From positions 1-64,000 of the IMG/VR virus record IMGVR_UViG_3300028558_000016: a stretch of DNA of 64,000 nucleotides; one strand, written 5' to 3'. Each line of letters starts with the position of its first letter. Within the stretch, counting starts at the first letter, position 1. The notes beneath the pieces are model-generated. The model searched no databases. It saw nothing but the letters and a program-made list of their open reading frames with translations, and was not told the origin of the DNA. A program made the translations under genes and the position numbers. Positions 1 through 64,000 of this stretch are shown one piece after another.

Positions 1-308
1 TAAGTGCCCTCTTCTAAATCTAAGAATTTGTTCCAGGACCTAATAAGTCCCTCTATGTTGTCCTTGCCGACACTGTTTGCACTATGGACGTTTATGTCCA
101 CGTTCCTGAGATCGTATTTCATCTCATGGATCATCCACTTGACGCAATCGTATCCTGTTGGTATTCCGTCTCCAAGGTCATGGTCGAATGACATTTCGTT
201 TGGAAGTCCTTTGTCAATTATAACATTCTTGAACTCCTCAAAGTTTCTCACTATGGTCCATCCCTCAAAAAATGGAATCCTTTCGTCATCCAAATATAGC
301 TTGTACAT
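1..308 (-). CDS. Cyclic-phosphate processing receiver domain protein (cREC-like); stop codon straddles window edge
   Basis: Not in the ORF track. Manual translation: MYKLYLDDERIPFFEGWTIVRNFEEF...EMSFDHDLGDGIPTGYDCVKW...VHSANSVG. The LYLDDxR, SFDHDLG and VHSAN motifs are typical of this RNA-repair-associated receiver family. Confidence 0.75.
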   Translation of the reverse strand, partial: MYKLYLDDERIPFFEGWTIVRNFEEFKNVIIDKGLPNEMSFDHDLGDGIPTGYDCVKWMIHEMKYDLRNVDINVHSANSVGKDNIEGLIRSWNKFLDLEEGT

Positions 309-309
309 C

Positions 310-495
310 TTATTCAGGTTTTAAATGCGGGAACAATTTATAAAAACGTTTCCATGCTGTCTTGCGGCATTTTTTAGGATACCTTATTTTGTTCCTATTA
401 TCTCCGCTGCTTCCAACATGTGTGTGCTTGTTATCGCGTCTGTCTGGTTTAGGCATTTGCTTATAACTCCACCATCTATGCCATCTCGATTCCAT
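310..495 (-). CDS. Small basic hypothetical protein
   Basis: 61 aa ORF packed between the HAD and cREC genes on the same strand; Arg/Lys/Trp-rich. Confidence 0.55.
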   Translation of the reverse strand: MESRWHRWWSYKQMPKPDRRDNKHTHVGSSGDNRNKIRYPKKCRKTAWKRFYKLFPHLKPE

Positions 496-496
496 A

Positions 497-1039
497 TTAA
501 TAATTTTTTAGCTTATGAATATCTTCAGGTCCGTTTAGCACAACCCAATCTCTGTCCTTAAACACAAAATGAATTGTAAGCTTTATGTCAGGCCTCTTCG
601 TCCACAGCTCAGTGAAATTCTCAATGTGTTCGATCATGTCATCAAAGAATTCTATCTCCTTAACGTCAGGATAATGCTCATCGATTATTCTTATCGCTCG
701 GTCAACCTTCTTTTTCCCGTCATACTTCAATGAATGGTGATGGAAATAAAGCTTGTTCTTCTCGAGTATTGGCATGATGTTTGGCTTTAGCCTATACATC
801 CTGTTTGTCAACACAACCTTTGCTGCAGTGTAATCCTCAGTTGCACGCATGTAATGAGGAAGTATACACTCCAACGGTTTAATGTTGAATTCAGGCATGA
901 GGCTTTCCCATCTACCCCACCAACCATTATGAGGATATGGAACACCTTTAATCCTCTCGTATTCCTTCTTCCCTTCATCGGGAAGAGGAACATCGAGAAG
1001 AGTGCCGTCCATGTCAAATATGTAAAGTTTTGTTATCAT
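497..1039 (-). CDS. HAD-family phosphatase, Swiss Army Knife RNA-repair-like HAD
   Basis: N-terminal FDMDGT motif, GWWG segment, C-terminal FFDD motif; adjacent to an RNA ligase. Confidence 0.75.
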   Translation of the reverse strand: MITKLYIFDMDGTLLDVPLPDEGKKEYERIKGVPYPHNGWWGRWESLMPEFNIKPLECILPHYMRATEDYTAAKVVLTNRMYRLKPNIMPILEKNKLYFHHHSLKYDGKKKVDRAIRIIDEHYPDVKEIEFFDDMIEHIENFTELWTKRPDIKLTIHFVFKDRDWVVLNGPEDIHKLKNY

Positions 1040-1065
1040 TTATTTCTATTTACTAATTTACTAAA

Positions 1066-2487
1066 TTAAACAATTACATTATAGCCTTTGATCAAATCGT
1101 TGTACAATTCTTTACCATCGAAATCCATCATGTATCTCTTAGAGCTTTTTGGACCTCCGATGAAATCAAAGAAGAACCCTTGGTGCTTCTTCAACTTTCT
1201 TTCTACAACAAATCTCATTACTTTTGCTGCCAACTTCTTTCTCAAGTTGGTCGCAGTTTCATCGCCTCTGTCGGAAGCACATTCTCTTATAGAAGATATT
1301 TCATCACGAGTGAATCCCAGCTTCTCAAAATCAACTGTGTCGATCTCAGCGATGTCTTTCACGTGAGTCAATCCAAGCTTAGCAAGAACATCTGCTCTCA
1401 AACCTCTCGATTCAAAAGTGATTGCATCCTTGTGCTTTCTGTATTCAATGAACTCCTCGTAAGTGGAAATTTCAGAAGTCAACTTGTCAATTTCTTTTAA
1501 AGTTCTCTTCCATCCTTCTTGCAAGTGTTCAATCTCTTCTCCTCTTCCTGGGAAAGTCGCCTTGTATTCGTTCACGTTGTCCTCACCAGATCTAACGATG
1601 TCGATCAATCTCCAGAACGCAGTTGAGTCCTTGAAGAAGTGGATTGCACAGTAAGCTGGATTCTTCATTTTTACACGAGGGTATCCAAACTCAGTATGCT
1701 TTCCATAATCACAAACAACATAACCTTCCTCACGGTAAGTCATGCCATCGAAAGACTCTTTCAATTTATCTGGAGAAGAATTCAATGCAAGAGTTGGAGC
1801 CATTGGCACACCAAGATCTTTTGATATAATCTCAAGATCAACGAAAGAAACTTCTTCCAAAGTATCAAGCTTTCTTGCACCCAACAAATAGACAGCACTG
1901 TCTTGGTGTGGTGTAACAACAATGTTGTACTTAGTACAAAGCTCAAACGCCAAAGTATATCCATCATATTTCTTAAACAAAGCTTTTACCCACTCAGTTC
2001 TAAGATCACAATGTTCCATCATTCTCACATCGTCATCTTCTCTCTTAACAGTCTCCATGAAAGCGTGAACGAACAAATCCGAGAATGTTCCTCCAAGCTT
2101 AGTATAGTGAAAGTTATCCACATCACCTTCTCCGTTAGCAGTTCCAGTTGTTCCGAAGCAAACTTCTCCTGTAACGTAATCAGTGTAAACGTGAATCATT
2201 GTTCCATCCATCTTTTTGAAGATCCTTGCAGACTCCCAGTTTATAGGTGCTGCGTGTCCTTCTCCAAGGTTGAAGAATTTTCTGAATGCAATGGACATAA
2301 CTCTCCAAGTATCTTTCTCAACTACAAGTCCTCTCGCATCTCTAACTTCCTCGTTAGTGAAGTTGGATTCGATAGAATCGTACTTAAGCAATACCTTGTG
2401 AGGATAGTCCTTGTGCTTCAATTTGAAGTCAGCAAGAGTCTTCTCAAGACCGTGCTCTTTTAGGTATTTTGTTATTGCGAGTTCCAT
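1066..2487 (-). CDS. rnl1: T4 Rnl1-like RNA ligase with C-terminal extension
   Basis: EVRDARGLVVE, AFRKFFNLGE, motif I KMDGT, AFEL, EEGYVV, RVKMK. Confidence 0.85.
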   Translation of the reverse strand: MELAITKYLKEHGLEKTLADFKLKHKDYPHKVLLKYDSIESNFTNEEVRDARGLVVEKDTWRVMSIAFRKFFNLGEGHAAPINWESARIFKKMDGTMIHVYTDYVTGEVCFGTTGTANGEGDVDNFHYTKLGGTFSDLFVHAFMETVKREDDDVRMMEHCDLRTEWVKALFKKYDGYTLAFELCTKYNIVVTPHQDSAVYLLGARKLDTLEEVSFVDLEIISKDLGVPMAPTLALNSSPDKLKESFDGMTYREEGYVVCDYGKHTEFGYPRVKMKNPAYCAIHFFKDSTAFWRLIDIVRSGEDNVNEYKATFPGRGEEIEHLQEGWKRTLKEIDKLTSEISTYEEFIEYRKHKDAITFESRGLRADVLAKLGLTHVKDIAEIDTVDFEKLGFTRDEISSIRECASDRGDETATNLRKKLAAKVMRFVVERKLKKHQGFFFDFIGGPKSSKRYMMDFDGKELYNDLIKGYNVIV

Positions 2488-2498
2488 TTCAAATATGA

Positions 2499-3023
2499 TT
2501 AGTAATGTTTACTTTTTCTTTTCTTTTTTCTACAAACAAGGTCAGCAGCGCAAGAAGCCGCGTAGGCATCTGGCTTTGATCTTACCCTGTATCCGGCAGC
2601 TCTTATGAATCCCATTCCAGAATCGTAAGCAATGTTGCTTTTCCATCTTGGATTTGGATTCAAGTCAAGGTCGATGTCAACAAGCTTCTCCATTGGAGAA
2701 ATTCTTGCATAAACCCCTTCAAGCTCCTTTTCAAGGTATTCGCCAACAGCGAAAGCTCGTTCAACTTCGCCCCAAAGCTTTGAATACATGTCCTTAGCTC
2801 TTGGAACGTTGTCAATACTGAAAATGTAGTGGGCACCTGCACCAACGTGGTATACAAGAACAACCGTTGCATAACGTGTCTTGTTTTTTTGATGCTCGGA
2901 GTCACATCCAACATAGATGCGGATTCCGTTTGGTGATGTGGACATGTGAGTCTTGATGTATTCCCTCATGTAGATACCGAGGTCATCAATGAATGCACCG
3001 CCAAATTTTTTAAAGTTTTTCAT
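2499..3023 (-). CDS. RNase H-like YkuK/DUF458 family protein
   Basis: IYVGCDS, GAGAHYIF, KLWGEV, DIDLDLN and KPDAYAASCAAD motifs. Confidence 0.8.
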   Translation of the reverse strand: MKNFKKFGGAFIDDLGIYMREYIKTHMSTSPNGIRIYVGCDSEHQKNKTRYATVVLVYHVGAGAHYIFSIDNVPRAKDMYSKLWGEVERAFAVGEYLEKELEGVYARISPMEKLVDIDLDLNPNPRWKSNIAYDSGMGFIRAAGYRVRSKPDAYAASCAADLVCRKKKRKSKHY

Positions 3024-3139
3024 TTTCGTTTCTCCTTTCTCTGTGTGTTTGTTTTAACAGCATAAAAGAGAGAAACACACGTCTCAAAATTATACCGGTT
3101 TTTATCGGTTTGTTTCTGAGAACGCGTTTGGAAACTAAT

Positions 3140-3337
3140 CTAATTCATTTCGAACCATCTTCGTTTAAACATTATTCTCAGCCTCGCGTAAGTACGAAGT
3201 CGCGACCATTTAAAATAGACGCTTTTTGTAGTCCTATTTGACCCTCGCGGGGAAACATGACCACATCTTTTTATTAGAATGTGTTCTGCACATTTTAAAT
3301 CTTCAAACTCCTTCATATTACAATCTTTAAAGTCCAT
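3140..3337 (-). CDS. Hypothetical protein
   Basis: 65 aa ORF co-oriented with neighbours; no motif recognised. Confidence 0.45.
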   Translation of the reverse strand: MDFKDCNMKEFEDLKCAEHILIKRCGHVSPRGSNRTTKSVYFKWSRLRTYARLRIMFKRRWFEMN

Positions 3338-3355
3338 TTAATATTATATATCATT

Positions 3356-3646
3356 TTAAAATAATCCATTCTCGAGTATGTCAACGTGTTTCTTCAAAAC
3401 ATCTCCGTGACAACTTGACGGTTTGCACCAACATCCTAAAGTTTTTCCTTTTAATTCTCCCAATCGATCCATCAGGTCTTTATTGTTCAAAAGGTATTCC
3501 TCGTATTTTTCAATTGCTTCCTTTCTCGAGGAAACCTTAAACTCAGCAAGAGTTCCCTCTTTATGAGAATAAGGATTTCCCCAAATGGAAGGACGTCCAA
3601 TATAGACGTCGTACTTATCTTTCTTACAGTGGACAACTTTACACAT
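3356..3646 (-). CDS. DUF4326 domain protein
   Basis: VVHCKK..DVYIGRPSIWGNPY...LKGKTLGCWCKP..CHGDVL. Confidence 0.85.
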   Translation of the reverse strand: MCKVVHCKKDKYDVYIGRPSIWGNPYSHKEGTLAEFKVSSRKEAIEKYEEYLLNNKDLMDRLGELKGKTLGCWCKPSSCHGDVLKKHVDILENGLF

Positions 3647-3657
3647 TAATTAATTTC

Positions 3658-4347
3658 TTATGCGTGCAGCTGTCTAATGTTTCCCTTGTACAACTCCTTG
3701 ATGGTTATTTTTCTTCCTGTTACGTGATCAAGAACAAAACCATCCTGTTCTCTGTAAGTTCTTCTCTTGTCGTTTCTGTTTCCATAACCGATTTGATTGA
3801 ACCTCGTCTCTTTCACCTTGGCACCTATCGCACCATCATTAATGTCCTTGAGCCTTTCTTCAAGTCGTGCCCAAGCAGTCTCTTCATTTTTTTCTCTGGT
3901 CCTGTGCTCTTCAACTCTCACTATCATTCCAGTTGGAATATGAGTCAACACGCAAACAGTTTCTACCTTGTTTCGGTTTTGACCGCCGTTACCAGATCCA
4001 CGAGTGTACTTTCGATGCACGTCGTTTCTATTTAAGACAAATTTTGGTTGGGAGTTTTCTTCCATTACAGCTACCGTCACGGTGCTGGTCTGTACTCTTC
4101 CTCTCTTTTCAGTTGGAGGAACTCTTTGCCATCTATGTCCGCCTGATTCGTTCTCAAAGAACTTCCTGACTCCGTTTCCAGTCAGTCATAGCGAGACATA
4201 ACCTGGCATTCAGTGTTCTACTGCAGAAGCAAATTGATTGATGCTTGCGGCCTTTTGATAAATGTCCGCCATTTCATTGACGAGGAGCTTTGCATCTTCT
4301 CCTCCTTCTGCTGCTCGAATTTCGAGCTTGATCTTTTCTGTTTTCAT
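3658..4347 (-). CDS. Short class I peptide chain release factor (RF1/PrfH-like, 229 aa) with two in-frame TGA codons (4210-4212, 4186-4188)
   Basis: Manual translation from ATG 4347: [22 protein letters not shown]...[52 protein letters not shown]...TRGSGNGGQNRNKVET. The RF motifs EIRAxxGG, ESGGHRxQRVP (PxT) and GGQ lie in one frame; the track ORF 3658..4080 is only the 3' part. Confidence 0.85.
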
Positions 4348-4427
4348 TTTTTATTCGGGTTTATATTTAAAAATTAAGTACACTCGCCTTTCAACCGAGA
4401 TTAAGGAATACGGAATTTCTTCCATGC

Positions 4428-5015
4428 CTACTTAAGTTTCTTTTTCTTTGTCAATTCTATTAATTTCTCTCTTGCCAATTGTTGTTCAACATAATCAGCG
4501 ATAATTACTATAGTTGAATCGCTTATCCACATGTGGCTTCTTCCGTTCACAGTAAGAGAAAAATCTCCATCACTTGGATCAAGAACAACCTCTGTTATCT
4601 TCTTGATTGGATTGTGCTTCTCTTTATCTTTCGCATCTCGTTCTAACGAGAATTTTGCCATTATGTCGCTGTTCCATTTCTTTGCATTTTTCTTGCTTTC
4701 TCCGGTGTAATTGAAATACTCAACATATTCTTTCAAAGGATTTCCTCCGTTTGCATTATTCAAACCACCTTTTAAAGTGTTTGCGTCTTCCATAATGACG
4801 TTTAAGTTTGTCCAGTCCTTCACCTTCTTCCAATTCTTATTCACATACACCTTCGCACATTCAGCAACTATTTGCATTGCTGCAATGTGTTGTCTATATT
4901 CGTTGTAGAAATTAGATGTCACAGAAAATTTTGAAGATTGCACTGTCTTTTCGTTTTCCTTGTCAGTCATCGAAACCGGGCGCATCATCATTCCATATAT
5001 CTCATTCTTTTTCAT
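4428..5015 (-). CDS. Hypothetical protein
   Basis: 195 aa ORF with phage-like codon composition. Confidence 0.7.
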   Translation of the reverse strand: MKKNEIYGMMMRPVSMTDKENEKTVQSSKFSVTSNFYNEYRQHIAAMQIVAECAKVYVNKNWKKVKDWTNLNVIMEDANTLKGGLNNANGGNPLKEYVEYFNYTGESKKNAKKWNSDIMAKFSLERDAKDKEKHNPIKKITEVVLDPSDGDFSLTVNGRSHMWISDSTIVIIADYVEQQLAREKLIELTKKKKLK

Positions 5016-5271
5016 CTTCTTTTATTGTTAGGTCGATTTCTACTATCTTCCATGTCAAACATTCTTCGAGATTCTCCACAAAAACAGGATGAACCTGATT
5101 ATCTCCTTTTTCTTTTCTCAACCAAACACCTTTGTTCCATTGAGAAACCCACCAGCCTATAGTTCCATCTGGTGCTTTAACTTTAATTTTATTTAAACCG
5201 CCAAATCCTTCAGGAAGATCAGCAATGGTTTTTATCTCCTTGCCTTCAAGAATTATCTTTTTGTTTTTCAT
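5002..5271 (-). CDS. Hypothetical protein
   Basis: 89 aa ORF directly downstream of the last tRNA. Confidence 0.65.
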   Translation of the reverse strand: MKNKKIILEGKEIKTIADLPEGFGGLNKIKVKAPDGTIGWWVSQWNKGVWLRKEKGDNQVHPVFVENLEECLTWKIVEIDLTIKEDEKE

Positions 5272-5297
5272 AAAAGTAAATGTAATAAAAAATTTTG

Positions 5298-5370
5298 AGC
5301 CGATGACAGGGATCGAACCTGCGACCTCCTCTTTACGAAAGAGGCGCTCTACCAGCTGAGCTACATCGGC
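5298..5370 (-). tRNA. tRNA-Thr(CGT)
   Basis: GCCGATG acceptor, GCTC/GAGC D-stem, CCTCT-TTCGTAA-AGAGG anticodon arm, GCAGG-TTCGATC-CCTGT T-arm. Confidence 0.95.
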
Positions 5371-5374
5371 AAAT

Positions 5375-5457
5375 GAAACCGAGCTTTTATTTAGGGACTT
5401 AAGGCAGGTTGCTCTGCTCTGATATTTGCCCAGGAGAATCTTACTCCTATCGGTTTC
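5375..5457 (-). ncRNA. Candidate structured small RNA (element D) in the tRNA array
   Basis: 8-bp closing stem GAAACCGA/TCGGTTTC enclosing the hairpins TAGGAG/CTCCTG and GGCA/TGCC. Confidence 0.4.
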
Positions 5458-5547
5458 TCATGGCTTGTCGTCCTGAAACATTTTGTATACAAGCCAACCC
5501 ATCACAATAACTGCAATGACAATAACTATGTAACAAAATATATCCAT
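5458..5547 (-). CDS. 29-aa single-TM micropeptide
   Basis: Manual translation MDIFCYIVIVIAVIVMGWLVYKMFQDDKP*, lying between RNA genes. Confidence 0.45.
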   Translation of the reverse strand: MDIFCYIVIVIAVIVMGWLVYKMFQDDKP

Positions 5548-5548
5548 G

Positions 5549-5634
5549 TGCAGTAGGTGAGATTCGAACTCACAACCCCCTGATTGGAAGTCAGGTGCTC
5601 TATGCTTTCGCGTCCAATTAGGAGCTACTACTGC
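5549..5634 (-). tRNA. Atypical tRNA with TCC (Gly) anticodon, enlarged D-loop, Lys/Arg-like body
   Basis: GCAGTAG/CTACTGC acceptor with A73, 21-nt D-loop containing GC-GAAA-GC, anticodon arm CCTGA-CTTCCAA-TCAGG. Confidence 0.8.
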
Positions 5635-5660
5635 AAGTGCGAACTTTCCATCGCATTAAT

Positions 5661-5720
5661 TGGAGCAACCTCAGTTAACTGATTCGCATTTCTGCGAGGG
5701 GGGAGTTAACCTCTGGTTGC
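5661..5720 (-). ncRNA. CCA-ended hairpin RNA (element A)
   Basis: GCAACC..GTTAAC..TCGCA-GAAA-TGCGA..GTTAAC..GGTTGC-T-CCA. Confidence 0.6.
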
Positions 5721-5725
5721 GTAAT

Positions 5726-5773
5726 TGGAGCCGAGGGGCCGTTCTCCAACGGTGAGTTCCCTTTCAACTCGGC
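5726..5773 (-). ncRNA. CCA-ended hairpin RNA (element B)
   Basis: GCCGAG..GGG..CCGTT-GGAG-AACGG-CCC-CTCGGC-T-CCA. Confidence 0.6.
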
Positions 5774-5778
5774 ATGTG

Positions 5779-5869
5779 CGGGGAAGATTGGAATCGAACC
5801 AATTAGTTTGATTTGCAGAAGACATTCTTTTTAAACAGAATGGTGCTCAGCCACCCGAGCATCTTCCCC
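5779..5869 (-). tRNA. Aberrant tRNA (Cys GCA-like remnant) with inserted hairpin; possible pseudo-tRNA
   Basis: GGGGAAG/CTTCCCC acceptor, GCTC/GAGC D-stem, ATTGG-TTCGATT-CCAAT T-arm. The central region has a CATTCT/AGAATG hairpin followed by CT-GCA-AA-TCAAA-CTA. Confidence 0.6.
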
Positions 5870-5874
5870 TTTTA

Positions 5875-6057
5875 TTATTTTCTCTTTCTCTCTTCGTCTA
5901 AATATCTATCATGTTCGTCTTTTGAATAGATCTCATAGTAACCACATTTTACTTTGTAATAAAATGGTGACATGTATTTCCATTCCTTGTTAACATCAAT
6001 GAATTTAGATTTTTCTAAAATCTGATTTTCCTCATCCGTCGGTTTGATTGTAATCAT
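5875..6057 (-). CDS. Hypothetical protein
   Basis: Track ORF 5875..6120; the in-frame ATG at 6057 (MITIKPT...) is the likelier start. Confidence 0.5.
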   Translation of the reverse strand: MITIKPTDEENQILEKSKFIDVNKEWKYMSPFYYKVKCGYYEIYSKDEHDRYLDEERKRK

Positions 6058-6195
6058 CGTTTTGTTTTTAGTTATTAAATAGGATGGGAAAACTTTAAGC
6101 GATAGTCTTTCGACAGGCAAGTTATTTTTTCATCGATGATTGATCAAGTCACCTCAAAATAAAATACTTTTCTACACTTCAGCACTTTCCCTCTG

Positions 6196-6268
6196 AGCGG
6201 AAAACGGGGCTCGAACCCGCGACCTTAACCTTGGCAAGGTTACGCTCTACCAACTGAGCTATTTCCGC
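6196..6268 (-). tRNA. tRNA-Gly(GCC)
   Basis: GCGGAAA acceptor, U73, TAACC-TTGCCAA-GGTTA; canonical cloverleaf. Confidence 0.95.
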
Positions 6269-6269
6269 A

Positions 6270-6400
6270 TGGTGCAGTGTAATTAAAAGGGTTGGACTTA
6301 TCTTCCATTCGTCAATGGCTCTTACCAACTTTCGATGTCACGATTAATTTTAAGCGCAAAACGATTCTATTGTCGAATTTTCTATTTGCGCCGACACTGC
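6270..6400 (-). ncRNA. 131-nt multi-stem RNA with 7-bp acceptor-like stem and ACCA end (element C)
   Basis: GCAGTGT/ACACTGC-A-CCA closing; internal stems GCGCAAA/TTTGCGC, AATTAA/TTAATT, GTTGG/CCAAC, CCATT-GACG-AATGG. Confidence 0.6.
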
Positions 6401-6407
6401 ATTTTTG

Positions 6408-6480
6408 AGCGGGAGACGAGGTTCGAACTCGCGACCTATAGCTTGGAAGGCTATCGCTCTACCAACTGAGCTACTCCCGC
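6408..6480 (-). tRNA. tRNA-Gly(TCC)
   Basis: GCGGGAG acceptor, U73, ATAGC-CTTCCAA-GCTAT; canonical. Confidence 0.95.
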
Positions 6481-6518
6481 GTGCGGACATTGTTTCGGGT
6501 ACAACGTCCAAAACCTAA

Positions 6519-6592
6519 TGGGGCCAGGATCGAACTCGCGTCCGACGAATGGAAGCTAATGAGGCCATCCAAACCGCTCATTATCGCCTGGC
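6519..6592 (-). ncRNA. 74-nt CCA-ended tRNA-like RNA lacking canonical arms (element E)
   Basis: GCCAGG/CCTGGC-C-CCA closing, TAATGAG/CTCATTA hairpin, GAGTTCGATC T-loop-like motif without a T-stem. Confidence 0.55.
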
Positions 6593-6645
6593 ATTTGTTG
6601 ATGATACACAACATTATATACCGACTGTATAAAAATGTTTTAATG

Positions 6646-6718
6646 TGACCCCGGTGGGGATCGAACCCACAACCACCTGATTAAGAGTCAGGAGCTCCAC
6701 CAATTGAGCTACAGAGTC
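6646..6718 (-). tRNA. tRNA-Lys(CTT)
   Basis: GACTCTG/CGGGGTC acceptor, CCTGA-CTCTTAA-TCAGG. Confidence 0.95.
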
Positions 6719-6748
6719 ATTTTGTTGATGCAATACGTCAAAGATCGT

Positions 6749-6973
6749 TCATTTCATGAAAAGATGTTTAATTCTTTCCATATCTACTTCAATAGTTTTA
6801 ATGTTCAACTTCTCTCCAGTCTTTTTAAAATGATCATACCAAAGTCTAACCTTTTCAGATTTTATTATCTGACCATTATAATTTTTCCTTTTCAACCATT
6901 CCTTTCCAAAATATAAAATTCGTTTTTCTGTTATTCTCGAATTCATTATATGTTTAAAAACTTTTTCAATCAT
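6749..6973 (-). CDS. Hypothetical protein within the tRNA array
   Basis: 74 aa ORF fitting exactly between two tRNAs. Confidence 0.55.
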   Translation of the reverse strand: MIEKVFKHIMNSRITEKRILYFGKEWLKRKNYNGQIIKSEKVRLWYDHFKKTGEKLNIKTIEVDMERIKHLFMK

Positions 6974-6974
6974 G

Positions 6975-7059
6975 TAGCGCTGGTGAGACTCGAACTCACA
7001 CTACCGTTAAGGAACCCGCTTATGAGGCGGGCACAATTACCACATCTGTTCACAGCGCT
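6975..7059 (-). tRNA. tRNA with CAT anticodon on a class II (long variable arm) scaffold
   Basis: AGCGCTG/CAGCGCT, A73, CCCGC-CTCATAA-GCGGG, 15-nt variable region, GTGAG-TTCGAGT-CTCAC. Confidence 0.85.
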
Positions 7060-7101
7060 ATCTCGTCTGCTTCTTTGTAGGCCCCGTACTATATCTACAA
7101 A

Positions 7102-7371
7102 TCATTTGGTGGGGCTGTCGGAAACAGCAGACTTTACTTTATTTTCTTTCTTATACGTCTTCAAGAATTCCAAAGCATTTTGCAATTCTTCGACCCTGTT
7201 CTTGTTAGAAGGAATGCTTCCATTTGCCTGTCTAACAGTCATCGGATCCGATGACGATAAATTCTTTTCAAAGAACTCTAAATTTCTTTCTTCCATTAAG
7301 AGTCTTTCTCTTAATAATTTTGCCACGTATGGCATCGGATCATATTGTCCTCTTTCTTCTTGTGTCTTCAT
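7102..7371 (-). CDS. Hypothetical protein within the tRNA array
   Basis: 89 aa ORF starting 2 nt after the CCA of the upstream tRNA. Confidence 0.6.
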   Translation of the reverse strand: MKTQEERGQYDPMPYVAKLLRERLLMEERNLEFFEKNLSSSDPMTVRQANGSIPSNKNRVEELQNALEFLKTYKKENKVKSAVSDSPTK

Positions 7372-7372
7372 T

Positions 7373-7464
7373 TGGTGCGCCCGGAGGGATTCGAACCCCC
7401 GTTGGTGTTATTCACACGTCTGATTAAAAGTCAGGACCATTCGGCCAGCTATGGGAACGGACGC
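7373..7464 (-). tRNA. tRNA with TTT (Lys) anticodon and long variable arm
   Basis: GCGTCCG/CGGGCGC-A-CCA, CTGA-CTTTTAA-TCAG, V-arm GTGT-GAATA-ACAC, GGGGG-TTCGAAT-CCCTC. Confidence 0.85.
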
Positions 7465-7478
7465 ATTTGTTTTTATTG

Positions 7479-7552
7479 TGCGCCCGGTTGGGTTCGAACC
7501 AACGACCCCCTGATTAAAAGTCAGGTGCATCTACCAGCTGAGCTACGAGCGC
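7479..7552 (-). tRNA. tRNA-Lys(TTT)
   Basis: GCGCTCG/CGGGCGC, CCTGA-CTTTTAA-TCAGG; canonical. Confidence 0.95.
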
Positions 7553-7774
7553 AAATATTTGGATATGGAAATCCTCTTGCATCTCGTATTTCAGCGAGAT
7601 GCCTTTACCGTTTATATTTCATTTTAGTTTTCATTATCATTATATTTTTTAAAAGAACAGAATACGTTTTTTACCTTTTCATTAAAATTGAAATGCTCGT
7701 TAGAGCTTGTTTGTTTTGCTGTACGTATTCTTTTTTCTTTTTAATTTCTACCACCATTCAGGATGCTTTTGTTT

Positions 7775-7880
7775 TGGCAAAGATTGGATTCGAACCAATG
7801 ACCTCTCGTTTACTTTCCTTAACAATGTTTCCATTGACGGGGATTTCAGGCGAGCGCTCTACCAACTGAGCTACTTATCC
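7775..7880 (-). tRNA. tRNA-Phe(GAA) with a 33-nt insertion after position 37 (intron-like)
   Basis: Standard D- and T-arms. Anticodon arm CTCG-C-CT-GAA-A-[33 nt including CAATG-GAAA-CATTG]-A-A-CGAG; the acceptor stem has two mismatches. Confidence 0.7.
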
Positions 7881-7908
7881 TTTTGTAATGCTGCATGCAT
7901 CCTTTTTG

Positions 7909-7981
7909 AGCCGAGAACCGGGGTCGAACCGGTGACCTTCCGCTTACAAGGCGGGTGCTCTACCAACTGAGCTATCTCGGC
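7909..7981 (-). tRNA. tRNA-Thr(TGT)
   Basis: GCCGAGA/TCTCGGC, CCCGC-CTTGTAA-GCGGA. Confidence 0.95.
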
Positions 7982-7984
7982 AAT

Positions 7985-8119
7985 TTACAAATATTCGTTC
8001 TTGTTACACTCAAAAAACAAAACCCACAACTCGTGAATTCTCTCATTCACTTCATCATTTCCATTTTGTCTCTTGTTTAACAAAGACATCAATTCGTTTA
8101 CTATGTCATCCTTTTTCAT
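7985..8119 (-). CDS. 44-aa hypothetical protein between Thr tRNAs
   Basis: Manual translation MKKDDIVNELMSLLNKRQNGNDEVNERIHELWVLFFECNKNEYL*. Confidence 0.45.
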   Translation of the reverse strand: MKKDDIVNELMSLLNKRQNGNDEVNERIHELWVLFFECNKNEYL

Positions 8120-8122
8120 TTG

Positions 8123-8195
8123 AGCCTACAACCGGGATCGAACCGGTCACCTCATCCTTACCAAGGATGTGTTCTACCAACTGAACTATGTGGGC
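8123..8195 (-). tRNA. tRNA-Thr(GGT)
   Basis: GCCCACA/TGTAGGC, CATCC-TTGGTAA-GGATG. Confidence 0.95.
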
Positions 8196-8317
8196 AATGT
8201 CTCCGATCGTAAAAATAATCTCTCAAATATTATCAAGATCATTTCCATTCTTTATTAAGCGGTCGGACACGCTACTACTAAATCCAAAAGTTGCAACTTC
8301 TGAATTTTTCATCTTTG

Positions 8318-8413
8318 AAGCGGGAGTGAGATTCGAACTCACGTTCTCTTTCGAGTTGAGGCTTATGAGGCCCTGCTGGCGTTTTGCAACTTCCATCTCC
8401 AGTCGATCCCGCA
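8318..8413 (-). tRNA. Initiator-like tRNA(CAT) with expanded D-loop and a V-arm
   Basis: T1:T72 mismatch plus GCGGGA/TCCCGC, D-stem CTGG/CCAG with long loop, GGGC-CTCATAA-GCCT, V-arm CTC-GAAA-GAG. Confidence 0.75.
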
Positions 8414-8419
8414 ATGTGT

Positions 8420-8541
8420 GCCGCTTCCTGGACCCTATCACCAGGATTTTCTTTGGACTACAGAAGAGAGATTCGCCAATTTTTTTCCATAGAATTAAAC
8501 CATATACGGCGCTTTTCTACACTCTCAACTTTCGCAAGCGG
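8420..8541 (-). ncRNA. Candidate structured RNA (element F)
   Basis: Closing CCGCT/AGCGG; internal GAGAG/CTCTC, CGCCG/TGGCG and TCCTGG/CCAGGA stems. Confidence 0.4.
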
Positions 8542-8552
8542 ACTTTTATTTG

Positions 8553-8624
8553 TAGCGGGAGATGGATTCGAACCACCGACCTCAGGGTTATGAGCCCTGC
8601 GAGCTACCCCTGCTCTATCCCGCA
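8553..8624 (-). tRNA. tRNA-fMet(CAT)
   Basis: 1:72 mismatch, three consecutive G-C pairs in the anticodon stem (CAGGG-CTCATAA-CCCTG), A73. Confidence 0.95.
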
Positions 8625-8631
8625 ATATTTA

Positions 8632-8747
8632 TTGGAACGCATACCAACTTCGCAAGAAGTTTCGGGTCAACAGTGACTCTTGTCAAGCTGCCTCCTACAT
8701 GATTGATCAAGCTCCATTCTTTCAGGGAGCACCATGGGCGGTTCCAA
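8632..8747 (-). ncRNA. Candidate structured RNA (element G), first RNA after the attenuator
   Basis: TTGGAAC/GTTCCAA closing; GCTCC/GGAGC, TGAC/GTCA and AACTT/AAGTT hairpins. Confidence 0.45.
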
Positions 8748-8782
8748 TTTTTTAATTTCAATAATTTCTTCAAAGAACAAGA

Positions 8783-8814
8783 CAAAAAAAATCCCAAACG
8801 TTTGGTTTGGGATT
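8783..8814 (-). terminator. Intrinsic terminator of the leader (attenuator)
   Basis: AATCCCAAAC-CAAAC-GTTTGGGATT 10-bp stem running into a U8 tract (the first two U also close the stem). Confidence 0.9.
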
Positions 8815-8837
8815 CGTAATTTCGTTATTAGTTAACG

Positions 8838-8933
8838 TCATTCGCACATCCCAAAACACATAGGCTTACCTTTCCCAGTTTTCGTGGTAGTAGTTGTACC
8901 TGTAGTTATTTTGAATATTTGTTGCGAATTCAT
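8838..8933 (-). CDS. Attenuator leader peptide (31 aa; Thr/Gly/Lys/Met/Cys/Phe-rich)
   Basis: ATG 8933 gives MNSQQIFKITTGTTTTTKTGKGKPMCFGMCE-TGA. It has 8 Thr codons using all four ACN; TTTGGGAT in codons 27-29 is complementary to ATCCCAAA in the terminator 5' arm. Confidence 0.8.
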   Translation of the reverse strand: MNSQQIFKITTGTTTTTKTGKGKPMCFGMCE

Positions 8934-8989
8934 GACGTTTTAATTTGTTATTCTACTCTATATACTTATCTTTGTTTCAATTTCTTTTA

Positions 8990-8997
8990 CAAATGTA
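8990..8997 (-). promoter_or_regulatory. Bacteroidota sigma70-type -7 element upstream of the leader
   Basis: TACATTTG matches TAnnTTTG, about 55 nt upstream of the leader ATG. Confidence 0.65.
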
Positions 8998-9094
8998 GAA
9001 CTTTTTTTAATAGCTTTAAAATAAATTTTTCGATGTGTGATTATTTATTCCATTGAAACTCACGTAATCTATTGAAAACTAATAGAATATAAGC

Positions 9095-9340
9095 TTAAAA
9101 TTTTGTGAATAATTTTATGATTGTATCCTTTGGATTGAATGGTTTTTCGATTGAATTGTAAGAAACGTAACTTACCTTTAAAACTTTTTCATTTTCTTTT
9201 ATGACAACGTTGCCATCAAGATCTGAATAATAAATTGCTTTTTCTGTTTCAACCTTAACACCAGTTAATGGCTCTTTTGTTTTGTTATCTACAAATAGAA
9301 TATTAAAAATCAATGATGAAGCAATAAATAGAATTTTCAT
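9095..9340 (-). CDS. CarboxypepD_reg-like domain protein with signal peptide
   Basis: VDNKTKEPLTGVKV...SDLDGN...VSYVSY pattern typical of Bacteroidota. Confidence 0.6.
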   Translation of the reverse strand: MKILFIASSLIFNILFVDNKTKEPLTGVKVETEKAIYYSDLDGNVVIKENEKVLKVSYVSYNSIEKPFNPKDTIIKLFTKF

Positions 9341-9439
9341 TGGAATTTACGTTTGTTTTATCTATGTTAAGTTTTTGAGTATTTTCGTATTAAATCATAC
9401 TTGTTAACATTATGATAATATATAAATAAACTATTCTTA

Positions 9440-9775
9440 ATGATGAAAAATATACTACTCATAGCATTCATTCTTATGAGCTCATTCGTGTTAGCTCAGA
9501 AGAAATTTGAAAAGAAATTCACAAATGGTTTGATCGAAGAAACAGGATTCTTTGACAAGACTGGTTTGAAAGACAGCGTGTGGATCTCTTACAATGAAAA
9601 AGGAATTCTAATAGGAGAAGGACACTTCTCACACGGAATTAAAACAGGAATCTGGAAGACCTTCTATGAAGACGGTAAAATAATGTTTGAGATACCTTAT
9701 GTAGAAGGACACAAAAAAGGAGAAGGCAAACAATTCAGCCAAGAAGGAGAATTGATTGCCTCTAAAGATTATTAA
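9440..9775 (+). CDS. MORN-variant repeat (YwqK-like) secreted protein
   Basis: Signal peptide, then repeats of G.W..Y.E.G. Confidence 0.7.
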   Translation: MMKNILLIAFILMSSFVLAQKKFEKKFTNGLIEETGFFDKTGLKDSVWISYNEKGILIGEGHFSHGIKTGIWKTFYEDGKIMFEIPYVEGHKKGEGKQFSQEGELIASKDY

Positions 9776-10374
9776 AATATTTTGTGAATAACTTTATTTT
9801 CTAACTTGTCTCTTACCAACGCAGCCTTCTCATATTCTTCTTTGTAAACAAAGATCTCCATGAGCGTTTTCATTTGAACATCTGATAAAAGCTTCTGTCC
9901 TTCTAATGCTGTTGTGACTATTCGGTCTGCAACAAATATGTGAAAGTCATCCATGGTAGGATCATACCCATCCATTAAACATCCTTGATAGAAAGCAAAT
10001 CCTATTTGTGGATCCACAATCATGCACTGTTCAAACTTCTCTATTTTTTTCAGGTATCCCTCGAAATGATCTTCGCCATCGTCGATTTCAGCATCGATTT
10101 CAGCATCAATGTTATTATCTGGAATATCTGAAAAAACAAATGAAGGGAGAAAATCTTTTTTCGTAAAAAATAAATTAGAAAAAGCAAGTCCCCATTCTCC
10201 AGCCTTCATGTTAGCGACGTCTTTCATCGCTCTTATTAAACTCCATCCCTTTATGGGTTCTCCGTAAATCAAAAACTCATCCATGCACCTTGTTAGGTTA
10301 TTTTTGCGGGCCGCTAACCTCTGAATCGAGGTTGGAACTCGCTGTGCCAGATATTGGATTATCTGGATTTCCAA
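9772..10374 (-). CDS. Hypothetical protein with C-terminal UVR-like motif
   Basis: KEEYEKAALVRDKL at the C-terminus. Confidence 0.55.
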   Translation of the reverse strand: MEIQIIQYLAQRVPTSIQRLAARKNNLTRCMDEFLIYGEPIKGWSLIRAMKDVANMKAGEWGLAFSNLFFTKKDFLPSFVFSDIPDNNIDAEIDAEIDDGEDHFEGYLKKIEKFEQCMIVDPQIGFAFYQGCLMDGYDPTMDDFHIFVADRIVTTALEGQKLLSDVQMKTLMEIFVYKEEYEKAALVRDKLENKVIHKIF

Positions 10375-10531
10375 ACATTAGGAAAAACCCATAGTCCTTA
10401 TCAATGATTTCTGGCAGGACATCCAATGGATTAAAATCCTCGAATGTATCTTCGTTAACTGTAACGTTTTGTTCTAATCTTGCCTTTTTAATTTCTTTAG
10501 ACATTTCATTAGATTTCTTATTGCTGCTCAT
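10298..10531 (-). CDS. Hypothetical protein
   Basis: 77 aa ORF that overlaps the downstream ORF start; boundaries uncertain. Confidence 0.45.
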   Translation of the reverse strand: MSSNKKSNEMSKEIKKARLEQNVTVNEDTFEDFNPLDVLPEIIDKDYGFFLMFGNPDNPISGTASSNLDSEVSGPQK

Positions 10532-10546
10532 AGTATTTATCTTTAA

Positions 10547-10903
10547 TTATGACGTAATTTCTCCAGTTTTCATTCTGTCCAAGCTGTCAATGGCTGCTAT
10601 TGCAACTGCGGCAACCTGTATAAGCTCATCTCTGTAATTTTTGATGTCTCCTTCAAGGATGGCTTTAGAAACCTCTCCAAACTCTTCCCCTAATATGGCA
10701 TTCCATTTTAAAGGATCATGATTCTGTTGTCCCCATTTTCTTTCTTGTTTTATTCTTTCTTGCAGAACTTCCATAAGGATGGGAACGTTTATGTCTGTTA
10801 TTCCCTGAACATATTCTAAATCTGTGTCCTTGACGTTTAATTGATATTTGGAAACTATTTGGTTTCCTCCTACCGGAATGTTTATGTCTAAAATTGTGTT
10901 CAT
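10547..10903 (-). CDS. MazG-like nucleotide pyrophosphohydrolase
   Basis: QERKWGQQNH..ILGEEFGEVSKAI..YRDELIQVAAVA. Confidence 0.8.
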   Translation of the reverse strand: MNTILDINIPVGGNQIVSKYQLNVKDTDLEYVQGITDINVPILMEVLQERIKQERKWGQQNHDPLKWNAILGEEFGEVSKAILEGDIKNYRDELIQVAAVAIAAIDSLDRMKTGEITS

Positions 10904-10907
10904 TGTA

Positions 10908-11900
10908 TTATGGATTTAAAATTTTCTGTACGTTAAAACAAAGACTCAATAAACAAACTATCGGGTCAATCACCAAATGTCTTTTCGATTGATGGTCTGC
11001 TGTGGTTATAAGAATATTAGGAACAAACTTAGTTCTTTCTGGATGTTTCTCTTTTAACCAATGTATGAATTCAGTTCCAATTTTTCCCATCACATCTTCT
11101 ACCATCGAAGAATAATTTGACATGATGAACTCATAATTGTCTATTGGGTTTGGTTTTCCAGCAAGAATCTTGTAAAGCTCTTCAAAGTCCCAATTCATTT
11201 CTTTTACTTTATCCTTGGTTATCTTCTTTATTCCTTGGATGTCGAATGATTGTATCTTGTTTAAGATGGATCTCATGTCAGGAAAATTCCTGTCAACCAA
11301 TTCTTGCAAAGCTTCTGGTTCTGCTGTAATTCCTATCTTATCAAGGATGTGAGTAATCCTTTTTTTCCATTCAGCCCTTACCTCATTCTCTTCTTGCTTG
11401 TTTGCAAAGTCAAAACTAATGCACTCAAATCTCGATTGAATGGATTCAGGAATCTTATTGATGTAATTACAAGTCGCAATGAACCTGCAATTCTTAGCGT
11501 ACTTTTCTATCGTTGCTCTTAATGCCTTGAAGAATTGATCAGAAGCTCCATCTATCTCATCCAATATGATTACTTTGATTGGAAGTCCATTGTCCTGCAT
11601 TGGTGCATTAGGATTAATCTCCTCTTCAAAATCTATTGCAATGCTCGAACAGAAATCAGTTATCTTCGTTCTGATGACGTCAACGCTTGATTCGTCAGAC
11701 ACATTTATGTACATGTTAGGAGATCCTGCAATCAGTACTTTTGCGGCAGATGTTTTACCTGTCCCAGGAGATCCGTACAGAAGAACGTTCTGCATCAATC
11801 TTCCATTTCCAAGAGAGGTTCTAACTCTCTCAGTCAATATCAAATGTTCAAACCTTTTAGGCCTGAGTTTCTCCGTTAGTAAGTCCTGTACTGTTGCCAT
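10908..11900 (-). CDS. Sliding clamp loader subunit (T4 gp44/RFC-like)
   Basis: TEKLRPK, GSPGTGKT, ILDEID, FIATCN, IQSRF, FPDMRS. Confidence 0.92.
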   Translation of the reverse strand: MATVQDLLTEKLRPKRFEHLILTERVRTSLGNGRLMQNVLLYGSPGTGKTSAAKVLIAGSPNMYINVSDESSVDVIRTKITDFCSSIAIDFEEEINPNAPMQDNGLPIKVIILDEIDGASDQFFKALRATIEKYAKNCRFIATCNYINKIPESIQSRFECISFDFANKQEENEVRAEWKKRITHILDKIGITAEPEALQELVDRNFPDMRSILNKIQSFDIQGIKKITKDKVKEMNWDFEELYKILAGKPNPIDNYEFIMSNYSSMVEDVMGKIGTEFIHWLKEKHPERTKFVPNILITTADHQSKRHLVIDPIVCLLSLCFNVQKILNP

Positions 11901-12288
11901 TTATTTCTTTATATTTTAAAATTATTAAATCTATATTTTTCGCTAATTCATCTTCTAAATTGCTTTCAAATACTATTGCCATGTTCTCGCAATATTTTCT
12001 GTAATTGTCTGCAAGAACTCCGGTCTCACACCAAGCTTTACATGATTCATAAAGCTCAATTATATCTGAATTAGGAATGTAATCCAGCACACCGTATCTG
12101 TCCTTATTAATATTATTCAAGTCTACCAACATTGTTTTTGCTGTGAATGTATCTTTCATTATCTTGCTTGCTGTGGCATCAATATTTGCTGCGGCTTCAG
12201 CCATCGTCTTGTCATCACCAAGCAAAACAGCCATTACTTGTTCCTGAGCATCCTGAAAGATCTTTTTTATTTTTTCTTCTTTTGTCAT
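11857..12288 (-). CDS. Hypothetical protein
   Basis: 143 aa ORF with ATGA overlap with the sigma gene. Confidence 0.6.
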   Translation of the reverse strand: MTKEEKIKKIFQDAQEQVMAVLLGDDKTMAEAAANIDATASKIMKDTFTAKTMLVDLNNINKDRYGVLDYIPNSDIIELYESCKAWCETGVLADNYRKYCENMAIVFESNLEDELAKNIDLIILKYKEINGNSTGLTNGETQA

Positions 12289-12914
12289 ATTTTTCTTCTT
12301 TCGTATTTCTTTCTAACTTTTTTAATATTTAACAGTACGTTTCTCTCTTCATCTATCATACGTTCCAGAACAGAATAAGACACTCCAAGTTCTTTTGCCA
12401 TGCTTGTTTTAGTCACATCTCCTTCTTCTCTTAATAATATTTTTAATGCTATAAACTTAGAGTCGTTTTTAATCTTGTATTTTGCTATGTCGAGTTTGTC
12501 TAATGACGTGTCATACTCTTTCATCATTAAATTTTTGATTTGAAATGGAACGTTTGAATCTATTCCAGCATATCTTCTGTAAATAGACAAGGTTTCATTT
12601 CCAGATAAATGCAAATTTATTTCATTACATCTATCATACTTAATATCATTCTTTATCCATTGAAGACATTCCATGTATGCTATAGTATGAAGCCATGTTG
12701 TAAATTTTGATTTCGTCTTATCGAATCCAGTCCGGTATAATATTAATTTTAAAAAAGTCTGTGATACAATGTCATCCGCTGCTATTGAACCAACTTTTTT
12801 AGAAGCAAATCTTTTAATTCTTGGTCCAAATATCAAAAATGCGTCTTCTATTAATTCAGATTTTTCGGAAATATTTTCCTGTATGTTTAATATTTTAAGC
12901 TTTTCATTCTTCAT
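12285..12914 (-). CDS. ECF-like RNA polymerase sigma factor
   Basis: ADDIVSQTFLKL, FDKTKSKFTTWLHTIA (region 2), C-terminal HTH MAKELGVS. Confidence 0.8.
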   Translation of the reverse strand: MKNEKLKILNIQENISEKSELIEDAFLIFGPRIKRFASKKVGSIAADDIVSQTFLKLILYRTGFDKTKSKFTTWLHTIAYMECLQWIKNDIKYDRCNEINLHLSGNETLSIYRRYAGIDSNVPFQIKNLMMKEYDTSLDKLDIAKYKIKNDSKFIALKILLREEGDVTKTSMAKELGVSYSVLERMIDEERNVLLNIKKVRKKYERRKI

Positions 12915-13272
12915 TCTTCATCAAGAAAACGTAATGCAATCTGTAATCTTCTACTTCGTTTTTCTCATTCAATGATCCAGTCCCCAATGGTTCTATCTTG
13001 TAACCGTTCATCATCAATTCATTGAACATTTGTCCTCTCGCATCAGAGAAAGGTCTTACCTCTGCGTAAATACCTTCTTGGTCCATGCTTATGTCAGCAA
13101 ATCCACAAGTACTGTCTCCGTTTAATGGAACATCAAATACTGGAATTTTATACTGATCTGTTAGAATGTCTAACGAGCAAAACATTTGTTTTGGTAATTC
13201 AGACACTTCGTGGTGCAAGTAAATTCTTCCATTCTGATTCTCTTTTCCAAATTCAATCAATGTTACTTTCAT
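12904..13272 (-). CDS. Prohead-protease (gp21/S77)-like protein, apparently degenerate
   Basis: ENQNGRIY motif, ARGQMF..L, LGTGSL, DYRL; the catalytic His and Ser motifs are not seen. Confidence 0.45.
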   Translation of the reverse strand: MKVTLIEFGKENQNGRIYLHHEVSELPKQMFCSLDILTDQYKIPVFDVPLNGDSTCGFADISMDQEGIYAEVRPFSDARGQMFNELMMNGYKIEPLGTGSLNEKNEVEDYRLHYVFLMKNEE

Positions 13273-13290
13273 TTTTTAAGAAAGTTATTT

Positions 13291-14475
13291 TTATATTGCA
13301 ATAGGCGCTTTAATCGCCGGGTGACTTTTGTATCCAACAAATTCAAAGTTCTCATACTTATATTCAATGATATGACCATTGTCACCATGCAAAGAGCTAT
13401 AAACTGTAGGTGGTTTTTTAAGTCTAAGCTTACATAATTCCATTGGCTCTCTATTTAATTGTTCATCGACTTGATCGAAATGATTTACGTATATGTGACA
13501 GTCTCCTCCGTTAAATACAAGCTCCTCAGGAACCATATTAACAGACTGAGCAATCATTTCCAATAACAATCCATAAGAAGCAATATTAAATGGCAATCCC
13601 AAAAACAAATCAACTGAACGTTGTTGCCACATTAGTGATATAGCACGTTTAGGAACATTCTGTTGGTCCAATTCAAAATCTTTCCAATCACTTTTATCTC
13701 CAGCCCAATTTTTAATGAACCACTCATTTCTTTCTTCTGTACTCATCTCACGCGTCCAACATTGGAATCCATAATGACATGGAGGAAGAAGCATCTTGTC
13801 TATCTCGGCAACGTTCCATGCATTCACCATCAATCGTCTTGAGTCTGGATTAGTCTTTAAGTCCTGTATCAAACGAAGTATTTGATCATACCACAGAGAA
13901 CCAAAGTCTTCTTTACCGGTATCTTCGTCCTCGTAATGCAACCATCCCTGCCACTGTCTCCATTGTTTTCCATAAACTGGTCCAAGCTCTCCCCATACAT
14001 CAGAAAATGAATCACGTGAAGCTGCAAACAATCCACTCAATTCGGATTCTTTTATTTTTTCAACAAACTCTTCTAATGTTAACGGAGGATGTTTTTCCAA
14101 TTGTTCTCTAATATATTTCACTGACATTGCATCTTCGGTTGTATCGGCTCTTCTAATAGAAGCCTCTAAGTCTTCTTTTAATTTTTCATGATGCTTCATG
14201 TAATTCTGCCAAGGCCATTCATTCCAAATGTTAACTCCATTGTCGACGAGATATTTTATGTTGTGTCCTCCTTGAAGGAACCACAGCAATTCATGGATGA
14301 CGCTTTTAGTGTGAATCTTCTTTGTCGTTAACAATGGAAATCCATCTTGCATGTTGAACTTTAAAGTTCGACCAAAAACAGAAACTGTTCCAGTTCCGGT
14401 TCTGTCAGATTTTCTAACTCCTTTTTCTCTAACTTCTTTTAAAAGATCGAGATATGCTTTATCTGTGTTGTTCAT
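13291..14475 (-). CDS. thyA: Thymidylate synthase with insertions
   Basis: DRTGTGT, FPLLTTKK, LGPVYGKQWR, NPDSRRL, LPPCH, QRSVDLFLGLPFNIASY. Confidence 0.97.
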   Translation of the reverse strand: MNNTDKAYLDLLKEVREKGVRKSDRTGTGTVSVFGRTLKFNMQDGFPLLTTKKIHTKSVIHELLWFLQGGHNIKYLVDNGVNIWNEWPWQNYMKHHEKLKEDLEASIRRADTTEDAMSVKYIREQLEKHPPLTLEEFVEKIKESELSGLFAASRDSFSDVWGELGPVYGKQWRQWQGWLHYEDEDTGKEDFGSLWYDQILRLIQDLKTNPDSRRLMVNAWNVAEIDKMLLPPCHYGFQCWTREMSTEERNEWFIKNWAGDKSDWKDFELDQQNVPKRAISLMWQQRSVDLFLGLPFNIASYGLLLEMIAQSVNMVPEELVFNGGDCHIYVNHFDQVDEQLNREPMELCKLRLKKPPTVYSSLHGDNGHIIEYKYENFEFVGYKSHPAIKAPIAI

Positions 14476-14753
14476 GTTTTCTGCTTTTCTTTTTCTTTTC
14501 TATACGCTTTCCAAAATTCTCGGTCTTCTTCTTCCTCTTCAGGTGTAAGTTTCCTTTTTGATTTAAACTTCTTTTCTTCTAATGGAGGATTATTATCCAG
14601 TTCTTCTTTTTCTTCCAATGTTTTACGAGCATCTTTTTCTGCATCACTAAGCGCTGGAGTCTCATAAAATATTTTCTGATAGGTTTTATTTGCAGCTTCC
14701 GCTTTGTCCTCGTAAAATTTACGCATGAGTTCCTCAGCTAACTCGGTTTTCAT
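14472..14753 (-). CDS. Hypothetical protein
   Basis: 93 aa, ATGA overlap. Confidence 0.6.
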   Translation of the reverse strand: MKTELAEELMRKFYEDKAEAANKTYQKIFYETPALSDAEKDARKTLEEKEELDNNPPLEEKKFKSKRKLTPEEEEEDREFWKAYRKEKEKQKT

Positions 14754-15034
14754 TATTGCTCAGTGCTCATTAAAAAATTCACAGACTCAATAACCTTTCT
14801 GAATCCCTCGATTGTGTTTATTTTCTTTGAATACGCAATTGGACGAGCATGCATTATTTGTGTCTTCTCGTCCCACAATAAAATTGAAGTGTAATCATTT
14901 CCGTTTGGACCACTGATTGTATATTTTCCCCAGCCCCAAACGTTTCCTAATATAGGATCGTTCTCTTCAAAGAATCCTATGCAATTAAGAAATCTGTAGT
15001 CCACCGGGTTTTTGTTGTATTCGTATGTTGCCAT
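14753..15034 (-). CDS. Hypothetical protein
   Basis: 93 aa, coupled to neighbours. Confidence 0.6.
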   Translation of the reverse strand: MATYEYNKNPVDYRFLNCIGFFEENDPILGNVWGWGKYTISGPNGNDYTSILLWDEKTQIMHARPIAYSKKINTIEGFRKVIESVNFLMSTEQ

Positions 15035-15035
15035 T

Positions 15036-15896
15036 TTAAAATAATGTATGTATTGTTGGTTTAGTTTCTTTTTCGTTTATTACGTCAAAATTGTTAAAGA
15101 ACACTTCCTGGTTCTCAGTCTCATTTCTTCTTAATGGAGATATGTTTTGCAACATCTTAGTGTTGTACATATTCCATCCCAAAGCATCGTGAGTGTCACA
15201 AGCTATGTCAGTGTAAATAACACTTCCCTTTAATGGCTTAATTAAATCTATAAACTTGATCAAGTCATCTTCCTTTGAATACGTCTTTTGGTATCCAACC
15301 TCGCTTCTTACAAAATATGGTGGATCGAGAAAGAACAAAGAATCTTTTGTGTCGTTCTCTTTTATAACATCAACATAATCCTTGGAAACTATCTCAACGT
15401 TTAAATTCAAACGTCTATTAAGCTCTTTGAACGTTGGTTCATCCACGACAAAGAATCTGTTTCCATAAGATTGATTGAATCCATTAGGTCCAATCCTAAC
15501 GAGAGAGTTGATACATGAGTTCATAAGAAAATGGAACATGAAACCTTCAGTCACCAAGTCTTTGTTCTTCCCAAAGTATTCCTCGTTGAACCAATTTCTG
15601 AAATTGTAATAAGATTCCTTGTTTGATTTAATGTCACCAAATTTATTGAATACATCTTCTTTGATGGAAATATATTGGCTGTAAGTTCCGTCTCTAAAAG
15701 ATTTTACGGAATTGATCACGTGTGGATTTACATCGTTGATCACATATTTCTCGTATTCCTTTGTGAGGTTAAAGAATATTGCGCCTGAACCAAAGAAAGG
15801 TTCGACGTAAGTCTTCTTGTCCAACGCAGATGTTATCGCATTGAACTTCTCAATGAAGTGTATCTTTGAGCCTGCATATCGAGAAAATCTGTTCAT
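15036..15896 (-). CDS. dam: DNA adenine methyltransferase (Dam/D12 class)
   Basis: YAGSK, YVEPFFGSGAIF, INDVN, FLDPPY. Confidence 0.9.
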   Translation of the reverse strand: MNRFSRYAGSKIHFIEKFNAITSALDKKTYVEPFFGSGAIFFNLTKEYEKYVINDVNPHVINSVKSFRDGTYSQYISIKEDVFNKFGDIKSNKESYYNFRNWFNEEYFGKNKDLVTEGFMFHFLMNSCINSLVRIGPNGFNQSYGNRFFVVDEPTFKELNRRLNLNVEIVSKDYVDVIKENDTKDSLFFLDPPYFVRSEVGYQKTYSKEDDLIKFIDLIKPLKGSVIYTDIACDTHDALGWNMYNTKMLQNISPLRRNETENQEVFFNNFDVINEKETKPTIHTLF

Positions 15897-15937
15897 TACT
15901 TATTATATTAGCAATGAATGATCATGTTTCTAAAAAT

Positions 15938-15962
15938 AAAAAAGCCGCATTGCTGCGGCTTT
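15938..15962 (-). terminator. Intrinsic terminator
   Basis: AAAGCCGCA-GCAA-TGCGGCTTT followed by a T-run on the minus strand. Confidence 0.8.
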
Positions 15963-16090
15963 CTACGCTGATGTACATTCAGCTTCTAAGAACAGTTGTC
16001 TGACCATCTAAAGAGCACTCAGATAAATCTGTGCGCATGAATATCAGACCATTTCACCTATTATTGCAAGGTTTCAGGTAATCATAGTTC

Positions 16091-16885
16091 TTATTTTCTT
16101 TTTAGCACCCATAAGCAATTTCTTGCTTCTTCAGGGAAGAATGGTGCCATGATGTTTGCAACTAAATTTGAGTCATAATATTCTCTCAAACCGTCGAACA
16201 TCTTTTTTTGCCAATCATTTAATTTTGGCTTGTAGTGTGTTTGAGAAGCGAAAGTACCATACTTCTTTTCGATGGTGAAATATTTCTCAATGTGTGCTTG
16301 CAATTCTTTATGATCGAACTCATGCACAGCTTCTCCTCTTCCATCGCCTGAGTCATAAGTGTGATTTCCTGCTGCTCCAACCTTCTCATCATAATTTGGT
16401 GTAGATAAGTAATAAGTAGCATCATCGTTTCCGCATGCTCTGAAGTTCTCCAAGAAAGTGTCGATGTTTTGTTTTCCAACATGCTCAGCAACTTCAAACG
16501 AAATTACCTTGTCTGCTTGGATCTTGTCGTATGGGAACTTGTCAACGATCAAGTCAACCGCATGGAATTCTGCCCAAGGCACCCCAGCGAAATGCTCTCT
16601 TGCTGATTCAATGGTCTTCTTGCGAATATCCATTCCAACATACTTCTTGCATTTGAATTTATTTCTGTAGAATACCTCAAGAAGGCTTCCACCACCGCAA
16701 CCGAAATCTGCGATTGTTTCTCCTATTGTCGCTTGGTTTAATACATGCGTCCAACGAAGGTAATGTGCGAATTGATCTCTATGATAAACGTGCTTTTCAA
16801 AAGACGTTTGAGGATCAAGATCTGTTGTGTTGTATTTGCTCTTCTTTTTGGAAACAACAGCTTCCGTGTTTTCTTCTTTGCTCAT
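16091..16885 (-). CDS. Class I SAM-dependent methyltransferase
   Basis: IADFGCGGG, YVGMDI, SFEVAEHV, YLSTPN. Confidence 0.9.
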   Translation of the reverse strand: MSKEENTEAVVSKKKSKYNTTDLDPQTSFEKHVYHRDQFAHYLRWTHVLNQATIGETIADFGCGGGSLLEVFYRNKFKCKKYVGMDIRKKTIESAREHFAGVPWAEFHAVDLIVDKFPYDKIQADKVISFEVAEHVGKQNIDTFLENFRACGNDDATYYLSTPNYDEKVGAAGNHTYDSGDGRGEAVHEFDHKELQAHIEKYFTIEKKYGTFASQTHYKPKLNDWQKKMFDGLREYYDSNLVANIMAPFFPEEARNCLWVLKRK

Positions 16886-16967
16886 GGTAATTGATAGGTT
16901 TATTTTGCTAAATTAATAAAAATATATGATAACAGAAAGTATATTTTTCGAACAGTTTTACGAACAT

Positions 16968-17186
16968 TTATTCATCTATTTTGACGTCTCTCATTGTGAT
17001 TATCATGTACAAGGCCCAACCGACAACAGGCACATAGAACCATAGCCACCAGGAATTCCAAAATGCCACTGCGAGCACTGCTGGAATGATGCTACAACAA
17101 AATGCAAAAATTAATAATGCTAAAAGCTTTAATATCAGTTTCATGTTGTTTTTATTGTTGTTCTGTTTATGTTGTACTGAATCCAA
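16968..17186 (-). CDS. Small membrane protein
   Basis: Two hydrophobic segments; the start is probably the internal MKLIL. Confidence 0.55.
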   Translation of the reverse strand: MDSVQHKQNNNKNNMKLILKLLALLIFAFCCSIIPAVLAVAFWNSWWLWFYVPVVGWALYMIITMRDVKIDE

Positions 17187-18034
17187 GCAAGTGCCGCTTC
17201 TGGAATATCATCTATTATAGTTTGGCCTCTTTCTATTGCATCGTGAACTTCCAACATTTTAGGTGTCATTTTTCCTTTTTCATCGATCAAATCAATTACT
17301 ATTTCTGGAATGAAATCCTCATAGAATCCAACCAACAACATGTCTTCAACCACACTGAAATTCCTTTCGTATAGGTGCATTGAATTTACTTGATGCGTGT
17401 ATTTTCCAAGCTCAAGATCAGGATATTCCTTCTTTAATAAATGATACATCTGTTGTTGGAGCATAGTAAAGAATGCAACATCTGTTGGAAGACCAAGTAT
17501 TGCATCATTCGATCTCATCATCAAAGTGAAATCAAGCTTATTCTCTCTTATGTGAAATATTCCATTCAATGTGCAAACGAAATCCTTGTTTGCAAAATGC
17601 TGATGCGTAGGAAGGTTGAAGTGCATCAATGCTTGTCGAGTGTCTCTGTCTCTTTTTAAAGATTCGTAAGCCCATTCCCACTGAGTCATTCCATGTTCGT
17701 TCTTAGTATTGAACAATAAATGCCCGTATGCGCTGTTAACAGTTCCATCTGGATTTGCGATGTCCTTCCAGAATTTTGCATACTTCTGAATGTATTCCAA
17801 ATCATTTCTTCCAGCGAAATAGAACACAAGCTCTGCAGCAATGTATTTGTATTGTGAACCTCTTATTGAATTCCTGTACAGACCTGACATTGGATTTTCA
17901 ATCTCAAGCGTGACATTTAAAATCTCATTTATCTTCTGATCTCTTGGTGCACAAACATATTCAGGATTTGTCGATAAATCCTTTAAAAGATCTTTGTATA
18001 CTTTTGCAAACGATTCTCCTTTATAGCTTCTCAT
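17141..18034 (-). CDS. Thymidylate synthase-family paralogue, dCMP hydroxymethylase-like
   Basis: NSAYG, DTRQA, catalytic VCT, MRSND, and LPTDVAFF (Asp where ThyA has Asn). Confidence 0.8.
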   Translation of the reverse strand: MRSYKGESFAKVYKDLLKDLSTNPEYVCAPRDQKINEILNVTLEIENPMSGLYRNSIRGSQYKYIAAELVFYFAGRNDLEYIQKYAKFWKDIANPDGTVNSAYGHLLFNTKNEHGMTQWEWAYESLKRDRDTRQALMHFNLPTHQHFANKDFVCTLNGIFHIRENKLDFTLMMRSNDAILGLPTDVAFFTMLQQQMYHLLKKEYPDLELGKYTHQVNSMHLYERNFSVVEDMLLVGFYEDFIPEIVIDLIDEKGKMTPKMLEVHDAIERGQTIIDDIPEAALAWIQYNINRTTIKTT

Positions 18035-18657
18035 TTCTTCACTTTCTTTGGTTTCTTCACTTTCTTTGGTTTCTTCACTTTCTTTGGTTTCTTCACTTTC
18101 TTTGATTTAAACATCTTAAGATTAATTCCAATATTTTTTACTTCCTTAACAATGGAATCTGCTACATCGTACACATCTCCTTCTACAATCTCGTAGTGTA
18201 TATGGTTTTGGTCGAGATAATTTATTATTTTAGCATCAACAATTTTTGCCTGTTTGAGGGTTTGAGTTCTGCCGTTTGGATTATAATCTTTTCTTCTGTT
18301 TATGTAATAATTTACATTCTTGAATTTCTTATGTTCTGACAGAATTAATTTCTTAAAATCGTGATTGTCTTCTGGGCAATAAATCGATGAATGCAAAAGC
18401 GGAGCATCTGTTATCACAACTTCTAATTTGCCATCTAATCTTTGTAATCGATGTAATTGTTTTCCAAAAATGTATATTTGATGTTCGAGTTTCTTTAAGC
18501 TTTCTTCCCACACGATGTCCTTTGCATATTCAAGAGACATCTCGCAATCAATTCCAAGCATTTTAAGTTTCACGAAAAGAAGAGCGCATAACGTACTCTT
18601 GCCGCTTCCTGGCCCTGCGAAGAGATTAACTACCAATGTTTTCTTTTTTATCGCCAT
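18031..18657 (-). CDS. P-loop NTPase / nucleotide kinase-like (AAA_28-like) with KKPKKV tail
   Basis: VNLFAGPGSGKST, EYAKD, ITDAPL, GRTQT. Confidence 0.75.
   Translation of the reverse strand: MAIKKKTLVVNLFAGPGSGKSTLCALLFVKLKMLGIDCEMSLEYAKDIVWEESLKKLEHQIYIFGKQLHRLQRLDGKLEVVITDAPLLHSSIYCPEDNHDFKKLILSEHKKFKNVNYYINRRKDYNPNGRTQTLKQAKIVDAKIINYLDQNHIHYEIVEGDVYDVADSIVKEVKNIGINLKMFKSKKVKKPKKVKKPKKVKKPKKVKK
18035..18106. repeat. 18-bp tandem repeat x4 encoding KKPKKV
   Basis: Unit TTCTTCACTTTCTTTGGT; the last copy has one substitution. Confidence 0.95.
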
Positions 18658-18695
18658 GAAAATTATATGGCCTTCTGCGGCATTGGTTTCAAACT

Positions 18696-18721
18696 AAAAA
18701 CCCACCAATTAAGGTGGGTTT
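18696..18721 (-). terminator. Intrinsic terminator
   Basis: AAACCCACC/GGTGGGTTT stem plus T-run on the minus strand, downstream of the portal gene. Confidence 0.75.
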
Positions 18722-18944
18722 CAAATTGTTTAACCGACTTATTATGGGTGATTCTCTTATTGACATATTCCCCAACATCATAGTCCGTAGATAGTCCGGT
18801 TAATTATCTTCCGTTACTGTAAACTATTTCATAGCTCAAGTAATATCTCTTTCTTACTTTTTTAGGTTTGGCCTGTTTCCTATTAACTGAACAACAAGCA
18901 AAACTAATTATCATAATCAACAATAAAAACTTTTTCATTATAGT

Positions 18945-20549
18945 TTATAGTTTAAATGCTTCTTCTTCTCCACCGCCTGCTCCTTCTCCACCTTCTTTCT
19001 TCTTGGAACCTTCACCTTCATCACCTGTTCCTTCGTGATCGTCGTTCCAATACTTCTGATTTTTTTCGATCTGTCCTTGTGACAAGTACATGTATTCCTC
19101 AATCAAGAATTTAGGATGGAAATAAGGTTTCTCTTCACCATTTCTTATTGTAGTTAAATCTTTTAATCCCGTGATGAACTCAGCTGACTTGCCAAGCAAA
19201 TCCATTTCTTTAGTTCTCTCAAACACGTTGTCCTTGTTAAACCTAACACCAACTTGAGATTTAAACATCTCATCGTCCATTAAGTCTGGAAAATCAAGAA
19301 TCATTTGCAAATATAAAGGCTTGGTCATAACCTCTTGGAAAATAGATCTCAACCTGTTGATGAATTTAGAAAAACGAATTTCCTCTCTGTCAACATTCTC
19401 AGAACCCATTTGCCATTGACCACCACCGTTTGCTCTGTCGAAACGAGCAACTGGAATTTTAGAGTCAATCCTTAATTTGTTTTCAAAGTACGCGAGAGCT
19501 TCCATGTTAGAAAGATCTGGACCTTCACCACCGATAACTTGAATATCTGTTTGCTCACCATTCTTAGATGGGAACATGTAGTTTTTATAGAACTGAATAT
19601 TTGGTCTTCCGTTGATGAATAACTCACCTGAATCGTAATCCAATCTAACGTCCTCTTTATAGATGGACATTAATTCTCCTAAAGACTCTCTCGCCTTTTG
19701 TGGAGACTTAGAACCAATAGGAACAACCATCTTCAACCTGAACGATGAGTTCATTACGTTCCAAATGATTCTCGTGTGTTCCATGATCCTCAATAAATTG
19801 AAGGATCTTATTAATCTTTCTACATAAGAAATTCTTGAAATGGAATTTCCCTTTGCGTATGAAATATAAATGATCTGAGAGTCATAAAGCTTTCTCTTCA
19901 AGTGAACGTCTTCCTCGTGCTGGTACCAAACGCTCTTGAATGTTCCATCAGGTTGCTTTTCTACTGCAGGCCTGATCGTGGTTGCATCAATCTCTTTGAA
20001 ACCAATTATCTTGCTTCCGTCCTCGTTGTAGATGATCTCAAATGCAAGGAATCCGTCCACCATTAATTGATAGAACAATTGCCATGCAGTGATGTCATCG
20101 TTGAAATGCCAATAAGAATAAATTCTCTTGAAGTTATCCTCGTATGCTTCTTTAACGTCATCATTGACGTCCTCGTTTATTGGGGTTTGATAACAGAAGA
20201 ATTGTCTTTCATCTTGGATGATTGCCTCATCTGTTATTGTATCAAGAATCCATTGGATCTCTCCATTCATAGAGAACTTCCTTAAGAATTCTCTTCTCGA
20301 TTTGTAGTCTTTGTCGAAATAAGCAATATACTTTTTTACAGTAGTATCACTCATTGCCAATGAATACATCATCGCTTCATCACCAATAACTCCTTGCTTA
20401 AGGAATTTAGATTCAGTTGTTCCAACCGCTTGGGAGTTCTTTACGACCATGTCGTCGTACCTCACTCCGAGGTTTGCGATTTCTCTAACTCTCGATTGGA
20501 TGTTATTGAATAGGGTGTTGTTTGTAATACGGTCAAGAAAACCGGCCAT
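18945..20549 (-). CDS. Portal protein (T4 gp20-like)
   Basis: 534 aa; YVERLIRSFNLLRIME, FPSKNGEQTDI..IGG, REEIRFSKFINRLR. Confidence 0.88.
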   Translation of the reverse strand: MAGFLDRITNNTLFNNIQSRVREIANLGVRYDDMVVKNSQAVGTTESKFLKQGVIGDEAMMYSLAMSDTTVKKYIAYFDKDYKSRREFLRKFSMNGEIQWILDTITDEAIIQDERQFFCYQTPINEDVNDDVKEAYEDNFKRIYSYWHFNDDITAWQLFYQLMVDGFLAFEIIYNEDGSKIIGFKEIDATTIRPAVEKQPDGTFKSVWYQHEEDVHLKRKLYDSQIIYISYAKGNSISRISYVERLIRSFNLLRIMEHTRIIWNVMNSSFRLKMVVPIGSKSPQKARESLGELMSIYKEDVRLDYDSGELFINGRPNIQFYKNYMFPSKNGEQTDIQVIGGEGPDLSNMEALAYFENKLRIDSKIPVARFDRANGGGQWQMGSENVDREEIRFSKFINRLRSIFQEVMTKPLYLQMILDFPDLMDDEMFKSQVGVRFNKDNVFERTKEMDLLGKSAEFITGLKDLTTIRNGEEKPYFHPKFLIEEYMYLSQGQIEKNQKYWNDDHEGTGDEGEGSKKKEGGEGAGGGEEEAFKL

Positions 20550-20566
20550 GCGTTGTTTCGTTTATT

Positions 20567-21310
20567 TTATGCCGCTCCAGTTTGAGAGTCTTTAAAATCC
20601 TTCTGCTTCTTTTTAATTTCTTCCTTCTTTCTATCAGCAGAATTCTTAAGCTTCTCATTGAGGTTAACCTCAGGTGGATTCGTCATTCTTTTTATATATT
20701 CGTTGTATATCTCCTTAGGCTGTTTTCCAGTTATTCCTCTCGTGTACAAAGGTATCACAGAAACCCAGTCTTCATAGTCATATACAGCAGGACGCGCAAC
20801 GTTTCCTTTTTCGTATACAGAAAACGCTAATTGCCATCCTAATTTATCAAAAAGCTTCTTAGCGACATCGTAATTGAGTTTCAAGGCCTTTTTGCCTTTT
20901 CTTCCCTCGTTGATATTGGTTTGGTTTTCATTGATGTCCTTCTTGTATATTCTATACAATTGATCAAGGACGAACACCCTAATCTTTGGAGGCATCAGCA
21001 TGAAATCTATTCCAATCTCGTAAATTTTATTGTTTGCTTGACTCACCATCTGTCCGAGCGACAGCAATATTGGTCTCCTGTCGATCACAGGTCGTGCCTT
21101 GTTTGGAGTGTCTGTTGTGGCGTAAAGAAATGAATATATTTTTCCAGGAACAAAAAACTTCTCTTCAACCTTTTCCTTTCTTGGATGGTTGATCTTATCG
21201 TCCTTGGAATATTTGTCTATGTATAATTTAAAAGATTCGTCAGCCGCTTTGTCGAGGCCTCTTTTCTCATGTAAATAATCCTTCCAAATCTCAGAGGGTT
21301 TCTTCTCCAT
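20567..21310 (-). CDS. DNA end protector protein (T4 gp2-like)
   Basis: PGKIYSFLY, IDRRPILL, GIDFMLMPP; located next to portal and gp4. Confidence 0.6.
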   Translation of the reverse strand: MEKKPSEIWKDYLHEKRGLDKAADESFKLYIDKYSKDDKINHPRKEKVEEKFFVPGKIYSFLYATTDTPNKARPVIDRRPILLSLGQMVSQANNKIYEIGIDFMLMPPKIRVFVLDQLYRIYKKDINENQTNINEGRKGKKALKLNYDVAKKLFDKLGWQLAFSVYEKGNVARPAVYDYEDWVSVIPLYTRGITGKQPKEIYNEYIKRMTNPPEVNLNEKLKNSADRKKEEIKKKQKDFKDSQTGAA

Positions 21311-21932
21311 TTAGTTGTTGTACATTTGTTTGATCGTCGTGTCTGTCGCTTGCTTCAGATAATGTTCTTGGGAATTTATATTTTCCAGCATAGAAATCAT
21401 CGAATGCCATTCTCATCTTTCTTGCACATTCTATTGGAGATACATTTCCAACTCCAGTTCCAAGACCTGACATAACAACGCTGTTTATGGATTCATTCTT
21501 TCTCACTGCGAGAAATACTGCTCTTGCTGCAAGATATACGTTAGCCGACATTCTTGTTGCAGTAGCCAATCCCATGGAAACTCTCATTGTTGGAGCTGAT
21601 ATAAGATAAGGAAAATCCTTGTGATCTGTTGGAACTGTCAAAGACTGTCCAACCAATAATTCCCCGTCAAATTCGTCTACAATTTTTTGTTGAACTCTTT
21701 GCATCACATGCCATCCAAGTTCTTGCGAAAGATAGAAATCAATTCCACCATTCATGAATCCAAAACTGTTCGCTGGACTAACTATTGCATCGCATGGAAT
21801 ATCGAATATTGAACCTTTGTGAAAGATGAATTCCACTTTTGTCCCATCATAAATCGAAGTTTCTACATCTGAGAATGCTTCCTTCCAAGCTTCCACCATC
21901 GGTCCGCTTATGTCTGCTAATACTATTTTCAT
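21291..21932 (-). CDS. Macro domain protein (Appr-1''-p processing / ADP-ribosylhydrolase)
   Basis: DAIVSPANSFGFMNGGID, LISAPTMRV, SGLGTGVG. Confidence 0.9.
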   Translation of the reverse strand: MKIVLADISGPMVEAWKEAFSDVETSIYDGTKVEFIFHKGSIFDIPCDAIVSPANSFGFMNGGIDFYLSQELGWHVMQRVQQKIVDEFDGELLVGQSLTVPTDHKDFPYLISAPTMRVSMGLATATRMSANVYLAARAVFLAVRKNESINSVVMSGLGTGVGNVSPIECARKMRMAFDDFYAGKYKFPRTLSEASDRHDDQTNVQQLNGEETL

Positions 21933-21936
21933 ACCG

Positions 21937-21944
21937 CTAATATA
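21937..21944 (-). promoter_or_regulatory. Putative host-sigma -7 element (TATATTAG)
   Basis: TAGTATATTAG lies 4 nt before the macro-domain ATG; similar elements at 43055-43062 and 61597-61604. Confidence 0.4.
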
Positions 21945-22196
21945 CTAAATATTTCTGACATTTGACAATGTCTTTATAGGTCCATATAGTATTGGATATG
22001 CACCAATTACGTTTCCGTATTTGTCTTTATGGGCCTCTTCTTCCTTTAGGAAATTCTGGTATTCCTCTTCCGACATAGGTTCCAAATCCAAATCTTCCAA
22101 GTCAGCCTTGACTGTCTCGTCGATCATCTCAAGCACAGCATTCTCGTATCTAATGTCGAGGATAACGTTCTGAACTGTATCAATGAAATTTTTCAT
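21945..22196 (-). CDS. Hypothetical protein
   Basis: 83 aa acidic ORF. Confidence 0.55.
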   Translation of the reverse strand: MKNFIDTVQNVILDIRYENAVLEMIDETVKADLEDLDLEPMSEEEYQNFLKEEEAHKDKYGNVIGAYPILYGPIKTLSNVRNI

Positions 22197-22208
22197 CTTT
22201 TATATTGT

Positions 22209-22739
22209 TTAGAATAGGAAATGTTCATCACACACTGCAAATTTACAACCTCTGTCTTCAGCAAACTTCTTTGCTGCAAGGAACTTAGCTCTGTTGATTA
22301 GAAGAGTTTTTAATTCTTGGTTGTATCTCTTCACCTTTTTGTCAGTTCTGTTTCCCTCGCTTATCATGTTACCCAACCTTGACAATTGTTCAGATGTTGG
22401 AACTTGCATTCCAGGCTTTATTTCAATTAGCCAAGACTGTGAACCGTCTTCCTTCTGAACTGTGATGTAAAAATCGACGTAGTAATTGTGCATGGCAGAT
22501 TGATACTGTCCATTGACAAGCTTTGCACAAGGATTGATGTATGGAATTGCAACTGGTTCTGAACTCCATTTAACGATGTTTGGATGTATGTCACACCAAA
22601 CCATGAAACGTTGTTCCCACATAGACCTGAAAATTATTTGGTTTGGATCACCTCTATATTTTCCAGGGTTAGTGGGTTTGAAATAACCTTGCTTGTAATT
22701 ACCGTTATGATTTGGCTTAAGATTCTTTATCTTATTCAT
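22209..22739 (-). CDS. Head completion nuclease (T4 gp4 / TnsA-N-like)
   Basis: QGYFKPTNPGKYRGDP, RSMWE, WSSEP, YYVDF, IEIKP. Confidence 0.9.
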   Translation of the reverse strand: MNKIKNLKPNHNGNYKQGYFKPTNPGKYRGDPNQIIFRSMWEQRFMVWCDIHPNIVKWSSEPVAIPYINPCAKLVNGQYQSAMHNYYVDFYITVQKEDGSQSWLIEIKPGMQVPTSEQLSRLGNMISEGNRTDKKVKRYNQELKTLLINRAKFLAAKKFAEDRGCKFAVCDEHFLF

Positions 22740-23098
22740 ATATTATATACCCCATCGTGGGATATAGAAAGCATTTGGCCAGCATCAGGGTGATGTAATT
22801 TTTTCCAACCTTTTGCCATTCCATTTTTTGCTATCTGAGAAAAATAAGCGAACGCATTTGGAATTTTACCAATTGCATACATCCTGTCTGGATCAAAGTT
22901 TTTCCAATACTTAAGAAGATCTTCTATCGCCGAAGCAACACAATCTTCTCTATCCATTGGATCTTTATACTTAAGTTTTTTCGACATTTCATTTGCAAGT
23001 CTTATGAACATGTCTACAGCTGCAGGAGTTAATTTTCCAGCTTTTTTAGATTCGACTATTTCTCTAATCAGATCAGAATTCTTTACGTAAATTGCCAT
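22736..23098 (-). CDS. Late-transcription sigma-like factor (T4 gp55-like)
   Basis: YVKNSDLIREI, REDCVASAIEDLLKYWKNFDP, NAFAYFSQIAKN. Confidence 0.7.
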   Translation of the reverse strand: MAIYVKNSDLIREIVESKKAGKLTPAAVDMFIRLANEMSKKLKYKDPMDREDCVASAIEDLLKYWKNFDPDRMYAIGKIPNAFAYFSQIAKNGMAKGWKKLHHPDAGQMLSISHDGVYNI

Positions 23099-23139
23099 CT
23101 TAATTGGATGGTTATTTTTGAGCGAGCTATAAAAGCAAA

Positions 23140-23162
23140 CCCGGATCGTGATGACCCGGGCT
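23140..23162 (-). terminator. Terminator-like hairpin with conserved loop
   Basis: GCCCGG-GTCATCACGAT-CCGGGT then TTGCTTTT; similar to 55377-55400. Confidence 0.55.
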
Positions 23163-23186
23163 CGAACTTTTTAAAAGATGTAAAAA

Positions 23187-26100
23187 TTATTTAGCTTCGT
23201 CGTCGGCTTTAGGCTCAGTAGATTTGTCGTCAACTGGAGCTTGTGCTGCGTCTTCTTTTGGTTCCAAAGTTTTTGCAAACTTTCTAATTTTTTCCTTTGC
23301 ATCTTCAATTGCTTTGCTTCCTTTTGTATTCTCGTCGTTAAGGAAAGTTTCAAGGTCTGCAATCTGCTGTAACACTGCTGCCACTTTAGAATCTGCATCG
23401 TCTCCACCATCCACTGGTTTTGCATCAGCCACGTTTAAATATTTCTTTGGAATTTCATTAACTCCGTCTTTAGGTTCCTTTAATTTGATTGCATCATCAT
23501 CTCCACTTGACGTGTAATTAGCTGCATCTATTTCCACTGTGTCTCCGGCCTTGAAAGGTCCGAGATCGATGGTTAATGTTGCTTGAACAAACATTGCTTC
23601 TTCCTTTTCTGTGTCTTGTCCTTCTTCACCTGGCGTTGCTGTTGTTGCTTCCTCGTTCTCGTATGCTCCAGGAGCTCCCATTCCTTCTTCGCTGTCTGCC
23701 GTAGCAGCATTTGCTGGATCCTCAATAGGTTTTTCGTTGTTTGTAATGTTCTGTTCGATTTCGTCTGCAACGTCTTCAAGATCTCCAAGAGCTCTTTCAA
23801 CTGTTTCACCGCCATCAAGCAGAATTGAAAATTCTTCATCATTTATAGCAGTCACTGTTCCATTCTGTCCGCTAACTTTGTCTTTTACTTTAGAGTCAAC
23901 TCTGATATTCTCAGAGATGGTATTTTTGTTTTCCTTTACTTCTGGTTCTTTATCACCGTCTTTTGCAACAACATCAATCACAACCGCGTCAGCATCTGCT
24001 GGAGCTTCTGATGTTCCAGCCGCAGCCGTTGCATCGTCAGTGTTATCTGCAGTTGGTGTGTTATCGACTGGAGCATCTGCTGGAGCTGCGTCAGTTGAAG
24101 ATGTAGGAATTTCTGCAGAAACTCCGCCAGGAATTACCTGAGCTGTATCTGCACCTGGTGTTAACACAGGAGTAGCTGGAGCTTCTTGACTAATAACATC
24201 TGCTGTTTGCATTGCTGCAGTTCCATTTTGTTGAGTACCTGCTGCACCTACAAAACCTGCATCCATTATTTGAGCGTCACCAGTTGCACCACCTGCATTT
24301 GCATCCATGTGGTCATTTCCTGGAATTCCTGTTGCAGCGGCTTGTGTACCTTCTGCACCAAGCAAACCGTTATCAACTACTGAAGTAGCAGAACCGGCTG
24401 GAGCTGTTGCCATGTTTTCTCCATCTGGAGTTCCTGTTGTATCTGCAGCTGTTGCTGTTCCTTCTGGTGTTGGAGGAGTATCTGTAACTTCTGCGTTTGC
24501 CTCTGGATCAGTATTGTCTGCTGGAGCATCAGTCGCAACGTTTGCTGCTTCTGCATCTTCAACATCATCTGCTGGAGCTGCCTTGTCATCTGCTGGTTCA
24601 GCATCTTCCTTTGGTTCTTCAGTTTCTTCGTCTTTTGGTTCTTCTTCCTCTTCTTCCTCATCATCACCGTTCTTTTCTATAACAGTTTCAAAGTTTTTAA
24701 GCTCATCACTTTTAGATTGCCATTGTGATTTAAGATTATTCAATTCGTTTTCGATCAAGGTTTTTGCATCAGCAATTTCTTTGATGTCAGCGTAAGAAGG
24801 ATCTTCTAAGATTGCTTTTTCAATCTTGTCAAGTTCTGCTTCAAGGATTTGGATGTTAGAAAGGACTGCGTCCATTTCACTTTCCATCATTGCTTTCTTC
24901 TTGAAGTCACCCTCAAGAAATTCTGCTAAGCTCTCAGACATGTTAAAGCTTAAAAATTCTTTAACCAAGTTTACAGTCTGTAAAGCATTTGCAGATACAA
25001 ATGAATTTTCATTCATAGATGGATTAACCTTGTTAATGTAGATCTTTCCGTTTGTTTTGAAAAGATAAGCACCAACTCCTTCAAACACGTTTGATAAAAC
25101 TGCTTTACCGTAATCGATTTCGCAAATGTTATCAAGGTTTTCGTATATGTTCATGGCAACGTTAGCCATGTTAGAAGTGTTTCTAAAAATAGTTTGCTGA
25201 GTGTGGAACATCAACTGAGAACCAAGTGTCGAAGGATCGATTTGTTTCTCGTTAACGAAGATTCTTTTCTCACCATCAAATCTAACCTTAGTGTTACCAA
25301 GATAAATCGTGATGTTTTCGTTTAATACTTTAACGTGTGGGTTGAAGAATGATTCGCATAATTCAAGAAATTCTTTTGGAAGTGCATTGATTTGCGCTTC
25401 TGTAAGTTTTTTGAATTTTCCTTCAGCTGCATGATAGAAGTTAGCACCAGCTTTGAACACTTGACCGTTTGTAGCTGCGTCAACGTGAACTGGAGAAACT
25501 ATTCTCTCAACTGAACAATTAGAATCTTTAACAGGAATGTTGAACTGAGTTCCCTTGCTGTTCTCCATTAACTGTAATCTGTTTGTAAGTTCCTTAACAT
25601 GTGGGTTGAACATGTAAGATTTCATTTCCTTAACAAGCTCGTGAACGCTCTTGTTATCTGAATATAACCATTCTGACATTCTGTTTGTGATGTCAGTGAA
25701 AAATCTCTTGTTGTCAGTAGACTTTATCGCATGGATAGTTTGTTGAACTTCAAGATCAGCTGCTTTTGAATTGATAGATTCTTGAATCTTCACTGTTGCA
25801 GCTTTAACTGTTGGGTCCCATTTGAATGGAGTGATCTGAGAAAGGAAATCACTTACTAATAAAAATTCAGAAGTGTTTTCTAATATAGATGACTCGAATT
25901 TAGCGAGAACATATTTTAAATTAGGGTGGCTTGCGATCTGACTTCCTTTAATTGCTTCGATTGATTCTCTAACGCAATAGTTGTCGATCTTTGATTTCTC
26001 TACAAATTTCTTTGCAGCAACATCATCAAGACCAGAAAGCTTTTCAAGGATAGCAGAATTTTCTGCAGCCTTTGCTTTGTTCTCATTTATAAGAGAGTTC

Positions 26101-26429
26101 TGAACGTGGTTTCCAACGTTAGAAACTTTCTTGTCTCTTCTTGTTGTATCCCAATTGTCAGAAAACCTTTGAGCAGCTTCCCTTGAGATTTGCGCCTCAA
26201 TGTCAGCGATGCTTTTTGAGTGTCCTTCTTTTTCATTTAACAATGAACCAACTTTAGAATCAACGTTAACGTAGTTCTTAAGATTGGTAAAAAGTGATTC
26301 AGCAATCATGTCTGTTGGATTGATGTCCTTGCCATCGGTTTCCTTTAGGAACGACTCGCAAACAGATTTAACCTCTTGCGAAGTAGTATTTTTTAGGAGG
26401 TCCTGGATCTTTTCTTTAAGATTTGCCAT
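23187..26429 (-). CDS. Large virion/prohead-associated protein with acidic low-complexity C-terminal half
   Basis: 1080 aa; late-type motif upstream; coiled coil plus Ala/Thr/Asp/Glu-rich region and a small SH3/KOW-like segment. Function inferred only. Confidence 0.6.
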   Translation of the reverse strand: MANLKEKIQDLLKNTTSQEVKSVCESFLKETDGKDINPTDMIAESLFTNLKNYVNVDSKVGSLLNEKEGHSKSIADIEAQISREAAQRFSDNWDTTRRDKKVSNVGNHVQNSLINENKAKAAENSAILEKLSGLDDVAAKKFVEKSKIDNYCVRESIEAIKGSQIASHPNLKYVLAKFESSILENTSEFLLVSDFLSQITPFKWDPTVKAATVKIQESINSKAADLEVQQTIHAIKSTDNKRFFTDITNRMSEWLYSDNKSVHELVKEMKSYMFNPHVKELTNRLQLMENSKGTQFNIPVKDSNCSVERIVSPVHVDAATNGQVFKAGANFYHAAEGKFKKLTEAQINALPKEFLELCESFFNPHVKVLNENITIYLGNTKVRFDGEKRIFVNEKQIDPSTLGSQLMFHTQQTIFRNTSNMANVAMNIYENLDNICEIDYGKAVLSNVFEGVGAYLFKTNGKIYINKVNPSMNENSFVSANALQTVNLVKEFLSFNMSESLAEFLEGDFKKKAMMESEMDAVLSNIQILEAELDKIEKAILEDPSYADIKEIADAKTLIENELNNLKSQWQSKSDELKNFETVIEKNGDDEEEEEEEPKDEETEEPKEDAEPADDKAAPADDVEDAEAANVATDAPADNTDPEANAEVTDTPPTPEGTATAADTTGTPDGENMATAPAGSATSVVDNGLLGAEGTQAAATGIPGNDHMDANAGGATGDAQIMDAGFVGAAGTQQNGTAAMQTADVISQEAPATPVLTPGADTAQVIPGGVSAEIPTSSTDAAPADAPVDNTPTADNTDDATAAAGTSEAPADADAVVIDVVAKDGDKEPEVKENKNTISENIRVDSKVKDKVSGQNGTVTAINDEEFSILLDGGETVERALGDLEDVADEIEQNITNNEKPIEDPANAATADSEEGMGAPGAYENEEATTATPGEEGQDTEKEEAMFVQATLTIDLGPFKAGDTVEIDAANYTSSGDDDAIKLKEPKDGVNEIPKKYLNVADAKPVDGGDDADSKVAAVLQQIADLETFLNDENTKGSKAIEDAKEKIRKFAKTLEPKEDAAQAPVDDKSTEPKADDEAK

Positions 26430-26453
26430 TTCTGATCGTGTTTATATTTTTAG

Positions 26454-26462
26454 TATATATCC
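26454..26462 (-). promoter_or_regulatory. Putative late promoter (GGATATATA)
   Basis: An RRATATATA motif recurs upstream of genes at 27388-27396, 34661-34669 and 61547-61555. Confidence 0.55.
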
Positions 26463-26489
26463 CCTAAACATTAGATTTTACCTAAAAGT

Positions 26490-27356
26490 TTATGGTTTGT
26501 ATGGTTTTATTGGATCGCCGTTGATGTCATAACCATACGGTCCCTTTAAATCCGGTTTCGGTTTGTTCTCATCCTGTTCAGCCGTTAATCCTGGAGCAGC
26601 TTCCGCGCTAAGTTTAGCAATGTAATCCACACCAGTATGTCCTGAAAGTCCACTAACCGAGAATATCTCATTTCCAATTCCATGGTCCATGACATTTCCT
26701 CTGAATCTCTCAGAAGGCTTGTCAAACACCGGCTGATAAGTCTCCATTTCCAAGGTGAACTTCATCATTATCTTGTTATCCTCACCATAAGAAAACGTCA
26801 CTGGTTTCTCAACGTTATAATCCTGAGAAAAACCAACCTGACACATTACTCTTAATCCCTTGAAATCTATTGCAAATATTGCAACCTTATAAAAGGTATC
26901 TATCGTCTGTTGAATTATTTTCAATGACTCAGTGTAAGTCGAACAAATAACTTCCACATCAAACAACAAGGTCAAAGGTATCGGATTTAAGTAAGCCGAA
27001 TAAGCTTTTAAAGTTCCATCAACTTCTTTATTGTATGTTCCTCTCACGAACTTGCTTGTCAAGGCTGCTGAGTTGATTGTCATCGAGGTCATGTTTATTA
27101 CTCCTCTTGGAACAGGATCAATGTTTCCTTCTGCAAATTGAGGACCGTCGCATTCCTGACCGTTCAATTGGTAGAAATCCTGCATGAACCTCTCATCATT
27201 ATACATGTATGGGAAAAATGGAACAGATACCTCCTGGACTTCGTCTGGACCTATCGTTTGATTGTAAACTATTCTCCTGTTTAGGAGGTTAAGAAGACCG
27301 ACAATTATATTCCTGTAAAGAACATCGTCGGAATTAAATTTCTCGTTGAATGCCAA
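26490..27356 (-). CDS. Tail completion / sheath stabilizer-like protein (T4 gp15-like)
   Basis: IIVGLLNLLN...VSVPF...VPRG...PIPLTLLFDVEV...IIQQTIDTF pattern. Confidence 0.6.
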   Translation of the reverse strand: MAFNEKFNSDDVLYRNIIVGLLNLLNRRIVYNQTIGPDEVQEVSVPFFPYMYNDERFMQDFYQLNGQECDGPQFAEGNIDPVPRGVINMTSMTINSAALTSKFVRGTYNKEVDGTLKAYSAYLNPIPLTLLFDVEVICSTYTESLKIIQQTIDTFYKVAIFAIDFKGLRVMCQVGFSQDYNVEKPVTFSYGEDNKIMMKFTLEMETYQPVFDKPSERFRGNVMDHGIGNEIFSVSGLSGHTGVDYIAKLSAEAAPGLTAEQDENKPKPDLKGPYGYDINGDPIKPYKP

Positions 27357-27387
27357 TGAAATAAGACGTTATTTTGCTCTTCAAATC

Positions 27388-27396
27388 TATATATCT
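27388..27396 (-). promoter_or_regulatory. Putative late promoter (AGATATATA)
   Basis: Recurrent motif about 30 nt upstream of the gp15-like ATG. Confidence 0.5.
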
Positions 27397-29066
27397 CAAG
27401 CTTTTTGGACTATTAGATTTGAAAAGTTATTTTTCTTTTCGATTTCAATTCTGTAATCGAACGTTTCGTTTGGAAGCTGCTGTATGTGTGATATGACAAA
27501 TGTGTTCAAACCGAGATCCTTAGATGTCTTTCCGAGTATCTTAAGTATGCCATATATTCCATCACTATCAACACCATCAAAGATCTCATCGAGGAACAAC
27601 AGGTTAATGCCTGGGAACCTCATCTTCATTAACCTAATGATTGCAATGAGAACAACAAAGTCAACCTTCTTGGTCTCTCCTCTGCTCAACGTGGCAATGC
27701 TTATGTCCTGTCCAAGATGTGTTATGGTCGCATTGAATTCCTCATCAAATATGACCTTGTAATCAAGATGCATCTCAGTCATCAACCTATAAATTTCGCC
27801 GTTCAAAGATGGAAGAATGGTCTTGATGGCCATTTGTTTAAGTCCTTTCTCTCCAAGTATCTCTTCAATTATCTTGTTCCAATTAAGCTTGTCCTCATTC
27901 TTTACCTTGTCAATTGTAGATTGCTTTATTTGATCTTCCATGTTGGTCACAATCTTTTTGATCGATTCCAATTGTTCGTCCTTTGGACCTGACGAAAGAT
28001 TTTTAAGCTCTGCTGAGAACGTGTTTATGTTGAATTTTATCTTAGACTCTTTTTCTATAAGACTTCTTTTTTCAGCATCGATTTCTTTTTCCTTCTCCTT
28101 CATCTCATTGAATGCTTTAGAGCTGTCTTCATAATCCTTGTTGGCAGTTCCCAATGCTGTAAGAAAATCATTCTTTACTGCATGGTGAAAATCTGTTGTT
28201 AAGTCTGATGCGCATGTTGGACATTTAGAATTGTCATACAATTTTAATTTTCCACTTATGTCCTGAACTGAATTGCGACTTGCATAAACCATGCTGTTTA
28301 GTTTATTCATCTCAGTCTTCAATTCTTTTTCCTTGTCAAGGAATTCTTGCATCTTGTTTTTGTGGAATTCCAAAAGATTTTTATACTTCTCAAGATTTGA
28401 AGTAACCTCATTTATTTTATCTCCAGAAACCTCTTGCAACTTCTTAGTTAGATTATCCAACTCATTCATGGAAGATTCAAGAGTCATTGTTTGTGATTGC
28501 ATCGATCTCACAATTGTGTCCAAGTTATCCTTGATCAATTTTGTTTGACCTTTTAAAAGCTCTCTCATTTGGTTAATGATGTGAAAGCCAAATATCTTAT
28601 CGACGATCTTTCTCTTATCATCGTTGCTCATCTTAAGAAAGCTTTTGAAATCATTAATGGAAATTGACACTATGTTATTAAAAACATGAAAAGGAATCTC
28701 TAATAATTCCTCTGTCAAATATTCCCTTGGGCCACGCATGTTTGCCTTGTCGTAAGGAACTCCATCAATCCACAGATTAATGAAGCTTGGATCAACACCG
28801 CTCTCAACAACAACTTCTTTATTCTTTGTTATGAGAGTTATTCTGACCCAAGCTTCTCCATTAATCCTATTTGGAATATCTTTGAGCTTCTTCCCGTCCA
28901 CCTTACCAAACAGACCGAATTTTATTGCTTCGCTTATGGTGGTTTTGCCAAAGCCGTTCTGTCCTACTACATGGAAGAAGCCAGATTGATCCCGAGGGAA
29001 CTCTATTACTTGAACCTTATTGCCGTAACTATTAAAGTTCTTGAATTCTAATTTGAGTATCTGCAT
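27396..29066 (-). CDS. Recombination endonuclease ATPase subunit (gp46 / SbcC-Rad50)
   Basis: FKNFNSYGN, GQNGFGKTT, zinc hook CPTC, LSRGE, LFLDEIFD. Confidence 0.93.
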   Translation of the reverse strand: MQILKLEFKNFNSYGNKVQVIEFPRDQSGFFHVVGQNGFGKTTISEAIKFGLFGKVDGKKLKDIPNRINGEAWVRITLITKNKEVVVESGVDPSFINLWIDGVPYDKANMRGPREYLTEELLEIPFHVFNNIVSISINDFKSFLKMSNDDKRKIVDKIFGFHIINQMRELLKGQTKLIKDNLDTIVRSMQSQTMTLESSMNELDNLTKKLQEVSGDKINEVTSNLEKYKNLLEFHKNKMQEFLDKEKELKTEMNKLNSMVYASRNSVQDISGKLKLYDNSKCPTCASDLTTDFHHAVKNDFLTALGTANKDYEDSSKAFNEMKEKEKEIDAEKRSLIEKESKIKFNINTFSAELKNLSSGPKDEQLESIKKIVTNMEDQIKQSTIDKVKNEDKLNWNKIIEEILGEKGLKQMAIKTILPSLNGEIYRLMTEMHLDYKVIFDEEFNATITHLGQDISIATLSRGETKKVDFVVLIAIIRLMKMRFPGINLLFLDEIFDGVDSDGIYGILKILGKTSKDLGLNTFVISHIQQLPNETFDYRIEIEKKNNFSNLIVQKA

Positions 29067-29076
29067 TTTATTTTTA

Positions 29077-29583
29077 TTAAGAGCCTAACACTTCTCCATC
29101 TTTATCCCATGTAAATTCATTCACAGGTAAATGTTTATTACATCCTGTACAAAATGTGGCACCATAGAATTTTGGATCTCTTGCATAGGTCTCAGACAAT
29201 TCTCTTCCCATTGAAGTTAATGCACCACAACCACCAAAATGTGTTTTCCTGTCAATGATGGCTTGAACTTCTTTTTGAGTGACATATCTCGCATACATGT
29301 GATGACCTTCAGGATATTTAATATAACCGCCATATCCATTTTCTTTGGTGTAATGATCATTCTTTGGATATTCTTCATCGTCGATTTTAATTAATCTACC
29401 AATAAGTCTACCTTCTCCATCTCTTTCTATCTTTGTACCTTGGTGCACATAAGCATCTCTGTGAGGTCTAATAAAACCTTTTGCACGTTCTTCTTCTGAC
29501 AAAATTAAATAGCATGTATTTTGTCCTGTTTCTTTTTGTCCATTCTTTAAGCATGGATCATTTCTATCCGTTGTTAATCCCAT
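29077..29583 (-). CDS. Conserved phage hypothetical protein with CxxC motif
   Basis: GCGALT..SETYARDPKFYGATFCTGC. Confidence 0.65.
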   Translation of the reverse strand: MGLTTDRNDPCLKNGQKETGQNTCYLILSEEERAKGFIRPHRDAYVHQGTKIERDGEGRLIGRLIKIDDEEYPKNDHYTKENGYGGYIKYPEGHHMYARYVTQKEVQAIIDRKTHFGGCGALTSMGRELSETYARDPKFYGATFCTGCNKHLPVNEFTWDKDGEVLGS

Positions 29584-29594
29584 TTTATATTGTT

Positions 29595-30077
29595 TTATTT
29601 TTGTATAACAAGCGAAGCTTTAACTCCAATTGACACTAATTTTTCAATTGCTTTTTCCGCTTCTTTTGTGAATTTTTTTATTTCTTTACTTTCATCAGCG
29701 AATGATAAATAATAATGGTCTTCAGAACCACATCCTTCATAATCCCATTCATCATAGAGATACTTTAATCCCAGTATGGTTTGTGGATCACTTGGCTCAT
29801 TACAAATAATATCTTGAATCAGAGGCAGTATAGCTTTTGTTTTTTCAGAACAATATGCTCCATGTTCATCTATGCTCACATTGCTAAAGCTTTTTAATTC
29901 TTTAATGAAGAATTTAAAAAAGTTTTTATCAAATTTTTCTGAAGAGAATGCATCTTTCAAACGATTCATTTGTTCTTCATCCAAATTTTCTGTTATTAAA
30001 GCTTCTAATTGTTTTACGTTTTCTTTATTCAATTCAATATCCTTATTGAATGTGAAATTCATGTCTCTTGCTGGCAT
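29595..30077 (-). CDS. Hypothetical protein
   Basis: Track ORF runs to 30182; ATG at 30077 follows the gp47 stop directly. Confidence 0.6.
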   Translation of the reverse strand: MPARDMNFTFNKDIELNKENVKQLEALITENLDEEQMNRLKDAFSSEKFDKNFFKFFIKELKSFSNVSIDEHGAYCSEKTKAILPLIQDIICNEPSDPQTILGLKYLYDEWDYEGCGSEDHYYLSFADESKEIKKFTKEAEKAIEKLVSIGVKASLVIQK

Positions 30078-30078
30078 A

Positions 30079-31179
30079 TTACATTTGTTGATAAATTTGT
30101 TGTTCAGTCTTGTGATATAATTTGGAAACAAAGTCATACAGCTTAGTTTTGGTATCGTCTTCGTATGGAAGAGTCTCCACATATTCTTTTGCGAATTTCA
30201 ATAAATCGAAATTTGTATCTTGAAATTCCTCGCTCGTTGGCATCTCATCTTGATCACCAAGCAATGGATGGAAATCTATTCTTCTATAACTGCCATCAAG
30301 AAGATCCATGAAAATATTTATTGGAGCTTTCAATGCTTGTTCTCCATCAATATAAATATCCACAAAATTATTCTTGAACACCTGATTCAATCTGCTTGGA
30401 GACATCTCAATTACATCCGTGAATTTCATCTTAATGAATTTAGGAGAATAATTATTTTCCCAATACGTTTCATTCTCAGTTGTCAAGTCAAGCATCGTCA
30501 CTCCTTTTTGATTTCCGAGATCACTTCTTGTTAATTGATATGGAGAACCAAGCATGTTAACATTCTTAATCTTCTGAGCATAGTGAATGTGTCCTGAGTA
30601 TACAGTCTTAAACACATCGAAGTTATCGATGTTACAACCTTCAGTTATGTCAGTGAACTTATTAAATTTCAATCCTTGTATGTCAGCGTGACACAGCAAA
30701 TAATCGTGACCTTTGCCTGTATTTTCGACGCATTCATTTTCGGCAGCATGGTCTTTTCTCCATGGCATTGCCAAGAATTTCTTCTGACCTATTTGCAAAG
30801 TTTCTGGTTCCTCATATATGAATATGTTTGGAATCCATTTCAATGATTTTAAAGAATTAATCTCATTGCTTGTCTTAGCCCAGATGTCGTGATTTCCAAG
30901 AATTATTATTATTCCATCTTTAAATATCTCTGAAAGCTTTTCAAAAATATTAACTCCCATACAAAGCACTTTTAAATTGATTGCATTCCTGCTATCAAAA
31001 ATATCACCAAGAACAAGAAGAACATCTCCCTGTTGGTAATTCTTTTTTACAAGTGGAATGAAAAACCTATCGAAATAGTTTTCTTGGATGTCCTGCCATT
31101 CTTGTGAATTGGAGCGAACTCCAAAATGCAAGTCAGTAAGCATCCAACATCTTTTTGCATGCGAGAAATCTTTTTTCAT
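30079..31179 (-). CDS. Recombination endonuclease nuclease subunit (gp47 / SbcD-Mre11)
   Basis: TDLHFG, LGDIFD, LGNHD, LCHAD, SGHIH metallophosphoesterase motifs. Confidence 0.93.
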   Translation of the reverse strand: MKKDFSHAKRCWMLTDLHFGVRSNSQEWQDIQENYFDRFFIPLVKKNYQQGDVLLVLGDIFDSRNAINLKVLCMGVNIFEKLSEIFKDGIIIILGNHDIWAKTSNEINSLKSLKWIPNIFIYEEPETLQIGQKKFLAMPWRKDHAAENECVENTGKGHDYLLCHADIQGLKFNKFTDITEGCNIDNFDVFKTVYSGHIHYAQKIKNVNMLGSPYQLTRSDLGNQKGVTMLDLTTENETYWENNYSPKFIKMKFTDVIEMSPSRLNQVFKNNFVDIYIDGEQALKAPINIFMDLLDGSYRRIDFHPLLGDQDEMPTSEEFQDTNFDLLKFAKEYVETLPYEDDTKTKLYDFVSKLYHKTEQQIYQQM

Positions 31180-31821
31180 TTAAAATAGTCTATTAATCTT
31201 CTTCTTGGACAGCATTTTATATTTGTCCTCGAGTTCGTTTATTAATTGTTCCTTCATTTTTAAACCAGCAATTTCATAAACTCTCTCGTAAGAGACGTCC
31301 ATGAATTCAGCAATACAAATAAACATGTCAATCGTTGTGAAATTATTTCCATCAAGTCCCTTGTAAAGGTCATTGAATATGAACGGTTGTAATTCCTTTG
31401 AAAACTTTTTATCAAGCGGAAGATTTCCCCATTGGCTTTCTTTGAAAACTTGAACGGTCATCTCGAGAATTTTCTTCTTCTCCATGTAATCTTCCATGTT
31501 ATAGCAATCATCGAGAATTGAATCAGCATATCCTGTTTCTATCTTGATGTCAGGAAATCTTTCTGGATCGATGTTTCCTGTATTGAAATCATTTCCAAAA
31601 ATCTTATCTCTCTTCTTCTCTTCTTCTTTCTTCTTTACTACTACTTCTACTTTCTTAGGTTCCTTTTTAATTCCAACCATCTCGTCATCGAACACTGCTA
31701 CATTTTTCTTCTTTTTGCCTTTAGGCTTCACCTTTGATGTTTTCTTAGGTATCGCTTTAGGTTCAACCTTCTTCTTCGGAGTCTTTTTCATAGTACATGA
31801 GGTTATTTTCTTTTTATACAA
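31180..31821 (-). CDS. Hypothetical protein
   Basis: 213 aa with Lys-rich N-terminus. Confidence 0.65.
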   Translation of the reverse strand: MYKKKITSCTMKKTPKKKVEPKAIPKKTSKVKPKGKKKKNVAVFDDEMVGIKKEPKKVEVVVKKKEEEKKRDKIFGNDFNTGNIDPERFPDIKIETGYADSILDDCYNMEDYMEKKKILEMTVQVFKESQWGNLPLDKKFSKELQPFIFNDLYKGLDGNNFTTIDMFICIAEFMDVSYERVYEIAGLKMKEQLINELEDKYKMLSKKKINRLF

Positions 31822-31840
31822 AAGGTTAGCTCATTTGTTT

Positions 31841-32395
31841 CTAAGGATTAAGCTCTCCTATTTTAACCAAATACTCAGTTCTGTGCTTGCAAAATGCCTT
31901 TTCGTCAAATTCATAAACTGAATCTTTTGGAAGGTGCGGTTCTATCATGTGTTTTAATATCCTATACCACAAAATTTCTCTTCCAGCCTGTACATCGATT
32001 TCAAATCTTTTTGGGGCATTAGTTCTTATCCAATTTTTAACTTTGTCATCCAATCTAAACATGAATGGAAGTCCTGTTGTTTTTAATGTTGGAAATGCAT
32101 TTAAAAATATCCAGGTTCCATTATCTATGTTATCAAGACAATGTTGAGTTATTTCATCTCCACATTTAACATCAACTTTGAATTCAGCTAAATTAAGACC
32201 AAGAAATCTAAAATCACCATTTACCAAGTTATATTGACGACTTTCATCATCACCCTCAATCACAATAAATCGTAAAATTCCTCCTTTGTTTGGAATTATT
32301 TGTTTTTCAAGAGCCAAACGAAATATTTCTTCGCCAATATTACCTTTTGCTACTCTTTCCTTAAATTCCGGCTTCTTGTTTTCCTTTTCCACCAT
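31841..32395 (-). CDS. Putative PD-(D/E)xK nuclease-like protein
   Basis: GNIGEEIF ... GDFRF ... VDVK arrangement. Confidence 0.45.
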   Translation of the reverse strand: MVEKENKKPEFKERVAKGNIGEEIFRLALEKQIIPNKGGILRFIVIEGDDESRQYNLVNGDFRFLGLNLAEFKVDVKCGDEITQHCLDNIDNGTWIFLNAFPTLKTTGLPFMFRLDDKVKNWIRTNAPKRFEIDVQAGREILWYRILKHMIEPHLPKDSVYEFDEKAFCKHRTEYLVKIGELNP

Positions 32396-32798
32396 GTTCG
32401 ATGTATTGTTTGATTCCTAAAATAAATGCAGTGAAGCTATCGAATTCAATAGCCCAAGATCCTTTTCCTTCTGGCAAATGCCAATCAATAAAACAGTGAA
32501 ACATTGCGTCTTCTTGCATCATTACTTCCACTCTGTGATCTTGACAGAATTTGAATATGTCGTCGAAGTCGAAGTTCTTCTTAGCATCTAAGAAACTCAT
32601 TGCTCTAATGTACTCCCTGTACTTCTCAGCATCTCCAGGCATTACCTGAGGTGTATCATTGGCTTTATCAAGCTCTTCAGCTTCTTTTCCATCTTGAATT
32701 ATAGACTCAAGACTTATTCCGCATTTATAACAAATGTACATTCCTTGTTTGTCATTTGTCAATTCATGCTTGCATACATTAATATTCGACTCTTCCAT
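32361..32798 (-). CDS. Hypothetical protein with N-terminal Zn-ribbon-like motif
   Basis: CKH...CYKCG. Confidence 0.55.
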   Translation of the reverse strand: MEESNINVCKHELTNDKQGMYICYKCGISLESIIQDGKEAEELDKANDTPQVMPGDAEKYREYIRAMSFLDAKKNFDFDDIFKFCQDHRVEVMMQEDAMFHCFIDWHLPEGKGSWAIEFDSFTAFILGIKQYIEHGGKGKQEAGI

Positions 32799-32961
32799 GA
32801 AGCAAATAGGTTAGTGGGTTCTTAAATATGTTCAAAATTCTTCTTCCTAAAGAATTTTTTGAAATTATGGTCACTCCTGTTTTGTTTGGAGAAGTTCCAA
32901 ATTTAGTTTCTGTTTGAGGATATTGTTCCTCGTGCTCAGGTAAAATGTGTTTATGTTCCAT
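32779..32961 (-). CDS. Hypothetical protein
   Basis: 60 aa ORF. Confidence 0.5.
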   Translation of the reverse strand: MEHKHILPEHEEQYPQTETKFGTSPNKTGVTIISKNSLGRRILNIFKNPLTYLLHGRVEY

Positions 32962-32976
32962 AGTGTTATAGTTAAA

Positions 32977-34287
32977 TTATTCCATTCCTCCTTCAATTAT
33001 CGGTGTAGGATCTTCTGTTATCCTCATGTGTGAGTAATCAATGTCAAACATCTTAGAACAGTTCTTGTATCCCTCGTCACGATTCGCAAGAACCTTTAAT
33101 TTGTATTTTCTGTTCATCAACATTGTTGGATCTTGTATGATACCAAACATCAAATCCACTGTTGCAACTAATGCAGAAGACTCAGAAGCTGCGGCCATGT
33201 TCATATCGCTTGAATCGAATGCAGATTGTTTAACTTGAGTTACAGAAACAACTGCCCAATTATTCGTCTGCGCCATTGCTCTAACATCCTCAGCGATTTG
33301 CTTGATCTTCATGTAAGTATTTTCTGAGTTTGGATTTCTCCAGTTTCTCATGATGTTCAAGTAATCAATAATGACCATCTTGAATTTAATTCCTTTTCTT
33401 TCTTCTGTTCTTCTTAAGTAATTCTCGATGTCCACAACAGATGCAGTTGATGTTGGAAATTCTTTTACCATTAATTGGCCAGGAAGAATTAATCCACCGC
33501 CTCCAGAAAGATTATTGATTTTATGTTTGATGAAGTCTGTGTCTGTGGCTGCTTTCTTGTATTCATCCATCTTGATGTTGATGAGATTAGAACCAAGTCT
33601 TTTAATGTATTTTGCTTCAGCCATTTCCAAACTTATCACAGCCACATTGTGTCCACTTAAAACTGCTTGAGCTGCGATATTTGCAAGCCAGATAGATTTA
33701 CCAACTTTAGCTTGACCAAGAAGAACGGTTAAAGTCTTTGCTGCAAATCCACCATCTGCAACCTTGTCCATAAAATTATAACCAGTGGAAAATGTGTTGT
33801 ATGTAGGTTGTCTGTGTTTGTCTGCATCAAAGAAATCAGAACCTTCGTCAAATTCAAAATCAAGGCTGTTTCTTGTTGTGATGATGCTCTTTGCCTGTAT
33901 GATTACTTCCTTAATGTTCTCGCTGTTGACGGTTGTGGTCTTTAAATAATCCACAAGGTCCATGGTGGAAATATCGAGATTCTTATATTCGATGAAGGTC
34001 TCAGTATTTTCCTTCATCCACTCGTCATCGTATTCTTTGAGATTCACATCCCACACGGTGTCGAGCTGATCGAGGCTAATGTCTTTTTCGAGGTTTTTGA
34101 TCTTGACAAGTTCTTTGACTTGTGCTGCTGTTGGAACTTGTTTGTACTTGGAGTAAAATTCTTTTATTGGTGGAATTAATTTCTTTAAGATGCTATTGTC
34201 AAAGAACCTGTGGTTCACTGCATCCAAGTACGGGGCGTTGTTGATAATGTTGTGGAAGAAAATCTTCTCTAAGTGTGGGTTAACCAT
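32977..34287 (-). CDS. Replicative DNA helicase (T4 gp41 / DnaB-like)
   Basis: FSTGYNFMD, GQAKVGKS, SLEMAE, VKEFPT, IIDYLNIM, VTQV. Confidence 0.93.
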   Translation of the reverse strand: MVNPHLEKIFFHNIINNAPYLDAVNHRFFDNSILKKLIPPIKEFYSKYKQVPTAAQVKELVKIKNLEKDISLDQLDTVWDVNLKEYDDEWMKENTETFIEYKNLDISTMDLVDYLKTTTVNSENIKEVIIQAKSIITTRNSLDFEFDEGSDFFDADKHRQPTYNTFSTGYNFMDKVADGGFAAKTLTVLLGQAKVGKSIWLANIAAQAVLSGHNVAVISLEMAEAKYIKRLGSNLINIKMDEYKKAATDTDFIKHKINNLSGGGGLILPGQLMVKEFPTSTASVVDIENYLRRTEERKGIKFKMVIIDYLNIMRNWRNPNSENTYMKIKQIAEDVRAMAQTNNWAVVSVTQVKQSAFDSSDMNMAAASESSALVATVDLMFGIIQDPTMLMNRKYKLKVLANRDEGYKNCSKMFDIDYSHMRITEDPTPIIEGGME

Positions 34288-34347
34288 TTTGCTTGAACGT
34301 ATTTATTTGTTCAAGTTGTACCCAAATCTTTTAAATTCGTTTCGAAA

Positions 34348-34656
34348 TTATAACTTAGATTGCTCCTTTGAAAGAGCTTGCATGGCTTGCGCTTCTTTCT
34401 GCATAGAAGCTGCTTGCATAGATGTTAGCTTTGCGATAGTAGTGAGCAGAGCGCTCTTCTCCTGTGTCTTCTGGAATAACTTTTTATTGGTGGCATCAAT
34501 CTTCGACATCTTGCTTCTTGCTATCTTGATTTGGTCCAAATATTGGGATTGCTTCTTCTGCTCGTTTTCAACGTCAATAGCTTTAGATTGAACTGCTTCA
34601 TTGACACTTTCGTGCACGGGTTCAAAAAACTCATTAAACGGTTTGATGTTATTCAT
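34348..34656 (-). CDS. Putative internal head protein (KxF/LxE N-terminal motif family)
   Basis: Starts MNNIKPFNEFFE; GAATATATA motif 5 nt upstream. Confidence 0.55.
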   Translation of the reverse strand: MNNIKPFNEFFEPVHESVNEAVQSKAIDVENEQKKQSQYLDQIKIARSKMSKIDATNKKLFQKTQEKSALLTTIAKLTSMQAASMQKEAQAMQALSKEQSKL

Positions 34657-34660
34657 GCAT

Positions 34661-34669
34661 TATATATTC
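34661..34669 (-). promoter_or_regulatory. Putative late promoter (GAATATATA)
   Basis: Identical to 61547-61555. Confidence 0.55.
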
Positions 34670-34672
34670 CAA

Positions 34673-35263
34673 TCACTTGGAAAAATCTGCAATTTCCGAG
34701 ATTGTCTTAACTATTCCCTTGATGGCTGGATTATCGAGAATGGTCCAGTTGTATTTGGTGTAATTGTTTGATACCATAAAGGTTGGAATTCCTATGCTTA
34801 TTGCATCCAGAACACCGTGAGGAGCATCGTCCACCCAAAAATCAATCTGCTTGGAAATCATAACCGACTTCTTCGATTGATCAACTCCAACCACATGAAT
34901 GTCCTTAATTTCCGGATAAAGCCTGTTTACCATCTTTATCGTACTTTCGCTCAATGACTCAGCTCTTGCAGTTATCAAAATAATTTCATGTCCTTGTTCA
35001 GTCCACTTCTTGATCGTTTCTTGACTCTGTTCTATTGGACGCGCTTGATCACACATGTGAGAAGGATCCATGAAGTATTCCATTATCTTGTTTCTGAGAT
35101 CTTCAGGAAAGTTTAAATGGTTCCATCGAGTAACATCCTTGTTGTGGATTGCATAGCCCAAGTCTTTAGCGGCGATTGCTGCCGCATGGGTTTCGATAAG
35201 AGTAGAATCAAGGTCTACTCCGATTTTATATCTTCTTTTTGTATCTCTATTTTTTCTTCCCAT
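34673..35263 (-). CDS. HAD 5'(3')-deoxyribonucleotidase (NT5C-like)
   Basis: IGVDLDSTL, ITAR, WVDDAP. Confidence 0.8.
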   Translation of the reverse strand: MGRKNRDTKRRYKIGVDLDSTLIETHAAAIAAKDLGYAIHNKDVTRWNHLNFPEDLRNKIMEYFMDPSHMCDQARPIEQSQETIKKWTEQGHEIILITARAESLSESTIKMVNRLYPEIKDIHVVGVDQSKKSVMISKQIDFWVDDAPHGVLDAISIGIPTFMVSNNYTKYNWTILDNPAIKGIVKTISEIADFSK

Positions 35264-35595
35264 TTTTCCTCCTTCTCTTCCTCTTCCGAGAGAGCTTCAA
35301 AATCCACTACTTCGACGTCTATATTTCCAACGACATATCGTTCGAGCTTCTTCTTTGCATAGAAGTAACCATTGGCTGGTATTTGAATGTGGAACACGCT
35401 GTCGCATGTTGCCATTCCATCTTTATCTCTGATGGCGAGCTTAAAGTGCATGTTATAGATCTTTTCAGGAGAATTCTTTGCCTCTACTTTTACTTTTTTG
35501 GCTTTGTATCTCTTGATCTTCCATTCTCTCACCTTTCTTATAATCTTCCCAAAGAGCAGATTTACAAGAAATTTATCTAAATCAACTACGGTCAT
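35215..35595 (-). CDS. Hypothetical protein
   Basis: 126 aa ORF. Confidence 0.55.
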   Translation of the reverse strand: MTVVDLDKFLVNLLFGKIIRKVREWKIKRYKAKKVKVEAKNSPEKIYNMHFKLAIRDKDGMATCDSVFHIQIPANGYFYAKKKLERYVVGNIDVEVVDFEALSEEEEKEEKWEEKIEIQKEDIKSE

Positions 35596-35616
35596 GCTTG
35601 TTTTATTAAAGAGATT

Positions 35617-36051
35617 TTAAATTGTTACTCCTTCATATACTTCTTCCGTTTCTTCATACACATTAACTTCTTTGATGACTTTAATACTTTCGATAGAAAT
35701 CCTAACTGTCATTGGATTTTTCTCTTTCTTCTCATCGGCGAATTCATTACAGGCTTCGTGAATGTGGCTAATCATTTCCTGTGTTGGTTTTTCTTTAAAG
35801 AATAATTCAAAAGCATTAGCATCAGTTGGACATGTTTGAACAGGTCCCCAATTTCCGTCATCACATAATCTTCTTTCCATTCTCTTTTCAAACTCTTCTC
35901 TCACTTCTGCTGATTGATAGAATCTCCTGTTTATTCCAGCCTCGCATTCGCCAATTTGTCCTGTGACAAATGCACATAATTCTTTTTCAAAATTTGTGGC
36001 GAACGTGTTTGTTGAAATCAACACCCGATATTTTATTTCTTCTTTTCTCAT
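35617..36051 (-). CDS. Hypothetical protein
   Basis: 144 aa, ATGA overlap. Confidence 0.6.
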   Translation of the reverse strand: MRKEEIKYRVLISTNTFATNFEKELCAFVTGQIGECEAGINRRFYQSAEVREEFEKRMERRLCDDGNWGPVQTCPTDANAFELFFKEKPTQEMISHIHEACNEFADEKKEKNPMTVRISIESIKVIKEVNVYEETEEVYEGVTI

Positions 36052-36497
36052 GACAATATAGTTTTTACGATTGAACTCAATTCTTTTCCATCATATTGAC
36101 CGTCGTGATTTGCTTTGAAGTATGCCATTACTTTTCCCATGCCATCTTTTCCTATCGCATTGTCGGCAACAAATTTCTTAACTGTGGATTCCATGTCATC
36201 TTTAGACATCTGTGTTGGTTGAACCTTTCCAAGATATTCATTGATTATCGACAATTCAACTTCTTCCTTCTTAGCAAGTTCTTCATTTCCTGCCTTTTTG
36301 AATTGTTCAATGCTGTCCATTCTCATCTTAACAAGAGGCTTCAATGCCTTTGCATAATTGATGTCCTGACCAGGATTTTCCTTTTCAAATTTATCAATGG
36401 CTCCCTTAACGGCTCTGACTGCTTCGAGCTTGGATGTATTCTTTTCTTTCATCGCAGTCTTCAAGTCCTCAAGAACTTCAGTCTTTAGATTTTCCAT
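36048..36497 (-). CDS. GatB/YqeY domain protein
   Basis: LKTAMKEK...VKMRMDSIEQFKKAGNEELAKKE...MGKVM. Confidence 0.9.
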   Translation of the reverse strand: MENLKTEVLEDLKTAMKEKNTSKLEAVRAVKGAIDKFEKENPGQDINYAKALKPLVKMRMDSIEQFKKAGNEELAKKEEVELSIINEYLGKVQPTQMSKDDMESTVKKFVADNAIGKDGMGKVMAYFKANHDGQYDGKELSSIVKTILS

Positions 36498-36748
36498 TAT
36501 TCCTTAATTGTTTTAATTGTTTTCTTAACTTCTTTAATAGTGCTTCTCGTCTTATCCCAAATAGAAGTGGTGTCAGGCTTAACCGGTTTTATCACCGTAT
36601 CATTCTTTTTAGATTCCTTGTAAAGGCTTATCCCTCCTTTAACTCCATCACGAATGAGAGTTCCAGCTTCATGTGCTACTCCGTCAGTTTCGACCTTTAC
36701 GCAAGAAGATAAAAACAAAATTGATGAAATTGTTATTATTATTTTCAT
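36497..36748 (-). CDS. Putative lipoprotein
   Basis: Lipobox-like LFLSSC after a hydrophobic stretch. Confidence 0.55.
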   Translation of the reverse strand: MKIIITISSILFLSSCVKVETDGVAHEAGTLIRDGVKGGISLYKESKKNDTVIKPVKPDTTSIWDKTRSTIKEVKKTIKTIKE

Positions 36749-36754
36749 GTCTTC

Positions 36755-37486
36755 TTATTTTATTGTGTTTGGATATTTCATTTTTAATCCTCTCATTGCC
36801 TCAACCAATTTCTTTGTTATCAAATAGTTTCTGTACCATTTATCATCGGCCGGAACTATATTCCATTTAACGTCGCACTTCTTGAATATTTTTTCGTACA
36901 CTTCCATATAATTGTCCCACTTCTTTGCTTCGGCCAAATCATTTGAATTGTACTTCCACTTCTTTTCGAGATTCGTAAATCTCTCTTTAAATCTCTCTTT
37001 CTGTTCACCCTTTGAAATGTGCAAATAAAATTTAAGAACTACCGTTCCGTTATCTTGCAACATATTTTCAAAGTCATTAATGTGATCATATCGTTTTTCA
37101 ATTTCCTTTTTGTCGAACAGCTTGTGCACAGTCGGAACTAAGATGTCTTCATAGTGAGAACGATTAAACATTCCAACTTGTCCTTTTGATGGAGTGTTCT
37201 GACTTATTCTCCACAGAAAACCTTTTGATGATTCAAACTCTGTTGGAGCTTTAAATGCATGAACATAACATGCCATAGGAAAAAGTCCTCTGTATAACGA
37301 GACGACACTTCCATCTTTTCCCGAAGCATCCATTCCTTGAAACACTATCAAGATTGAATGTTTTTCTTCTGCCCTCATTACCGTATGGAGTGCTCTTAAT
37401 TCATTTAGCAGCTCGTCGGTTTTTTTAAGAATATCTTTCTTAGAAAGATTCTTTGGTGCTTTTGTTGATAACTTAATTAGGTCCAT
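36755..37486 (-). CDS. ppk2: Polyphosphate kinase 2 family protein
   Basis: FQGMDASGKDG, FKAPT, FNRSHYEDILVP, KFYLHISK, VPADDKWYR. Confidence 0.93.
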   Translation of the reverse strand: MDLIKLSTKAPKNLSKKDILKKTDELLNELRALHTVMRAEEKHSILIVFQGMDASGKDGSVVSLYRGLFPMACYVHAFKAPTEFESSKGFLWRISQNTPSKGQVGMFNRSHYEDILVPTVHKLFDKKEIEKRYDHINDFENMLQDNGTVVLKFYLHISKGEQKERFKERFTNLEKKWKYNSNDLAEAKKWDNYMEVYEKIFKKCDVKWNIVPADDKWYRNYLITKKLVEAMRGLKMKYPNTIK

Positions 37487-37504
37487 ATTACTTCTTCTTT
37501 TAGT

Positions 37505-37777
37505 TTACGTTTTATCTCTTTCATCTTTTACCGTCATGAATTCGTGTGCCCAATTTTGTTTATATTCTCCACATGGGCAAACCCATCCATCCTTTGTTGC
37601 TATGAGCTTTCCATCATTTGCACATACGCTTCTTGTTCTTTCTTTAAATTTTCCGTTCTCATCTTCCTGTTCTTTCATTTGACCAATGCAAGTGAAAGGA
37701 TGAAATCTACCTTTCGCTTGATATTCATTCAATGCTTCTACTTGTTCATCCGTGAACGGCGCTTTTATCTGTTCCAT
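37505..37777 (-). CDS. Conserved phage hypothetical protein
   Basis: QVEALNEYQ..FHPFTC...LIATKDGWVCPC..YKQNWAH. Confidence 0.65.
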   Translation of the reverse strand: MEQIKAPFTDEQVEALNEYQAKGRFHPFTCIGQMKEQEDENGKFKERTRSVCANDGKLIATKDGWVCPCGEYKQNWAHEFMTVKDERDKT

Positions 37778-37986
37778 TTGTCAAGTTTATATTTTTCGGT
37801 TAACCATCCTTTTAAAAACCACCCTGTAAAATATCCGCCAATTCCCGACATAATCCATCCGAGCCACATTGGATCTATTGGAGTTGCTATCACAAAAAGC
37901 GTAGCAATCAGAAATAGGAAAAACATATTTTTATATTGCCACTTCATTTTTTTAATTCGTTTGCAAATATTTGACGTTGAGCCCAA
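37765..37986 (-). CDS. Small membrane protein
   Basis: Hydrophobic ORF; start probably at MKWQY. Confidence 0.5.
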   Translation of the reverse strand: MGSTSNICKRIKKMKWQYKNMFFLFLIATLFVIATPIDPMWLGWIMSGIGGYFTGWFLKGWLTEKYKLDKWNR

Positions 37987-38972
37987 TGTCCATGTTTTAT
38001 CTCAAATCCTTTGCTAACGAACTTAGCAACTGATTTTCTGAATTCACCATAGGAAAATTCATCGGCAATCCTTATAACATATCCCTCACATTTATTTCCA
38101 TCAATCTCTGATTTAAACAATGTTTTTATTTTTTCTTCATCGAATATTCCTCTGTATAAAACTGGAACTGTATTAAGCCCAAGAAGCTCAGCATATTCTA
38201 AGGTCTCATCCCATGATAGACAAACATTCTTTTCGTTCCACATAGAAAACATGTAAAAATAACTTTCGAGATTCTTGTATGGAATTGTGTGTATTGCATA
38301 CATGTCCTCTCCACACAATCTCCATCCTTCAGGAATTTCATAAGCAATCTTTCCCCAAAGACCTTTCACCCATTTCTTAGATGGGTGAGAATTGTGTTCA
38401 AGAGATCTTGCGTGAATGTGATCTCTGTACATGGAAGTATTTTCCCCATCCAGCTTCACAGTCACAACAACTTCTTTTCCTTCAAAATGTTTTGTTGATT
38501 CTAATTTTCTGTCATCCTTGGTCATCTTCTCAGTCCATGGAAGATGCATTGTTCTCGGATATTTGACATACTTTGAAAACAGATCCAACACCTTTCCTTG
38601 CTCGAGAATCTTTTGGACTGACTCATCATAGAACAGTTCTCCTCTCACCCTTGTTCCATTCGGCATGATTAAATTTCCCCATTTGTCGTAGGTATAATCA
38701 TTGTCGTTGTACAGGTGTGATGGTAACACGACTTCCTTGATGCCCGTTGCCTCTCTGATTTCTTCGCAGGAAAGGGTGGTCTGTTCTGCCTCTATATGAT
38801 GCGTTTGACAAAGAGACGCACCGTTAGATAGGTAGTAACCTCCATCATCGAATAACCTTCTTTCAATTATGTGATGAGCATCTTTTGCTGGTTGTTTGCA
38901 TATAACACATTGATGGGAATCCCTTTTAAAGACTCCCTCTCTGAATTCATCTCGTGTTAATAGCTTTTCCAT
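37944..38972 (-). CDS. RNA ligase family protein with N-terminal HNH-like domain
   Basis: N-terminus CVIC..DAHHI..NGASLC..HH; C-terminus KYPRTMHLPW, KLDGEN, GEDMY, EGYVIR, AKFV. Confidence 0.8.
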   Translation of the reverse strand: MEKLLTRDEFREGVFKRDSHQCVICKQPAKDAHHIIERRLFDDGGYYLSNGASLCQTHHIEAEQTTLSCEEIREATGIKEVVLPSHLYNDNDYTYDKWGNLIMPNGTRVRGELFYDESVQKILEQGKVLDLFSKYVKYPRTMHLPWTEKMTKDDRKLESTKHFEGKEVVVTVKLDGENTSMYRDHIHARSLEHNSHPSKKWVKGLWGKIAYEIPEGWRLCGEDMYAIHTIPYKNLESYFYMFSMWNEKNVCLSWDETLEYAELLGLNTVPVLYRGIFDEEKIKTLFKSEIDGNKCEGYVIRIADEFSYGEFRKSVAKFVSKGFEIKHGHWAQRQIFANELKK

Positions 38973-38990
38973 TACTCATTATTTTTCCAA

Positions 38991-39215
38991 TTAGCCTCCG
39001 ATGCAACCACATTCTTCCTCGTCTTGATCGGACGTCAAAATCGTTTTAGGAAATTCACCACGAACACGTGTATAATTAACTTCTTTGGATCTTGTTCCTT
39101 CTCTCCAAGATTTTCCATTAGGACCAACCCTGTACCAGAATATTGACTGTGCCGCAAATAATCCTGCTGACATTGTCACAATTAATATGGAAATAAAAAA
39201 TATGTTCTTTTTCAT
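38991..39215 (-). CDS. Hypothetical secreted protein
   Basis: Signal-peptide-like N-terminus. Confidence 0.5.
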   Translation of the reverse strand: MKKNIFFISILIVTMSAGLFAAQSIFWYRVGPNGKSWREGTRSKEVNYTRVRGEFPKTILTSDQDEEECGCIGG

Positions 39216-39222
39216 AATAAAA

Positions 39223-40044
39223 TTAATCTATATCAGTTGAATTCCAATTTCTTTTCGTAAATCTGTTTCTGTATCTTCTCAAATGATTTGGACTTCCAAT
39301 TCCGGCGTGCCATATAAATGTTATTCCAGTTAATACTCCGGCCAAAGCAAGATTGGCTATTATTCCAAGAATAAACAATGGAGCCCAATTCATCAACGCT
39401 GTAATTGTGGAGAACATAATGAAGAATGAAGCGAATTTAAACCAGCCCCAATGCAAACTTGTTTCTCTTACAGCTCCGATAATTCTACGGAAAATAGTAA
39501 AATCTTTTCCCCATTTGTGAACGAGAGCATACATGTCACCTTCGTTGGTGCTCATTTTATAGAACATCACAGGATCAACCGGCGGTGGATCTGGTCTCTC
39601 ATCCAAATTAAATGCTTTAGATGGAGCCATAATATAAAGATTGTTATTGGCTTCATAACTCTGTGCATTGATATTCTTTTCCTTAAAGAATTCCAAAATA
39701 GTTTTTCCAAGTGTTGGCTCAATTGCACCCTTGTAACGTTTTGATGAAAGAAATCTTAAACCGTATTTAATACAAGTGCTTTCTATTTCCTCATAGGTAA
39801 AAACCTTTGAACCAAGTTCTTCCTCCTTTTTGGTTCTTACCATGTTAACACCAACCTTCTTTTCCACTTCTCTTATGTTGAAGTCCAAACCAGCTTCTCT
39901 GAGAATGTTTCTCTCTTCAACTGCAGAGGTTTCCATTAAAAGCTTAATTGGTTCTTTCTTTTCTTGTGCTGTGTCAAAGGATTCTTTTCTTGCTTTGACC
40001 AAGTTTTTTTCAATTGTATTTGCCATGTTATTAATTTTATTCAA
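39223..40044 (-). CDS. Hypothetical membrane protein
   Basis: 273 aa with two C-terminal TM segments. Confidence 0.65.
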   Translation of the reverse strand: MNKINNMANTIEKNLVKARKESFDTAQEKKEPIKLLMETSAVEERNILREAGLDFNIREVEKKVGVNMVRTKKEEELGSKVFTYEEIESTCIKYGLRFLSSKRYKGAIEPTLGKTILEFFKEKNINAQSYEANNNLYIMAPSKAFNLDERPDPPPVDPVMFYKMSTNEGDMYALVHKWGKDFTIFRRIIGAVRETSLHWGWFKFASFFIMFSTITALMNWAPLFILGIIANLALAGVLTGITFIWHAGIGSPNHLRRYRNRFTKRNWNSTDID

Positions 40045-40363
40045 TTTGACTTATGGAACGATAGATCAATCCGGTGAAAAAGCTTGCGATGCAAACAATG
40101 CAAAACCAAGAGATGGCGAAATCAAATGGAATAAGTCCAAATGTAAGTCTAAGCTTATCGAAGTAGAAAGATAAAATTAAAAGAGATGGATAAAAGCTAA
40201 AGCAATATGGACATGAAAATAGTTCACCAAAAAATTCACTATTTGATTCTATTTTAGTTCTTAATGGTTTAAAGAACTTCGTCTTTGTCACAGTCAACGC
40301 TATTACTGACACTGCCATGGAAATTATCACAAGGTAGTATAAAGGGCTTAATATCCAATTCAT
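40037..40363 (-). CDS. DUF1360-like membrane protein
   Basis: FFKPLR....GELFSCPYC. Confidence 0.7.
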   Translation of the reverse strand: MNWILSPLYYLVIISMAVSVIALTVTKTKFFKPLRTKIESNSEFFGELFSCPYCFSFYPSLLILSFYFDKLRLTFGLIPFDFAISWFCIVCIASFFTGLIYRSISQIE

Positions 40364-40367
40364 AACT

Positions 40368-40631
40368 TTATTTTTTCGAAAAACACCCGCAGGCGTTGAA
40401 ACTCTTTTTTACAGAACCTACTGCATTGGAAACAACCGAATAAATTCCTGCAATGGTTGCATTCTTTTCATCCTGTTTCGCTCTTGTTATTGCACCTTCC
40501 ATGTTCTTCATGAAGTCTTGAACATCTGGAATCTCTTCCACCTCTTGCTCATCTTCATCAGAATCACTTCCAAATGTTTTATTTTTAGGGCCTTTGAAAT
40601 CAAAAGCACTTTTTGTTTTCTTTTCAAACAT
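40368..40631 (-). CDS. Hypothetical protein
   Basis: 87 aa ORF. Confidence 0.55.
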   Translation of the reverse strand: MFEKKTKSAFDFKGPKNKTFGSDSDEDEQEVEEIPDVQDFMKNMEGAITRAKQDEKNATIAGIYSVVSNAVGSVKKSFNACGCFSKK

Positions 40632-40632
40632 G

Positions 40633-41127
40633 TTACAGTTCCCTTTCTATGTAATCGGCAATCTCAGTGAATGATTTCTTTTGAGTATCATTCATGTCCA
40701 TTAAACCATCTGCTATGTGACTCATTTCATGATCTTCTCTCAAAAGAGATGGAACTTTTTCAAATCTTTCTGGAATGTTTCCGCCAGCTCTTCTAACCTT
40801 ATCGTTAGAATATCCAGCTACTTTAGCAGCAACTCCAAGAACGCAAAATCCCCACTCCTGTTTTGCACCCATTTCCATTTCCGTCTTGGTATGCTTTCTG
40901 GCAAGGCTTCCATCGATCTGTTCAAATTTTCCAGATCTTAAAGCTTCTAACCATTTCTTTTTAAATACAGGAGGAAGCTTTCCTTCTTTAGATTTTTTGA
41001 TCTCAGCATCCAACTTCTTCATTATATTTCCAACTCCAGCAGGTTTATCAAGCTGGACACCTACCACATTAGAACTCTTCTTATGCGGTGACAGTGGCTT
41101 TTTCTTTAGTTGTACTTGCGCTGACAT
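40633..41127 (-). CDS. Conserved phage hypothetical protein
   Basis: KWLEALRSGKFEQ..G.L.....FCVLGV.....ND....SF.EIADYIE. Confidence 0.7.
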   Translation of the reverse strand: MSAQVQLKKKPLSPHKKSSNVVGVQLDKPAGVGNIMKKLDAEIKKSKEGKLPPVFKKKWLEALRSGKFEQIDGSLARKHTKTEMEMGAKQEWGFCVLGVAAKVAGYSNDKVRRAGGNIPERFEKVPSLLREDHEMSHIADGLMDMNDTQKKSFTEIADYIEREL

Positions 41128-42688
41128 TTTCCTTTATTTTTATTGGGGTTATGTTTTTAATCTTATCGTTTTGTTCTGTCTGCAATTCATAGGCCAAATC
41201 CTCGAAATGGTGCTGGTGGTTCATCCTTGAGTTCTGTTTGAATGATTTCAATATTGAATCAGTCACATCATCAATGGTAACACCAGATGGTTTCTTTTTG
41301 TTTCCTTCCAAATCTCTGTTTATAGCAGAGGTGATTGACTCATTGACGATGGAAGCAATCATGGCTCCATTTATGATATGAGACATGCAGAAATCCATGT
41401 TAGAACCACTTTCCAATTCTATCTGGTACAGACGTAATGTTTTATCAAACACGAGCTGTGCGGCACTCTTAGAGATTTTCTTTGCATCAATGGTTGCAGA
41501 TGCACATGGAACTTTTTTCAAGTTGAGGTTGAATATCATTTCAACACTTTCCTGTGTTGGACGTGGAACTTTAATCTTCTTGTCAATACGTCCTTCGCGT
41601 ATTACTGCACTGTCCAACATGTCAGGTCTGTTTGTAGTCAATATTACAATTGCAGAGCTTTCATCAAGACCGTCCATTTCAGTAAGGAACTGAGGAACTA
41701 TCGTCTTGTCAACATCACTGCTTTTTCCTGAACCTCTTTTGCTTAGGATTGCTTCTGCTTCATCAATGAAGATTATTGCAGGACATCCGGTATTCTTTTT
41801 GTATTCGCGAGCTGATGCAAATATTCCACGAATTCTTTCTTCGCTTGCGCCAACGTACATGTTTAAAATTTCAGGACCTTTGATGTAAATAAATCCTGAC
41901 TCTTCTGTTTTGTATAACTCTGCAATGGATGAAGCAACAGCTTTTCCAATCATCGTCTTACCGTTACCTGGAGGTCCCCATAACAAAATACCCTTTGTTG
42001 GTTTTCTTCCATATTCAGAAAATAATTCTTTATATTTTATAGGATGCTCAATTGCTTCCTGCATGCTCTTCTTCACATCTTCAAGACCACCAATATCTGC
42101 CCAGGTAACTCCTGTTTTGGAAGTGAACACATATTGACCTTGATTTTTTCCAAGGTTCTTCATGATCAATGTTCCAGACTCATCGAGAATAACACGACAT
42201 CCTTTTTCCAATTTTTGTTTTGGATCTTTTGGATTTTGATCGCTGAACAATCCGGTTAAAACAATTCTAACACTTCCGTTAGCATCTATTTCCGCGTGAT
42301 GGTCATCAAGAATATCTTTAATGATCACGGTCATTCCATAACTAACTCCGTCGGTTTTTTCAACTATTCCAACACCGGCTTTAGTTGTCACCAATTTAAC
42401 GGTGTCACCAACCTTTAGTTTAAGAAGGTCTTTTTGCTTTTTAGTGTAAAGAACTTCTATGCGTTTGTTGTCATAGATCAACACGCAAGTGTCTTCTTTA
42501 TGTTTTGCACTTGGAAGATAATCTTCATCATTAGCTTCCTTTGGCATGGTGATTCTCTTATCGAGAGCTATCACAATTCCATAGGTAAATGATTGATCAA
42601 AAATTCCGCGCAAGTAATCTTGCTGCTGTGCGATAATTTCTTTTGCCTGTTCAAGGACTTCAGATGTTGCTGGCGTTTTACCTGACAT
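41081..42688 (-). CDS. AAA+ ATPase of the proteasome-associated ARC/Mpa type
   Basis: Coiled coil plus OB-like N-terminus; TWADIGGL, GPPGNGKT, IKGPEILNMYVGASE, FIDEAE..RGSGKSSDVDKTIVPQFLTEMDG, TTNRPD..D.A..REGRID. Confidence 0.8.
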   Translation of the reverse strand: MSGKTPATSEVLEQAKEIIAQQQDYLRGIFDQSFTYGIVIALDKRITMPKEANDEDYLPSAKHKEDTCVLIYDNKRIEVLYTKKQKDLLKLKVGDTVKLVTTKAGVGIVEKTDGVSYGMTVIIKDILDDHHAEIDANGSVRIVLTGLFSDQNPKDPKQKLEKGCRVILDESGTLIMKNLGKNQGQYVFTSKTGVTWADIGGLEDVKKSMQEAIEHPIKYKELFSEYGRKPTKGILLWGPPGNGKTMIGKAVASSIAELYKTEESGFIYIKGPEILNMYVGASEERIRGIFASAREYKKNTGCPAIIFIDEAEAILSKRGSGKSSDVDKTIVPQFLTEMDGLDESSAIVILTTNRPDMLDSAVIREGRIDKKIKVPRPTQESVEMIFNLNLKKVPCASATIDAKKISKSAAQLVFDKTLRLYQIELESGSNMDFCMSHIINGAMIASIVNESITSAINRDLEGNKKKPSGVTIDDVTDSILKSFKQNSRMNHQHHFEDLAYELQTEQNDKIKNITPIKIKENVSASTTKEKATVTA

Positions 42689-42708
42689 AATGGTTGGTTT
42701 TTAATTTA

Positions 42709-43029
42709 TTATACTTTTGTTTTTTCTTTTTTGCTTGTTACGTAAAATGCTGCCAATTGATCCTCAGGACTTCCTAATACAGCTTTTAAAATCTCCAAAA
42801 CATTTGAAACTGCTTCAGATGGAGATTTTACATCCTTGTCTTGAAACCAAGCTTCTTTTTCATCCTCATCTCCTCTTCCACCAATCGCTTTGGACATTAT
42901 TTCTTTTGGACCCTTTACTTTTAAAGTATGATCATCTCCACATTCTATGGTAATCATTCCTTCATCGGAATCCGGATTAGTTCTTATTGAATAAAGAACT
43001 CCTGTTGAATTTGTTGTTACTTTTATCAT
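42709..43029 (-). CDS. Hypothetical protein
   Basis: 106 aa ORF. Confidence 0.6.
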   Translation of the reverse strand: MIKVTTNSTGVLYSIRTNPDSDEGMITIECGDDHTLKVKGPKEIMSKAIGGRGDEDEKEAWFQDKDVKSPSEAVSNVLEILKAVLGSPEDQLAAFYVTSKKEKTKV

Positions 43030-43054
43030 TTTATTACTTCTTTCTTCAGTTGAG

Positions 43055-43062
43055 CAAATATA
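43055..43062 (-). promoter_or_regulatory. Bacteroidota sigma70-type -7 element
   Basis: TATATTTG matches TAnnTTTG, upstream of 43029. Confidence 0.55.
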
Positions 43063-43115
43063 CTAATTTTTTGAAACTTAGAAAAATTATTTGAATCATT
43101 TCTGGGGCATTGATA

Positions 43116-43715
43116 TTAACTACTTACTGCAATATCTGCAGCCATATTTTTTAGAATGCTCGAAATTACATCTTCGCCAATTAGATTTATCTCACCTATG
43201 ATTAGGTCATATTCTTTTTTGGTGATACTCTTCTTAGCTTTGGCCTTATTTATTTTACTTATCAACGCATTTACCTTTTTATCTCCTTCGGTCTTTTCCT
43301 TCTCTGATTTTTGATGATCTGGATTTTCCAATAAACTGTATCTTATATCATGGATATTAGCCATGAATGTTTTTACCGGAGAAGGAACAACATCGCCTTT
43401 CTCAGTGAGAACCCTAACACATGCATCAGCCATATCAATGATGATGTTCTGATTTGTTGTTATTATTCTGAATTCATCTTTCGATGGATTTTGGACAATT
43501 CTCGACACAATTGTTTTCAGTTGGTTGATAGGTAATTCTCTTTCAGGAAAAAGATATGTGGTCTTTGTGAAAGGAATTATTTTTTCCAATTGCTCATACG
43601 TGTGATAAGGAGCAACAAGACATTTAATGATCTTACCTTCGTAAAGCATCTTCGATGTTTCCATTTCTTCCTTGGAAAGATCAAATAAATTAGGTTTAAT
43701 TTTCGGACTTGCCAT
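43116..43715 (-). CDS. Hypothetical protein
   Basis: 199 aa ORF. Confidence 0.65.
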   Translation of the reverse strand: MASPKIKPNLFDLSKEEMETSKMLYEGKIIKCLVAPYHTYEQLEKIIPFTKTTYLFPERELPINQLKTIVSRIVQNPSKDEFRIITTNQNIIIDMADACVRVLTEKGDVVPSPVKTFMANIHDIRYSLLENPDHQKSEKEKTEGDKKVNALISKINKAKAKKSITKKEYDLIIGEINLIGEDVISSILKNMAADIAVSS

Positions 43716-43716
43716 A

Positions 43717-44574
43717 TTACTTTATTAATGTTTTAATTTTAACGCTTGGTGTTTGATACTTCAACCATTCATTCAATTTCCTTCTGATTGGTTTGCATTC
43801 GATTATTTCTTCTTTCTCTTGTTCAGATTCAGCTATCTTGTTTCTATATTCTTTCTTTTTAGTTTCATCTGTATTAATCTCAATTCCTCTTTTTGCCAAT
43901 TTAATTATTTGATCACAGATGTCAATACTTTTTTCATCTTCTTTTAATCCATTCTCTGACTCAACAAGACATTTTTTAACTGTCTGATTTTCTGTATACC
44001 AACTTCTTCCTTTGATCCATTTTATCTCATGCGCGGTAAATGGCATCTTTCCAGGCTTAGGTCTTTTTGCTTTGGAAACTTTATAGTAATCTTCCTCGAG
44101 ATTAACCATCTCTTCCAATTCCTTTTCATTTCGTTTTAACCACTTTGCGTATTCTTCCATGAACTCCAAGTTCTTGGCAAGAACCTTATACGATGGATGT
44201 ATTGCATTATACAATTCAGTTCTGTCTTCTTCTGGTTCTTCTTTAAGAATCCCAAGATAAAAACGAACATTGGTTAAATATCTTCCCTTGTGTCGAGAAA
44301 ATTTTCCATCAGTACCATCATCTTCCCATACATTATATCCCTTCGTTGGAACATAAAATATGTTTGATTCAGGATGTCCCAATGATCCTCCAGTATCACA
44401 TGCCTTAACAAGGCCTTCCTCGATTAATTCATCAAGATATTGTGTATGGAGATCTGAAAATTTTTCACCTCCAAGGACCTTGACAATCCCAGAAAGGCCT
44501 TGTCCCATTTTCTTTTGAACATCAACGACAAGTTGATATACTTCTTCTTTTGTTATAATTTTATCCTCTTTCAT
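43717..44574 (-). CDS. Hypothetical protein
   Basis: 285 aa ORF. Confidence 0.65.
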   Translation of the reverse strand: MKEDKIITKEEVYQLVVDVQKKMGQGLSGIVKVLGGEKFSDLHTQYLDELIEEGLVKACDTGGSLGHPESNIFYVPTKGYNVWEDDGTDGKFSRHKGRYLTNVRFYLGILKEEPEEDRTELYNAIHPSYKVLAKNLEFMEEYAKWLKRNEKELEEMVNLEEDYYKVSKAKRPKPGKMPFTAHEIKWIKGRSWYTENQTVKKCLVESENGLKEDEKSIDICDQIIKLAKRGIEINTDETKKKEYRNKIAESEQEKEEIIECKPIRRKLNEWLKYQTPSVKIKTLIK

Positions 44575-44977
44575 GAGACATTAATTTTTCTAATCCTTGT
44601 TTTGTTCCATCTTCATCTTTCCATTTTTGGAATTCTGCCAATTTATCTGGAGTGCTAATATCAGCATCAGATACCATTTGAAAGAATTCTTTTTCAGAAG
44701 CAAATCCTAATTGAGCAACCAATTCTTCAATCTCTTTATTTGGAGAAAGTCCAGGTTCATGTGAACTTCCATCTTTGTTGATAGTTATGGTCTCATTGAT
44801 CTTTTGCATGTTAACTCTATCATACTTCTTTTTAATCTCTTCAAGATCATCATCAGGCATAACGTATACAGGATAATCATCATAATCAAATGTATCACAT
44901 ACGGAAATAACATGCGTTGCACCTTTTTCCTTTGCGGTGGCTATCCACCGGTCTACATCTTTTCTACTTGCTGCCAT
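44561..44977 (-). CDS. Hypothetical protein
   Basis: 138 aa ORF. Confidence 0.65.
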   Translation of the reverse strand: MAASRKDVDRWIATAKEKGATHVISVCDTFDYDDYPVYVMPDDDLEEIKKKYDRVNMQKINETITINKDGSSHEPGLSPNKEIEELVAQLGFASEKEFFQMVSDADISTPDKLAEFQKWKDEDGTKQGLEKLMSHERG

Positions 44978-44994
44978 TTTATTTTATATTTATA

Positions 44995-46665
44995 TTACCA
45001 ATCTCCTGAAGCACCACCGCCGGATGAACTTCCACCGCCAAAATCTGAACTTGAACTTGAAGATGAACTGCTCGAAGAACTTGAGCTTGACATTGATGAA
45101 TACAATGCTGCTTGTCTTCTTCTTTCTTCTTCGGCTTCTTCCTCTCTTTTCCTTCTTCGTTTTCTTTCCTCTTCTTCGATGTCATCGTCAGCTTTACGTT
45201 TAACAGAATCAAGATCACTTATTAAAGCATACATCTCGCTGTAAGCAATCAATGGATTATTTGCTTCTCTGTACATTGCTGCTTTAGATTCAACCGTTCT
45301 AAATTTTGATTTAGTCGTGGATGAAACGTCACTATTTCCAATTCTTCGTTTAACATCATTAAGCAATGAATTTATTCTGCTTCTATTGGTTGATACATAT
45401 TTAACTGCATCAGATATTTTGTTTAACCTATCGTCGACAACTTTTAAGTGACCTTTTATTTCTCTTTCTGAGGTTTGAATCGAATGAAAATTCATCTTAC
45501 ATTCATCGTACTTTTCCATTGTAGACTCATTGATCTTATGTTGTAACTTCAATAAGGCATTATGCATATCGCTAAGCTTATTAATAAGCATCTTTTCTGG
45601 AAAGGCAATCTCAATAACACTGCTTGAATAGGTTGAAACCATTCTGGTGTAATTGGCATTGGTGTTCGTTATCGCTGCATTAATTTCCTGTGTGGTCTTG
45701 TAATAAGAATTGATGGAAGCTTTCAGAGTATTAAACTCTGTAAATCTAACATAAACAGCTCTTATAGATTCCAATAACGCAGATGAAATATTACGTATCA
45801 AAAGCTGTTCAGACTCCATCGACTCGATAGAAAGATTTCTTTGCGTAAGCAAATCATCCAATTTTCTTTTAGCCTCGTCATATTTGCTTAAGTCTGCAGT
45901 GAACACTGTTTTATTTTCCTTAGCCCACGCCAGCATCTTATTGTAATCATTTATAGAACTGTTATTATCGGATGTTAGTTTTTCCAATTTCATCTTCTTT
46001 TCTCTGGCCTCAGCAGCAATCTTCTCCTTTTTCCTTTTGTCAGTTATGTATAACACGATTAATGCAGCAATTGCAGCTCCTATAATTCCAAACCACGTGA
46101 AGAAAGTTACAAGACCATCGTTGAATGCTTGTTTGTCTTTTTCCATTTGTTCGGCCTGTTTTCTTTTAAGGTCTTTTCTTTCTTGCCACGACAACGGTCC
46201 AAGCTTCGTAGTGAAATCGTCTATGAGAGCATTAAAACCTGCTGTATAATTTTTCTGCTTAAGAAATGGAACCAATTTAGATTGTGCCTCGGTTCTTGCA
46301 TAACCATCCGTGATATATTCCTCAAGACCATCACCAACCTCTATTCTCCATTTTCTATCCGTAACAGATATGAGCATCAACAATCCATTGTTTAATTCTT
46401 TGGTTCCTATCCCCCATGCTCTAAATAACTCATTAGAATAAGAATCAACATCCTTGCCATCAAGAGACATAATAGTAACAATGGTCATTTCAATGGAAGA
46501 TTTATTTTTAAAATCTCTTATCTTCTTATCGAGAAGAGGTTCATCTGCATCATCGATGACATTTGCGAAATCGTTGACATACGTGTCAGTCTTATGCTCA
46601 GGCAAAGTCTGAGAATAAGTGTTCATCCATAAAATGGAAATAAATAGTACTAATGCTTTTTTCAT
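44995..46665 (-). CDS. TPM domain membrane protein with coiled coil and Ser/Gly-rich tail
   Basis: YVNDFANVI, WGIGTKELNNGLLMLIS, RIEVGDGLE, TM segment, C-terminal FGGGSSSGGGASGDW. Confidence 0.88.
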   Translation of the reverse strand: MKKALVLFISILWMNTYSQTLPEHKTDTYVNDFANVIDDADEPLLDKKIRDFKNKSSIEMTIVTIMSLDGKDVDSYSNELFRAWGIGTKELNNGLLMLISVTDRKWRIEVGDGLEEYITDGYARTEAQSKLVPFLKQKNYTAGFNALIDDFTTKLGPLSWQERKDLKRKQAEQMEKDKQAFNDGLVTFFTWFGIIGAAIAALIVLYITDKRKKEKIAAEAREKKMKLEKLTSDNNSSINDYNKMLAWAKENKTVFTADLSKYDEAKRKLDDLLTQRNLSIESMESEQLLIRNISSALLESIRAVYVRFTEFNTLKASINSYYKTTQEINAAITNTNANYTRMVSTYSSSVIEIAFPEKMLINKLSDMHNALLKLQHKINESTMEKYDECKMNFHSIQTSEREIKGHLKVVDDRLNKISDAVKYVSTNRSRINSLLNDVKRRIGNSDVSSTTKSKFRTVESKAAMYREANNPLIAYSEMYALISDLDSVKRKADDDIEEEERKRRRKREEEAEEERRRQAALYSSMSSSSSSSSSSSSSSSDFGGGSSSGGGASGDW

Positions 46666-47168
46666 GCTTCTTCTGTTTTTATTTCATCCTCATTTGTATA
46701 TGGATCTTCAACTCCGGCGTTGAGGATGTCTATCGCCTTCATTATTTCTTTATACCACTTAATTATTTTGGTGAGATGATAGTGTTTGAATTTAGTTCCG
46801 TCAAAATTAGGAACTATCTTCTCCATCATCTTCTCCTTATCGTCATTTGACAGATTTTCGAATCCATCAAGTTCTTCTCTTGTTATCTGTTTAGCATCTT
46901 CCATTGTTATCAAATTATCGATAACGCTTTCAAGACTACGTTCTCCACCAATCAAGAAAATCTTATATTCATCAATGGCAGCAACTTCCGAAACTTTTGC
47001 AGTAGTTATTTGTTTTTCATTCAAAAGACTTTGCGCACGACACATTGTCGGAGAACTTCCCTTAAACACCCACAATCCGGATTTTCCTTTTATTGTGATT
47101 AGATTTTTAATTTCAAATGGTTCCATCTTATCTTTGTTTAAATATTGTAATCTTAAACTTATGCACAA
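46662..47168 (-). CDS. DUF5606-like protein
   Basis: ITIKGKSGLW..., VPNFDGTKF...KIIKWY; family typical of Bacteroidota. Confidence 0.65.
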   Translation of the reverse strand: MCISLRLQYLNKDKMEPFEIKNLITIKGKSGLWVFKGSSPTMCRAQSLLNEKQITTAKVSEVAAIDEYKIFLIGGERSLESVIDNLITMEDAKQITREELDGFENLSNDDKEKMMEKIVPNFDGTKFKHYHLTKIIKWYKEIMKAIDILNAGVEDPYTNEDEIKTEEA

Positions 47169-47370
47169 AATATATTGACATGAATATTCTCAATAGAGGA
47201 AAGCCATACCCATAATATGGAAAATTAGAATTATAACTCGATGGTCCAAAAACCAAATAAGAAAATACCGACACTATAATTGTTAGCACAAGGTAAAATG
47301 CAATGAACATGATTAGCCAGTTCACTATAAACACTCTTGATTTAGACCACGTTACTTCTATCTTTTTCAT
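47128..47370 (-). CDS. Small membrane protein
   Basis: Hydrophobic 80 aa ORF. Confidence 0.5.
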   Translation of the reverse strand: MKKIEVTWSKSRVFIVNWLIMFIAFYLVLTIIVSVFSYLVFGPSSYNSNFPYYGYGFPLLRIFMSIYFVHKFKITIFKQR

Positions 47371-47552
47371 TATTGTGCAACTAAAGACTTCTCATGAAAT
47401 CTTGATTTATAATACGACATCTTTTTTCCTTTGTCATTGATGACGAAAACCTTGTTTTCTTCTTCTCCGAGTATTTCATAATTATTTCCAACTGTTAGGT
47501 CCGCATGCGAATTATGCTCGCACACCATCATTTTTTTCTGTTTCGTTTTCAT
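47370..47552 (-). CDS. Small SH3-like hypothetical protein
   Basis: LTVGNNYEI....V.VINDKG....Y..SRF. Confidence 0.55.
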   Translation of the reverse strand: MKTKQKKMMVCEHNSHADLTVGNNYEILGEEENKVFVINDKGKKMSYYKSRFHEKSLVAQ

Positions 47553-48546
47553 TTTGTTTAAGTTTGTTTTTTAGTTCGGACAATGCTGGTAAATCTCCCA
47601 GCGTCGTTTTTTCTTTTTTAAATAATGAGCCTTTCACTATATCCCATATAACAACATTCAACCTCGACATCTTCTTTTTCCATATTGAAAACATCAATGA
47701 TGAATATTGACAGGTCTTAAAGTGGTCTATTGTTTCTTGTTGTGTTGGAAATTCCTTATATTGCGATTTGATCAATTCAGATACTCTGTCATATTCAGCA
47801 AGACATTCTTTTTCTTTACCTTTTCCCCAATTAGGAACGTCTCTTTTTCTTTCTTCTATTAAGGATGGGTCAAGCACGGTATAAACAGTGTGATAGATGG
47901 AAGAATAAACAGCAAACACATCGGTTCCTTTAAATCGTATCTTCCTGTAGCTTTTTGAATTGGAAATAATATGAACCGTTTCAGAATGAAGCATGACATT
48001 ATCTCTGAAATCTGCGTATTCAGCAAGAGTCATATCAAGCGAATATCTTTCCTTCATTCGTTGTATTACGTGGTTAGCGTGATCGAGATTCCAATCATGG
48101 ATTTTTCCTTGCCTTTTCGCTTCAAACTCTTTCATGTGCAATGAACCCTTCTTAGTATTGCACACCATGCACATAGGCTGAAGATTTTCCAATTCATTAG
48201 AACCTCCTTTTGAACGAGCAGTCACATGATCCTTTGTGATCATTACTTCTCTTCCAAATGCATCTTTTCCATATAAGTTGAAATGCCAATTGTTGTATTT
48301 GTTTCTTCCATTACCAGGAGTCTTTTCAAGTGCAAAGTATTCTCCTTGTGTTGGACAACATGGACATTTAACTCCCTTGTGCTTAAACACTTTATAACCA
48401 AGAAGGCCTGACAAAACGTCAAAGCCTTCAAAGTTCTTTATTTTATGATCGGTATCAACGTTAGAGTCTGCTTCAACCCAGTCTAATACTGTTTTGATGT
48501 CATATACTCCTTGGCGTTTTAAACCACTGTTTGTCTTGGCAACCAT
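47512..48546 (-). CDS. HNH endonuclease domain protein
   Basis: TKDHVTARSKGGSNELENLQPMCMVCNTKKG. Confidence 0.85.
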   Translation of the reverse strand: MVAKTNSGLKRQGVYDIKTVLDWVEADSNVDTDHKIKNFEGFDVLSGLLGYKVFKHKGVKCPCCPTQGEYFALEKTPGNGRNKYNNWHFNLYGKDAFGREVMITKDHVTARSKGGSNELENLQPMCMVCNTKKGSLHMKEFEAKRQGKIHDWNLDHANHVIQRMKERYSLDMTLAEYADFRDNVMLHSETVHIISNSKSYRKIRFKGTDVFAVYSSIYHTVYTVLDPSLIEERKRDVPNWGKGKEKECLAEYDRVSELIKSQYKEFPTQQETIDHFKTCQYSSLMFSIWKKKMSRLNVVIWDIVKGSLFKKEKTTLGDLPALSELKNKLKQNENETEKNDGVRA

Positions 48547-48549
48547 GTT

Positions 48550-49146
48550 TTACTTGATATTGAATTCCACGTCAGGGGAATTCTGTGCGTTAGAATTTGC
48601 TTTAAAATAATCTTTGCGTGAATATCCAAATGCACCAGCCCAAACATTTTTTGGAAACACCTTGATGTATTTGTTATACTCAACAACGGTCTTGTTGAAA
48701 TCTTTACGTGATATTGTTATCCTGTTTTCAGTTCCAGCAATTTCGCTTTGTAAATTTAAAAATTGTTGATCAGCTTTTAAATTTGGATATTGTTCTGCAA
48801 CAACCATCAAACGTCCCAATGAACTGGAAAGTTGTGTTTGTGCGGCTTCAAATTGAGCAATGCTTTCTGAATTTAATTTAGATGGATCGATTGTCACCTT
48901 TGTTGCATTTGCTCTTGCTTCAATAACGGCTGTCAATGTTGACTTTTCGAAATTTGCATAAGCCTCAACGGTCTTAACGAGCTTTGGAATTAAATCCATT
49001 CTGCGTTGATATTGTGTTTGGACGTCTCCCCAACTTTGATCGACTGTTTCTTCCTTTGTTGCCATGTTGTTGAAACTTGTGCAACCATTCATAAAGATGA
49101 GTATTGACACAAATCCAATGATTCCTATTGTGATGTATTTTTTCAT
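48550..49146 (-). CDS. lemA: LemA family protein
   Basis: N-terminal TM; WGDVQTQYQRRMDLIP, EQYPNLKAD, ENRITISRKDFN. Confidence 0.93.
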   Translation of the reverse strand: MKKYITIGIIGFVSILIFMNGCTSFNNMATKEETVDQSWGDVQTQYQRRMDLIPKLVKTVEAYANFEKSTLTAVIEARANATKVTIDPSKLNSESIAQFEAAQTQLSSSLGRLMVVAEQYPNLKADQQFLNLQSEIAGTENRITISRKDFNKTVVEYNKYIKVFPKNVWAGAFGYSRKDYFKANSNAQNSPDVEFNIK

Positions 49147-49210
49147 GTTATTTGTTTTGGTTTATCTATGATTTAATTGTAAATATACTAACTTCTTTTC
49201 TAAAATAAAA

Positions 49211-49573
49211 CTACTTCCTAAATCGCTTGAACCTATCTAATACCTTGAGACTTCCTGATAATAAGACAGACAATAAAACCAAGGCTATTCCTGCGATGAA
49301 AAACTCTTTCGCGGCAACCATCATCTCAAGCATCCAAAATATATTCATGGCCAACCAACAGTTAACTGCCATTGAAATGGAAATATTTCCAGCATCAGGT
49401 TTTTCAAATGCTGATGCAACTCCGGTTAGAACAGTTGGAATGATTAAAAATGTAGCAATCTTAATCTCATCAAACATCCACAATGAGTCCATCGAAAACC
49501 ATAAAATGGAATTTGAAGCCTCAAGCCACATGAATATTTTATTCCTCGTTCCTTGTTCCATAATAACGATCAA
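49211..49573 (-). CDS. Membrane protein
   Basis: Four hydrophobic segments. Confidence 0.65.
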   Translation of the reverse strand: MIVIMEQGTRNKIFMWLEASNSILWFSMDSLWMFDEIKIATFLIIPTVLTGVASAFEKPDAGNISISMAVNCWLAMNIFWMLEMMVAAKEFFIAGIALVLLSVLLSGSLKVLDRFKRFRK

Positions 49574-50631
49574 TTGCCCGTGGTGCCATCCATGGCTTCA
49601 ATATTTGGTTCAGACGATTCTCTACTCTCTTCAGAAACGTCGATAATTTTGTCATTTGGTTTTTCATGCTTTTTTGGTTTGTTAGATTGTACAATATTTA
49701 ACGGAGTTGCTTTCACCCAAGTTCCATTTTCAAGCTGAGTGCATAAACTCTTCTTTACATAAATTGTTGTTTTGTGATCAAGCTTAACAGGAACCTTTTC
49801 TTCCTTCACAAGTCTCTGTTGGAATTCCTTCATCGTCTTAGGACTGTTAGCTTTAATTTCCTCGAGCTTCTTTTGTCTTTCCTCTGCGGCTTCTTTATTC
49901 TTCTTAGCTGCAAGCAATTTCTTCGAAGAAATTGCCATCTTCTTTGCGTTCTCTGCTCTTTTTGCTTTTTCTATTTTTTCCTTTTCTACTTTCTTTTCTG
50001 CCATCACAGCGAGAACTATTTCACGTTTTTGTTTCTTTTCTGCTTCTTTTTTCTCTCTTTCAATAGTTCGTTTTTTTCTATTTTCTTCCTTGATAGCATC
50101 CTTCTTTTTCTTTTCAACTGCTTTTTTCTCTTTTTCAATCACTCGGTTTTTTCTATTCTCTTTGTCGGTGATTTCTTTTTGTTCCTTTTTAATTAATTTC
50201 TTTTTTGCTTGTTCAAAGCGATCGTCTCTTTCTTTCACAAAAATATCATAACGCCACTTGCGAATCAATTTCAGATCATTGTAATCATCGAACTTTCCAT
50301 TCTTATACACGAGCATGTGTTTATTAGAGAAAGTACCATTCTTAGCATTCCATTTATCGAGATGATATTTAGCTTGATTCTTTCCTCTTCCACCACCCTC
50401 GATCTTTTGATTTCTTTTGGATATTTCTTTTGGATCAGGAAGCCTTCTTTTGGCCCATACTGCTTTCTTTTCGGCGTCAGTTCTAACCAAACCAAGTTCA
50501 GACATTCTTCTTTTAATTACTCTATGCGTCAGGCCGGTTCCAGCTGAAAGCTGGAAACCGTTCATTGTCTTGTAATTATCTCGAATGAATGAATCTTGTT
50601 TACGAGTAATTTTAGTTTTATTTGGGCTCAT
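49570..50631 (-). CDS. Lys/Glu-rich coiled-coil protein with N-terminal HTH-like segment
   Basis: FIRDNYKTM....LS...G.....IKRRMSELGL; long charged helix. Confidence 0.55.
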   Translation of the reverse strand: MSPNKTKITRKQDSFIRDNYKTMNGFQLSAGTGLTHRVIKRRMSELGLVRTDAEKKAVWAKRRLPDPKEISKRNQKIEGGGRGKNQAKYHLDKWNAKNGTFSNKHMLVYKNGKFDDYNDLKLIRKWRYDIFVKERDDRFEQAKKKLIKKEQKEITDKENRKNRVIEKEKKAVEKKKKDAIKEENRKKRTIEREKKEAEKKQKREIVLAVMAEKKVEKEKIEKAKRAENAKKMAISSKKLLAAKKNKEAAEERQKKLEEIKANSPKTMKEFQQRLVKEEKVPVKLDHKTTIYVKKSLCTQLENGTWVKATPLNIVQSNKPKKHEKPNDKIIDVSEESRESSEPNIEAMDGTTGN

Positions 50632-52043
50632 TATTTTACTTTTGCTTTAGTCAAACCTTTTGCGGCAGCTTCTATTTCTTGTATTGATTGAAGAGAGTCA
50701 CAAGTTGTTTTGTCATCTCTCAATGTTTTAAATACAGGATGCAATAAAGAATAATTTCCAGCTGAGTCGGATGATAATCCACAACACTTAACTTCAAGTA
50801 TCATTCCTTCAAGCTTCTTTTGGTTCTTAGTAATATACTCCATCATCGCTTCATCTATTCCGGTAGGACGTGTAAACACTTTTCCATCAGATGACTCGGC
50901 GTTCACGGAAGAAATAACGTTAGCATTTTTTCCTGTTCCGTAATTGAAACCAACAATTTTCAAATCAACATCCATTTCCAATTTCATCTTCACCTGCCAA
51001 TTTGGTTTACCATCTTTCCAGGTTCCCATTGATGCTTTAAGTATTGTTCCCTCTTGTCCAGTGTTAAGATTTTCCTGGAAGTGGATCATTGCTTCCTCGA
51101 AAGAATAAACCTTCTTTGTGGCAATGAATGAAACCATAGAAGGTTTAACCTTCTTCATAAGAGCTGACAAATTAACTAATCTGTCATGGTATGGAACAGA
51201 GCACTCAGCGTCAAAATATTCATCAACGGTTATGGTGTCCCAAACAGTGAAGCGAATTGCATTCAACGCTTCTCTATATGTCATGCCATGTTTCTTTTCA
51301 AACTTAGTTGTTTCTTCTACTATGCTTTCGCCGGCATTTCTTTTATCTCCAATGCTTACCAATGAAGCAACAATTCCATTGCTAATATAACGAGTAACTC
51401 CGTCGATAGTTAATTCACCGTTAAGAACGCAGTCATCAAACTTTTTTAGTTCTTCAACAAACTTTGCACCATCGAGAATTGTGGCATTTCCGCCACGACT
51501 TTCCAATTCAACTTCGCCACCACGTATGATTGCATTTGCATAACGACCATCCATTTTAATTTGGCTATAAGCATATCCCTTGTTTGATTTATCCTCGAAT
51601 ATTGCTTTACCTAATTTCTCGCTAAAAGCTTTTGCACCCATGTAAGGAGTATCTTCAATCAATTTAGGAAAGATCTTATTTATGTTTGTGGTTCCCATAC
51701 CAAGCTTACAATCCTTTTCAATTATTCGCTCTATAATATAAGCATCCTCTTTTGTAACAGATGAAAGCACTTTTGCTAAATGGTTTACGGCATCATGACC
51801 AGTTTTTTTCCTGTCAGATAACAGTGACAATGATTTAACGGCTGCTTCCAAATCTAATACAGGAGAAGTTGGAGTATCATAATCAGGAATTTGTTTGATA
51901 AAGAATTTAATTCTTTTTGAGTTTGCCAAGTACAGAACTTCTTTCAAAAGAGAGTTTGACTTGTAAGAAGAAAGAATTTCCATCTTCTTGTTGCTTCCTG
52001 GCTCGGAAGATATTTCGTTGAATATTGATTTGATTTTTGTCAT
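50631..52043 (-). CDS. ATP-dependent DNA ligase (T4 gp30-like)
   Basis: KMDGRY, LNGEL, FTVWD, EGTILK, VKMK, C-terminal OB domain with HPVF. Confidence 0.92.
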   Translation of the reverse strand: MTKIKSIFNEISSEPGSNKKMEILSSYKSNSLLKEVLYLANSKRIKFFIKQIPDYDTPTSPVLDLEAAVKSLSLLSDRKKTGHDAVNHLAKVLSSVTKEDAYIIERIIEKDCKLGMGTTNINKIFPKLIEDTPYMGAKAFSEKLGKAIFEDKSNKGYAYSQIKMDGRYANAIIRGGEVELESRGGNATILDGAKFVEELKKFDDCVLNGELTIDGVTRYISNGIVASLVSIGDKRNAGESIVEETTKFEKKHGMTYREALNAIRFTVWDTITVDEYFDAECSVPYHDRLVNLSALMKKVKPSMVSFIATKKVYSFEEAMIHFQENLNTGQEGTILKASMGTWKDGKPNWQVKMKLEMDVDLKIVGFNYGTGKNANVISSVNAESSDGKVFTRPTGIDEAMMEYITKNQKKLEGMILEVKCCGLSSDSAGNYSLLHPVFKTLRDDKTTCDSLQSIQEIEAAAKGLTKAKVK

Positions 52044-52078
52044 AGGTTTTGTTTTACTGATGATTATTGCTAATTTAA

Positions 52079-52390
52079 TTATTTAATTTTATTTTCTTCT
52101 GTTTTTATTTCAACCCAACCAACGTGGTCACATTTAAATGGTTTGCCGTTTCTAACTATCACATCGCCAACAGATGTTGAACGGCACGGTTGTTTCTTTG
52201 CTGTGATGTTTTTATTGAGCGTCCACGAATAATCTATATTTTGCGTTGACTCAAATGCTTCGTCGAGATCCATTGTTTCTGGTCCTTCTGCAACGAGTTC
52301 AAAATTTTTATCGTTGAATTCTTGATCATCTCCGAAACCGAAATTAGGTTTCTTTGCGTGATATACTTTTATGTTTTTGTTTTCTTCCAT
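52079..52390 (-). CDS. Hypothetical protein (RSTSVGD motif)
   Basis: LDEAFESTQN..SW.....RSTSVGDVI. Confidence 0.65.
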   Translation of the reverse strand: MEENKNIKVYHAKKPNFGFGDDQEFNDKNFELVAEGPETMDLDEAFESTQNIDYSWTLNKNITAKKQPCRSTSVGDVIVRNGKPFKCDHVGWVEIKTEENKIK

Positions 52391-52393
52391 TTT

Positions 52394-52870
52394 TTATGAT
52401 TTTAATTTAAGTTTTAATTGGGGGGTTATTTGATTTTTAGTGTGTTTACAAGATGGATAATTTGTGCATCCCATGAACAAGTGTGTGGTTTTGTTATTCT
52501 CTCTTATAACGAGAACACCACTACAATTTTTTTCAGGACACTTATGGTCTCTCACATGTCTGTATAATTCTCTACAACGTTCTTTTGTATTCTTAAGAGC
52601 TGATGCAGTTCTATGAACTCTCTTTTCAAGCTTCAATATTCTTTGTTCCTTGTTGTCATAAATGAAACAACGTATTGCATCAGAACCTTTTTGCCTGCTA
52701 ACGCTTTCTCCAACACCTATGGTTGAATAAACACGAATTTCCAATTCTGTATTCTTAATAGGGAATTTAAAAACTCTCTCAAAAGTTCCATCGATTTTAA
52801 CCTCTGTGAACTTCATGATGTCCATTAGCTTTTTAAAATCGGTATAAGTTATTTGTACGTATTTGCTCAT
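52394..52870 (-). CDS. Protein with C-terminal topoisomerase-type C4 zinc ribbon
   Basis: CPEKNCSGVLVIR.....FMGCTNYPSC. Confidence 0.75.
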   Translation of the reverse strand: MSKYVQITYTDFKKLMDIMKFTEVKIDGTFERVFKFPIKNTELEIRVYSTIGVGESVSRQKGSDAIRCFIYDNKEQRILKLEKRVHRTASALKNTKERCRELYRHVRDHKCPEKNCSGVLVIRENNKTTHLFMGCTNYPSCKHTKNQITPQLKLKLKS

Positions 52871-52871
52871 T

Positions 52872-53273
52872 TTAAAATTTCAATATTTTAGTGTGAAAAT
52901 TAACTGTATCTATATTGAACGCGTCTTGCATTCCTCTCCATTGAAATAAATTAAATTCAGTTTGTATATCTTTAGGCAAATCTTTGAAAGTAACTTCTTT
53001 AAAGGAATGTTCCAATAAATCTGAACGCATTCTTGTTGTTATAAATTCAAAACTCATATCACCACCGGTAATAATTCGTTCATTCTGCATATACACTCTC
53101 ATGTCGCATTTGCCGGCATTATCTGTGCATAGATAATGGAATTCGGCCGCCTTTTCTCTTTGAAAAGAAGCATCAGTCATTTGCACGTAATGACTAAAAT
53201 ATATCTTAGCCTTACTGTGTTTGATTGTTATTTCTCCGCAAATTAAATTGCTTGGTATGGTTTGTCTTTTCAT
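52872..53273 (-). CDS. Hypothetical protein
   Basis: 133 aa ORF. Confidence 0.6.
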   Translation of the reverse strand: MKRQTIPSNLICGEITIKHSKAKIYFSHYVQMTDASFQREKAAEFHYLCTDNAGKCDMRVYMQNERIITGGDMSFEFITTRMRSDLLEHSFKEVTFKDLPKDIQTEFNLFQWRGMQDAFNIDTVNFHTKILKF

Positions 53274-53281
53274 ATATTATC

Positions 53282-53734
53282 TTATCTTGTGATGTATTCG
53301 ATTATATTAGCAAGCATTGAAGCTCTGTCAGCAGGACTTGCATTTCTGTATGCTTCCTTAATTGGTTCTAATCTTTCTTTAAGAGGATTTTGATTTGACA
53401 CTCCTACTTGTTCCTTTTTACGTTTGATTGTTGTTTCAATTGCTTCTGAAGCTGTTCTCCATTCAGAAACTATTTTATAATCTTTTAAGAATCCTGATGG
53501 AATCATCTTCTTCGAAAAGTGAACAGTTTCTTTGTTGTTGGAAAATTCAACATCCAATATAGAACCAATTGCTCCACGAGAAAGCTTTGTATCATACAAA
53601 TTCAATTTGTCACTTATTTTTTCCTGTTCATCAATTTCATGATAACAATGCACTGGTTTTCCACCACCTGCAATTTTTACTCCTATGTAGACTAATCTAC
53701 CTTTGATTTTTTCGGTTGTTTCTGTTGTGCTCAT
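53282..53734 (-). CDS. Hypothetical protein
   Basis: 150 aa ORF. Confidence 0.6.
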   Translation of the reverse strand: MSTTETTEKIKGRLVYIGVKIAGGGKPVHCYHEIDEQEKISDKLNLYDTKLSRGAIGSILDVEFSNNKETVHFSKKMIPSGFLKDYKIVSEWRTASEAIETTIKRKKEQVGVSNQNPLKERLEPIKEAYRNASPADRASMLANIIEYITR

Positions 53735-55248
53735 TAGTTTAAGTTTAAATCGTTAATAGCTCTTTCAAGGAATGGCATTTTAGTTATATCTGAAATCCAA
53801 TCGCTAACATAAATCAAATTATTCTTAGCACGAGTTCTTGCAACATACATCAAGTTATATTCCTGAGCAATTTGCCAAGGTTGCATTGCATAAAATGCTG
53901 GACATAATTGTGCTTCAATAATAAACACGTTATCAGCTTCCAAACCTTTTGATTTGTGCATGGTGCTTAATATAATTCCTTTTGCATCTTCTGAGAAAAT
54001 TCTTGCGATAATATCTTTCATCTCGTCAGTAGATTTTGTCTTAGTCTCATTTGCGATGGCTCTAAGAGCACCAATCTTATCTGACATGTTAACCACTGTG
54101 GAAACTTTTTCAGCATCACGTGATGGATATAAAGCTTTAGTTTTTTCAACTAACTTTTTGTAATCTTTTTCAAGAGCATTGAATAAAGCATCTTGCGTTT
54201 TTGCTTTTGTCTTTTTAATCATGTTGGTTAAATTCTTTCCAATATCACCACCTTTGATTGTTGCCTTACGACCTTCTGAAATAAATTTCATGCACATTGC
54301 AACTAATGGACGTGTGTTACGACATAAAACGAAATCACCGTCTTGTATCTCTTTAAATGAACCAGCACGAACATTACCTTCTTTCGCAGTTGGTGAAGGA
54401 AGAATGTCAGCAACAATTTGTTGAGCATGCGTGATTATTTTTGAACCACAACGATAAGAAAATGATAAAGGAAGTTCAACAGTATTCGGTAAAAGAGTTC
54501 TTAAATTATTGAATGACTCAACATCAGCTCCAGCAAAACCATAGATGGATTGATTAGGATCTCCAACAGCAATCAAACGACCACCATTTGGGTCAACCAA
54601 CTTTTTCAACATCTCATGTTGAGCACGGTTTAAATCTTGACACTCATCGATAAAAACATTTTTAAATTTACGCAATTTCATTTGATTTGAAAAAGCTGGA
54701 AAATAAATCATATCTATGAAATCGAAAGTCTTGGTATCTTTTCTGCAAGCATAAAGAACTTCCTTGGCACGTTCAATCTCACCGTTCAACAATTCAATCT
54801 CATGCTTCTCGCAAAGCTCCATAACTTCAGCAAGCGATTGTGGTAACGCAAACCTAAACATGTCAACTAATTTTTCAACACGGTTTGAATACGCATCAAC
54901 TTCTTCCTCAGCAATTCCCCAAGATGGAATCATGGTTTGAATAATCTTGTAAACTTTGGACTCATCAACTGAAACATTCTTGAACTTGTACACAAGTTCC
55001 TTCATGCCCCAAGCGTGAAGCGTCGAAACTTTAACGTGACGTGGAACGCGAGCTTCCAATTCGCGAACGATGTCCTTGTTGAACGCAAGGAAAATAGTTA
55101 ACTCAGTCTCAGGTATTTTTTTCAACGCACGAACAATGGTTGTGGTTTTTCCACTTCCAGCTTTTGCATTGATCAGGATATTTCTTCTTCTTTGGTCTTC
55201 AATCTCATTGAAAATCGCAATTTGGAAATCTGAATCTTGAAAGGTCAT
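53734..55248 (-). CDS. UvrD/Rep-like SF1 helicase
   Basis: AKAGSGKTT, FIDECQD, VGDPNQSIYGF, LSTMHKSKGLE, YVARTRA. Confidence 0.93.
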   Translation of the reverse strand: MTFQDSDFQIAIFNEIEDQRRRNILINAKAGSGKTTTIVRALKKIPETELTIFLAFNKDIVRELEARVPRHVKVSTLHAWGMKELVYKFKNVSVDESKVYKIIQTMIPSWGIAEEEVDAYSNRVEKLVDMFRFALPQSLAEVMELCEKHEIELLNGEIERAKEVLYACRKDTKTFDFIDMIYFPAFSNQMKLRKFKNVFIDECQDLNRAQHEMLKKLVDPNGGRLIAVGDPNQSIYGFAGADVESFNNLRTLLPNTVELPLSFSYRCGSKIITHAQQIVADILPSPTAKEGNVRAGSFKEIQDGDFVLCRNTRPLVAMCMKFISEGRKATIKGGDIGKNLTNMIKKTKAKTQDALFNALEKDYKKLVEKTKALYPSRDAEKVSTVVNMSDKIGALRAIANETKTKSTDEMKDIIARIFSEDAKGIILSTMHKSKGLEADNVFIIEAQLCPAFYAMQPWQIAQEYNLMYVARTRAKNNLIYVSDWISDITKMPFLERAINDLNLN

Positions 55249-55376
55249 ATTATGGTCGGTTTTGATTTACTCTATAAAATTACTAAATTTTTATCATATA
55301 TAAAAATGATTGCATTAATAAATGGAAATCTAACCTATTGATAATCAATGAGTTACGTAAATACTTATTAACAAGA

Positions 55377-55400
55377 AAGCCCGATCGAATGACCGGGCTT
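55377..55400 (-). terminator. Terminator-like hairpin with conserved loop
   Basis: AAGCCCG-GTCATTCGAT-CGGGCTT then TCTT. Confidence 0.6.
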
Positions 55401-55427
55401 AAATTTAGATAAAAATGGAATGAATTA

Positions 55428-56333
55428 TCAGTCTAATGACTCTCCGCAAGATGGGCAGAATTTCCATGAAGATTTCTTCACTCGAGTGCGACATCCTGGA
55501 CAATATTGCCTTATGTCTTTTACCTCAACTGGTTTTTGAGATTCAGGTAGGAGCTTATATTCTTTTGATGTGAAATAATAAGTCTCGAAATCACCATAGT
55601 AACTCGAAAAGGATTGATCAGAGGTTGCTCCCTTTTCAATTCTGCCTGTTTCCAATGTGTTTGAATCCGCTGTTTGCGACATGTCACAATTATTGGTTGT
55701 TACGATTGGTGCAGATAATCCTGAAGTTGGCGTTGACGAACAATAAAAGCTGTTTGAACTCGCATTTCCTGTTGTTCCTGATGTAAAAAATCCACTTGAT
55801 ACACTGCTTGTTCCACTTAAACCGCTTGCAGTGCTAATTATGGTTGATGTGTTTGGAACGCATCCTCCAGTTGTTCCAAAGTAAATATTACTTGGTGCAA
55901 TGGTAATCGTTGGATTAATGTAGTACGGATAGTTTAAATAAGTGTAAGTTGGATAAACAGTCGTCAAATTTATGGCAGGAGTTTTCTCGTTGTAAAACTC
56001 AATTCTCACTTCACCATTCTTCTTGATTGCTTCCTTCACTTCCTTGGAATTCTCAACATTGTAAGTCTCAAACTGAAACTTTCTGTTGTCATCGAGGTAC
56101 CTTTCGAGATAAGATCTCTCTCCTGGTTTAATAACCAATAGGCTGCTTGAAATGGAATTTCCATTAATCAAGATCTTTGCTCCTATAGTTCTTGTCGTGG
56201 GATTAAAGAGTTCGATTTGAAACTCTTCTCCGTCTTTTATGAAGACGTTTTTGCCGTTGTAGATTTTCAAACGGCTTTTGTTCCTGCCGACAGACACATA
56301 GGCCTCCGGCAAGCTGTTGCTTGTGTAGTTCAT
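55428..56333 (-). CDS. Hypothetical protein with Ser/Thr-rich linker and C-terminal zinc ribbon
   Basis: YCPGC....WKFCPSCG at the C-terminus. Confidence 0.7.
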   Translation of the reverse strand: MNYTSNSLPEAYVSVGRNKSRLKIYNGKNVFIKDGEEFQIELFNPTTRTIGAKILINGNSISSSLLVIKPGERSYLERYLDDNRKFQFETYNVENSKEVKEAIKKNGEVRIEFYNEKTPAINLTTVYPTYTYLNYPYYINPTITIAPSNIYFGTTGGCVPNTSTIISTASGLSGTSSVSSGFFTSGTTGNASSNSFYCSSTPTSGLSAPIVTTNNCDMSQTADSNTLETGRIEKGATSDQSFSSYYGDFETYYFTSKEYKLLPESQKPVEVKDIRQYCPGCRTRVKKSSWKFCPSCGESLD

Positions 56334-56466
56334 GATTTTAACTTGCTATTTTTGATATTCGTGCTAATGTCTTCGTTGCCCGGGACAACTCAAAGGTATT
56401 TAAACCCAACACTAACCCGACGGTTAAATCACTTGTTATATAAATTCCAAATGGAATTGTTTCAAC

Positions 56467-56760
56467 TTATTTTTCTAATATTGAAATAATTCCCTTAACA
56501 TCTTTAGAGTCTTCCAAATAAGTAGCTTCTTTTCCAGAAGTCTTATGCTTAAACGTGTATTCCTGCTTATGACCGACCTTCTTAGAATCTTCCAATTCAA
56601 GAATATTCTTTGGATCTACTGAAATGAATGGTTCTTTCTTTTCATCGAAATATGCTTTGTGGTAACCATCTCTTCTCAATTGTCCACAAATCTGATTAAG
56701 AATCATGTCTGAGAAATTGGTTTGACTCTCGAAATCCTCAAATAATTTTACGTGTTTCAT
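56467..56760 (-). CDS. Putative internal head protein
   Basis: N-terminus MKHVKLFEDFE. Confidence 0.6.
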   Translation of the reverse strand: MKHVKLFEDFESQTNFSDMILNQICGQLRRDGYHKAYFDEKKEPFISVDPKNILELEDSKKVGHKQEYTFKHKTSGKEATYLEDSKDVKGIISILEK

Positions 56761-56761
56761 G

Positions 56762-58015
56762 TTATTCGTAAGAACATTGCTGAATGATCATGCGTTTTGC
56801 ATCACCCAAATCATCCACGTTCTTTAATATTTTTATAGCCTTCAATAAGGTTCTCATATTTAATTGAACCTTTTTATTAACCGCCGCAACACTTTTAATA
56901 GTGTTCAACGCTCCATTCTTCAAAGACATCGGTTCCTCAGGCATAACCTTTGGCATTAATTCCTCAATGTATTTAACCATGTCATCTGGAGACAATGCAA
57001 CTTCAAGAACAAAAGCTCTCGACTTGATTGCAGGGTCAATTTTCTTCTGAGGCAAGTTACTTAAGAATATTACTCTTCCATTAAAGTTAAAACTTCTTGG
57101 AACTGTTTCTCCTGTCGTAGGATCTTTAATCTCTCTTGCAACTTCCCATGTGATGTCTCTCTCAGATTCCTCAGAGTCAAGAGCACCTTTCAATATGTTT
57201 ATCGCGTTGTCATCCTTGAAAACGCTATCACAATCATCGTATATTATAAGCTTTCCATTATTTCTGTATAATGAAATGTACATTGCGGCCGCAGTAGTTT
57301 TACCTTTAACCTTGACCCAATCTTTTCCTTTTTCAAGTCCTGCCTTCTTGATCTCATCAGCAGTTATAAACGTCTTACCAACACCTGGACTTCCTGTAAC
57401 GAGCAAAGCCGGTTGGGTTCCATTAATAACCATCTTCACGTATCTTCTCAAATCATTGAAAATAGTTTTTGGATCTCCGTATTTGTATTCTGCGATGGTC
57501 TTGTCGATCTCATCTGCTTTCGCATCACCTGATTTCAATTCAGTTTTAGGAGTGTCAACCAAAGCTAATTTCTTTTTAGGATGTATCTTATATCCTGGAA
57601 TATTATCTGCTGTATGTGTTTTATCTTTAACAAGCTCATTAAGGCTTTCCTTAATCTCTCCAACGTGCGGATCCTTCATCAATTTTGGTATCAATGAAAT
57701 AACTTTATCCACATTTCCATCAACAACATACAATGTTGATTCAGGAGACGTTGATTTAGGAAGCCAAAAATCCACACTGTATAAAGTATTAGTGTCTGCA
57801 GTAAAGTTCAAAGAAAACGAATGTCCTTCCTTATCTGAAAATAAATAAGCTATCTGTTTAGGCTCAGGTCCATTTTCTCCTTCTCTATGCACTTCCTGGA
57901 AATCAGGAATATAATAAAGATTATCTCCAACAGTGTCCTTGACACTTTTAATTATGTCGCCCTGCGCTTGATTCGCTTCATATAACGATTCCCACAGTCT
58001 GAATTTTTTTATCAT
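56762..58015 (-). CDS. AAA+ ATPase with KxFxE-type N-terminal motif
   Basis: GSPGVGKT, IIYDDCD, FLSN, KSRAF; starts MIKKFRLWESL. Confidence 0.8.
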   Translation of the reverse strand: MIKKFRLWESLYEANQAQGDIIKSVKDTVGDNLYYIPDFQEVHREGENGPEPKQIAYLFSDKEGHSFSLNFTADTNTLYSVDFWLPKSTSPESTLYVVDGNVDKVISLIPKLMKDPHVGEIKESLNELVKDKTHTADNIPGYKIHPKKKLALVDTPKTELKSGDAKADEIDKTIAEYKYGDPKTIFNDLRRYVKMVINGTQPALLVTGSPGVGKTFITADEIKKAGLEKGKDWVKVKGKTTAAAMYISLYRNNGKLIIYDDCDSVFKDDNAINILKGALDSEESERDITWEVAREIKDPTTGETVPRSFNFNGRVIFLSNLPQKKIDPAIKSRAFVLEVALSPDDMVKYIEELMPKVMPEEPMSLKNGALNTIKSVAAVNKKVQLNMRTLLKAIKILKNVDDLGDAKRMIIQQCSYE

Positions 58016-59352
58016 TTTGTGTATTTGTCAAATTGTTTATCAAGGTCAGCTTTGCTTAAATCCTTTTTAAGCAAGTTTCCTTTTTCCTTATACTTGTAAA
58101 TCTGCACAGCAAAATCAATTAGACCAAACTGTAAAGTCTTTTGAGACATTTCCGGCTTAGCCTTTATTATCATTCCAAACAATGCGATTAAATCATTTTT
58201 CAAGTGATCAAACACTGCATCGTCTATTTTGTCTCCGATTGCTTCTTCTATAGTTCCTTTAGCCTCAGCGAAATTCTTTTTCACTTGCGTCATGTCGACT
58301 GTAACTTCAGGCTTTTTAGTCTCTTCCTTTTTTGCATCATCCTTCTTAACGTCATCGGTTGGAGTAGCGTCTGTTTTTGCTGTTGTGTCAGCCGCTTTTT
58401 CTTCCTTATTTCCTTTTGCGGCAAGAAGCAATTGATCAATGTAATTTATCTTCGATTGAATTAAATCAGAAGCGCTTTTAACCTTCTTGGAAATTTCATC
58501 AATCTCTTTTGCCTGTTGGTCCTTGTCGGAAGTTCTATTCTTGATGTTCTTGATGTCATCATCTTTTTGATCTTTCATCTTCTTCAATTCCTTTTCAAGG
58601 TAACTCAATATGTCGCTGAGCTTGTCAGCTGAAGTTGATTTCAACTTTTGTTGAATTTCAGAAATTGGTTTCGATAACAAATCCTTGATCTTGATTCCAG
58701 CAACAGATAAATCCTCATCCTCATCTGGTGTCTGATCAAATTTTCCAGAAGATACAGAGCCGTATTTCTCTTTGAACTCAGCATCTTTTTTTCTTGCAGC
58801 TTTTGCAGCCTTTTGTATTTCAGTATCAAACAGATCATGTAGAGTTGTATCGTCAGAAGATTTCTTGATCTCATCAAAAGATTCTCTTGCAGCTTCTTCA
58901 TCGACCTTTGCCTTCTTCATTTCCCAATAATCTTTTAGTCTTGTGCTGTCCTTGATTATGTTTGTTGCTTGTCTCGAGAGAGCATCATTAACGTCTTTTC
59001 TCTTCGTCTCGACTTGAGCCTGAAGTTTTTTAACTCTTTCCTTTTGCTCTTCATATTTCATTCTATCCACTGGATCTGATTTTGCTTCTCTTGAAAGAGC
59101 ATCAGCCTCAGCGAATCTTCCACGTGCATCCGCCCAATCAGTCCAATAGTCTAATTCGTTATCCTTATATTTTCTTAATATCTTATCGAGTTTTGAAACA
59201 GCTCCACCCAACATTCTTGAAAAGAAGTTTTTGATCGAAGATAAAACACCTTCGTCCAATTGCTCGGATTCATTCAAAGAGATTTTATATTCTCCTCTTT
59301 CAATGGCTCCAATGGAAAGACTCTCAAATAATTTGAATTTATCTATTATCAT
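58012..59352 (-). CDS. Putative internal head protein, coiled coil
   Basis: Starts MIIDKFKLFESL; LNESEQLDEG; charged helices. Confidence 0.6.
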   Translation of the reverse strand: MIIDKFKLFESLSIGAIERGEYKISLNESEQLDEGVLSSIKNFFSRMLGGAVSKLDKILRKYKDNELDYWTDWADARGRFAEADALSREAKSDPVDRMKYEEQKERVKKLQAQVETKRKDVNDALSRQATNIIKDSTRLKDYWEMKKAKVDEEAARESFDEIKKSSDDTTLHDLFDTEIQKAAKAARKKDAEFKEKYGSVSSGKFDQTPDEDEDLSVAGIKIKDLLSKPISEIQQKLKSTSADKLSDILSYLEKELKKMKDQKDDDIKNIKNRTSDKDQQAKEIDEISKKVKSASDLIQSKINYIDQLLLAAKGNKEEKAADTTAKTDATPTDDVKKDDAKKEETKKPEVTVDMTQVKKNFAEAKGTIEEAIGDKIDDAVFDHLKNDLIALFGMIIKAKPEMSQKTLQFGLIDFAVQIYKYKEKGNLLKKDLSKADLDKQFDKYTK

Positions 59353-59747
59353 TGTATGTTGAATAGTTTTTTAACCGTTTTTAATTTAGCAGGTCCAGCT
59401 TTAATATATCTTCCGATAGACTCCGGTCCTCTCTCGCTCATTATACCTTCTGCGCCATCTACTATTTTCTTTGCTATGGAAGTTAATGCTTCCCAATTGT
59501 TTACAACGTCAGCAGCATATTTCAATTTGCTTGGAATGTTTTCTGTTTGGCTTCCCATCAAATCGTTGATCTCCTTATTAAGAGCTTCCATGTCTCCCCA
59601 ATATCTGTCGTCCTTTGTAACTTCTCCGGACTCAGCGTAACCATCATACAAGTCAATAAGCTTTAACAAAGCATTATATCCTTGCATCGCTGTTGTTGTA
59701 TCTATTGCTTCATTAATAAAGCTCTCAAAAAGTTTGATGTGTTTCAT
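59349..59747 (-). CDS. Putative internal head protein
   Basis: Starts MKHIKLFESFINE. Confidence 0.6.
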   Translation of the reverse strand: MKHIKLFESFINEAIDTTTAMQGYNALLKLIDLYDGYAESGEVTKDDRYWGDMEALNKEINDLMGSQTENIPSKLKYAADVVNNWEALTSIAKKIVDGAEGIMSERGPESIGRYIKAGPAKLKTVKKLFNIQ

Positions 59748-60616
59748 TATACATTTTTAATTAGTTTCTCGAGAGACTTTTTGTTAACGACAAAACCATT
59801 TGGAGTGTTTTTTGTTTTGACCAAAACCATTCCATCTTCCAATTTTTCTCCTTGGTGATTTTTTTCAAGATCGACTATCTCAGCCTCTTGCTCATGCTTT
59901 TTAGCATCATGTCTCAACCACACTTGACCGACCTTTGCGTTAGCAGGATCATTTGCTTTTTTATCTTCCTCTTCTTTTTCCTTCACCTTAGCATCCTCGA
60001 TGGCTTTCTTTTCTTGTTCTTTCTTTTTCTTAAGGTCGTTAACTTCTTTTTCCAACTTATCAAGTTCTTCTTCACTTGCATATTTTTCAGCATCATCTAA
60101 TTTCTTTGTTGCCACGTCTTCTTGGATCTGAAGCAATTGCATTTGAGCGTAATTCTTAACGATGTCGCTCTTATCTTTGGTTAACATTTGTAGTTTTCCA
60201 TAGATTGCATCCTTCTTGCTTTTGCTTGCTTCTTCAATTGCTTGAATTGCTTTTTCAGCTCTGTTCACAAGCTCCTTGTTTCTTGGACTTTCTTTGTCAT
60301 CCAAATTAGCTTTGTATATTTTATCTCTTTCTCTTTTTGTCTTATCGTAAATTGATAATTGAACATCCTTGTATTCTGTTAGGACTGCGTCGATCTTCTT
60401 AAGAAGGTTTCCAGGAATTGCTCTAAGGACCTTTTCTTTTATCTTGCCGAACAATCCACCAATGATGTCACCGAGAATTCCTTCGTTGATCTTCTCAAGC
60501 TCCTCACGAGTAAATCCATTCTCCAATAACACGTCATCACTGATCGTGTCAATAGAATTTTCCAATATGATTGCAGCTTTTTCAAACTGTGCGAATGTTA
60601 GTTTCATCTTATTCAA
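59747..60616 (-). CDS. Putative internal head protein, paralogue-like to 58012..59352
   Basis: INEGILGDIIGGLFGK...LKKIDAVLTEYKD resembles LDEGVLSSIKNFFSR..SKLDKILRKYKD. Confidence 0.55.
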   Translation of the reverse strand: MNKMKLTFAQFEKAAIILENSIDTISDDVLLENGFTREELEKINEGILGDIIGGLFGKIKEKVLRAIPGNLLKKIDAVLTEYKDVQLSIYDKTKRERDKIYKANLDDKESPRNKELVNRAEKAIQAIEEASKSKKDAIYGKLQMLTKDKSDIVKNYAQMQLLQIQEDVATKKLDDAEKYASEEELDKLEKEVNDLKKKKEQEKKAIEDAKVKEKEEEDKKANDPANAKVGQVWLRHDAKKHEQEAEIVDLEKNHQGEKLEDGMVLVKTKNTPNGFVVNKKSLEKLIKNV

Positions 60617-60893
60617 TATTATATTTTATGGCCAACGACTTAATAGTCTTGCTGTCCTTTCCGTGATACTTCAAATGGAAAGTTATAATGCTTCTTATCA
60701 TCTCAAGATTCCTATTCTTAAAATCTGCGCTTTCCTCGCATTGCTTATCAAAGTCCTGAATTATTTTATCAAACGTCTCAGGGTATATGTTCAACAAAAT
60801 GTCTTTTGCAGAAACTCCTTCAAGACCAACTTCTTGGTAATGTTCAGACTCTGCGTTTGCACCATACTCGTTTAACTGCTTTATGAATTTCAT
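60609..60893 (-). CDS. Putative internal head protein
   Basis: Starts MKFIKQLNEY. Confidence 0.55.
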   Translation of the reverse strand: MKFIKQLNEYGANAESEHYQEVGLEGVSAKDILLNIYPETFDKIIQDFDKQCEESADFKNRNLEMIRSIITFHLKYHGKDSKTIKSLAIKYNIE

Positions 60894-61090
60894 GCTGAGA
60901 ATTTTTGTAATATTTCTATTAACTCTTTTGCTTGTTCTTTGTCTATGACTACCTGTTGAACAACATTTCCAAGGTCTTGTTGAACATAAAGAAATTTCTC
61001 AGTAACTTCCAATTGCAAATTGAGATTGGCAGCTGATGATTTGATGGTCTTCTTTTCTAAATCCTCGTTTAAGCTTTTTATGTATTTCAT
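60890..61090 (-). CDS. Putative internal head protein
   Basis: Starts MKYIKSLNED. Confidence 0.55.
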   Translation of the reverse strand: MKYIKSLNEDLEKKTIKSSAANLNLQLEVTEKFLYVQQDLGNVVQQVVIDKEQAKELIEILQKFSA

Positions 61091-61134
61091 TTGTGGTTGT
61101 TTTCTTGTTTTAAGTTTAGCATATAGGTCTTTTG

Positions 61135-61524
61135 TTATGCTCCCCTCTTTTTTAGAAACCCGGCCTTTAACTTTTCGAGATTCCTCTCTAACCTCCCTGA
61201 ATTATCGATCATTCCAGTAAACGAACCAGACTGTTCTTGCTTTTTAAGAGCACCAAGCATATTGTCGATGTTGCTCTTCATATTATTAATTGTTCTCATG
61301 GATTCAGAATCGAGGTTGTCGTATGACAACTTCAATGCAATAATCTCATCGCTCATTTCTGTCAATAACTGATGGATGTCAATTAAAGTTTTCTTTATCT
61401 TGGAAACCTTCTTTAGGTTGTCAGAAATCTCAAATCTGAACTTTGCTTTCTCAGGCGTAACTGCTTCGCTGAGAGGGGCTTGAAAGTCCTTTCCGAATTC
61501 TTCTAATGGCTTGATTCTCTTCAT
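61135..61524 (-). CDS. Putative internal head protein
   Basis: Starts MKRIKPLEEF; GAATATATA motif upstream. Confidence 0.55.
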   Translation of the reverse strand: MKRIKPLEEFGKDFQAPLSEAVTPEKAKFRFEISDNLKKVSKIKKTLIDIHQLLTEMSDEIIALKLSYDNLDSESMRTINNMKSNIDNMLGALKKQEQSGSFTGMIDNSGRLERNLEKLKAGFLKKRGA

Positions 61525-61546
61525 TCTGGATGATGTTACTTTGTTG

Positions 61547-61555
61547 TATATATTC
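61547..61555 (-). promoter_or_regulatory. Putative late promoter (GAATATATA)
   Basis: Heads the KxxKxF/LxE gene cluster. Confidence 0.55.
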
Positions 61556-61794
61556 GAAAATCACACTACTATGGTGACTATCTTATATATTTTTCGTATA
61601 TTAGCAAACGATGACCAAAAAGATAGTAAATCCAGACAATAAAAGCTCTAAGATTCAGGACTTAGGAGGCATATCTCCATTGACCAAAATCCAGAGCATA
61701 ACACGGTTCGACATCGTTACGAAGCCGCCGGTGGAACTTTCATCAGAACAAAATCCTTTAATTGAATATAAGAGAAATAGAATAAGAACAAACA

Positions 61795-62208
61795 GTGACA
61801 ACAACAGCGAAAATACTCGTCATAACGAGAGGGGTTCCCGGTGCGGGAAAGACCTCGTTCTGCCAGGACCTGGCGGGACCGGGAGCCGCTGTGATCGCTG
61901 CTGATGATTATTTCTATGACTCAAACGGCAAATACAGCTTCGATGCAACCAAACTTGGTTTAGCTCACGGTGACTGTAAAAGGAGATGTGAGGAAGCAAT
62001 GTTAGAAGGAATCAACGTATTCGTCAATAACACTTGCATCAAGGAACAAGAAATCACACCTTACAGAAAGCTTGCTGAAGAATATGGGTATAAAACCTAT
62101 GTCATTGTAGTTGAAAACAGACACGGAGGAACTAACCAACACGGCGTGCCTGAAGCAAAACTCCAAGAGATGGAGAGAAACCTAAAGAACAGCATAAAAC
62201 TTAGATAA
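61795..62208 (+). CDS. P-loop kinase (AAA_33 / polynucleotide kinase-like)
   Basis: RGVPGAGKT, AADDYF, VNNT, HGVP; GTG start. Confidence 0.8.
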   Translation: MTTTAKILVITRGVPGAGKTSFCQDLAGPGAAVIAADDYFYDSNGKYSFDATKLGLAHGDCKRRCEEAMLEGINVFVNNTCIKEQEITPYRKLAEEYGYKTYVIVVENRHGGTNQHGVPEAKLQEMERNLKNSIKLR

Positions 62209-62211
62209 AAG

Positions 62212-62236
62212 ACCGGCATTGTTTGCCGGTTTTTTT
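62212..62236 (+). terminator. Intrinsic terminator
   Basis: ACCGGCA-TTGTT-TGCCGGT followed by a T-run. Confidence 0.8.
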
Positions 62237-62249
62237 GTATATTTATATC

Positions 62250-62498
62250 ATGAAAAATGATAAAAGCGATATTCTTTTTTCTTTTATTCTTGGATGTTTT
62301 ATAACCATGATCATCTTAGCATGGACATCATGTAAACCAAAGCCAGAATTTTACATTAATGGAAAACCGTATTACACAAGAAGCGTTTGCGTCGAAAGCC
62401 ATCTTGAATTAAAATTCATGGGTGAACCAACGTTTGAAACAGAATGCGACAAATACAAAATTGATACAATTGAAATTAAACCAGAATGCCTGAAGTAG
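62250..62498 (+). CDS. Putative membrane-anchored/lipoprotein
   Basis: MKNDKSDILF... hydrophobic stretch then WTSC. Confidence 0.5.
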   Translation: MKNDKSDILFSFILGCFITMIILAWTSCKPKPEFYINGKPYYTRSVCVESHLELKFMGEPTFETECDKYKIDTIEIKPECLK

Positions 62499-62782
62499 TA
62501 GGAATATGTCCGATATGTGAAAGAGAAATGTGGAAGGGACCAACCATCGACAAGCATCACTTTACTCCAAAGTGTAGAGGTGGAAAAGAATCAGAATATC
62601 TACACAAGATATGTCACAGAAAAATCCATTCAATATGGACTGAGAAGGAATTAGAAAAAGAATTCAACGATCCAAACAAAGTAATAGCTCACCCTGAAAT
62701 GGAGAAATTCATTGCGTGGGTTCAAAAGAAGGATCCTGAATTCATGGATAAGAACGAACAACATAACAGAAAGAAAAGATGA
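62486..62782 (+). CDS. HNH endonuclease family protein
   Basis: CPICER....DKHHFTPKCRGG...LHKICHRKIH. Confidence 0.8.
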   Translation: MPEVVGICPICEREMWKGPTIDKHHFTPKCRGGKESEYLHKICHRKIHSIWTEKELEKEFNDPNKVIAHPEMEKFIAWVQKKDPEFMDKNEQHNRKKR

Positions 62783-63174
62783 CAAAGAAACCGCCAATAA
62801 CAAGCTACAAGATAAAGTGGATGGACAAGCCTGAAGCACACAACTATCCTGCAGCAGAATCTTATCTTGGATTAATTTATACTGCTGTGGAAGCAAAGAA
62901 ATTGTCCAAGGATTTGAAATCAAAGAAAGTAACCTACTTTAAAGCAAAGGACATATTCAGAGCTTCCAAATTATCTCTGCTTGGAATAAGCAACTCACAC
63001 GTCGAAAAGAATTATAAGAAGATTCGTGATGGAGAAAAGATTTCACCAATACTGCTTGTGAGAGATCGCAAAAACAGAATATTGATCGTGGCTGACGGTT
63101 ACCACAGGATGTGCGCAGTGTATCATTATGACGAAGATGTTTTAATACCATGCCAAATAACAAACGGAAAATGA
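62779..63174 (+). CDS. ParB/Srx-like domain protein
   Basis: ISPILLV....IVADGYHR. Confidence 0.65.
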   Translation: MTKKPPITSYKIKWMDKPEAHNYPAAESYLGLIYTAVEAKKLSKDLKSKKVTYFKAKDIFRASKLSLLGISNSHVEKNYKKIRDGEKISPILLVRDRKNRILIVADGYHRMCAVYHYDEDVLIPCQITNGK

Positions 63175-63932
63175 AAGATAAAAACGTAATAGAAATTAAG
63201 CCTCCGGCAATGTTAGGAAAATCAAAAGAGAGATTTGACATTTTTCTTGCAGGCTCAATAGAGAACGGAAAAGCAGAACCATGGCAAGAAGCATTGGTGC
63301 AAGAGTTAGAAAAAACAGTTAAGAGACCAATAGGAATATTCAATCCTCGAAGAGAAGATTGGGATCCTACATGGAAAGAAGGAAGCAAGGAATTGATTAA
63401 CCAAATAGAATGGGAAGTTGAACGTCTCGAACAATCGGATTTGATCGTAATGTATTTACAACCTGGAACAATCTCTCCAATCTCTCTTTGGGAGCTTGGT
63501 TGCTTCTGTAAAGATGTTTATGCAATGAGAAAAAGAATGATTGTTTTATGTCCTTCTGGATTTCATAGAAAAACAAACGTAGATGTTTACTGTCAATATT
63601 TTGACATCACAATGGCTAAGGACATGAAAGATCTTATTAAAAAGACGAAGCAAGAAATAAAAGATTGGGATCCGACGCTTGATGATAAGATGCATGAATT
63701 AGGTAAAAAAATTGCTGAACTCAGTACAAACACAAAAATAAAAGAACTGAAGAAATCTCTCAAAGAGTCAAGAAAGGATTACAACAAAGCAATGGAGATT
63801 TCGTTTCAAACAAGTGAAGAGAATAATTCCCTCAAAAAAGAAATAGAGAAGCTCAAAGGAGAGAAAAAGAAAATATATTTAAGATCTCAAAAACAAGTCA
63901 CCGAAATTCAAGAATTAAAAAAGAAGAAATAA
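63150..63932 (+). CDS. Nucleoside 2-deoxyribosyltransferase-like protein with coiled-coil tail
   Basis: IFLAGSIENG...WQ, FNPRR..WD, QIEWE, SPISLWELG. Confidence 0.8.
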   Translation: MPNNKRKMKDKNVIEIKPPAMLGKSKERFDIFLAGSIENGKAEPWQEALVQELEKTVKRPIGIFNPRREDWDPTWKEGSKELINQIEWEVERLEQSDLIVMYLQPGTISPISLWELGCFCKDVYAMRKRMIVLCPSGFHRKTNVDVYCQYFDITMAKDMKDLIKKTKQEIKDWDPTLDDKMHELGKKIAELSTNTKIKELKKSLKESRKDYNKAMEISFQTSEENNSLKKEIEKLKGEKKKIYLRSQKQVTEIQELKKKK

Positions 63933-64000
63933 TGGAATTCAAATTACCAAGCGAATGCATGGAGTGCAAGACTCCTATAACAAATCAAGGACACGTAAAA
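63932..64000 (+). CDS. Partial hypothetical protein (5' end)
   Basis: TAATG overlap; MEFKLPSECMECKTPITNQGHVK, runs off the window. Confidence 0.5.
   Translation, partial: MEFKLPSECMECKTPITNQGHVK

Follow-up and report, generated by a model that had tools for sequence, protein, structure and literature searches.

Phages are known to escape bacterial defence nucleases that cut tRNAs by carrying tRNAs of their own. The T5 tRNA-Lys, tRNA-Thr and tRNA-Asn act against AriB of PARIS, a phage tRNA-Thr acts against P2-OLD, and the T5 tRNA-Tyr acts against the retron PtuAB. The prime targets of AriB are Lys UUU and Thr UGU, with Asn GUU secondary; the enzyme cuts at 40|41 and reads D-loop U16-U17 (bioRxiv 10.1101/2025.02.04.636281). 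P2-OLD targets Thr UGU (PMC12445682). Long variable arms outside the usual bacterial class II families (Leu, Ser and Tyr) are also known. The nematode nev-tRNAs are class II-shaped tRNAs with Gly, Ile or Lys anticodons that are charged with Leu (PMC3333845). The bacterial allo-tRNAs and irregular tRNA polycistrons have an 8/4 or 9/3 acceptor/T branch and Ser identity, and some are found in phages and soil metagenomes (Mukai et al., PMC5389517). The tRNA gene cluster of T4 encodes stable small RNAs (species 1 and 2, rnaC/rnaD) whose function is unknown.

We analysed a 64,000-nucleotide window of a 482-kb soil phage (IMG/VR record IMGVR_UViG_3300028558_000016, positions 1 to 64,000), in which a tRNA array lies on the minus strand at 8624-5297. 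The original prediction, made for 5549-8624, was that Gly(UCC), Lys(UUU) and CAU each occur as one textbook tRNA plus one or two versions with added loops or arms, several of them capped by GAAA tetraloops, also in a "Phe insert" and in element A. Performing ARAGORN and Rfam searches and parsing the cloverleafs by position, we find that this observation is real and was even understated. The array also holds canonical Thr (three copies), Lys CUU and Gly GCC tRNAs. The features are as follows.

8552-8624, minus strand: canonical initiator-type tRNA(CAU) with a U1xU72 mismatch, GGG/CCC in the anticodon stem and A73 (Rfam 62.9 bits).
8318-8413, minus strand: V1, a CAU variant with the same acceptor stem as the initiator, a D-loop enlarged to 19 nt and a 15-nt variable region with a 3-bp stem and a GAAA loop; the discriminator is U73 here and C73 in relatives.
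7775-7880, minus strand: V2, a tRNA-like RNA with acceptor, D and T arms and about 35 extra nt in the anticodon arm, which is extended into a long arm ending in a 5-bp GAAA-capped hairpin; it probably does not decode.
7478-7552, minus strand: canonical tRNA-Lys(UUU), carrying U36AAUCA41.
7373-7464, minus strand: V3, tRNA-Lys(UUU) with a class-II-like D-arm, an 18-nt variable region (4-bp stem), A73 and an encoded CCA; its acceptor and anticodon stems are close to those of the canonical Lys.
6974-7059, minus strand: V4, tRNA(CAU), either elongator Met or Ile2, with a 15-nt, weakly paired variable region and A73.
6519-6592, minus strand: V5, a highly conserved tRNA-like RNA in which a 6-bp acceptor stem stacks on a 7-bp GCGA-capped hairpin, so that there is no T-loop; the anticodon-like loop is CUCAUUA, CCA is encoded and a TATAAT-like motif lies upstream.
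6407-6480, minus strand: canonical tRNA-Gly(UCC), U73.
5778-5869, minus strand: V6, an odd tRNA-like RNA with an 8-10-nt anticodon loop, an unpaired long variable region and G73, which ARAGORN calls Asn (fold z = -4.6).
5636-5772, minus strand: element A, a structured non-tRNA RNA with three hairpins, one of them 5 bp and GAAA-capped (fold z = -3.1).
5549-5634, minus strand: V8, tRNA(UCC) with a GAAA mini-hairpin inside a 21-nt D-loop, A3:U70, a Lys-like anticodon stem and A73 instead of the U73 of the canonical Gly tRNA.
497-4080, minus strand: neighbouring RNA-repair and ribosome-rescue genes, identified by Pfam and NCBIfam searches, namely an RF-1/GGQ-domain protein (3658-4080), an RNase H-like protein (2499-3023), a T4 Rnl1-type RNA ligase (1066-2487) and a HAD protein of the 'Swiss Army Knife RNA repair' type (497-1039).

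Against the 29-bit gathering threshold of the Rfam tRNA model (RF00005), V4 scored 46.5, V2 scored 51.3 and V8 scored 31.8 bits as a partial match. V3 scored 28.0 bits in the window but 49.9 in the related phage contig L001. ARAGORN called both V3 and V4. V1 was missed by both default ARAGORN and Rfam in the window, while its L001 orthologue scored 32.6 bits. V5, V6 and element A were not matched as tRNA, and element A had no Rfam match. A 7-bp acceptor stem, a 5-bp T stem with a TTCGA-type loop and a 5-bp anticodon stem with a 7-nt loop carrying U33 are present in V1, V3, V4, V8 and the long forms found elsewhere in the genome. They are not all present in V2 (extended arm), V5 (no T-loop) or V6 (8-10-nt loop). 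The class II architecture, a variable region longer than 10 nt that forms a stem-loop, is seen in V1, V3 and, with weak pairing, V4.

The GAAA part of the observation is only modestly above background in the window. The 3.09-kb array contains seven hairpins of 3 bp or more capped by GAAA, compared to 1.3 in shuffles and 1-6 (median 2) in other blocks of the window. Only three of the seven lie in the variant RNAs (V1, V2 and element A), and the V8 cap closes just 2 bp.

V2 had been read as a Phe tRNA with an insert, and we asked whether the insert could be an intron. No intron family matched at E values up to 1, and the 35-nt insertion folds as a continuation of the anticodon stem. V2 is 92% identical in L001, while the same slot in the related contig L004 holds a tRNA-like RNA with a short CCA-GAAA-TGG arm and no anticodon. 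V2 is not a Phe isoacceptor with an insert.

Next, we checked whether the variants are sporadic and lack compensatory changes, the outcome that had been set beforehand as fatal to the original reading. V1, V3, V4, V5 and V8 recur in the related contigs behind L001, L004/L005, L015 and L016, lineages whose neighbouring protein is only 63-67% identical. Their stems show 3-5 both-side compensatory changes per comparison, with no lost pairs and no anticodon-loop change, the same pattern as in their canonical neighbours. V1 has orthologues in L001, L004 and L015; its variable-arm stem CTC/GAG changes to CCA/TGG with GAAA kept, and its other stems show four both-side changes. V3 has orthologues in L001, L004, L015 and L016; its variable-arm stem reads GTGT/ACAC, GAGA/TCTC or GGTG/CACC with GAAA, and five both-side changes are seen against L001. 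V4 is 92-100% identical in L001, L004 and L016, with one both-side change. V8 is 88-92% identical in L001 and L004, with three to four both-side stem changes. V5, the most conserved element of the array, was matched in L001, L004, L013 and L016 (L013 was left out of the alignment) and shows a C-G to U-A compensatory change in its hairpin, but it had no match among GenBank phages. V6 is absent from L001 and L004, although a roughly 89% relative was seen in one soil run, and element A shares only short stretches with L001. The RNA-repair and rescue genes follow the array in L004 and in the ENA contigs as well. In summary, selection rather than decay is well supported for V1, V3, V4, V5 and V8.

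The phage carries a near-complete tRNA set (58 ARAGORN calls and 62 Rfam hits), in which Glu UUC, Gln UUG, Asn, His, Trp and Cys also have expanded forms. The long-arm anticodons are UUU and CAU in the array and UUC, UUG, GUU, GUG and CCA elsewhere in the genome, outside the Leu, Ser and Tyr families. The pairing of canonical and altered forms is systematic in this genome but not universal. Trp exists only in the long form, and in other phages only 31 of 91 long Lys(UUU) had a canonical partner inside the stretch retrieved. The identity marks follow the anticodon, both here and in other phages (His G-1:C73, Cys U73, Trp G73, Asn G73, Lys A73, Thr G1:C72/C2:G71), so cognate charging is likely. 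However, V8, the Asn variant and V1 differ from their canonical partners in the discriminator base, which makes cognate charging uncertain for them.

Performing pattern scans of IMG/VR, we find that the long-arm form is common in phages. At least 87 of 118 hits were well-formed long-arm tRNA-Lys(UUU) and at least 59 of 121 were tRNA-Thr(UGU), compared to about 14 of 119 for Asp and about 8 of 119, for Lys, in cellular genomes. These frequencies are indicative only, since the scans were capped in the number of hits, the patterns required one T-loop sequence and fixed anticodon-loop words, and two of the scans targeted Lys and Thr. An alignment of 77 sequences shows both-side changes at 17 of 19 cloverleaf pairs. 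A hairpin of 3 bp or more forms in 95-97% of the variable regions, against 56-68% of shuffles, and the loops are mostly GNRA. Among 2,499 distinct phage tRNAs, from contigs chosen for having a long Lys, Thr or Asp tRNA, long forms are frequent for Thr UGU and Asn GUU and absent for Ala (0/82) and Arg ACG (0/51). The enrichment in Lys(UUU), Thr(UGU) and Asn(GUU) matches the published targets of AriB and P2-OLD, although long forms also exist for Trp, Cys, Met, Glu and Asp, which are not known Toprim targets. Long Lys forms keep the host-like U36AAUC40 in 56 of 85 cases and short phage forms in 22 of 79, the short forms often carrying T5-like site changes. This would fit two alternative escape routes, but the difference could also reflect host phylogeny.

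We therefore assume, tentatively, that V1, V3, V4 and V8, like their genome-wide counterparts, are functional tRNAs kept by selection that most likely decode the same codons as their canonical partners. They carry the anticodon loop of an ordinary tRNA and mostly its synthetase identity marks, while the body is rebuilt by a long, usually GNRA-capped variable arm with a class-II-like D-arm or by a hairpin in the D-loop. In this view, they probably serve as back-ups on which shape-reading tRNA nucleases, such as the Toprim enzymes AriB and P2-OLD, cannot dock. These enzymes cut the anticodon stem, and AriB also reads the D-loop. A helix emerging at positions 44-48, next to the 40/41 cut site, together with a changed D-loop, would block docking without changing the anticodon stem-loop. 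The RNA ligase and rescue genes beside the array fit this context. Our analysis directly establishes the structures, their conservation and covariation, their wide occurrence in phages and the retention of identity marks, whereas expression, processing, aminoacylation, use in translation and resistance to nucleases are inferred; no RNA-seq run was found to hold this phage. A long variable arm faces class II synthetases such as LysRS and might hinder charging. The phage encodes a CCA-adding enzyme. The original interpretation, that recurrence reflects selection rather than random decay and serves to evade or titrate tRNA-targeting nucleases, is thus partly supported: selection is well supported, evasion is the best-supported explanation but rests on circumstantial evidence, and titration fits poorly for V1, V3, V4 and V8, which keep the features of decoding tRNAs. 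For V2 and V5, which lack a usable anticodon arm or T-loop and are a different thing, namely stable tRNA-like RNAs, titration remains possible.

Two other readings appear unlikely. The altered RNAs might be decoys that are not used in translation but soak up tRNA-binding defence proteins, such as nucleases or tRNA-modifying toxins, and so protect working tRNAs. The lack of a usable anticodon loop in V2, the lack of any anticodon in its L004 counterpart and the strong conservation of V5 without a T-loop would suit this, as would the AriB-type site shared by V3 and the canonical Lys. However, V1, V3, V4 and V8 keep 7/5 acceptor/T helices, an unchanged 7-nt anticodon loop and mostly anticodon-matched discriminators, which a pure decoy need not keep, and the long Trp form must decode if the phage supplies Trp decoding. 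Equally, the arm might be a private handle for a phage-encoded partner, such as a synthetase, a modification enzyme or a non-ribosomal aminoacyl-tRNA user like a DNA-hypermodifying transferase, creating a tRNA pool set apart from that of the host. The phage encodes a non-discriminating AspRS, a truncated ProRS and a HisRS-like fragment directly after the long and short His tRNAs, besides the CCA-adding enzyme; thymidylate-synthase-like and methyltransferase genes lie nearby, and tRNA-dependent DNA hypermodification by phages is known (PMC13219725). But no LysRS or ThrRS was found in the genome, yet Lys is the commonest long form; the long forms occur in very different phages with no shared partner gene identified, and their identity marks are those of standard bacterial synthetases.

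The remaining readings are weaker still. Under self-immunity, the phage or a helper element would destroy ordinary-shaped host tRNAs to shut off the host or rival phages, with its own long forms exempt. PARIS-type systems are often carried by mobile elements (PMC11464382) and the tRNA set is near-complete, but a search of the genome limited to the DUF4435 (AriB-type) nuclease family gave no match, and the canonical-shaped copies that the phage keeps would be cut. Recoding by mischarging, in which, as with nematode nev-tRNAs or bacterial allo-tRNAs, the class-II shape makes LeuRS or SerRS charge these tRNAs so that Lys, Met or Gly codons are read as Leu or Ser, is very unlikely. The class-II-like D-arms and the A73 of many long forms, which is also the Leu discriminator, and of V8 with its Gly anticodon are compatible with it. 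On the other hand, the discriminators track the anticodon rather than being uniformly A73 or G73, the acceptor/T branch is 7/5, and proteome-wide missense would also hit phage proteins. Least likely is that the variants are decaying duplicates that picked up insertions. V6 and element A are not shared with L001 or L004, and V2 has two mismatches in its acceptor stem, but the conservation and compensation described above already contradict decay for V1, V3, V4, V5 and V8, and hundreds of well-formed relatives exist in other phages.

Compared with the known systems, V2, V5 and element A resemble the stable RNAs of T4 in being non-tRNA or tRNA-like RNAs encoded among phage tRNA genes; V5 has an acceptor stem with an encoded CCA and a GNRA hairpin in place of the T arm. 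In the cultured Xanthomonas jumbo phage XacN1 (AP018399.1), an 87-nt Lys tRNA (30565-30651) with an AGC-GAAA-GCT variable arm and a D-arm almost identical to that of V3 sits 40 nt from a 77-nt canonical Lys tRNA (30692-30768). The long form there has anticodon CUU and the short one UUU, and the published description calls both canonical without remark on structure (PMC5852040). The allo-tRNAs share long variable arms and non-standard anticodon/scaffold combinations, but the variants here parse as 7/5 with cognate identity marks. The nev-tRNAs likewise place a long variable arm on a tRNA whose anticodon belongs to a class I family, but they occur in nematode nuclear genomes, whereas here the carriers are phages and the discriminators match the anticodon's own synthetase. 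The phage tRNAs that escape defence tRNases are phage-encoded, sit in tRNA arrays, have the same anticodon as the targeted host tRNA and involve the same amino-acid families (Lys UUU, Thr UGU and Asn GUU). V3 lacks the T5-type substitutions at positions 39-41, as V3 and the canonical Lys both read U36AAUCA41. Those known cases escape through point changes in the anticodon stem-loop or D-loop of an ordinary 76-nt tRNA, while here, where resistance is only inferred, the stem-loop is often host-like and it is the architecture that is changed, by a long variable arm or a D-loop hairpin.

The array lies on the minus strand at 8624-5297, with genes about 200 nt apart and small ORFs between them. The window is the first 64 kb of a 482,156-bp IMG/VR virus record from a rhizosphere metagenome, and the whole genome gives 62 Rfam tRNA matches and 58 ARAGORN calls. 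In RNA sense, the elements follow each other in the order below.

Elements of the array, all on the minus strand
8624-8552, initiator-type tRNA(CAU)
8413-8318, V1, a CAU variant
8195-8122, tRNA-Thr GGU
7981-7908, tRNA-Thr UGU
7880-7775, V2, a tRNA-like RNA
7552-7478, tRNA-Lys UUU
7464-7373, V3, a Lys(UUU) variant
7059-6974, V4, a CAU variant
6718-6645, tRNA-Lys CUU
6592-6519, V5, a tRNA-like RNA without a T-loop
6480-6407, tRNA-Gly UCC
6268-6195, tRNA-Gly GCC
5869-5778, V6, a structured tRNA-like RNA
5772-5636, element A, a structured RNA
5634-5549, V8, a variant with anticodon UCC
5370-5297, tRNA-Thr CGU

V1 shares the acceptor stem of the initiator, but it has a 19-nt D-loop and a 15-nt variable region with a 3-bp stem and a GAAA loop. 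Both ARAGORN and Rfam missed V1 in the window. V3 is a Lys(UUU) tRNA with a class-II-like D-arm and an 18-nt variable region holding a 4-bp stem. V4 is a CAU tRNA with a 15-nt variable region, and V8 has anticodon UCC and a GAAA mini-hairpin in a 21-nt D-loop. The original prediction, that Gly(UCC), Lys(UUU) and CAU each occur as one textbook tRNA plus versions with added loops or arms, is therefore confirmed. However, the GAAA-capped hairpins that it mentioned are only modestly enriched. We counted 7 in the array, against 1.3 in shuffles and 1-6 in other blocks of the window, and three of the seven lie in the variant RNAs. ARAGORN in intron mode also gave a reverse-strand "Glu with a 1,172-nt intron" across the array and a "Gly(UCC) with a 1,271-nt intron" at 412350-413714 of the genome, and we took both as artefacts of that mode.

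To distinguish selection from decay, we looked for relatives of the array. Searching GenBank phages with the whole array, and with V4 and V5 alone, returned only generic tRNA hits or nothing. IMG/VR and the JGI metagenomes held only one related contig besides the source. The 195-aa neighbouring protein was a poor anchor, since its relatives at 62% identity or less have no tRNA array beside it. Syntenic arrays were nevertheless recovered from that one IMG/VR contig (L001), two Logan contigs (L004 and L005), and three short contigs (L013, L015, and L016). V1, V3, V4, and V8 are present in L001 and L004, with matches also in L015 and L016. V5 is matched in L001, L004, and L016, and also in L013, whose array is reduced and shows no clear V1, V3, or V4. 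Contigs about 90% identical that cover V1, V3, V4, V5, and V8 also occur in soil, groundwater, and watershed runs from four other studies, although they yielded no usable sequences. A search of sequencing runs for expression found DNA runs only. In L004, an ORF with HNH-endonuclease-like motifs (638-1100) sits inside the array between Thr UGU and the V2-like RNA, and this ORF is absent from the window.

Comparing the relatives with the window copy, we counted changes at the 17 acceptor, anticodon, and T-stem pairs.

Both-side compensatory changes in the variants
V1, 4
V3, 5 (against L001)
V8, 3-4
V4, 0-1

No pair was lost and no anticodon-loop position changed. The canonical Lys, Gly, and initiator genes of the same arrays show the same pattern. 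The added helices covary as well. The V1 arm reads CTC/GAAA/GAG in the window and CCA/GAAA/TGG in relatives, while the V3 arm reads GTGT/ACAC, GAGA/TCTC, or GGTG/GAAA/CACC. Sporadic occurrence without compensatory changes had been named beforehand as the outcome that would speak against selection, and this is not what we observed.

Not all the variants are isoacceptors. V2 had been read as a tRNA-Phe with an insert, and we checked whether it is an intron-containing tRNA. No intron family matched. Its roughly 35 extra nucleotides fold as a continuation of the anticodon stem into a long arm capped by a 5-bp GAAA hairpin, and the GAA "anticodon" sits in an internal loop. In L004, the same slot holds a tRNA-like RNA whose arm is only CCA-GAAA-TGG, with no anticodon. 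Thus, V2 is probably a non-decoding tRNA-like RNA. V5 is the most conserved element. Its 6-bp acceptor stem stacks on a 7-bp hairpin closed by GCGA, so there is no T-loop; its loop reads CUCAUUA, and CCA is encoded. The hairpin shows a C-G to U-A compensatory change. Within 6519-6660 (minus strand), V5 is preceded by conserved GTCGGTATATAAT and TTGTGTATCATC motifs separated by an insert of variable length. This could be a promoter or a hairpin, and V5 may be transcribed on its own. V6 and element A are structured (z = -4.6 and -3.1, respectively) but are not shared with L001 or L004. Element A (5636-5772, minus strand) contains the word GCTCCAATTA twice, each time just after a hairpin.

The pattern covers the whole genome. 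Long or expanded forms exist for several further tRNAs, usually beside a canonical copy.

Expanded tRNAs elsewhere in the genome
Glu UUC, 87 nt
Gln UUG, 85 nt
Asn GUU, 88 nt
His GUG, 90 nt, with a GAAA-capped arm
Trp CCA, 84 nt, the only Trp gene
Cys GCA, with a GAAA hairpin in the D-loop

Identity marks are mostly kept: G-1:C73 for His, U73 for Cys, G73 for Trp, U1:A72 for Gln, and A73 for Lys. The exceptions are V8 (A73 and A3:U70 against U73 and G3:C70), the Asn variant (U73), and V1 (U73 or C73). A 147-nt gene at 417828-417974 (+) of the genome is called by ARAGORN as tRNA-Ile(GAU) with a 73-nt intron. Its insert contains a well-paired CAU anticodon stem-loop, so the call is doubtful and the RNA may be another expanded CAU species. 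Three tRNAs, at 358020-358092 (-), 368276-368349 (+), and 374278-374351 (+) of the genome, have the amber-reading anticodon CUA. An alternative genetic code was considered and rejected. Reading TAG as sense adds few open frames genome-wide (130,302 to 140,868 residues), far less than reading TGA or TAA as sense would. The standard code therefore seems to be in use, and we kept table 11 throughout. The cultured jumbo phage XacN1 also carries two CUA tRNAs with no known targets.

The pattern also reaches far beyond this phage. We scanned IMG/VR for a Lys(UUU) anticodon loop followed 21-36 nt later by a common T-loop word, where canonical tRNAs have 14-15 nt, and performed equivalent scans for Thr(UGU), for Asp(GUC), and in cellular genomes. 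The counts of hits are lower bounds.

Pattern hits and well-formed long-arm tRNAs among them
Lys(UUU), IMG/VR: at least 118 hits, 87 well formed
Lys(UUU), 596 Gb of cellular genomes: at least 119 hits, about 8 well formed
Thr(UGU), IMG/VR: at least 121 hits, 59 distinct well formed
Asp(GUC), IMG/VR: at least 119 hits, about 14 well formed, one family

The 87 Lys hits have a 7-bp acceptor stem, a 5-bp T stem, a 5-bp anticodon stem, and a 13-21-nt variable region, and many lie on contigs of 200-600 kb. Of the roughly 8 hits in cellular genomes, three sit in dense, phage-like tRNA arrays. Solitary long-variable-arm tRNA(UUU) genes outside any tRNA array occur in a Thalassovita isolate and in Terracidiphilus, Actinomycetota, Frankiales, and Mycobacteriales MAG contigs (cellular genome contigs L184, L203, L211, L228, and L229). 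They could be prophage remnants or host back-up tRNAs. An alignment of 77 long Lys tRNAs shows both-side changes at 17 of 19 cloverleaf pairs. RNAalifold on this MAFFT alignment did not call the variable-arm helix, because arms of 13-21 nt are out of register. We therefore tested each sequence against shuffles and found that a hairpin of 3 bp or more forms in 95-97% of the variable regions, against 56-68% of shuffles. The loops are mostly GAAA, GCAA, or GUAA. Long tRNA-Ile(UAU) genes from unrelated phage contigs (IMG/VR loci L043, L066, L082, and L125) share a conserved variable-arm loop, CCAGATTAG, suggesting a specific recognition element rather than a mere stable cap.

In the first 118 loci, 31 of 91 long Lys(UUU) had a canonical Lys(UUU) within the 15 kb or less that was retrieved. 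The long Thr, Asn, Trp, Lys CUU, initiator, His, and Cys tRNAs found in these loci all carry the discriminator expected for their anticodon. XacN1 has an 87-nt Lys tRNA with an AGC-GAAA-GCT arm and a D-arm almost identical to that of V3, lying 40 nt from a 77-nt Lys tRNA. The XacN1 paper calls its tRNAs canonical.

To see which tRNAs get the arm, we pooled 2,499 distinct tRNAs from the retrieved phage loci.

Long forms (81 nt or more) among the pooled phage tRNAs
Ala UGC, 0/82
Arg ACG, 0/51
Phe, 1/81
Arg UCU, 1/58
Gln UUG, 3/81
Pro UGG, 5/94
Asn, 29/126
Cys, 14/56
CAU, 21/143
Trp, 11/74
Glu UUC, 13/94

In the loci chosen only for a long Lys tRNA, the next most affected were Thr UGU (10/32), Ile UAU (4/15), and Asn GUU (10/49). 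The published nuclease targets match this list. PARIS AriB has Lys UUU and Thr UGU as prime targets, with Asn GUU secondary, and cuts between positions 40 and 41. In the predicted model of its authors, the second monomer faces D-loop U16-U17, and a U16C change impaired cleavage. P2-OLD severs the anticodon stem of Thr UGU. A long arm leaves the tRNA body at positions 44-48, directly after the 3' strand of the anticodon stem, and the long forms also have different D-loops. V3 and the canonical Lys both keep the AriB-type site U36AAUCA41. Across phages, long Lys forms keep U36AAUC40 in 56 of 85 cases, against 22 of 79 short forms, and short forms often carry T5-like substitutions. Thr shows the same trend (38/71 against 15/46). 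This would be expected if a changed shape and a changed site are alternative escapes, but all of it is correlation from a biased sample of loci without control for phylogeny.

Directly downstream of the array on the same strand (497-4080, minus strand) lie four genes, encoding a 140-aa RF-1/GGQ-domain protein with weak PrfH- and ArfB-like matches, an RNase H-like PF04308 protein, a 473-aa T4 Rnl1-type RNA ligase, and a HAD protein of the RNA-repair "Swiss Army Knife" type. This order is kept in relatives, where a 2'-5' RNA ligase-like gene also appears. Further along the window (13291-14475, minus strand), the thymidylate-synthase-family gene is unusually long (394 aa). Its homologue in L013 (3942-5552) carries weak intein and LAGLIDADG hits and is followed by a separate fragment. 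Elsewhere in the genome, the phage encodes a non-discriminating AspRS (126571-127836), a truncated ProRS of 376 aa (393722-394852), a HisRS-like fragment of 233 aa (414484-415185), and a CCA-adding enzyme (307328-308485). The AspRS gene lies just past the Asp/Glu/Cys/Ala tRNA array, and the HisRS-like fragment directly follows the two His tRNAs. No LysRS or ThrRS was found in the genome. A phage-borne AriB was also considered and rejected, as there is no DUF4435 (AriB-type) match.

In summary, the variants and the selection acting on them are shown by the analysis, whereas their charging, their decoding, and their escape from tRNA-targeting nucleases through a changed tRNA shape are inferred. 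The proposal that the variants diversified under selection to evade or titrate such nucleases is partly supported, and nuclease escape by shape is the best-supported hypothesis for their function. A wider reading is possible, though we hold it only tentatively: long-variable-arm (class II-shaped) copies of class I tRNAs, above all Lys(UUU), Thr(UGU), and Asn(GUU), may be a widespread and so far unremarked phage counter-defence. In this view, they would keep a host-like anticodon stem-loop, be charged by the cognate synthetase, and decode normally, while the added helix and altered D-loop would keep Toprim-type and other shape-reading tRNases from docking. This would be a second, architectural escape route beside the known point-mutation route. 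V5-type RNAs, with an acceptor stem and CCA on a GNRA hairpin, could be a further, non-decoding member of the same toolkit.

Why phages carry tRNAs is an old question. The current answer, that they replace tRNAs destroyed by defence nucleases, rests on a few point-mutant examples from T5. Many large phages seem to rebuild the shape of exactly those tRNAs. If so, the pressure from tRNA nucleases is broad, and it selects on architecture as well as sequence. Bacterial synthetases, EF-Tu, and ribosomes would then have to accept a long variable arm on Lys, Thr, Asn, Met, Trp, and other tRNAs, which bears on tRNA identity rules and on the design of nuclease-proof or orthogonal tRNAs. Annotation pipelines miss some of these genes, as with V1, or label them without comment. 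We found no description of long-variable-arm class I tRNAs in phages among the open-access papers and bioRxiv preprints searched, a set that excludes most subscription journals. The closest known systems each differ in one respect or another. The escape tRNAs of T5 are point mutants and differ by mechanism. Nematode nev-tRNAs differ by identity and host, and allo-tRNAs differ in the acceptor/T branch.

What the first reader, a model, noticed from the sequence alone, without database searches (positions are those of the whole stretch)
5661..5720. CCA-ended hairpin RNA A: acceptor stem without a tRNA body
Seen: a 60-nt irregular hairpin with a 6-bp GCAACC/GGTTGC stem, GTTAAC/GTTAAC helix, TCGCA-GAAA-TGCGA cap, and 3' T-CCA. 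It has no D, anticodon or T arm. Most true tRNAs here lack an encoded CCA, so an encoded CCA on this hairpin looks selected. Inference: a minihelix-like decoy or substrate for synthetases, CCA-sensing toxins/nucleases or EF-Tu.
Basis: partly seen in the sequence, partly recalled or inferred. Interest (0 to 1): 0.7.

Follow-up and report, generated by a model that had tools for sequence, protein, structure and literature searches.

The report
CCA-tailed mini-hairpin RNA in phage tRNA array
A giant soil phage carries, inside one of its tRNA gene clusters, a 60-base hairpin gene that looks like only the amino-acid-accepting end of a tRNA; it is real and selected, but what it does is unproven and its close relative lacks the final A of the tail.

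Summary
The hairpin exists exactly as described, but on the minus strand (5720->5661). That is the sense strand of a tRNA array in a 482-kb rhizosphere megaphage. It folds at -22.9 kcal/mol (z = -4.8). No tRNA or Rfam model matches it, and it ends U-CCA, whereas only 4 of 55 tRNAs in the genome encode CCA.

Only one other lineage has a homolog (IMG/VR 3300032053_000382). There the basal 39 nt are 38/39 identical, the apex is replaced by a longer unrelated hairpin, and the 3' end reads UCC followed by U8. So the stem base and 'UCC' are conserved, the terminal A is not, and no covariation can be seen. Two other close relatives carry something else in the same slot.

The neighbouring 48-nt hairpin B (5773->5726) gives much stronger evidence for the class. 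It occurs in 8 phage lineages, once in each of the five phage records searched. Its UCCA is invariant, its only substitutions keep base pairs, and its 5' leaders are tRNA-like.

Best reading: A is a small non-tRNA gene matured by the tRNA-processing machinery (RNase P, 3' trimming, CCA repair) into a free acceptor-arm mimic. A purely cis-acting processing or stability element is the main rival. No RNA-seq run was listed.

The parts
5661..5720 (-). Hairpin A, 60 nt: the whole element from G1 (5720) to the A of CCA (5661)
   Evidence: MFE -22.9, z -4.84; CM R2 finds it once in the genome
5715..5720 (-). 5' strand of the acceptor-like basal stem (GCAACC)
   Evidence: identical in L002
5665..5670 (-). 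3' strand of the basal stem (GGUUGC)
   Evidence: identical in L002
5661..5664 (-). Single-stranded 3' tail U-CCA (discriminator-like U plus CCA). The homolog has UCC followed by U8
5704..5714 (-). AGA internal loop plus the 5' strand of helix 2 (GGUUAACU). Loop position A7 (5714) is G in L002 and in a Logan contig of run X7
5671..5680 (-). 3' strand of helix 2 (AGUUAACU) plus the GA of the internal loop. My reading, not tested: a tandem G.A with a 1-nt bulge is possible
   Evidence: reading of the sequence
5681..5703 (-). Variable apical part: C-rich internal loop and a 5-bp stem capped by a GAAA tetraloop. In L002 it is replaced by a longer, unrelated hairpin
5726..5773 (-). Sister hairpin B, 48 nt, ending U-CCA and lying 5 nt upstream of A. 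It is a conserved single-copy small RNA gene in large phages
5778..5869 (-). Upstream neighbour: an atypical 92-nt tRNA with an enlarged anticodon loop and a long variable region
5639..5654 (-). Small 4-bp hairpin in the 26-nt spacer between A's CCA and the next tRNA
5548..5634 (-). Downstream neighbour: tRNA-Gly(UCC) with a 21-nt D-loop insert. It anchors the slot in all four related arrays

Best explanation
Hairpin A is a small non-tRNA RNA gene embedded in the phage's tRNA operon. It is probably co-transcribed with the tRNAs and cut out by the same enzymes. RNase P would cut 5' of G1. The acceptor-like stem with a single-stranded NCCA is the feature bacterial RNase P RNA needs when a substrate has no tRNA elbow. 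The 3' end would then be trimmed back to the encoded UCC(A), with the terminal A restored by a CCA-adding enzyme where it is missing. The product would be a free rod-like 'acceptor arm without a tRNA'. Its working part is the conserved base: the 6-bp stem, the G/A-rich internal loop, the GUUAAC helix, the C-rich loop and the UCC tail. The apex is dispensable. I take it to act in trans as an acceptor-end mimic that occupies a protein recognising tRNA acceptor stems and CCA ends. Shown here: the structure, its strand and operon context, sequence conservation of the base, the unusual encoded CCA, and the existence of a conserved sister family with an invariant CCA. Inferred: transcription, the processing steps, a discrete product, and any trans function.
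For: 1. The structure is significant and strand-specific.
2. It lies in the sense orientation between tRNAs. No terminator-like site lies in the spacers of the array (the two minus-strand matches are one just upstream of the array and one inside the 92-nt tRNA). No ORF covers it.
3. The basal 39 nt are 38/39 identical in L002. The tRNAs of the same array are 72-92% identical, the spacers cannot be aligned, and the neighbouring protein is 63% identical.
4. Conservation begins at G1 and ends right after UCC.
5. Its spacing and leader resemble a tRNA gene. In L002 it starts 5 nt after tRNA-Gly with the leader AACAU. Genome-wide, tRNA leaders have U at -1 in 37/55 and A at -2 in 36/55.
6. Encoded CCA is rare on true tRNAs here (4/55) but present on A, on B and on other non-canonical tRNA-like elements.
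7. Sister hairpin B shows the class is under selection. It occurs in 8 lineages, with UCCA and the AU leader invariant. All 98 pair cells are paired, 3 pairs show compensatory changes, and 0 of 500 shuffles reach the observed covariation score. It is present once in each of the five phage records searched.
8. The phage encodes a homolog of the CCA-adding enzyme.
9. Published: hairpin model substrates are cleaved by RNase P RNA, and the 3' RCCA pairs with the P15 loop (PMC11143913).
Against: There are no expression or end-mapping data, and no RNA run was listed. Only two lineages carry A, so there is no covariation in its conserved helices. Identity could also reflect recent transfer. The homolog lacks the terminal A and is followed by U8. 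In the window the base at -1 is C, which is less favoured. A 26-nt trailer containing a small hairpin separates CCA from the next RNase P site. A is absent from two close relatives, which carry an HNH gene or a CCA-less hairpin in the same slot, so it is dispensable. The helix is not a 12-bp acceptor/T-arm mimic and has no T-loop. A single gene copy is a weak basis for a stoichiometric decoy.
Confidence: 0.45

Rival explanations
1. A is a cis-acting punctuation element only. The hairpin would serve the polycistronic tRNA/mini-ORF transcript as an RNase P or RNase E entry site, a barrier to exonucleases, or (in the relative) a terminator. The excised piece would have no function of its own.
For: Other lineages have different stable hairpins without CCA in the same slot (L009 hairpin, z = -3.5). 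The L002 copy is followed by U8. The slot is variable and is invaded by homing-endonuclease genes. Small ORFs are interleaved with the tRNAs and need their 3' ends defined. RNase P is known to process non-tRNA hairpins and mRNAs (PMC11143913).
Against: A processing or stability signal needs shape, not sequence. Yet the loops and both helix strands of the base are 38/39 identical while the apex was swapped. There is no U-tract in the window copy, and in L002 the U-tract starts 3 nt after the stem. Hairpin B, built the same way, keeps its bulge sequences invariant across very different phages. That points to specific recognition.
Confidence: 0.27
2. The specific form of the first reader's idea: A is an anti-defence decoy. 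It would soak up or inhibit host effectors that attack tRNA 3' ends, such as toxSAS pyrophosphokinases, MenT/AbiEii nucleotidyltransferases or Cas12a3. This is a sub-case of the best explanation, so its confidence is counted within it.
For: These effectors recognise the acceptor stem plus CCA and accept truncated hairpins or minihelices in vitro (PMC11559606, PMC12851939, PMC10435456). The array sits directly upstream of an RNA-repair module: a T4 Rnl1-like ligase, an RF-1/GGQ protein and a HAD protein. Phage tRNA loci are known anti-defence loci (PMC13096335). Hairpin B carries all four FaRel2 determinants of tRNA-Gly/Thr and sits beside tRNA-Gly genes (by reading).
Against: A has only G1-C and C2-G of the four FaRel2 determinants. 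The host and its defences are unknown. A is single-copy. No phage alarmone-hydrolase (HD_4) gene was found. There is no biochemical test, and I found no precedent for an RNA decoy of this kind in the literature searched.
Confidence: 0.15
3. A is a non-functional remnant. It could be the scar of a degraded tRNA gene or of a mobile-element or homing-endonuclease insertion, or a DNA-level palindrome, whose CCA is coincidental.
For: It is present in only 2 of 4 close lineages. An HNH gene occupies the slot in L004. The outer arms form an imperfect inverted repeat around a variable core. The terminal A is not conserved.
Against: 38/39 identity of the arms where neutral spacers are saturated. There are no paralogs in the genome, so it is not a repeat family. 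The sense-strand RNA fold is far better than the antisense fold in L002. It shows no similarity to any tRNA.
Confidence: 0.13

Closest known systems
RNase P hairpin model substrates and natural non-tRNA RNase P substrates (pre-4.5S RNA, phage P1/P7 C4 antisense RNA, phage M3 RNA)
   Same: A helix closed at its base, followed by a single-stranded 3' NCCA that can pair with the P15 loop of bacterial RNase P RNA. The 5' leader is tRNA-like, and some of these substrates are phage-encoded (PMC11143913).
   Different: The model substrates copy the 12-bp acceptor/T stack and the T-loop. A is a longer, interrupted rod with a GAAA cap. Cleavage of A has not been tested.
Phage T4 species 1 and 2 stable RNAs (RNA C and D) in the T4 tRNA gene cluster (from my own knowledge, not retrieved here)
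   Same: Small, stable, non-tRNA RNAs encoded inside a phage tRNA operon, released by tRNA-processing enzymes, with function still unknown.
   Different: The T4 RNAs are about twice as long. No sequence or structural relation was tested. A megablast search of 5000-9000 and a blastn search of 5655-5780 against the phage collection found nothing for A.
Hairpin B of the same array (new family, model R1)
   Same: Same operon, 5 nt apart. It has a 6-bp basal stem, a 5-bp apical stem with a tetraloop, unpaired conserved stretches, a discriminator-like U plus CCA, and then AUUA.
   Different: There is no sequence homology: R1 does not hit A at E <= 1. B occurs in 8 lineages with covariation and an invariant CCA. 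A occurs in 2 lineages without either.
tRNA-Gly minihelix substrates of toxSAS FaRel2, and the truncated acceptor-stem hairpin with CCA cut by Cas12a3
   Same: Acceptor stem plus CCA is enough to be recognised by immune effectors that target the CCA end (PMC11559606, PMC12851939).
   Different: Those are laboratory constructs, not natural genes. A carries 2 of the 4 FaRel2 determinants.
tRNA-like small RNAs made by RNase P/Z and CCA addition but not used in translation (mascRNA, gammaherpesvirus 68 vtRNAs; from my own knowledge)
   Same: They use tRNA-processing enzymes to produce a CCA-ended non-coding RNA, and some are viral.
   Different: These are cloverleaf-like and eukaryotic. The Rfam mascRNA model does not match A.

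Membership tests
canonical tRNA | Cloverleaf with D, anticodon (7-nt loop) and T arms, recognised by tRNA models | tested here: not met
   ARAGORN makes no call and the Rfam RF00005 model gives no hit, even at E <= 5. The apical loop is a GAAA tetraloop.
canonical tRNA | 7-bp acceptor stem, discriminator base, 3' CCA | tested here: inconclusive
   A has 6 bp plus U plus CCA. Position 7 is an A.A or G.A mismatch. The homolog has UCC-U.
acceptor/T-arm minihelix (RNase P, CCA-adding enzyme and aaRS model substrate) | Basal helix with a single-stranded 3' NCCA | tested here: met
acceptor/T-arm minihelix (RNase P, CCA-adding enzyme and aaRS model substrate) | About 12 stacked base pairs capped by a 7-nt T-loop | tested here: not met
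   A has 6 bp, a 3/2 internal loop, 8 bp, a 6/3 loop, 5 bp and a GAAA cap.
acceptor/T-arm minihelix (RNase P, CCA-adding enzyme and aaRS model substrate) | Cleaved at +1 by RNase P, or extended or charged at the 3' end | not testable with these tools
   Needs enzymology or end-mapped RNA-seq. No RNA run was listed.
hairpin B family (model R1) | Match to the covariance model built from 6 B sequences | tested here: not met
   R1 finds exactly one hit per genome, which is B. A is not reported at E <= 1.
intrinsic terminator | G+C-rich stem immediately followed by a U-tract | tested here: not met
   The terminator scan does not call it, and the window copy is followed by AUUAAUG. The L002 copy has U8 starting 3 nt after the stem.
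tmRNA or other curated RNA family | Match to ARAGORN's tmRNA model or to any Rfam 15 model | tested here: not met
substrate or decoy of toxSAS FaRel2 | G1-C72, C2-G71, G4-C69 and Pu5-Py68 in the acceptor stem, plus CCA (PMC11559606) | tested here: not met
   A reads G-C, C-G, A-U, A-U, C-G, so it has 2 of 4. B has all 4. This is by reading. Other toxSAS have different, unknown specificities.
repeat or mobile element (MITE-like) | Several copies per genome | tested here: not met
   There are no paralogs by blastn-short or by CM R2.

The most novel reading that the evidence does not exclude
Large phages encode dedicated 'acceptor-arm-only' RNAs, hairpin A and the widespread hairpin B. These would be cut out of tRNA operons by RNase P and carry a genuine CCA end. 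They would act as RNA decoys or inhibitors of host immune effectors that attack tRNA 3' ends (toxSAS, MenT/AbiEii, Cas12a3). That would be a new class of RNA-based anti-defence.
Probability: 0.15. Interest if true: 0.85.

Novelty: new variant of a known kind. Interest (0 to 1): 0.5.

Why it matters
Phage tRNA arrays are now read as counter-defence loci, but their non-tRNA contents are almost unexplored. T4's two stable RNAs have had no known function for about fifty years. Here a megaphage array holds at least two genes that keep only the acceptor stem and CCA of a tRNA. One of them (B) is conserved with covariation and an invariant CCA across phages of 129 to 642 kb. If these RNAs are processed and have free CCA ends, they are natural minihelices. 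They would be direct probes for what recognises a tRNA 3' end in an infected cell: RNase P, the CCA-adding enzyme, synthetases, EF-Tu, or CCA-targeting immune effectors. The last option would make them the first RNA decoys of that kind. Hairpin A alone is a modest, lineage-restricted case. Its value lies in being a second, independent example of the same design next to B.

Tried and rejected
1. tRNA, tmRNA or a known RNA family: no match.
2. Protein-coding: no ORF covers it.
3. Another genetic code: three tRNA-CUA genes exist. Reading TAG through raises coverage by frames of 100 aa or more only from 0.907 to 0.931, less than TGA or TAA does. I therefore kept the standard code.
4. Terminator: not called in the window.
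5. Paralogs or a repeat family: none.
6. More homologs of A: four pattern scans of viral contigs, one scan of prokaryote genomes, CM R2 on three other phages that carry B, and blastn against the phage collection found only the one IMG/VR contig. A metagenome scan anchored on the neighbouring tRNA found only that contig, the window's own contig and L009.
7. Synteny through the adjacent 195-aa protein: 58 homologs were found, but only the closest keep the tRNA array.
8. Expression: no RNA run was listed. DNA runs gave only two loop variants, A7->G and one C fewer.
9. A as a diverged copy of B: rejected.
10. K-turn reading of the AGA/GA loop: the bulge would be 1 nt, not 3, so it was not pursued.
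11. Anti-Shine-Dalgarno reading of the C-rich loop: by eye, the two genes I checked (the 89-aa and 29-aa ORFs) have no Shine-Dalgarno-like sequence upstream, so I dropped it.
12. Phage alarmone hydrolase (HD_4) as a hint of toxSAS pressure: none found.

Full report
**What is there.** The window is the first 64 kb of a 482,156-bp virus record from a rhizosphere metagenome. The genome carries 55 ARAGORN tRNAs in several arrays. The finding lies in the first array, whose 11-13 tRNAs are all on the minus strand between 8624 and 5297. It has a 6-bp GCAACC/GGUUGC stem and an AGA/GA internal loop. Next come an 8-bp GGUUAACU/AGUUAACU helix and a CCCCCC/AUC loop. A 5-bp stem with a GAAA tetraloop caps it, and a single-stranded U-CCA follows the basal stem. 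The fold is -22.9 kcal/mol, and none of 200 shuffles folds as well (z = -4.84). No tRNA, tmRNA or Rfam model matches it, even at E <= 5. No ORF covers it.

**Is the CCA unusual?** Yes. Of the 55 tRNAs, 54 have C74, 40 read N73-C-A, and only 4 encode a full CCA. I scanned the genome for stable non-tRNA hairpins with a 6-bp closing stem followed by N+CCA. Three lie on the sense strand of tRNA arrays, against about 0.4 expected. Seven control trinucleotides give 0 or 1. Other non-canonical, tRNA-like elements of the genome also end in CCA. The phage has its own homolog of the CCA-adding enzyme, as expected for a genome whose tRNAs need CCA added.

**Relatives of A.** I used the adjacent 195-aa protein, DNA patterns and a covariance model. 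These found four related versions of this array.
- In IMG/VR contig 3300032053_000382 (L002) a homolog of A starts 5 nt after tRNA-Gly(GCC). Its first 21 and last 18 nt are 38/39 identical to A. The apex is replaced by a longer, unrelated hairpin. The overall architecture is kept (-30.0 kcal/mol, z = -3.0, against z = -0.3 for the antisense strand). The 3' end reads UCC followed by eight U.
- The tRNAs of the same two arrays are 72-92% identical, the spacers do not align, and the neighbouring protein is 63% identical. The base of the hairpin is therefore the best-conserved piece of the array.
- A Logan contig from a watershed metagenome shows two differences, both in loops: A7->G, as in L002, and one C fewer.
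- Two other close relatives carry something else in the slot. L004 has an HNH endonuclease gene plus an unrelated spacer. L009/L016 has a different stable hairpin without CCA.
- No further homolog turned up in viral contigs, prokaryote genomes, the phage collection or three other large phages. There is no paralog in the genome.

A is therefore a single-copy, lineage-restricted and dispensable element. Its base and 'UCC' are under purifying selection, or were recently transferred. With two sequences whose stems are identical, covariation cannot be assessed. The terminal A of CCA is not conserved.

**The neighbour settles that the class is real.** Five nucleotides upstream lies a 48-nt hairpin B (5773->5726), built on the same plan and ending U-CCA-AUUA, like A.
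- Distribution: B has homologs in L009/L016, in four further IMG/VR phages of 129 to 371 kb plus two fragments, and in the 642-kb uncultured phage LR756502.1.
- Conservation: across the seven sequences aligned, every substitution lies in a helix and is compensated. All 98 pair cells are paired, 3 pairs change on both sides, and 0 of 500 shuffles reach the covariation score.
- The LR756502 copy changes two acceptor pairs to U.G and G.U. These keep pairing only on the sense strand (by reading).
- Ends: UCCA and the AU at -2/-1 are invariant, and conservation stops exactly at the A of CCA. In three phages the next tRNA starts one nucleotide after that A.
- Copy number: model R1 finds exactly one B in each of five phage records and does not hit A.
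- Contrast with tRNAs: in these loci only about 7 of 87 tRNAs encode CCA.

B therefore behaves like a mini-tRNA gene with a selected CCA end. A is a second, unrelated sequence of the same design sitting next to it.

**How it most likely works.** The following is established knowledge. Bacterial RNase P RNA cleaves simple hairpins that carry a 3' NCCA. The RCCA pairs with its P15 loop. RNase P also processes several non-tRNA hairpin RNAs, some of them phage-encoded (PMC11143913). From my own knowledge, CCA blocks RNase Z, so CCA-bearing precursors are finished by exonucleases. Against this background, an RNA without a tRNA elbow would need an encoded CCA to be recognised and finished, while the true tRNAs of this phage can do without one. 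That would explain why the non-canonical elements carry CCA here. The 5' leaders fit as well. Genome-wide, tRNA leaders have U at -1 in 37/55 and A at -2 in 36/55. B has AU in all lineages, the L002 copy of A has AU, and the window copy has AC. I therefore read A as a gene whose product is cut out by RNase P and trimmed or repaired to UCCA. In L002, trimming of the U-tail back to UCC and addition of A by a CCA-adding enzyme would give the same end; this step is inferred. The sequence-level conservation of loops and of both helix strands, with a freely exchangeable apex, argues for specific recognition of the base of the hairpin. A mere structural spacer would not need it. I put about 0.45 on 'processed, trans-acting acceptor-arm mimic' and about 0.27 on 'cis-acting punctuation only'. 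The remainder goes to a remnant or a DNA-level element.

**The decoy idea.** Recent work shows that several anti-phage effectors act on the CCA end and read the acceptor stem.
- toxSAS enzymes pyrophosphorylate it. FaRel2 selects tRNA-Gly and tRNA-Thr through pairs 1, 2, 4 and 5, and it modifies a bare minihelix (PMC11559606).
- MenT/AbiEii-type enzymes extend it (PMC10435456).
- Cas12a3 cuts it and accepts a truncated acceptor hairpin with CCA (PMC12851939).

The array lies directly upstream of an RNA-repair module: an RF-1/GGQ protein, a T4 Rnl1-like ligase and a HAD protein. B carries all four FaRel2 determinants and sits beside tRNA-Gly genes. A carries two. The host is unknown and the gene is single-copy. 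No phage alarmone hydrolase was found. I found no report of such RNA decoys. I give it about 0.15 for A.

**Comparison and novelty.** A is not a tRNA, not a canonical minihelix, not a member of the B family and not a terminator (see the membership table). It works like the RNase P-processed non-tRNA hairpins and recalls the unexplained stable RNAs of the T4 tRNA cluster. As a natural gene that keeps only an acceptor-like stem and CCA inside a phage tRNA operon, it is a new variant of a known kind. On its own evidence A is modest: two lineages, no covariation, CCA not fully conserved, no expression data. I score interest at 0.5. Most of the weight comes from A being a second instance of the design that hairpin B shows to be conserved and selected.

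Noticed in passing
window 5726-5773 (-); L009 203-250 (-); L017 3543-3590; L018 640-687; L019 8036-8083; L020 245-292; L021 153-200 (-); L036 394-439: Hairpin B is a 48-nt CCA-ended RNA, present once in each of the five phage records searched (four complete genomes of 129-482 kb and one fragment) and also found in a 642-kb phage. UCCA and both 6-nt bulges (UUGAAA, AACUCA) are invariant in seven lineages, and every substitution keeps a base pair. The LR756502 copy has a shorter first bulge. It almost always lies beside tRNA-Gly, and its acceptor pairs 1, 2, 4 and 5 equal the FaRel2 determinants of tRNA-Gly/Thr. It has no Rfam family. It deserves a report of its own.
   Followed up: yes
whole genome (G000), all 55 tRNAs: 54 of 55 tRNA genes have C74 and 40 of 55 read N73-C-A, as if one C of CCA were left out. 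Only 4 encode CCA. The 5' leaders are A-rich, with U at -1 in 37 of 55.
   Followed up: partly
window 6519-6592 (-): A 74-nt tRNA-like element with a 6-bp closing stem, a T-arm-like hairpin and a CCCA tail, missed by ARAGORN and Rfam. It is conserved in L002 (4942-5018), L004 and L009.
   Followed up: partly
window 5375-5459 (-): An 85-nt multi-helix RNA between a mini-ORF and tRNA-Thr(CGU). It is conserved in L004 with compensatory changes in two helices (GAAACCGA/UCGGUUUC becomes GAAACGGA/UCCGUUUC, and AGGAG/CUCCU becomes AGAAGA/UCUUCU). It has no CCA.
   Followed up: partly
window 5548-5634 (-): tRNA-Gly(UCC) with a 21-nt D-loop that contains a GCGAAAGC mini-hairpin. It scores only 31.8 bits with the tRNA model but is 92% identical in L002 and present in all four related arrays.
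   Followed up: partly
window 5778-5869 (-): A 92-nt tRNA with an 8-10-nt anticodon loop (UGUUUAAAAA) and a long, poorly paired variable region. ARAGORN calls it Asn, and it gives a weak hit to the tRNA-Sec model (23.5 bits). It is absent from the relatives.
   Followed up: no
window 5458-5547 (-): A 29-codon hydrophobic mini-ORF starting one base after the tRNA. An ORF of similar size and character occupies the same position in L002, L004 and L009.
   Followed up: no
window 497-4080 (-): An RNA-repair-type module directly downstream of the array: a 140-aa RF-1/GGQ protein (ArfB-sized), DUF4326, an RNase H-like protein (PF04308), a T4 Rnl1-like RNA ligase and a HAD protein (just below the Pfam cut-off: 23.4 bits against 25.6). 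The syntenic relative L004 lacks the ligase but adds a 2H phosphoesterase.
   Followed up: partly
G000 78095-78153 (-), 374199-374273 (+), 374873-374964 (+), 415892-416020 (+), 417396-417479 (+): Further non-canonical structured elements outside the window that end in N-CCA. One is tRNA-like with a GCAA tetraloop where the anticodon loop should be. Another is a 41-nt hairpin plus UCCA directly in front of a tRNA-like element.
   Followed up: no
G000 358020-358092 (-), 368276-368349 (+), 374278-374351 (+): Three tRNAs with a CUA anticodon, yet reading TAG through barely raises open-frame coverage (0.907 to 0.931). There is no sign of genome-wide TAG reassignment.
   Followed up: partly
L004 3350-3631; L002 4285-4881; L019 about 7600-8025: Free-standing homing-endonuclease-type ORFs (HNH, GIY-YIG) sit in spacers of the related tRNA arrays, as in T4 and T5. 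They coincide with the slots where hairpins A and B come and go.
   Followed up: no

What the first reader, a model, noticed from the sequence alone, without database searches (positions are those of the whole stretch)
5726..5773. CCA-ended hairpin RNA B carries a tRNA-Thr acceptor end
Seen: the 48-nt GCCGAG...CCGTT-GGAG-AACGG...CTCGGC-T-CCA lies directly upstream of element A on the minus strand. Its six terminal pairs and U discriminator are identical to the tRNA-Thr(TGT) at 7909-7981 (GCCGAG/CTCGGC-T). Inference: a Thr-acceptor mimic, notable given the Thr-dominated leader.
Basis: partly seen in the sequence, partly recalled or inferred. Interest (0 to 1): 0.72.

Follow-up and report, generated by a model that had tools for sequence, protein, structure and literature searches.

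The report
Conserved CCA-ended tRNA-arm mimic RNA
A 48-base hairpin ending in the tRNA tail CCA is a real, single-copy RNA gene, nearly unchanged in the tRNA gene arrays of about ten lineages of very large phages; it imitates the amino-acid-accepting arm of a tRNA, travels with glycine tRNA genes rather than threonine ones, and its job is unknown.

Summary
On the minus strand, 5773..5726 is GCCGAG-UUGAAA-GGG-AACUCA-CCGUU-GGAG-AACGG-CCC-CUCGGC-U-CCA. Its six end pairs and U discriminator equal those of tRNA-Thr(UGU) at 7981..7909.

On its own the fold is unremarkable (z -1.1). Comparison shows a conserved RNA. I found it in about ten phage lineages (129-642 kb records), one copy in each of the six large records searched whole. 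All 14 pairs are kept, three of them through compensatory double changes. In the seven 48-nt variants the two bulges and the GGAG loop do not vary. CCA is always encoded, although 51 of 55 tRNAs of this phage lack it. The two bases before G1 are always AU, the commonest 5' flank of this phage's tRNAs. In four lineages the next tRNA starts one base after CCA.

So it is built and spaced like a tRNA gene but is only an acceptor-arm minihelix. It is absent from Rfam, 185,579 bacterial and archaeal genomes and the T4 tRNA region.

The threonine reading does not hold. tRNA-Thr acceptor stems differ in three other records while B's stem stays fixed, and the nearest tRNA is glycine in 8 of 9 contexts.

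Function and expression are untested. I favour a trans-acting acceptor-end mimic.

The parts
5726..5773 (-). Hairpin B, a 48-nt CCA-ended minihelix RNA gene (the finding)
   Evidence: Sequence; fold; family alignment and covariation; CM R1 scores 80.4 bits here and this is the only hit in the 482-kb genome.
5768..5773 (-). 5' strand of the terminal (acceptor-like) stem, GCCGAG; pairs with 5730-5735
   Evidence: 6 bp kept in all homologues. Pair 4 is G-C or A-U (compensatory, in L031 and L032). L026 also starts GCCAAG, but the contig ends before the 3' strand.
5762..5767 (-). Bulge 1, UUGAAA, on the 5' strand only
   Evidence: Unchanged in the 8 aligned sequences. Shortened to U-AA only in LR756502.1.
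5759..5761 (-). GGG, predicted to pair with CCC at 5736-5738
   Evidence: Invariant, so there is no covariation for or against this helix. It is still predicted in the 3-nt-shorter G002 variant.
5753..5758 (-). Bulge 2, AACUCA
   Evidence: Invariant in every homologue, including LR756502.1.
5739..5752 (-). Apical 5-bp stem (CCGUU/AACGG) with GGAG tetraloop
   Evidence: Pair 2 is seen as C-G, A-U and U-A, plus G-C in LR756502.1. Pair 5 is seen as U-A, G-C and C-G. The loop GGAG is invariant.
5730..5738 (-). CCC plus the 3' strand of the terminal stem, CUCGGC. With 5739-5743 this makes one unbroken 14-nt 3' strand
5726..5729 (-). Discriminator U and encoded CCA
   Evidence: CCA is invariant in all lineages while the bases after it differ (AUUA.., or a single U followed by the next tRNA, or AUAAUG). 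N73 is U in all but G002, where it is A. Only 4 of the 55 tRNAs of this genome encode CCA.
5774..5775 (-). The -2 and -1 bases, A and U, before G1 (tRNA-type 5' flank)
   Evidence: AU precedes G1 in all ten contexts. In G000, 37 of 55 tRNAs have U at -1 and 24 of 55 have AU, against 30% T in the genome.
5661..5720 (-). Hairpin A, the neighbouring 60-nt U-CCA hairpin (context, not part of the B family)
   Evidence: Fold z -4.8. Kept in L024. In G001 the base is kept but it ends CCU plus a U-run. In L018-type phages another hairpin takes its place.
5549..5634 (-). tRNA-Gly(UCC)-like gene with an enlarged D-loop, the next tRNA downstream of B
   Evidence: Rfam tRNA, 31.8 bits. The T-stem shows compensatory changes in G001 and L018.
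5778..5869 (-). Unusual 92-nt tRNA directly upstream of B (context)
   Evidence: ARAGORN and fold. Present only in the G000, L024 and L026 type.
7909..7981 (-). tRNA-Thr(UGU), whose acceptor end equals B's in this genome

Best explanation
B is a gene for a small tRNA-mimicking RNA. It is an acceptor-arm minihelix that huge phages carry as one unit of their tRNA arrays.

Shown: it is a conserved RNA whose helices are under selection. It occurs once in each of the six large records searched whole. It has an invariant encoded N73-CCA end, the tRNA-type AU|G 5' flank and tRNA-like spacing. It is linked to tRNA-Gly genes inside islands of tRNA and RNA-repair genes.

Inferred: it is transcribed with the array. 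RNase P cuts before G1. The 3' end is made by cleavage at the next tRNA's 5' end, or in the AU-rich trailer, followed by exonuclease trimming back to CCA. The CCA is encoded because a CCA end blocks RNase Z, the enzyme that probably matures the CCA-less tRNAs of the array.

More speculative: the free 48-nt RNA acts in trans. It presents a Gly/Thr-type acceptor end (G1:C72, C2:G71, U73, CCA) and two invariant bulges to a protein of the tRNA-handling or tRNA-attacking machinery, as a decoy, competitor or cofactor. It has no anticodon arm, so it is not a decoding tRNA.
For: Conservation and structure
- Homologues occur in G000; in L024 and L026; in L018-L023; in L028; in G002-G006; and in LR756502.1.
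- All 14 pairs are kept in 7 distinct sequences. Three pairs show double changes, and two of those have three pair types. None of 500 shuffles reaches the covariation score. Sliding the partners drops pairing to 39-55%.
- In the seven 48-nt variants every substitution falls in a stem and is compensated; bulges and loop never change. G002 and LR756502.1 also differ by short indels, G:U pairs or the discriminator.
- B is 96% identical between G000 and the L018 type. The adjacent ORF is 86% identical and real tRNAs 89-95%.
- The same B occurs in phages where no homologue of G000's portal or clamp loader was detected (G002-G005). LR756502.1, whose proteins are only 37-38% identical, has a diverged copy.
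- There is one copy in each of the six large records searched whole.

tRNA-like gene layout
- AU comes before G1 in 10 of 10 contexts.
- CCA is invariant although the downstream sequence varies.
- In L028, G002, G004 and G005 the next tRNA starts one base after CCA.
- 51 of 55 tRNAs lack encoded CCA, and the phage has its own CCA-adding enzyme.

Context
- B sits in tRNA arrays beside RNA ligases, a P-loop protein, DUF4326 and an RF-1-domain protein. This is the kind of counter-defence island described for jumbo phages (PMC7824862).

Not a known family
- No Rfam hit at E<=5 and no ARAGORN call.
Against: - There is no direct evidence of a discrete transcript. The one RNA run with related contigs covers the neighbouring tRNA-Gly-like gene, half of hairpin A and the upstream ORF, but not B. 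It may also contain DNA.
- The single-sequence fold is not unusual (z -1.1).
- B is dispensable in some close relatives: it is absent from G001 and L025.
- The apical loop is a tetraloop, not a T-loop, and the helix is 14 bp with two bulges rather than the 12 bp of a tRNA. Recognition by RNase P, synthetases or EF-Tu is therefore not guaranteed.
- The G002 copy has A73 and a rebuilt apical part.
- The trans-acting role is inference only. No partner protein was identified.
Confidence: 0.6

Rival explanations
1. A cis-acting processing or stability element of the array. B would be a structured spacer that gives RNase P or RNase E a defined cut site. It would insulate the next tRNA (usually tRNA-Gly) from misfolding with upstream RNA, or cap the 3' end of the upstream mRNA. 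It would have no life of its own.
For: B almost always sits directly upstream of a tRNA, often 1 nt away, and sometimes directly after an ORF (L018, L028, G006). Other non-tRNA hairpins occupy equivalent slots: hairpin A, and the replacement hairpin in L018.
Against: A mere spacer needs no invariant bulges, no invariant GGAG loop and no invariant CCA across distant phages. Other hairpins in these slots (A) are replaced freely, while B is not. B is kept whatever lies upstream (tRNA, ORF or homing-endonuclease gene) and also when it lies downstream of tRNA-Gly (G003).
Confidence: 0.2
2. One reading: a threonine-specific acceptor mimic that host or phage ThrRS recognises or charges, linked to the Thr-rich leader.
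For: In G000 the six end pairs and U73 equal tRNA-Thr(UGU), and five of six pairs equal tRNA-Thr(CGU). All three Thr tRNAs share G1, C2, C3 and U73. A Thr/Gly/Lys-rich leader peptide precedes the array.
Against: tRNA-Thr(UGU) acceptors in G001 (no B) and in the B-carrying G002 and G003 are different, while B's stem is fixed. tRNA-Leu(CAA) has the same 5' octamer. B's neighbours are Gly tRNAs, not Thr tRNAs. Thr identity depends on anticodon bases as well as acceptor pairs, and B lacks an anticodon (PMC9976931).
Confidence: 0.07
3. A decaying remnant of a tRNA gene (an internally deleted tRNA-Thr copy), or a chance hairpin, with no function.
For: The fold is not unusual for its composition. N-CCA hairpins are not enriched genome-wide. 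The 27 nt from UCACCG to the discriminator align without gaps to tRNA-Thr(UGU) at 16 of 27 positions (read). B is absent from two relatives.
Against: A pseudogene would not stay 92-100% identical across distant phages with only compensated changes, be single-copy in each genome searched, and keep CCA and its flank.
Confidence: 0.03
4. A DNA-level site, such as a homing-endonuclease target, a recombination site or a protein-binding palindrome, rather than an RNA.
For: GIY-YIG homing-endonuclease genes sit in these arrays, one directly upstream of B in L028. B's distribution across phages suggests horizontal movement.
Against: Sequence-specific DNA sites do not evolve by compensatory changes that preserve pairing. 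The orientation always matches the tRNAs. The asymmetric bulges and CCA tail are not palindromic.
Confidence: 0.05

Closest known systems
Phage T4 small stable RNAs, species 1 and 2 (rnaC, rnaD)
   Same: They are non-tRNA RNAs encoded inside a phage tRNA cluster beside a GIY-YIG homing-endonuclease gene (segB) (annotation). From my own knowledge they are co-transcribed and processed with the tRNAs and their function is still unknown. rnaC contains a T-arm-like hairpin.
   Different: They are 139 and 119 nt, not 48. They have no sequence or model similarity: R1 finds nothing in the T4 region. B is a bare acceptor-type helix with encoded CCA and no T-loop.
Synthetic tRNA minihelices and microhelices (acceptor/T-arm hairpins used in synthetase studies)
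   Same: A single hairpin ending in N73-CCA that carries acceptor-stem identity pairs. Such RNAs can be charged by several synthetases, for example Ala, His and Cys (PMC9976931). From my own knowledge they are also substrates of RNase P and the CCA-adding enzyme.
   Different: Those are laboratory constructs with 12 bp and a T-loop. B is a natural, conserved gene with 14 bp, two invariant 6-nt bulges on the 5' strand and a GGAG tetraloop.
Natural hairpin substrates of RNase P: the 4.5S RNA precursor and phage phi80 M3 RNA (from my own knowledge, not tested here)
   Same: Hairpin RNAs with a 3' CCA-type tail that RNase P matures. One of them is phage-encoded and of unknown function.
   Different: No sequence relation is known. 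B's place in tRNA arrays, its Gly linkage and its conserved bulges have no counterpart. No comparison was run here.
tRNA-like structures of plant RNA viruses, and mascRNA-type tRNA-like RNAs
   Same: Viral or cellular RNAs that mimic tRNA closely enough to be handled by tRNA enzymes (CCA addition, charging, RNase P/Z) (abstracts listed).
   Different: Those mimic the whole L-shape and are the 3' ends of genomes or lncRNAs. B mimics at most the acceptor arm, is a free-standing gene in a DNA phage, and gets no Rfam hit to these families.
Y RNA/YrlA with Ro-type (TROVE) proteins
   Same: A tRNA-like RNA partner in an RNA-repair setting, reported for some jumbo phages (PMC7824862). G000 has two other A-CCA hairpins right after a DUF2828+DUF7788 gene.
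   Different: B is not next to such a gene and has no Y-RNA features. The link is context only.

Membership tests
Canonical tRNA (Rfam RF00005) | Cloverleaf with D, anticodon and T arms, detectable by ARAGORN or the Rfam tRNA model | tested here: not met
   No ARAGORN call and no Rfam match at E<=5 over 5726-5773. B is 48 nt with a single helix axis.
tRNA acceptor-arm minihelix (works-like class) | A terminal helix starting G1:C72, followed by one unpaired discriminator and CCA at the 3' end | tested here: met
   GCCGAG/CUCGGC-U-CCA. CCA is invariant in all lineages and N73 stays unpaired.
tRNA acceptor-arm minihelix (works-like class) | About 12 bp of coaxial acceptor and T stem, capped by a T-loop (UUCRANY) | tested here: not met
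   14 bp interrupted by two 5'-strand bulges and capped by GGAG.
tRNA acceptor-arm minihelix (works-like class) | [quoted passage not shown] | not testable with these tools
   Only indirect support: the AU|G flank as in the phage's tRNAs and tRNA-like spacing.
Threonine acceptor mimic | The acceptor stem follows that of the resident tRNA-Thr in each genome | tested here: not met
   It matches in G000 only. The tRNA-Thr(UGU) acceptors of G001, G002 and G003 differ while B's stem is fixed.
Threonine acceptor mimic | Carries the Thr identity set (acceptor pairs plus anticodon bases) | tested here: not met
   G1:C72 and C2:G71 are present, but B has no anticodon arm (identity rules from PMC9976931).
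Glycine-type acceptor end | U73, G1:C72 and C2:G71, the acceptor-side glycine determinants in bacteria. U73 with G71 is also the TacT identity pair | tested here: met
   Present in every copy but G002, which has A73, and LR756502.1, which has U2:G71 (rules from PMC9976931). In this phage the Thr tRNAs share these bases, so the set is not exclusive.
Glycine-type acceptor end | Charged by GlyRS | not testable with these tools
The anticodon determinants C35 and C36 are absent.
T4 species 1/2 stable RNAs | Sequence or structure homology to rnaC or rnaD | tested here: not met
   CM R1 finds no match in the T4 tRNA region at E<=1. The sizes and folds differ.
Intrinsic terminator | A GC-rich hairpin followed directly by a U-run | tested here: not met
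   No U-run follows B in any lineage.
tmRNA tRNA-like domain | An Ala-type G3:U70 acceptor, a T-arm and a tag reading frame | tested here: not met
   ARAGORN finds no tmRNA. B has C3:G70.

The most novel reading that the evidence does not exclude
B is a natural, free-standing acceptor-arm RNA that is really used through its CCA end. Either it is charged (most plausibly with glycine, through G1:C72, C2:G71 and U73), or it is bound as an uncharged end. It would then serve huge phages as a decoy or sponge against host systems that attack or read tRNA acceptor ends. Examples are GNAT toxins of the TacT type, which key on U73 and G71, and nucleotidyltransferase toxins of the MenT/AbiEii type. Alternatively it could be a cofactor of the phage's own tRNA-repair and ribosome-rescue island. 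That would be the first natural minihelix RNA with a biological role.
Probability: 0.2. Interest if true: 0.88.

Novelty: new variant of a known kind. Interest (0 to 1): 0.7.

Why it matters
Minihelices, meaning acceptor arms without the rest of the tRNA, have been laboratory tools and evolutionary thought experiments for decades. They are proposed as the ancestral half of tRNA. Here a natural one appears as a conserved gene.

It is kept almost letter for letter in phages whose proteins are barely or not detectably related. This implies a strongly constrained interaction, probably with a conserved cellular or defence component.

It adds a new kind of element to the translation and RNA-repair islands of huge phages, and a concrete 48-nt object to test. 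It also gives a modern, tractable parallel to the T4 species 1 and 2 RNAs, whose function has been unknown for some fifty years. If it neutralises acceptor-end-directed toxins, it would be a new class of RNA-based counter-defence.

Tried and rejected
- An exact 27-mer of B in IMG/VR gave nothing.
- A scan of JGI metagenomes with the neighbouring tRNA-like 24-mer returned only G000 and G001.
- Rfam at E<=5 gave nothing on B.
- Genome-wide enrichment of stable hairpins followed by N-CCA was not significant: 9, against a median of 5 for other triplets. No claim is made that G000 has a general class of CCA hairpins.
- Does B follow tRNA-Thr? No.
- Two pattern scans of 185,579 bacterial and archaeal genomes found no B.
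- The collection of GenBank phage records gave only one uncultured 642-kb phage.
- A degenerate core pattern found no further IMG/VR members.
- The T4 rnaC/rnaD region has no model match.
- Expression: the only RNA run with related contigs does not cover B and may hold DNA. This is inconclusive.
- Pairing of B's tail UCCAAUUA with UAAUUGGA in the D-loop insert of the downstream tRNA-Gly-like gene is perfect in G000 but broken in L018 and G001. Rejected as chance around the palindrome CCAATTGG.
- B's GAACUCA is complementary to UGAGUUC in some T-arms, but not in those of G002, G004 or L028. Rejected.
- A loop-bulge pseudoknot (CUC with GAG) is sterically implausible in the 48-nt form. That pairing appears only in the rearranged G002 copy.
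- No structure or complex prediction was run.

Full report
SETTING. The window is the first 64 kb of a 482,156-bp virus record from a rhizosphere metagenome. It is about 36% G+C, and genes are densely packed on the minus strand under the standard code. Typical phage replication and head genes are present. ARAGORN finds 55 tRNA genes in the record, grouped by amino acid. The array at 5.3-8.6 kb holds Thr, Gly, Lys and Met tRNAs plus several odd tRNA-like genes. Downstream lie an Rnl1-type RNA ligase, a PF04308 protein, DUF4326 and an RF-1-domain protein. This is the kind of tRNA, RNA-repair and ribosome-rescue island described for jumbo phages (PMC7824862).

THE OBSERVATION. The minus strand 5773..5726 reads GCCGAG UUGAAA GGG AACUCA CCGUU GGAG AACGG CCC CUCGGC U CCA. 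RNAfold gives the expected hairpin at -17.3 kcal/mol. All unpaired bases lie on the 5' strand and the 3' strand is an unbroken 14 nt. Five bases further on is hairpin A (5720..5661), which also ends U-CCA.

Taken alone, however, it is not beyond chance:
- The fold z-score is -1.09.
- Stable hairpins followed by N-CCA are no commoner in the genome than hairpins followed by other triplets.
- GCCGAG is also the start of tRNA-Leu(CAA), whose first eight bases equal B's.

RELATIVES. Direct scans at first found only one relative, G001. It is a 28.8-kb fragment whose RNA ligase is 71% identical. Its array is syntenic, but B, the odd tRNA and the upstream small ORF are missing. A Logan contig from a watershed metagenome covers B with no listed change inside it, but 5 of its 13 substitutions were not displayed.

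The breakthrough came from the small ORF upstream of B. Its homologues led to ten short contigs (L018-L027). Seven of these carry a complete B, and L026 carries a copy cut off by the contig end. Pattern scans built from the conserved bulge then found B in six IMG/VR contigs: L028 and the records G002-G006, of 33 to 372 kb. BLAST found a diverged copy in the 642-kb uncultured phage LR756502.1. None was found in 185,579 bacterial and archaeal genomes. A covariance model (R1) finds exactly one copy in each of G000 and G002-G006, at 67-81 bits, and scores the LR756502.1 copy at 52 bits.

STRUCTURE IS UNDER SELECTION. In eight aligned copies (seven distinct), all 14 predicted pairs form in every sequence.
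- Pair 4 of the terminal stem is G-C or A-U.
- Pair 2 of the apical stem is C-G, A-U or U-A, and G-C in LR756502.1.
- Pair 5 is U-A, G-C or C-G.

None of 500 column shuffles reaches the observed covariation score or percentage paired. Sliding the 3' partners by 1-3 columns drops pairing to 39-55%. In the seven 48-nt variants every substitution lies in a stem and is compensated. The bulges UUGAAA and AACUCA, the GGG/CCC block and the GGAG loop never change. The middle helix, GGG with CCC, is therefore untested.

Between G000 and the L018-type phage, B is 96% identical. The adjacent ORF is 86% identical, the tRNA-Gly-like gene 89% and tRNA-Thr(CGU) 95%. The phages carrying B are far apart. LR756502.1 shares a portal and a clamp loader with G000 at only 37-38% identity. 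No homologue of either protein was detected in G002-G005, although some genes near B in those phages match G000 at 33-57%. G006 belongs to G000's own clade.

Two copies depart from the norm. G002 lacks three bases, has A73 and is predicted to close its top with CUC/GAG instead. LR756502.1 has a shorter first bulge and two G-U pairs in the end stem.

IT IS LAID OUT LIKE A tRNA GENE. In all ten contexts the two bases before G1 are AU, although the sequence further upstream is unrelated. In G000, 37 of 55 tRNAs have U at -1 and 24 have AU. From general knowledge, U at -1 is the base bacterial RNase P prefers.

CCA is invariant while what follows varies. It is AUUA.. in G000, L018, G003 and G006. 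It is a single U followed directly by the 5' end of the next tRNA in L028, G002, G004 and G005. It is AUAAUG in LR756502.1. By contrast, 51 of G000's 55 tRNAs lack CCA and end N73-CA, and the phage encodes a CCA-adding enzyme.

A consistent reading is this. The CCA-less tRNAs are matured by RNase Z and CCA addition. From general knowledge, a CCA end blocks RNase Z. B therefore carries its CCA in the DNA, is released by RNase P cuts on both sides (its own 5' end and that of the next tRNA), and is trimmed back to CCA. These processing steps are inferred, not shown.

THREONINE OR GLYCINE? The Thr reading fails the comparative test.
- tRNA-Thr(UGU) has the acceptor GCCUUAG in G001, GCUGGUG in G003, and GUUCUCA or GCUUCAU in G002. 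B's stem stays GCCRAG.
- What does travel with B is tRNA-Gly. It is the nearest tRNA in 8 of 9 contexts.
- It lies downstream of B in G000 (after hairpin A), L018, L028, G002, G004 and LR756502.1. It lies upstream in G003 and on both sides in G005. Only G006 has ORFs on both sides.
- These contexts are not independent, but the link survives several rearrangements.
- B's G1:C72, C2:G71 and U73 are the acceptor-side glycine determinants in bacteria. U73 plus G71 is also the identity pair read by the glycyl-tRNA-acetylating toxin TacT. Threonine identity also depends on anticodon bases, which B lacks (PMC9976931).
- In this phage the Thr tRNAs share those same three features, so the end is best called Gly/Thr-type.
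- The discriminators of B and of the resident Gly tRNAs do not follow each other either: G002 has B with A73 and Gly with U73, and G003 has B with U73 and Gly(UCC) with A73.

WHAT IT MOST LIKELY IS. It is a conserved gene for a 48-nt RNA that mimics a tRNA acceptor arm and is handled by the tRNA-processing machinery.
- A spacer, cap or cut site would not need invariant bulges, loop and CCA across such distant phages, and neighbouring hairpins such as A are replaced freely. I therefore favour a trans-acting product over a purely cis element (about 0.6 against 0.2).
- A pseudogene, a chance hairpin or a DNA-level site does not fit the compensatory changes and the single-copy conservation.
- Its target is unknown. 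The invariant single-stranded bases point to a specific partner, and the context points to tRNA repair, ribosome rescue or defence against tRNA-directed host systems.
- No transcript evidence could be obtained. The only RNA run with related contigs covers the neighbouring tRNA-Gly-like gene, the 3' part of hairpin A and the upstream ORF, but not B.

COMPARISON WITH WHAT IS KNOWN. The nearest precedents are the T4 species 1 and 2 RNAs. They sit in the same kind of place, but they are larger, unrelated in sequence, and give no model match. Others are the synthetic minihelices of synthetase biochemistry (PMC9976931), the hairpin substrates of RNase P such as the 4.5S precursor and phi80 M3 RNA (my own knowledge), viral tRNA-like structures, and Y RNA partners of Ro-type proteins.

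B is not a member of any of these families. It works like a minihelix in layout but fails the T-loop and 12-bp criterion. Full-text searches found no description of such an element. I rate it a new variant of a known kind, namely tRNA-mimicking small RNAs.

Noticed in passing
window 8838-8933 (-) and 8789-8815 (-): A 31-codon leader ORF, MNSQQIFKITTGTTTTTKTGKGKPMCFGMCE, is followed by an intrinsic terminator (CCCAAAC..GUUUGGG plus U8) just upstream of the Met/Thr/Lys/Gly tRNA array. G001 keeps both (MISQLITKIITTVSTTKTGGKGKTMCSGIRE). It looks like an amino-acid-operon-style attenuator placed in front of tRNA genes for the same amino acids.
   Followed up: partly
window 5778-5869 (-): A 92-nt tRNA with a 9-bp acceptor, a 6-bp D stem with a 4-nt loop, a 6-bp anticodon stem, a long variable arm and a 4-bp T stem. 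This is the tRNA-Sec or allo-tRNA shape (Rfam tRNA-Sec 23.5 bits, below threshold). The loop is the 8-nt GUUUAAAA here and in L026, but the 7-nt GUUUAAA (anticodon UUA) in L024; the watershed contig (X6) lacks one base at 5828, in the loop's A-run. It is present only in the closest relatives.
   Followed up: partly
window 5661-5720 (-): Hairpin A: 60 nt, GCAACC/GGUUGC end stem, GAAA loop, U-CCA end, fold z -4.8. It is kept in L024. In G001 only the lower stems are kept, the top is replaced, and the end is CCU plus a U-run. In L018-type phages an unrelated hairpin takes its place.
   Followed up: partly
window 6519-6592 (-): Element C: a 74-nt RNA-like element, GCCAGG..CCUGGC-C-CCA, with two inner hairpins. 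It is missed by ARAGORN and Rfam. It is conserved in G001 and L018 with its CCA end and a compensatory change in the 5-bp stem.
   Followed up: partly
window 5549-5634 (-): A tRNA-Gly(UCC)-like gene with a D-loop enlarged by about 12 nt. It is 89-95% conserved in relatives, with compensatory T-stem changes. G001 and L018 encode its CCA, and G000 does not.
   Followed up: partly
window 5371-5457 (-): The 87-nt spacer before tRNA-Thr(CGU) is 98-99% identical in L024 and L025, although nearby genes have diverged. It folds with an 8-bp closing stem (z -2.4). It may be another structured RNA.
   Followed up: partly
G000 78046-78153 (-), outside the window (L012 3046-3154): Two tandem hairpins, GGGGAAGG..CCUUCCCC-A-CCA and GGGGAAU..AUUCCCC-A-CCA, each followed by AUUG. 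They sit between a 486-aa DUF2828+DUF7788 gene and a terminator. This might be a Y-RNA-like pairing of protein and RNA. The second hairpin folds weakly.
   Followed up: partly
whole record G000: 51 of 55 tRNA genes lack encoded CCA, and most end N73-CA. A CCA-adding enzyme gene lies at 307.4 kb. The tRNAs are sorted into arrays by amino acid, with class II synthetase-like genes beside the Pro/Phe/Val and His arrays. There are three tRNA(CUA) genes at 358, 368 and 374 kb.
   Followed up: partly
window 7373-7464 (-), 7775-7880 (-), 6974-7059 (-): Several tRNAs occur as a normal copy plus a longer copy with an insertion: a 92-nt Lys(UUU) with encoded CCA, a 106-nt tRNA with about 35 extra nt in the anticodon loop and two acceptor mismatches, and an 86-nt Met. 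The same pattern is seen in other arrays of the record.
   Followed up: no
window 1066-4080 (-); L047-L050: An RNA-repair and rescue island lies beside the array: Rnl1-type ligase (1066-2487), PF04308 RNase H-like (2499-3023), DUF4326 (3356-3646) and an RF-1-domain protein (3658-4080). In G002, G004 and G005, B lies within 0.2-8 kb of an Rnl2-type ligase, and in G004 and G005 also of an AAA_28 P-loop protein. DUF4326 lies near B in G005.
   Followed up: partly
L028 8395-8434; L046 1546-1583: A shared motif, GAAAACAUUAAACCCGUCCARCCAGACGUAAAAUC, sits directly upstream of a tRNA-Gly gene in two different phages.
   Followed up: no
L002 5906-6520; L028 7386-8025: GIY-YIG homing-endonuclease-like ORFs are inserted in the tRNA arrays of relatives, as segB is in T4. 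One lies directly upstream of B in L028.
   Followed up: no
window 5458-5547 (-): A 29-codon hydrophobic ORF (MDIFCYIVIVIAVIVMGWLVYKMFQDDKP) lies between the tRNA-Gly-like gene and tRNA-Thr(CGU). Small hydrophobic ORFs occupy the same slot in G001, L018 and L024.
   Followed up: no
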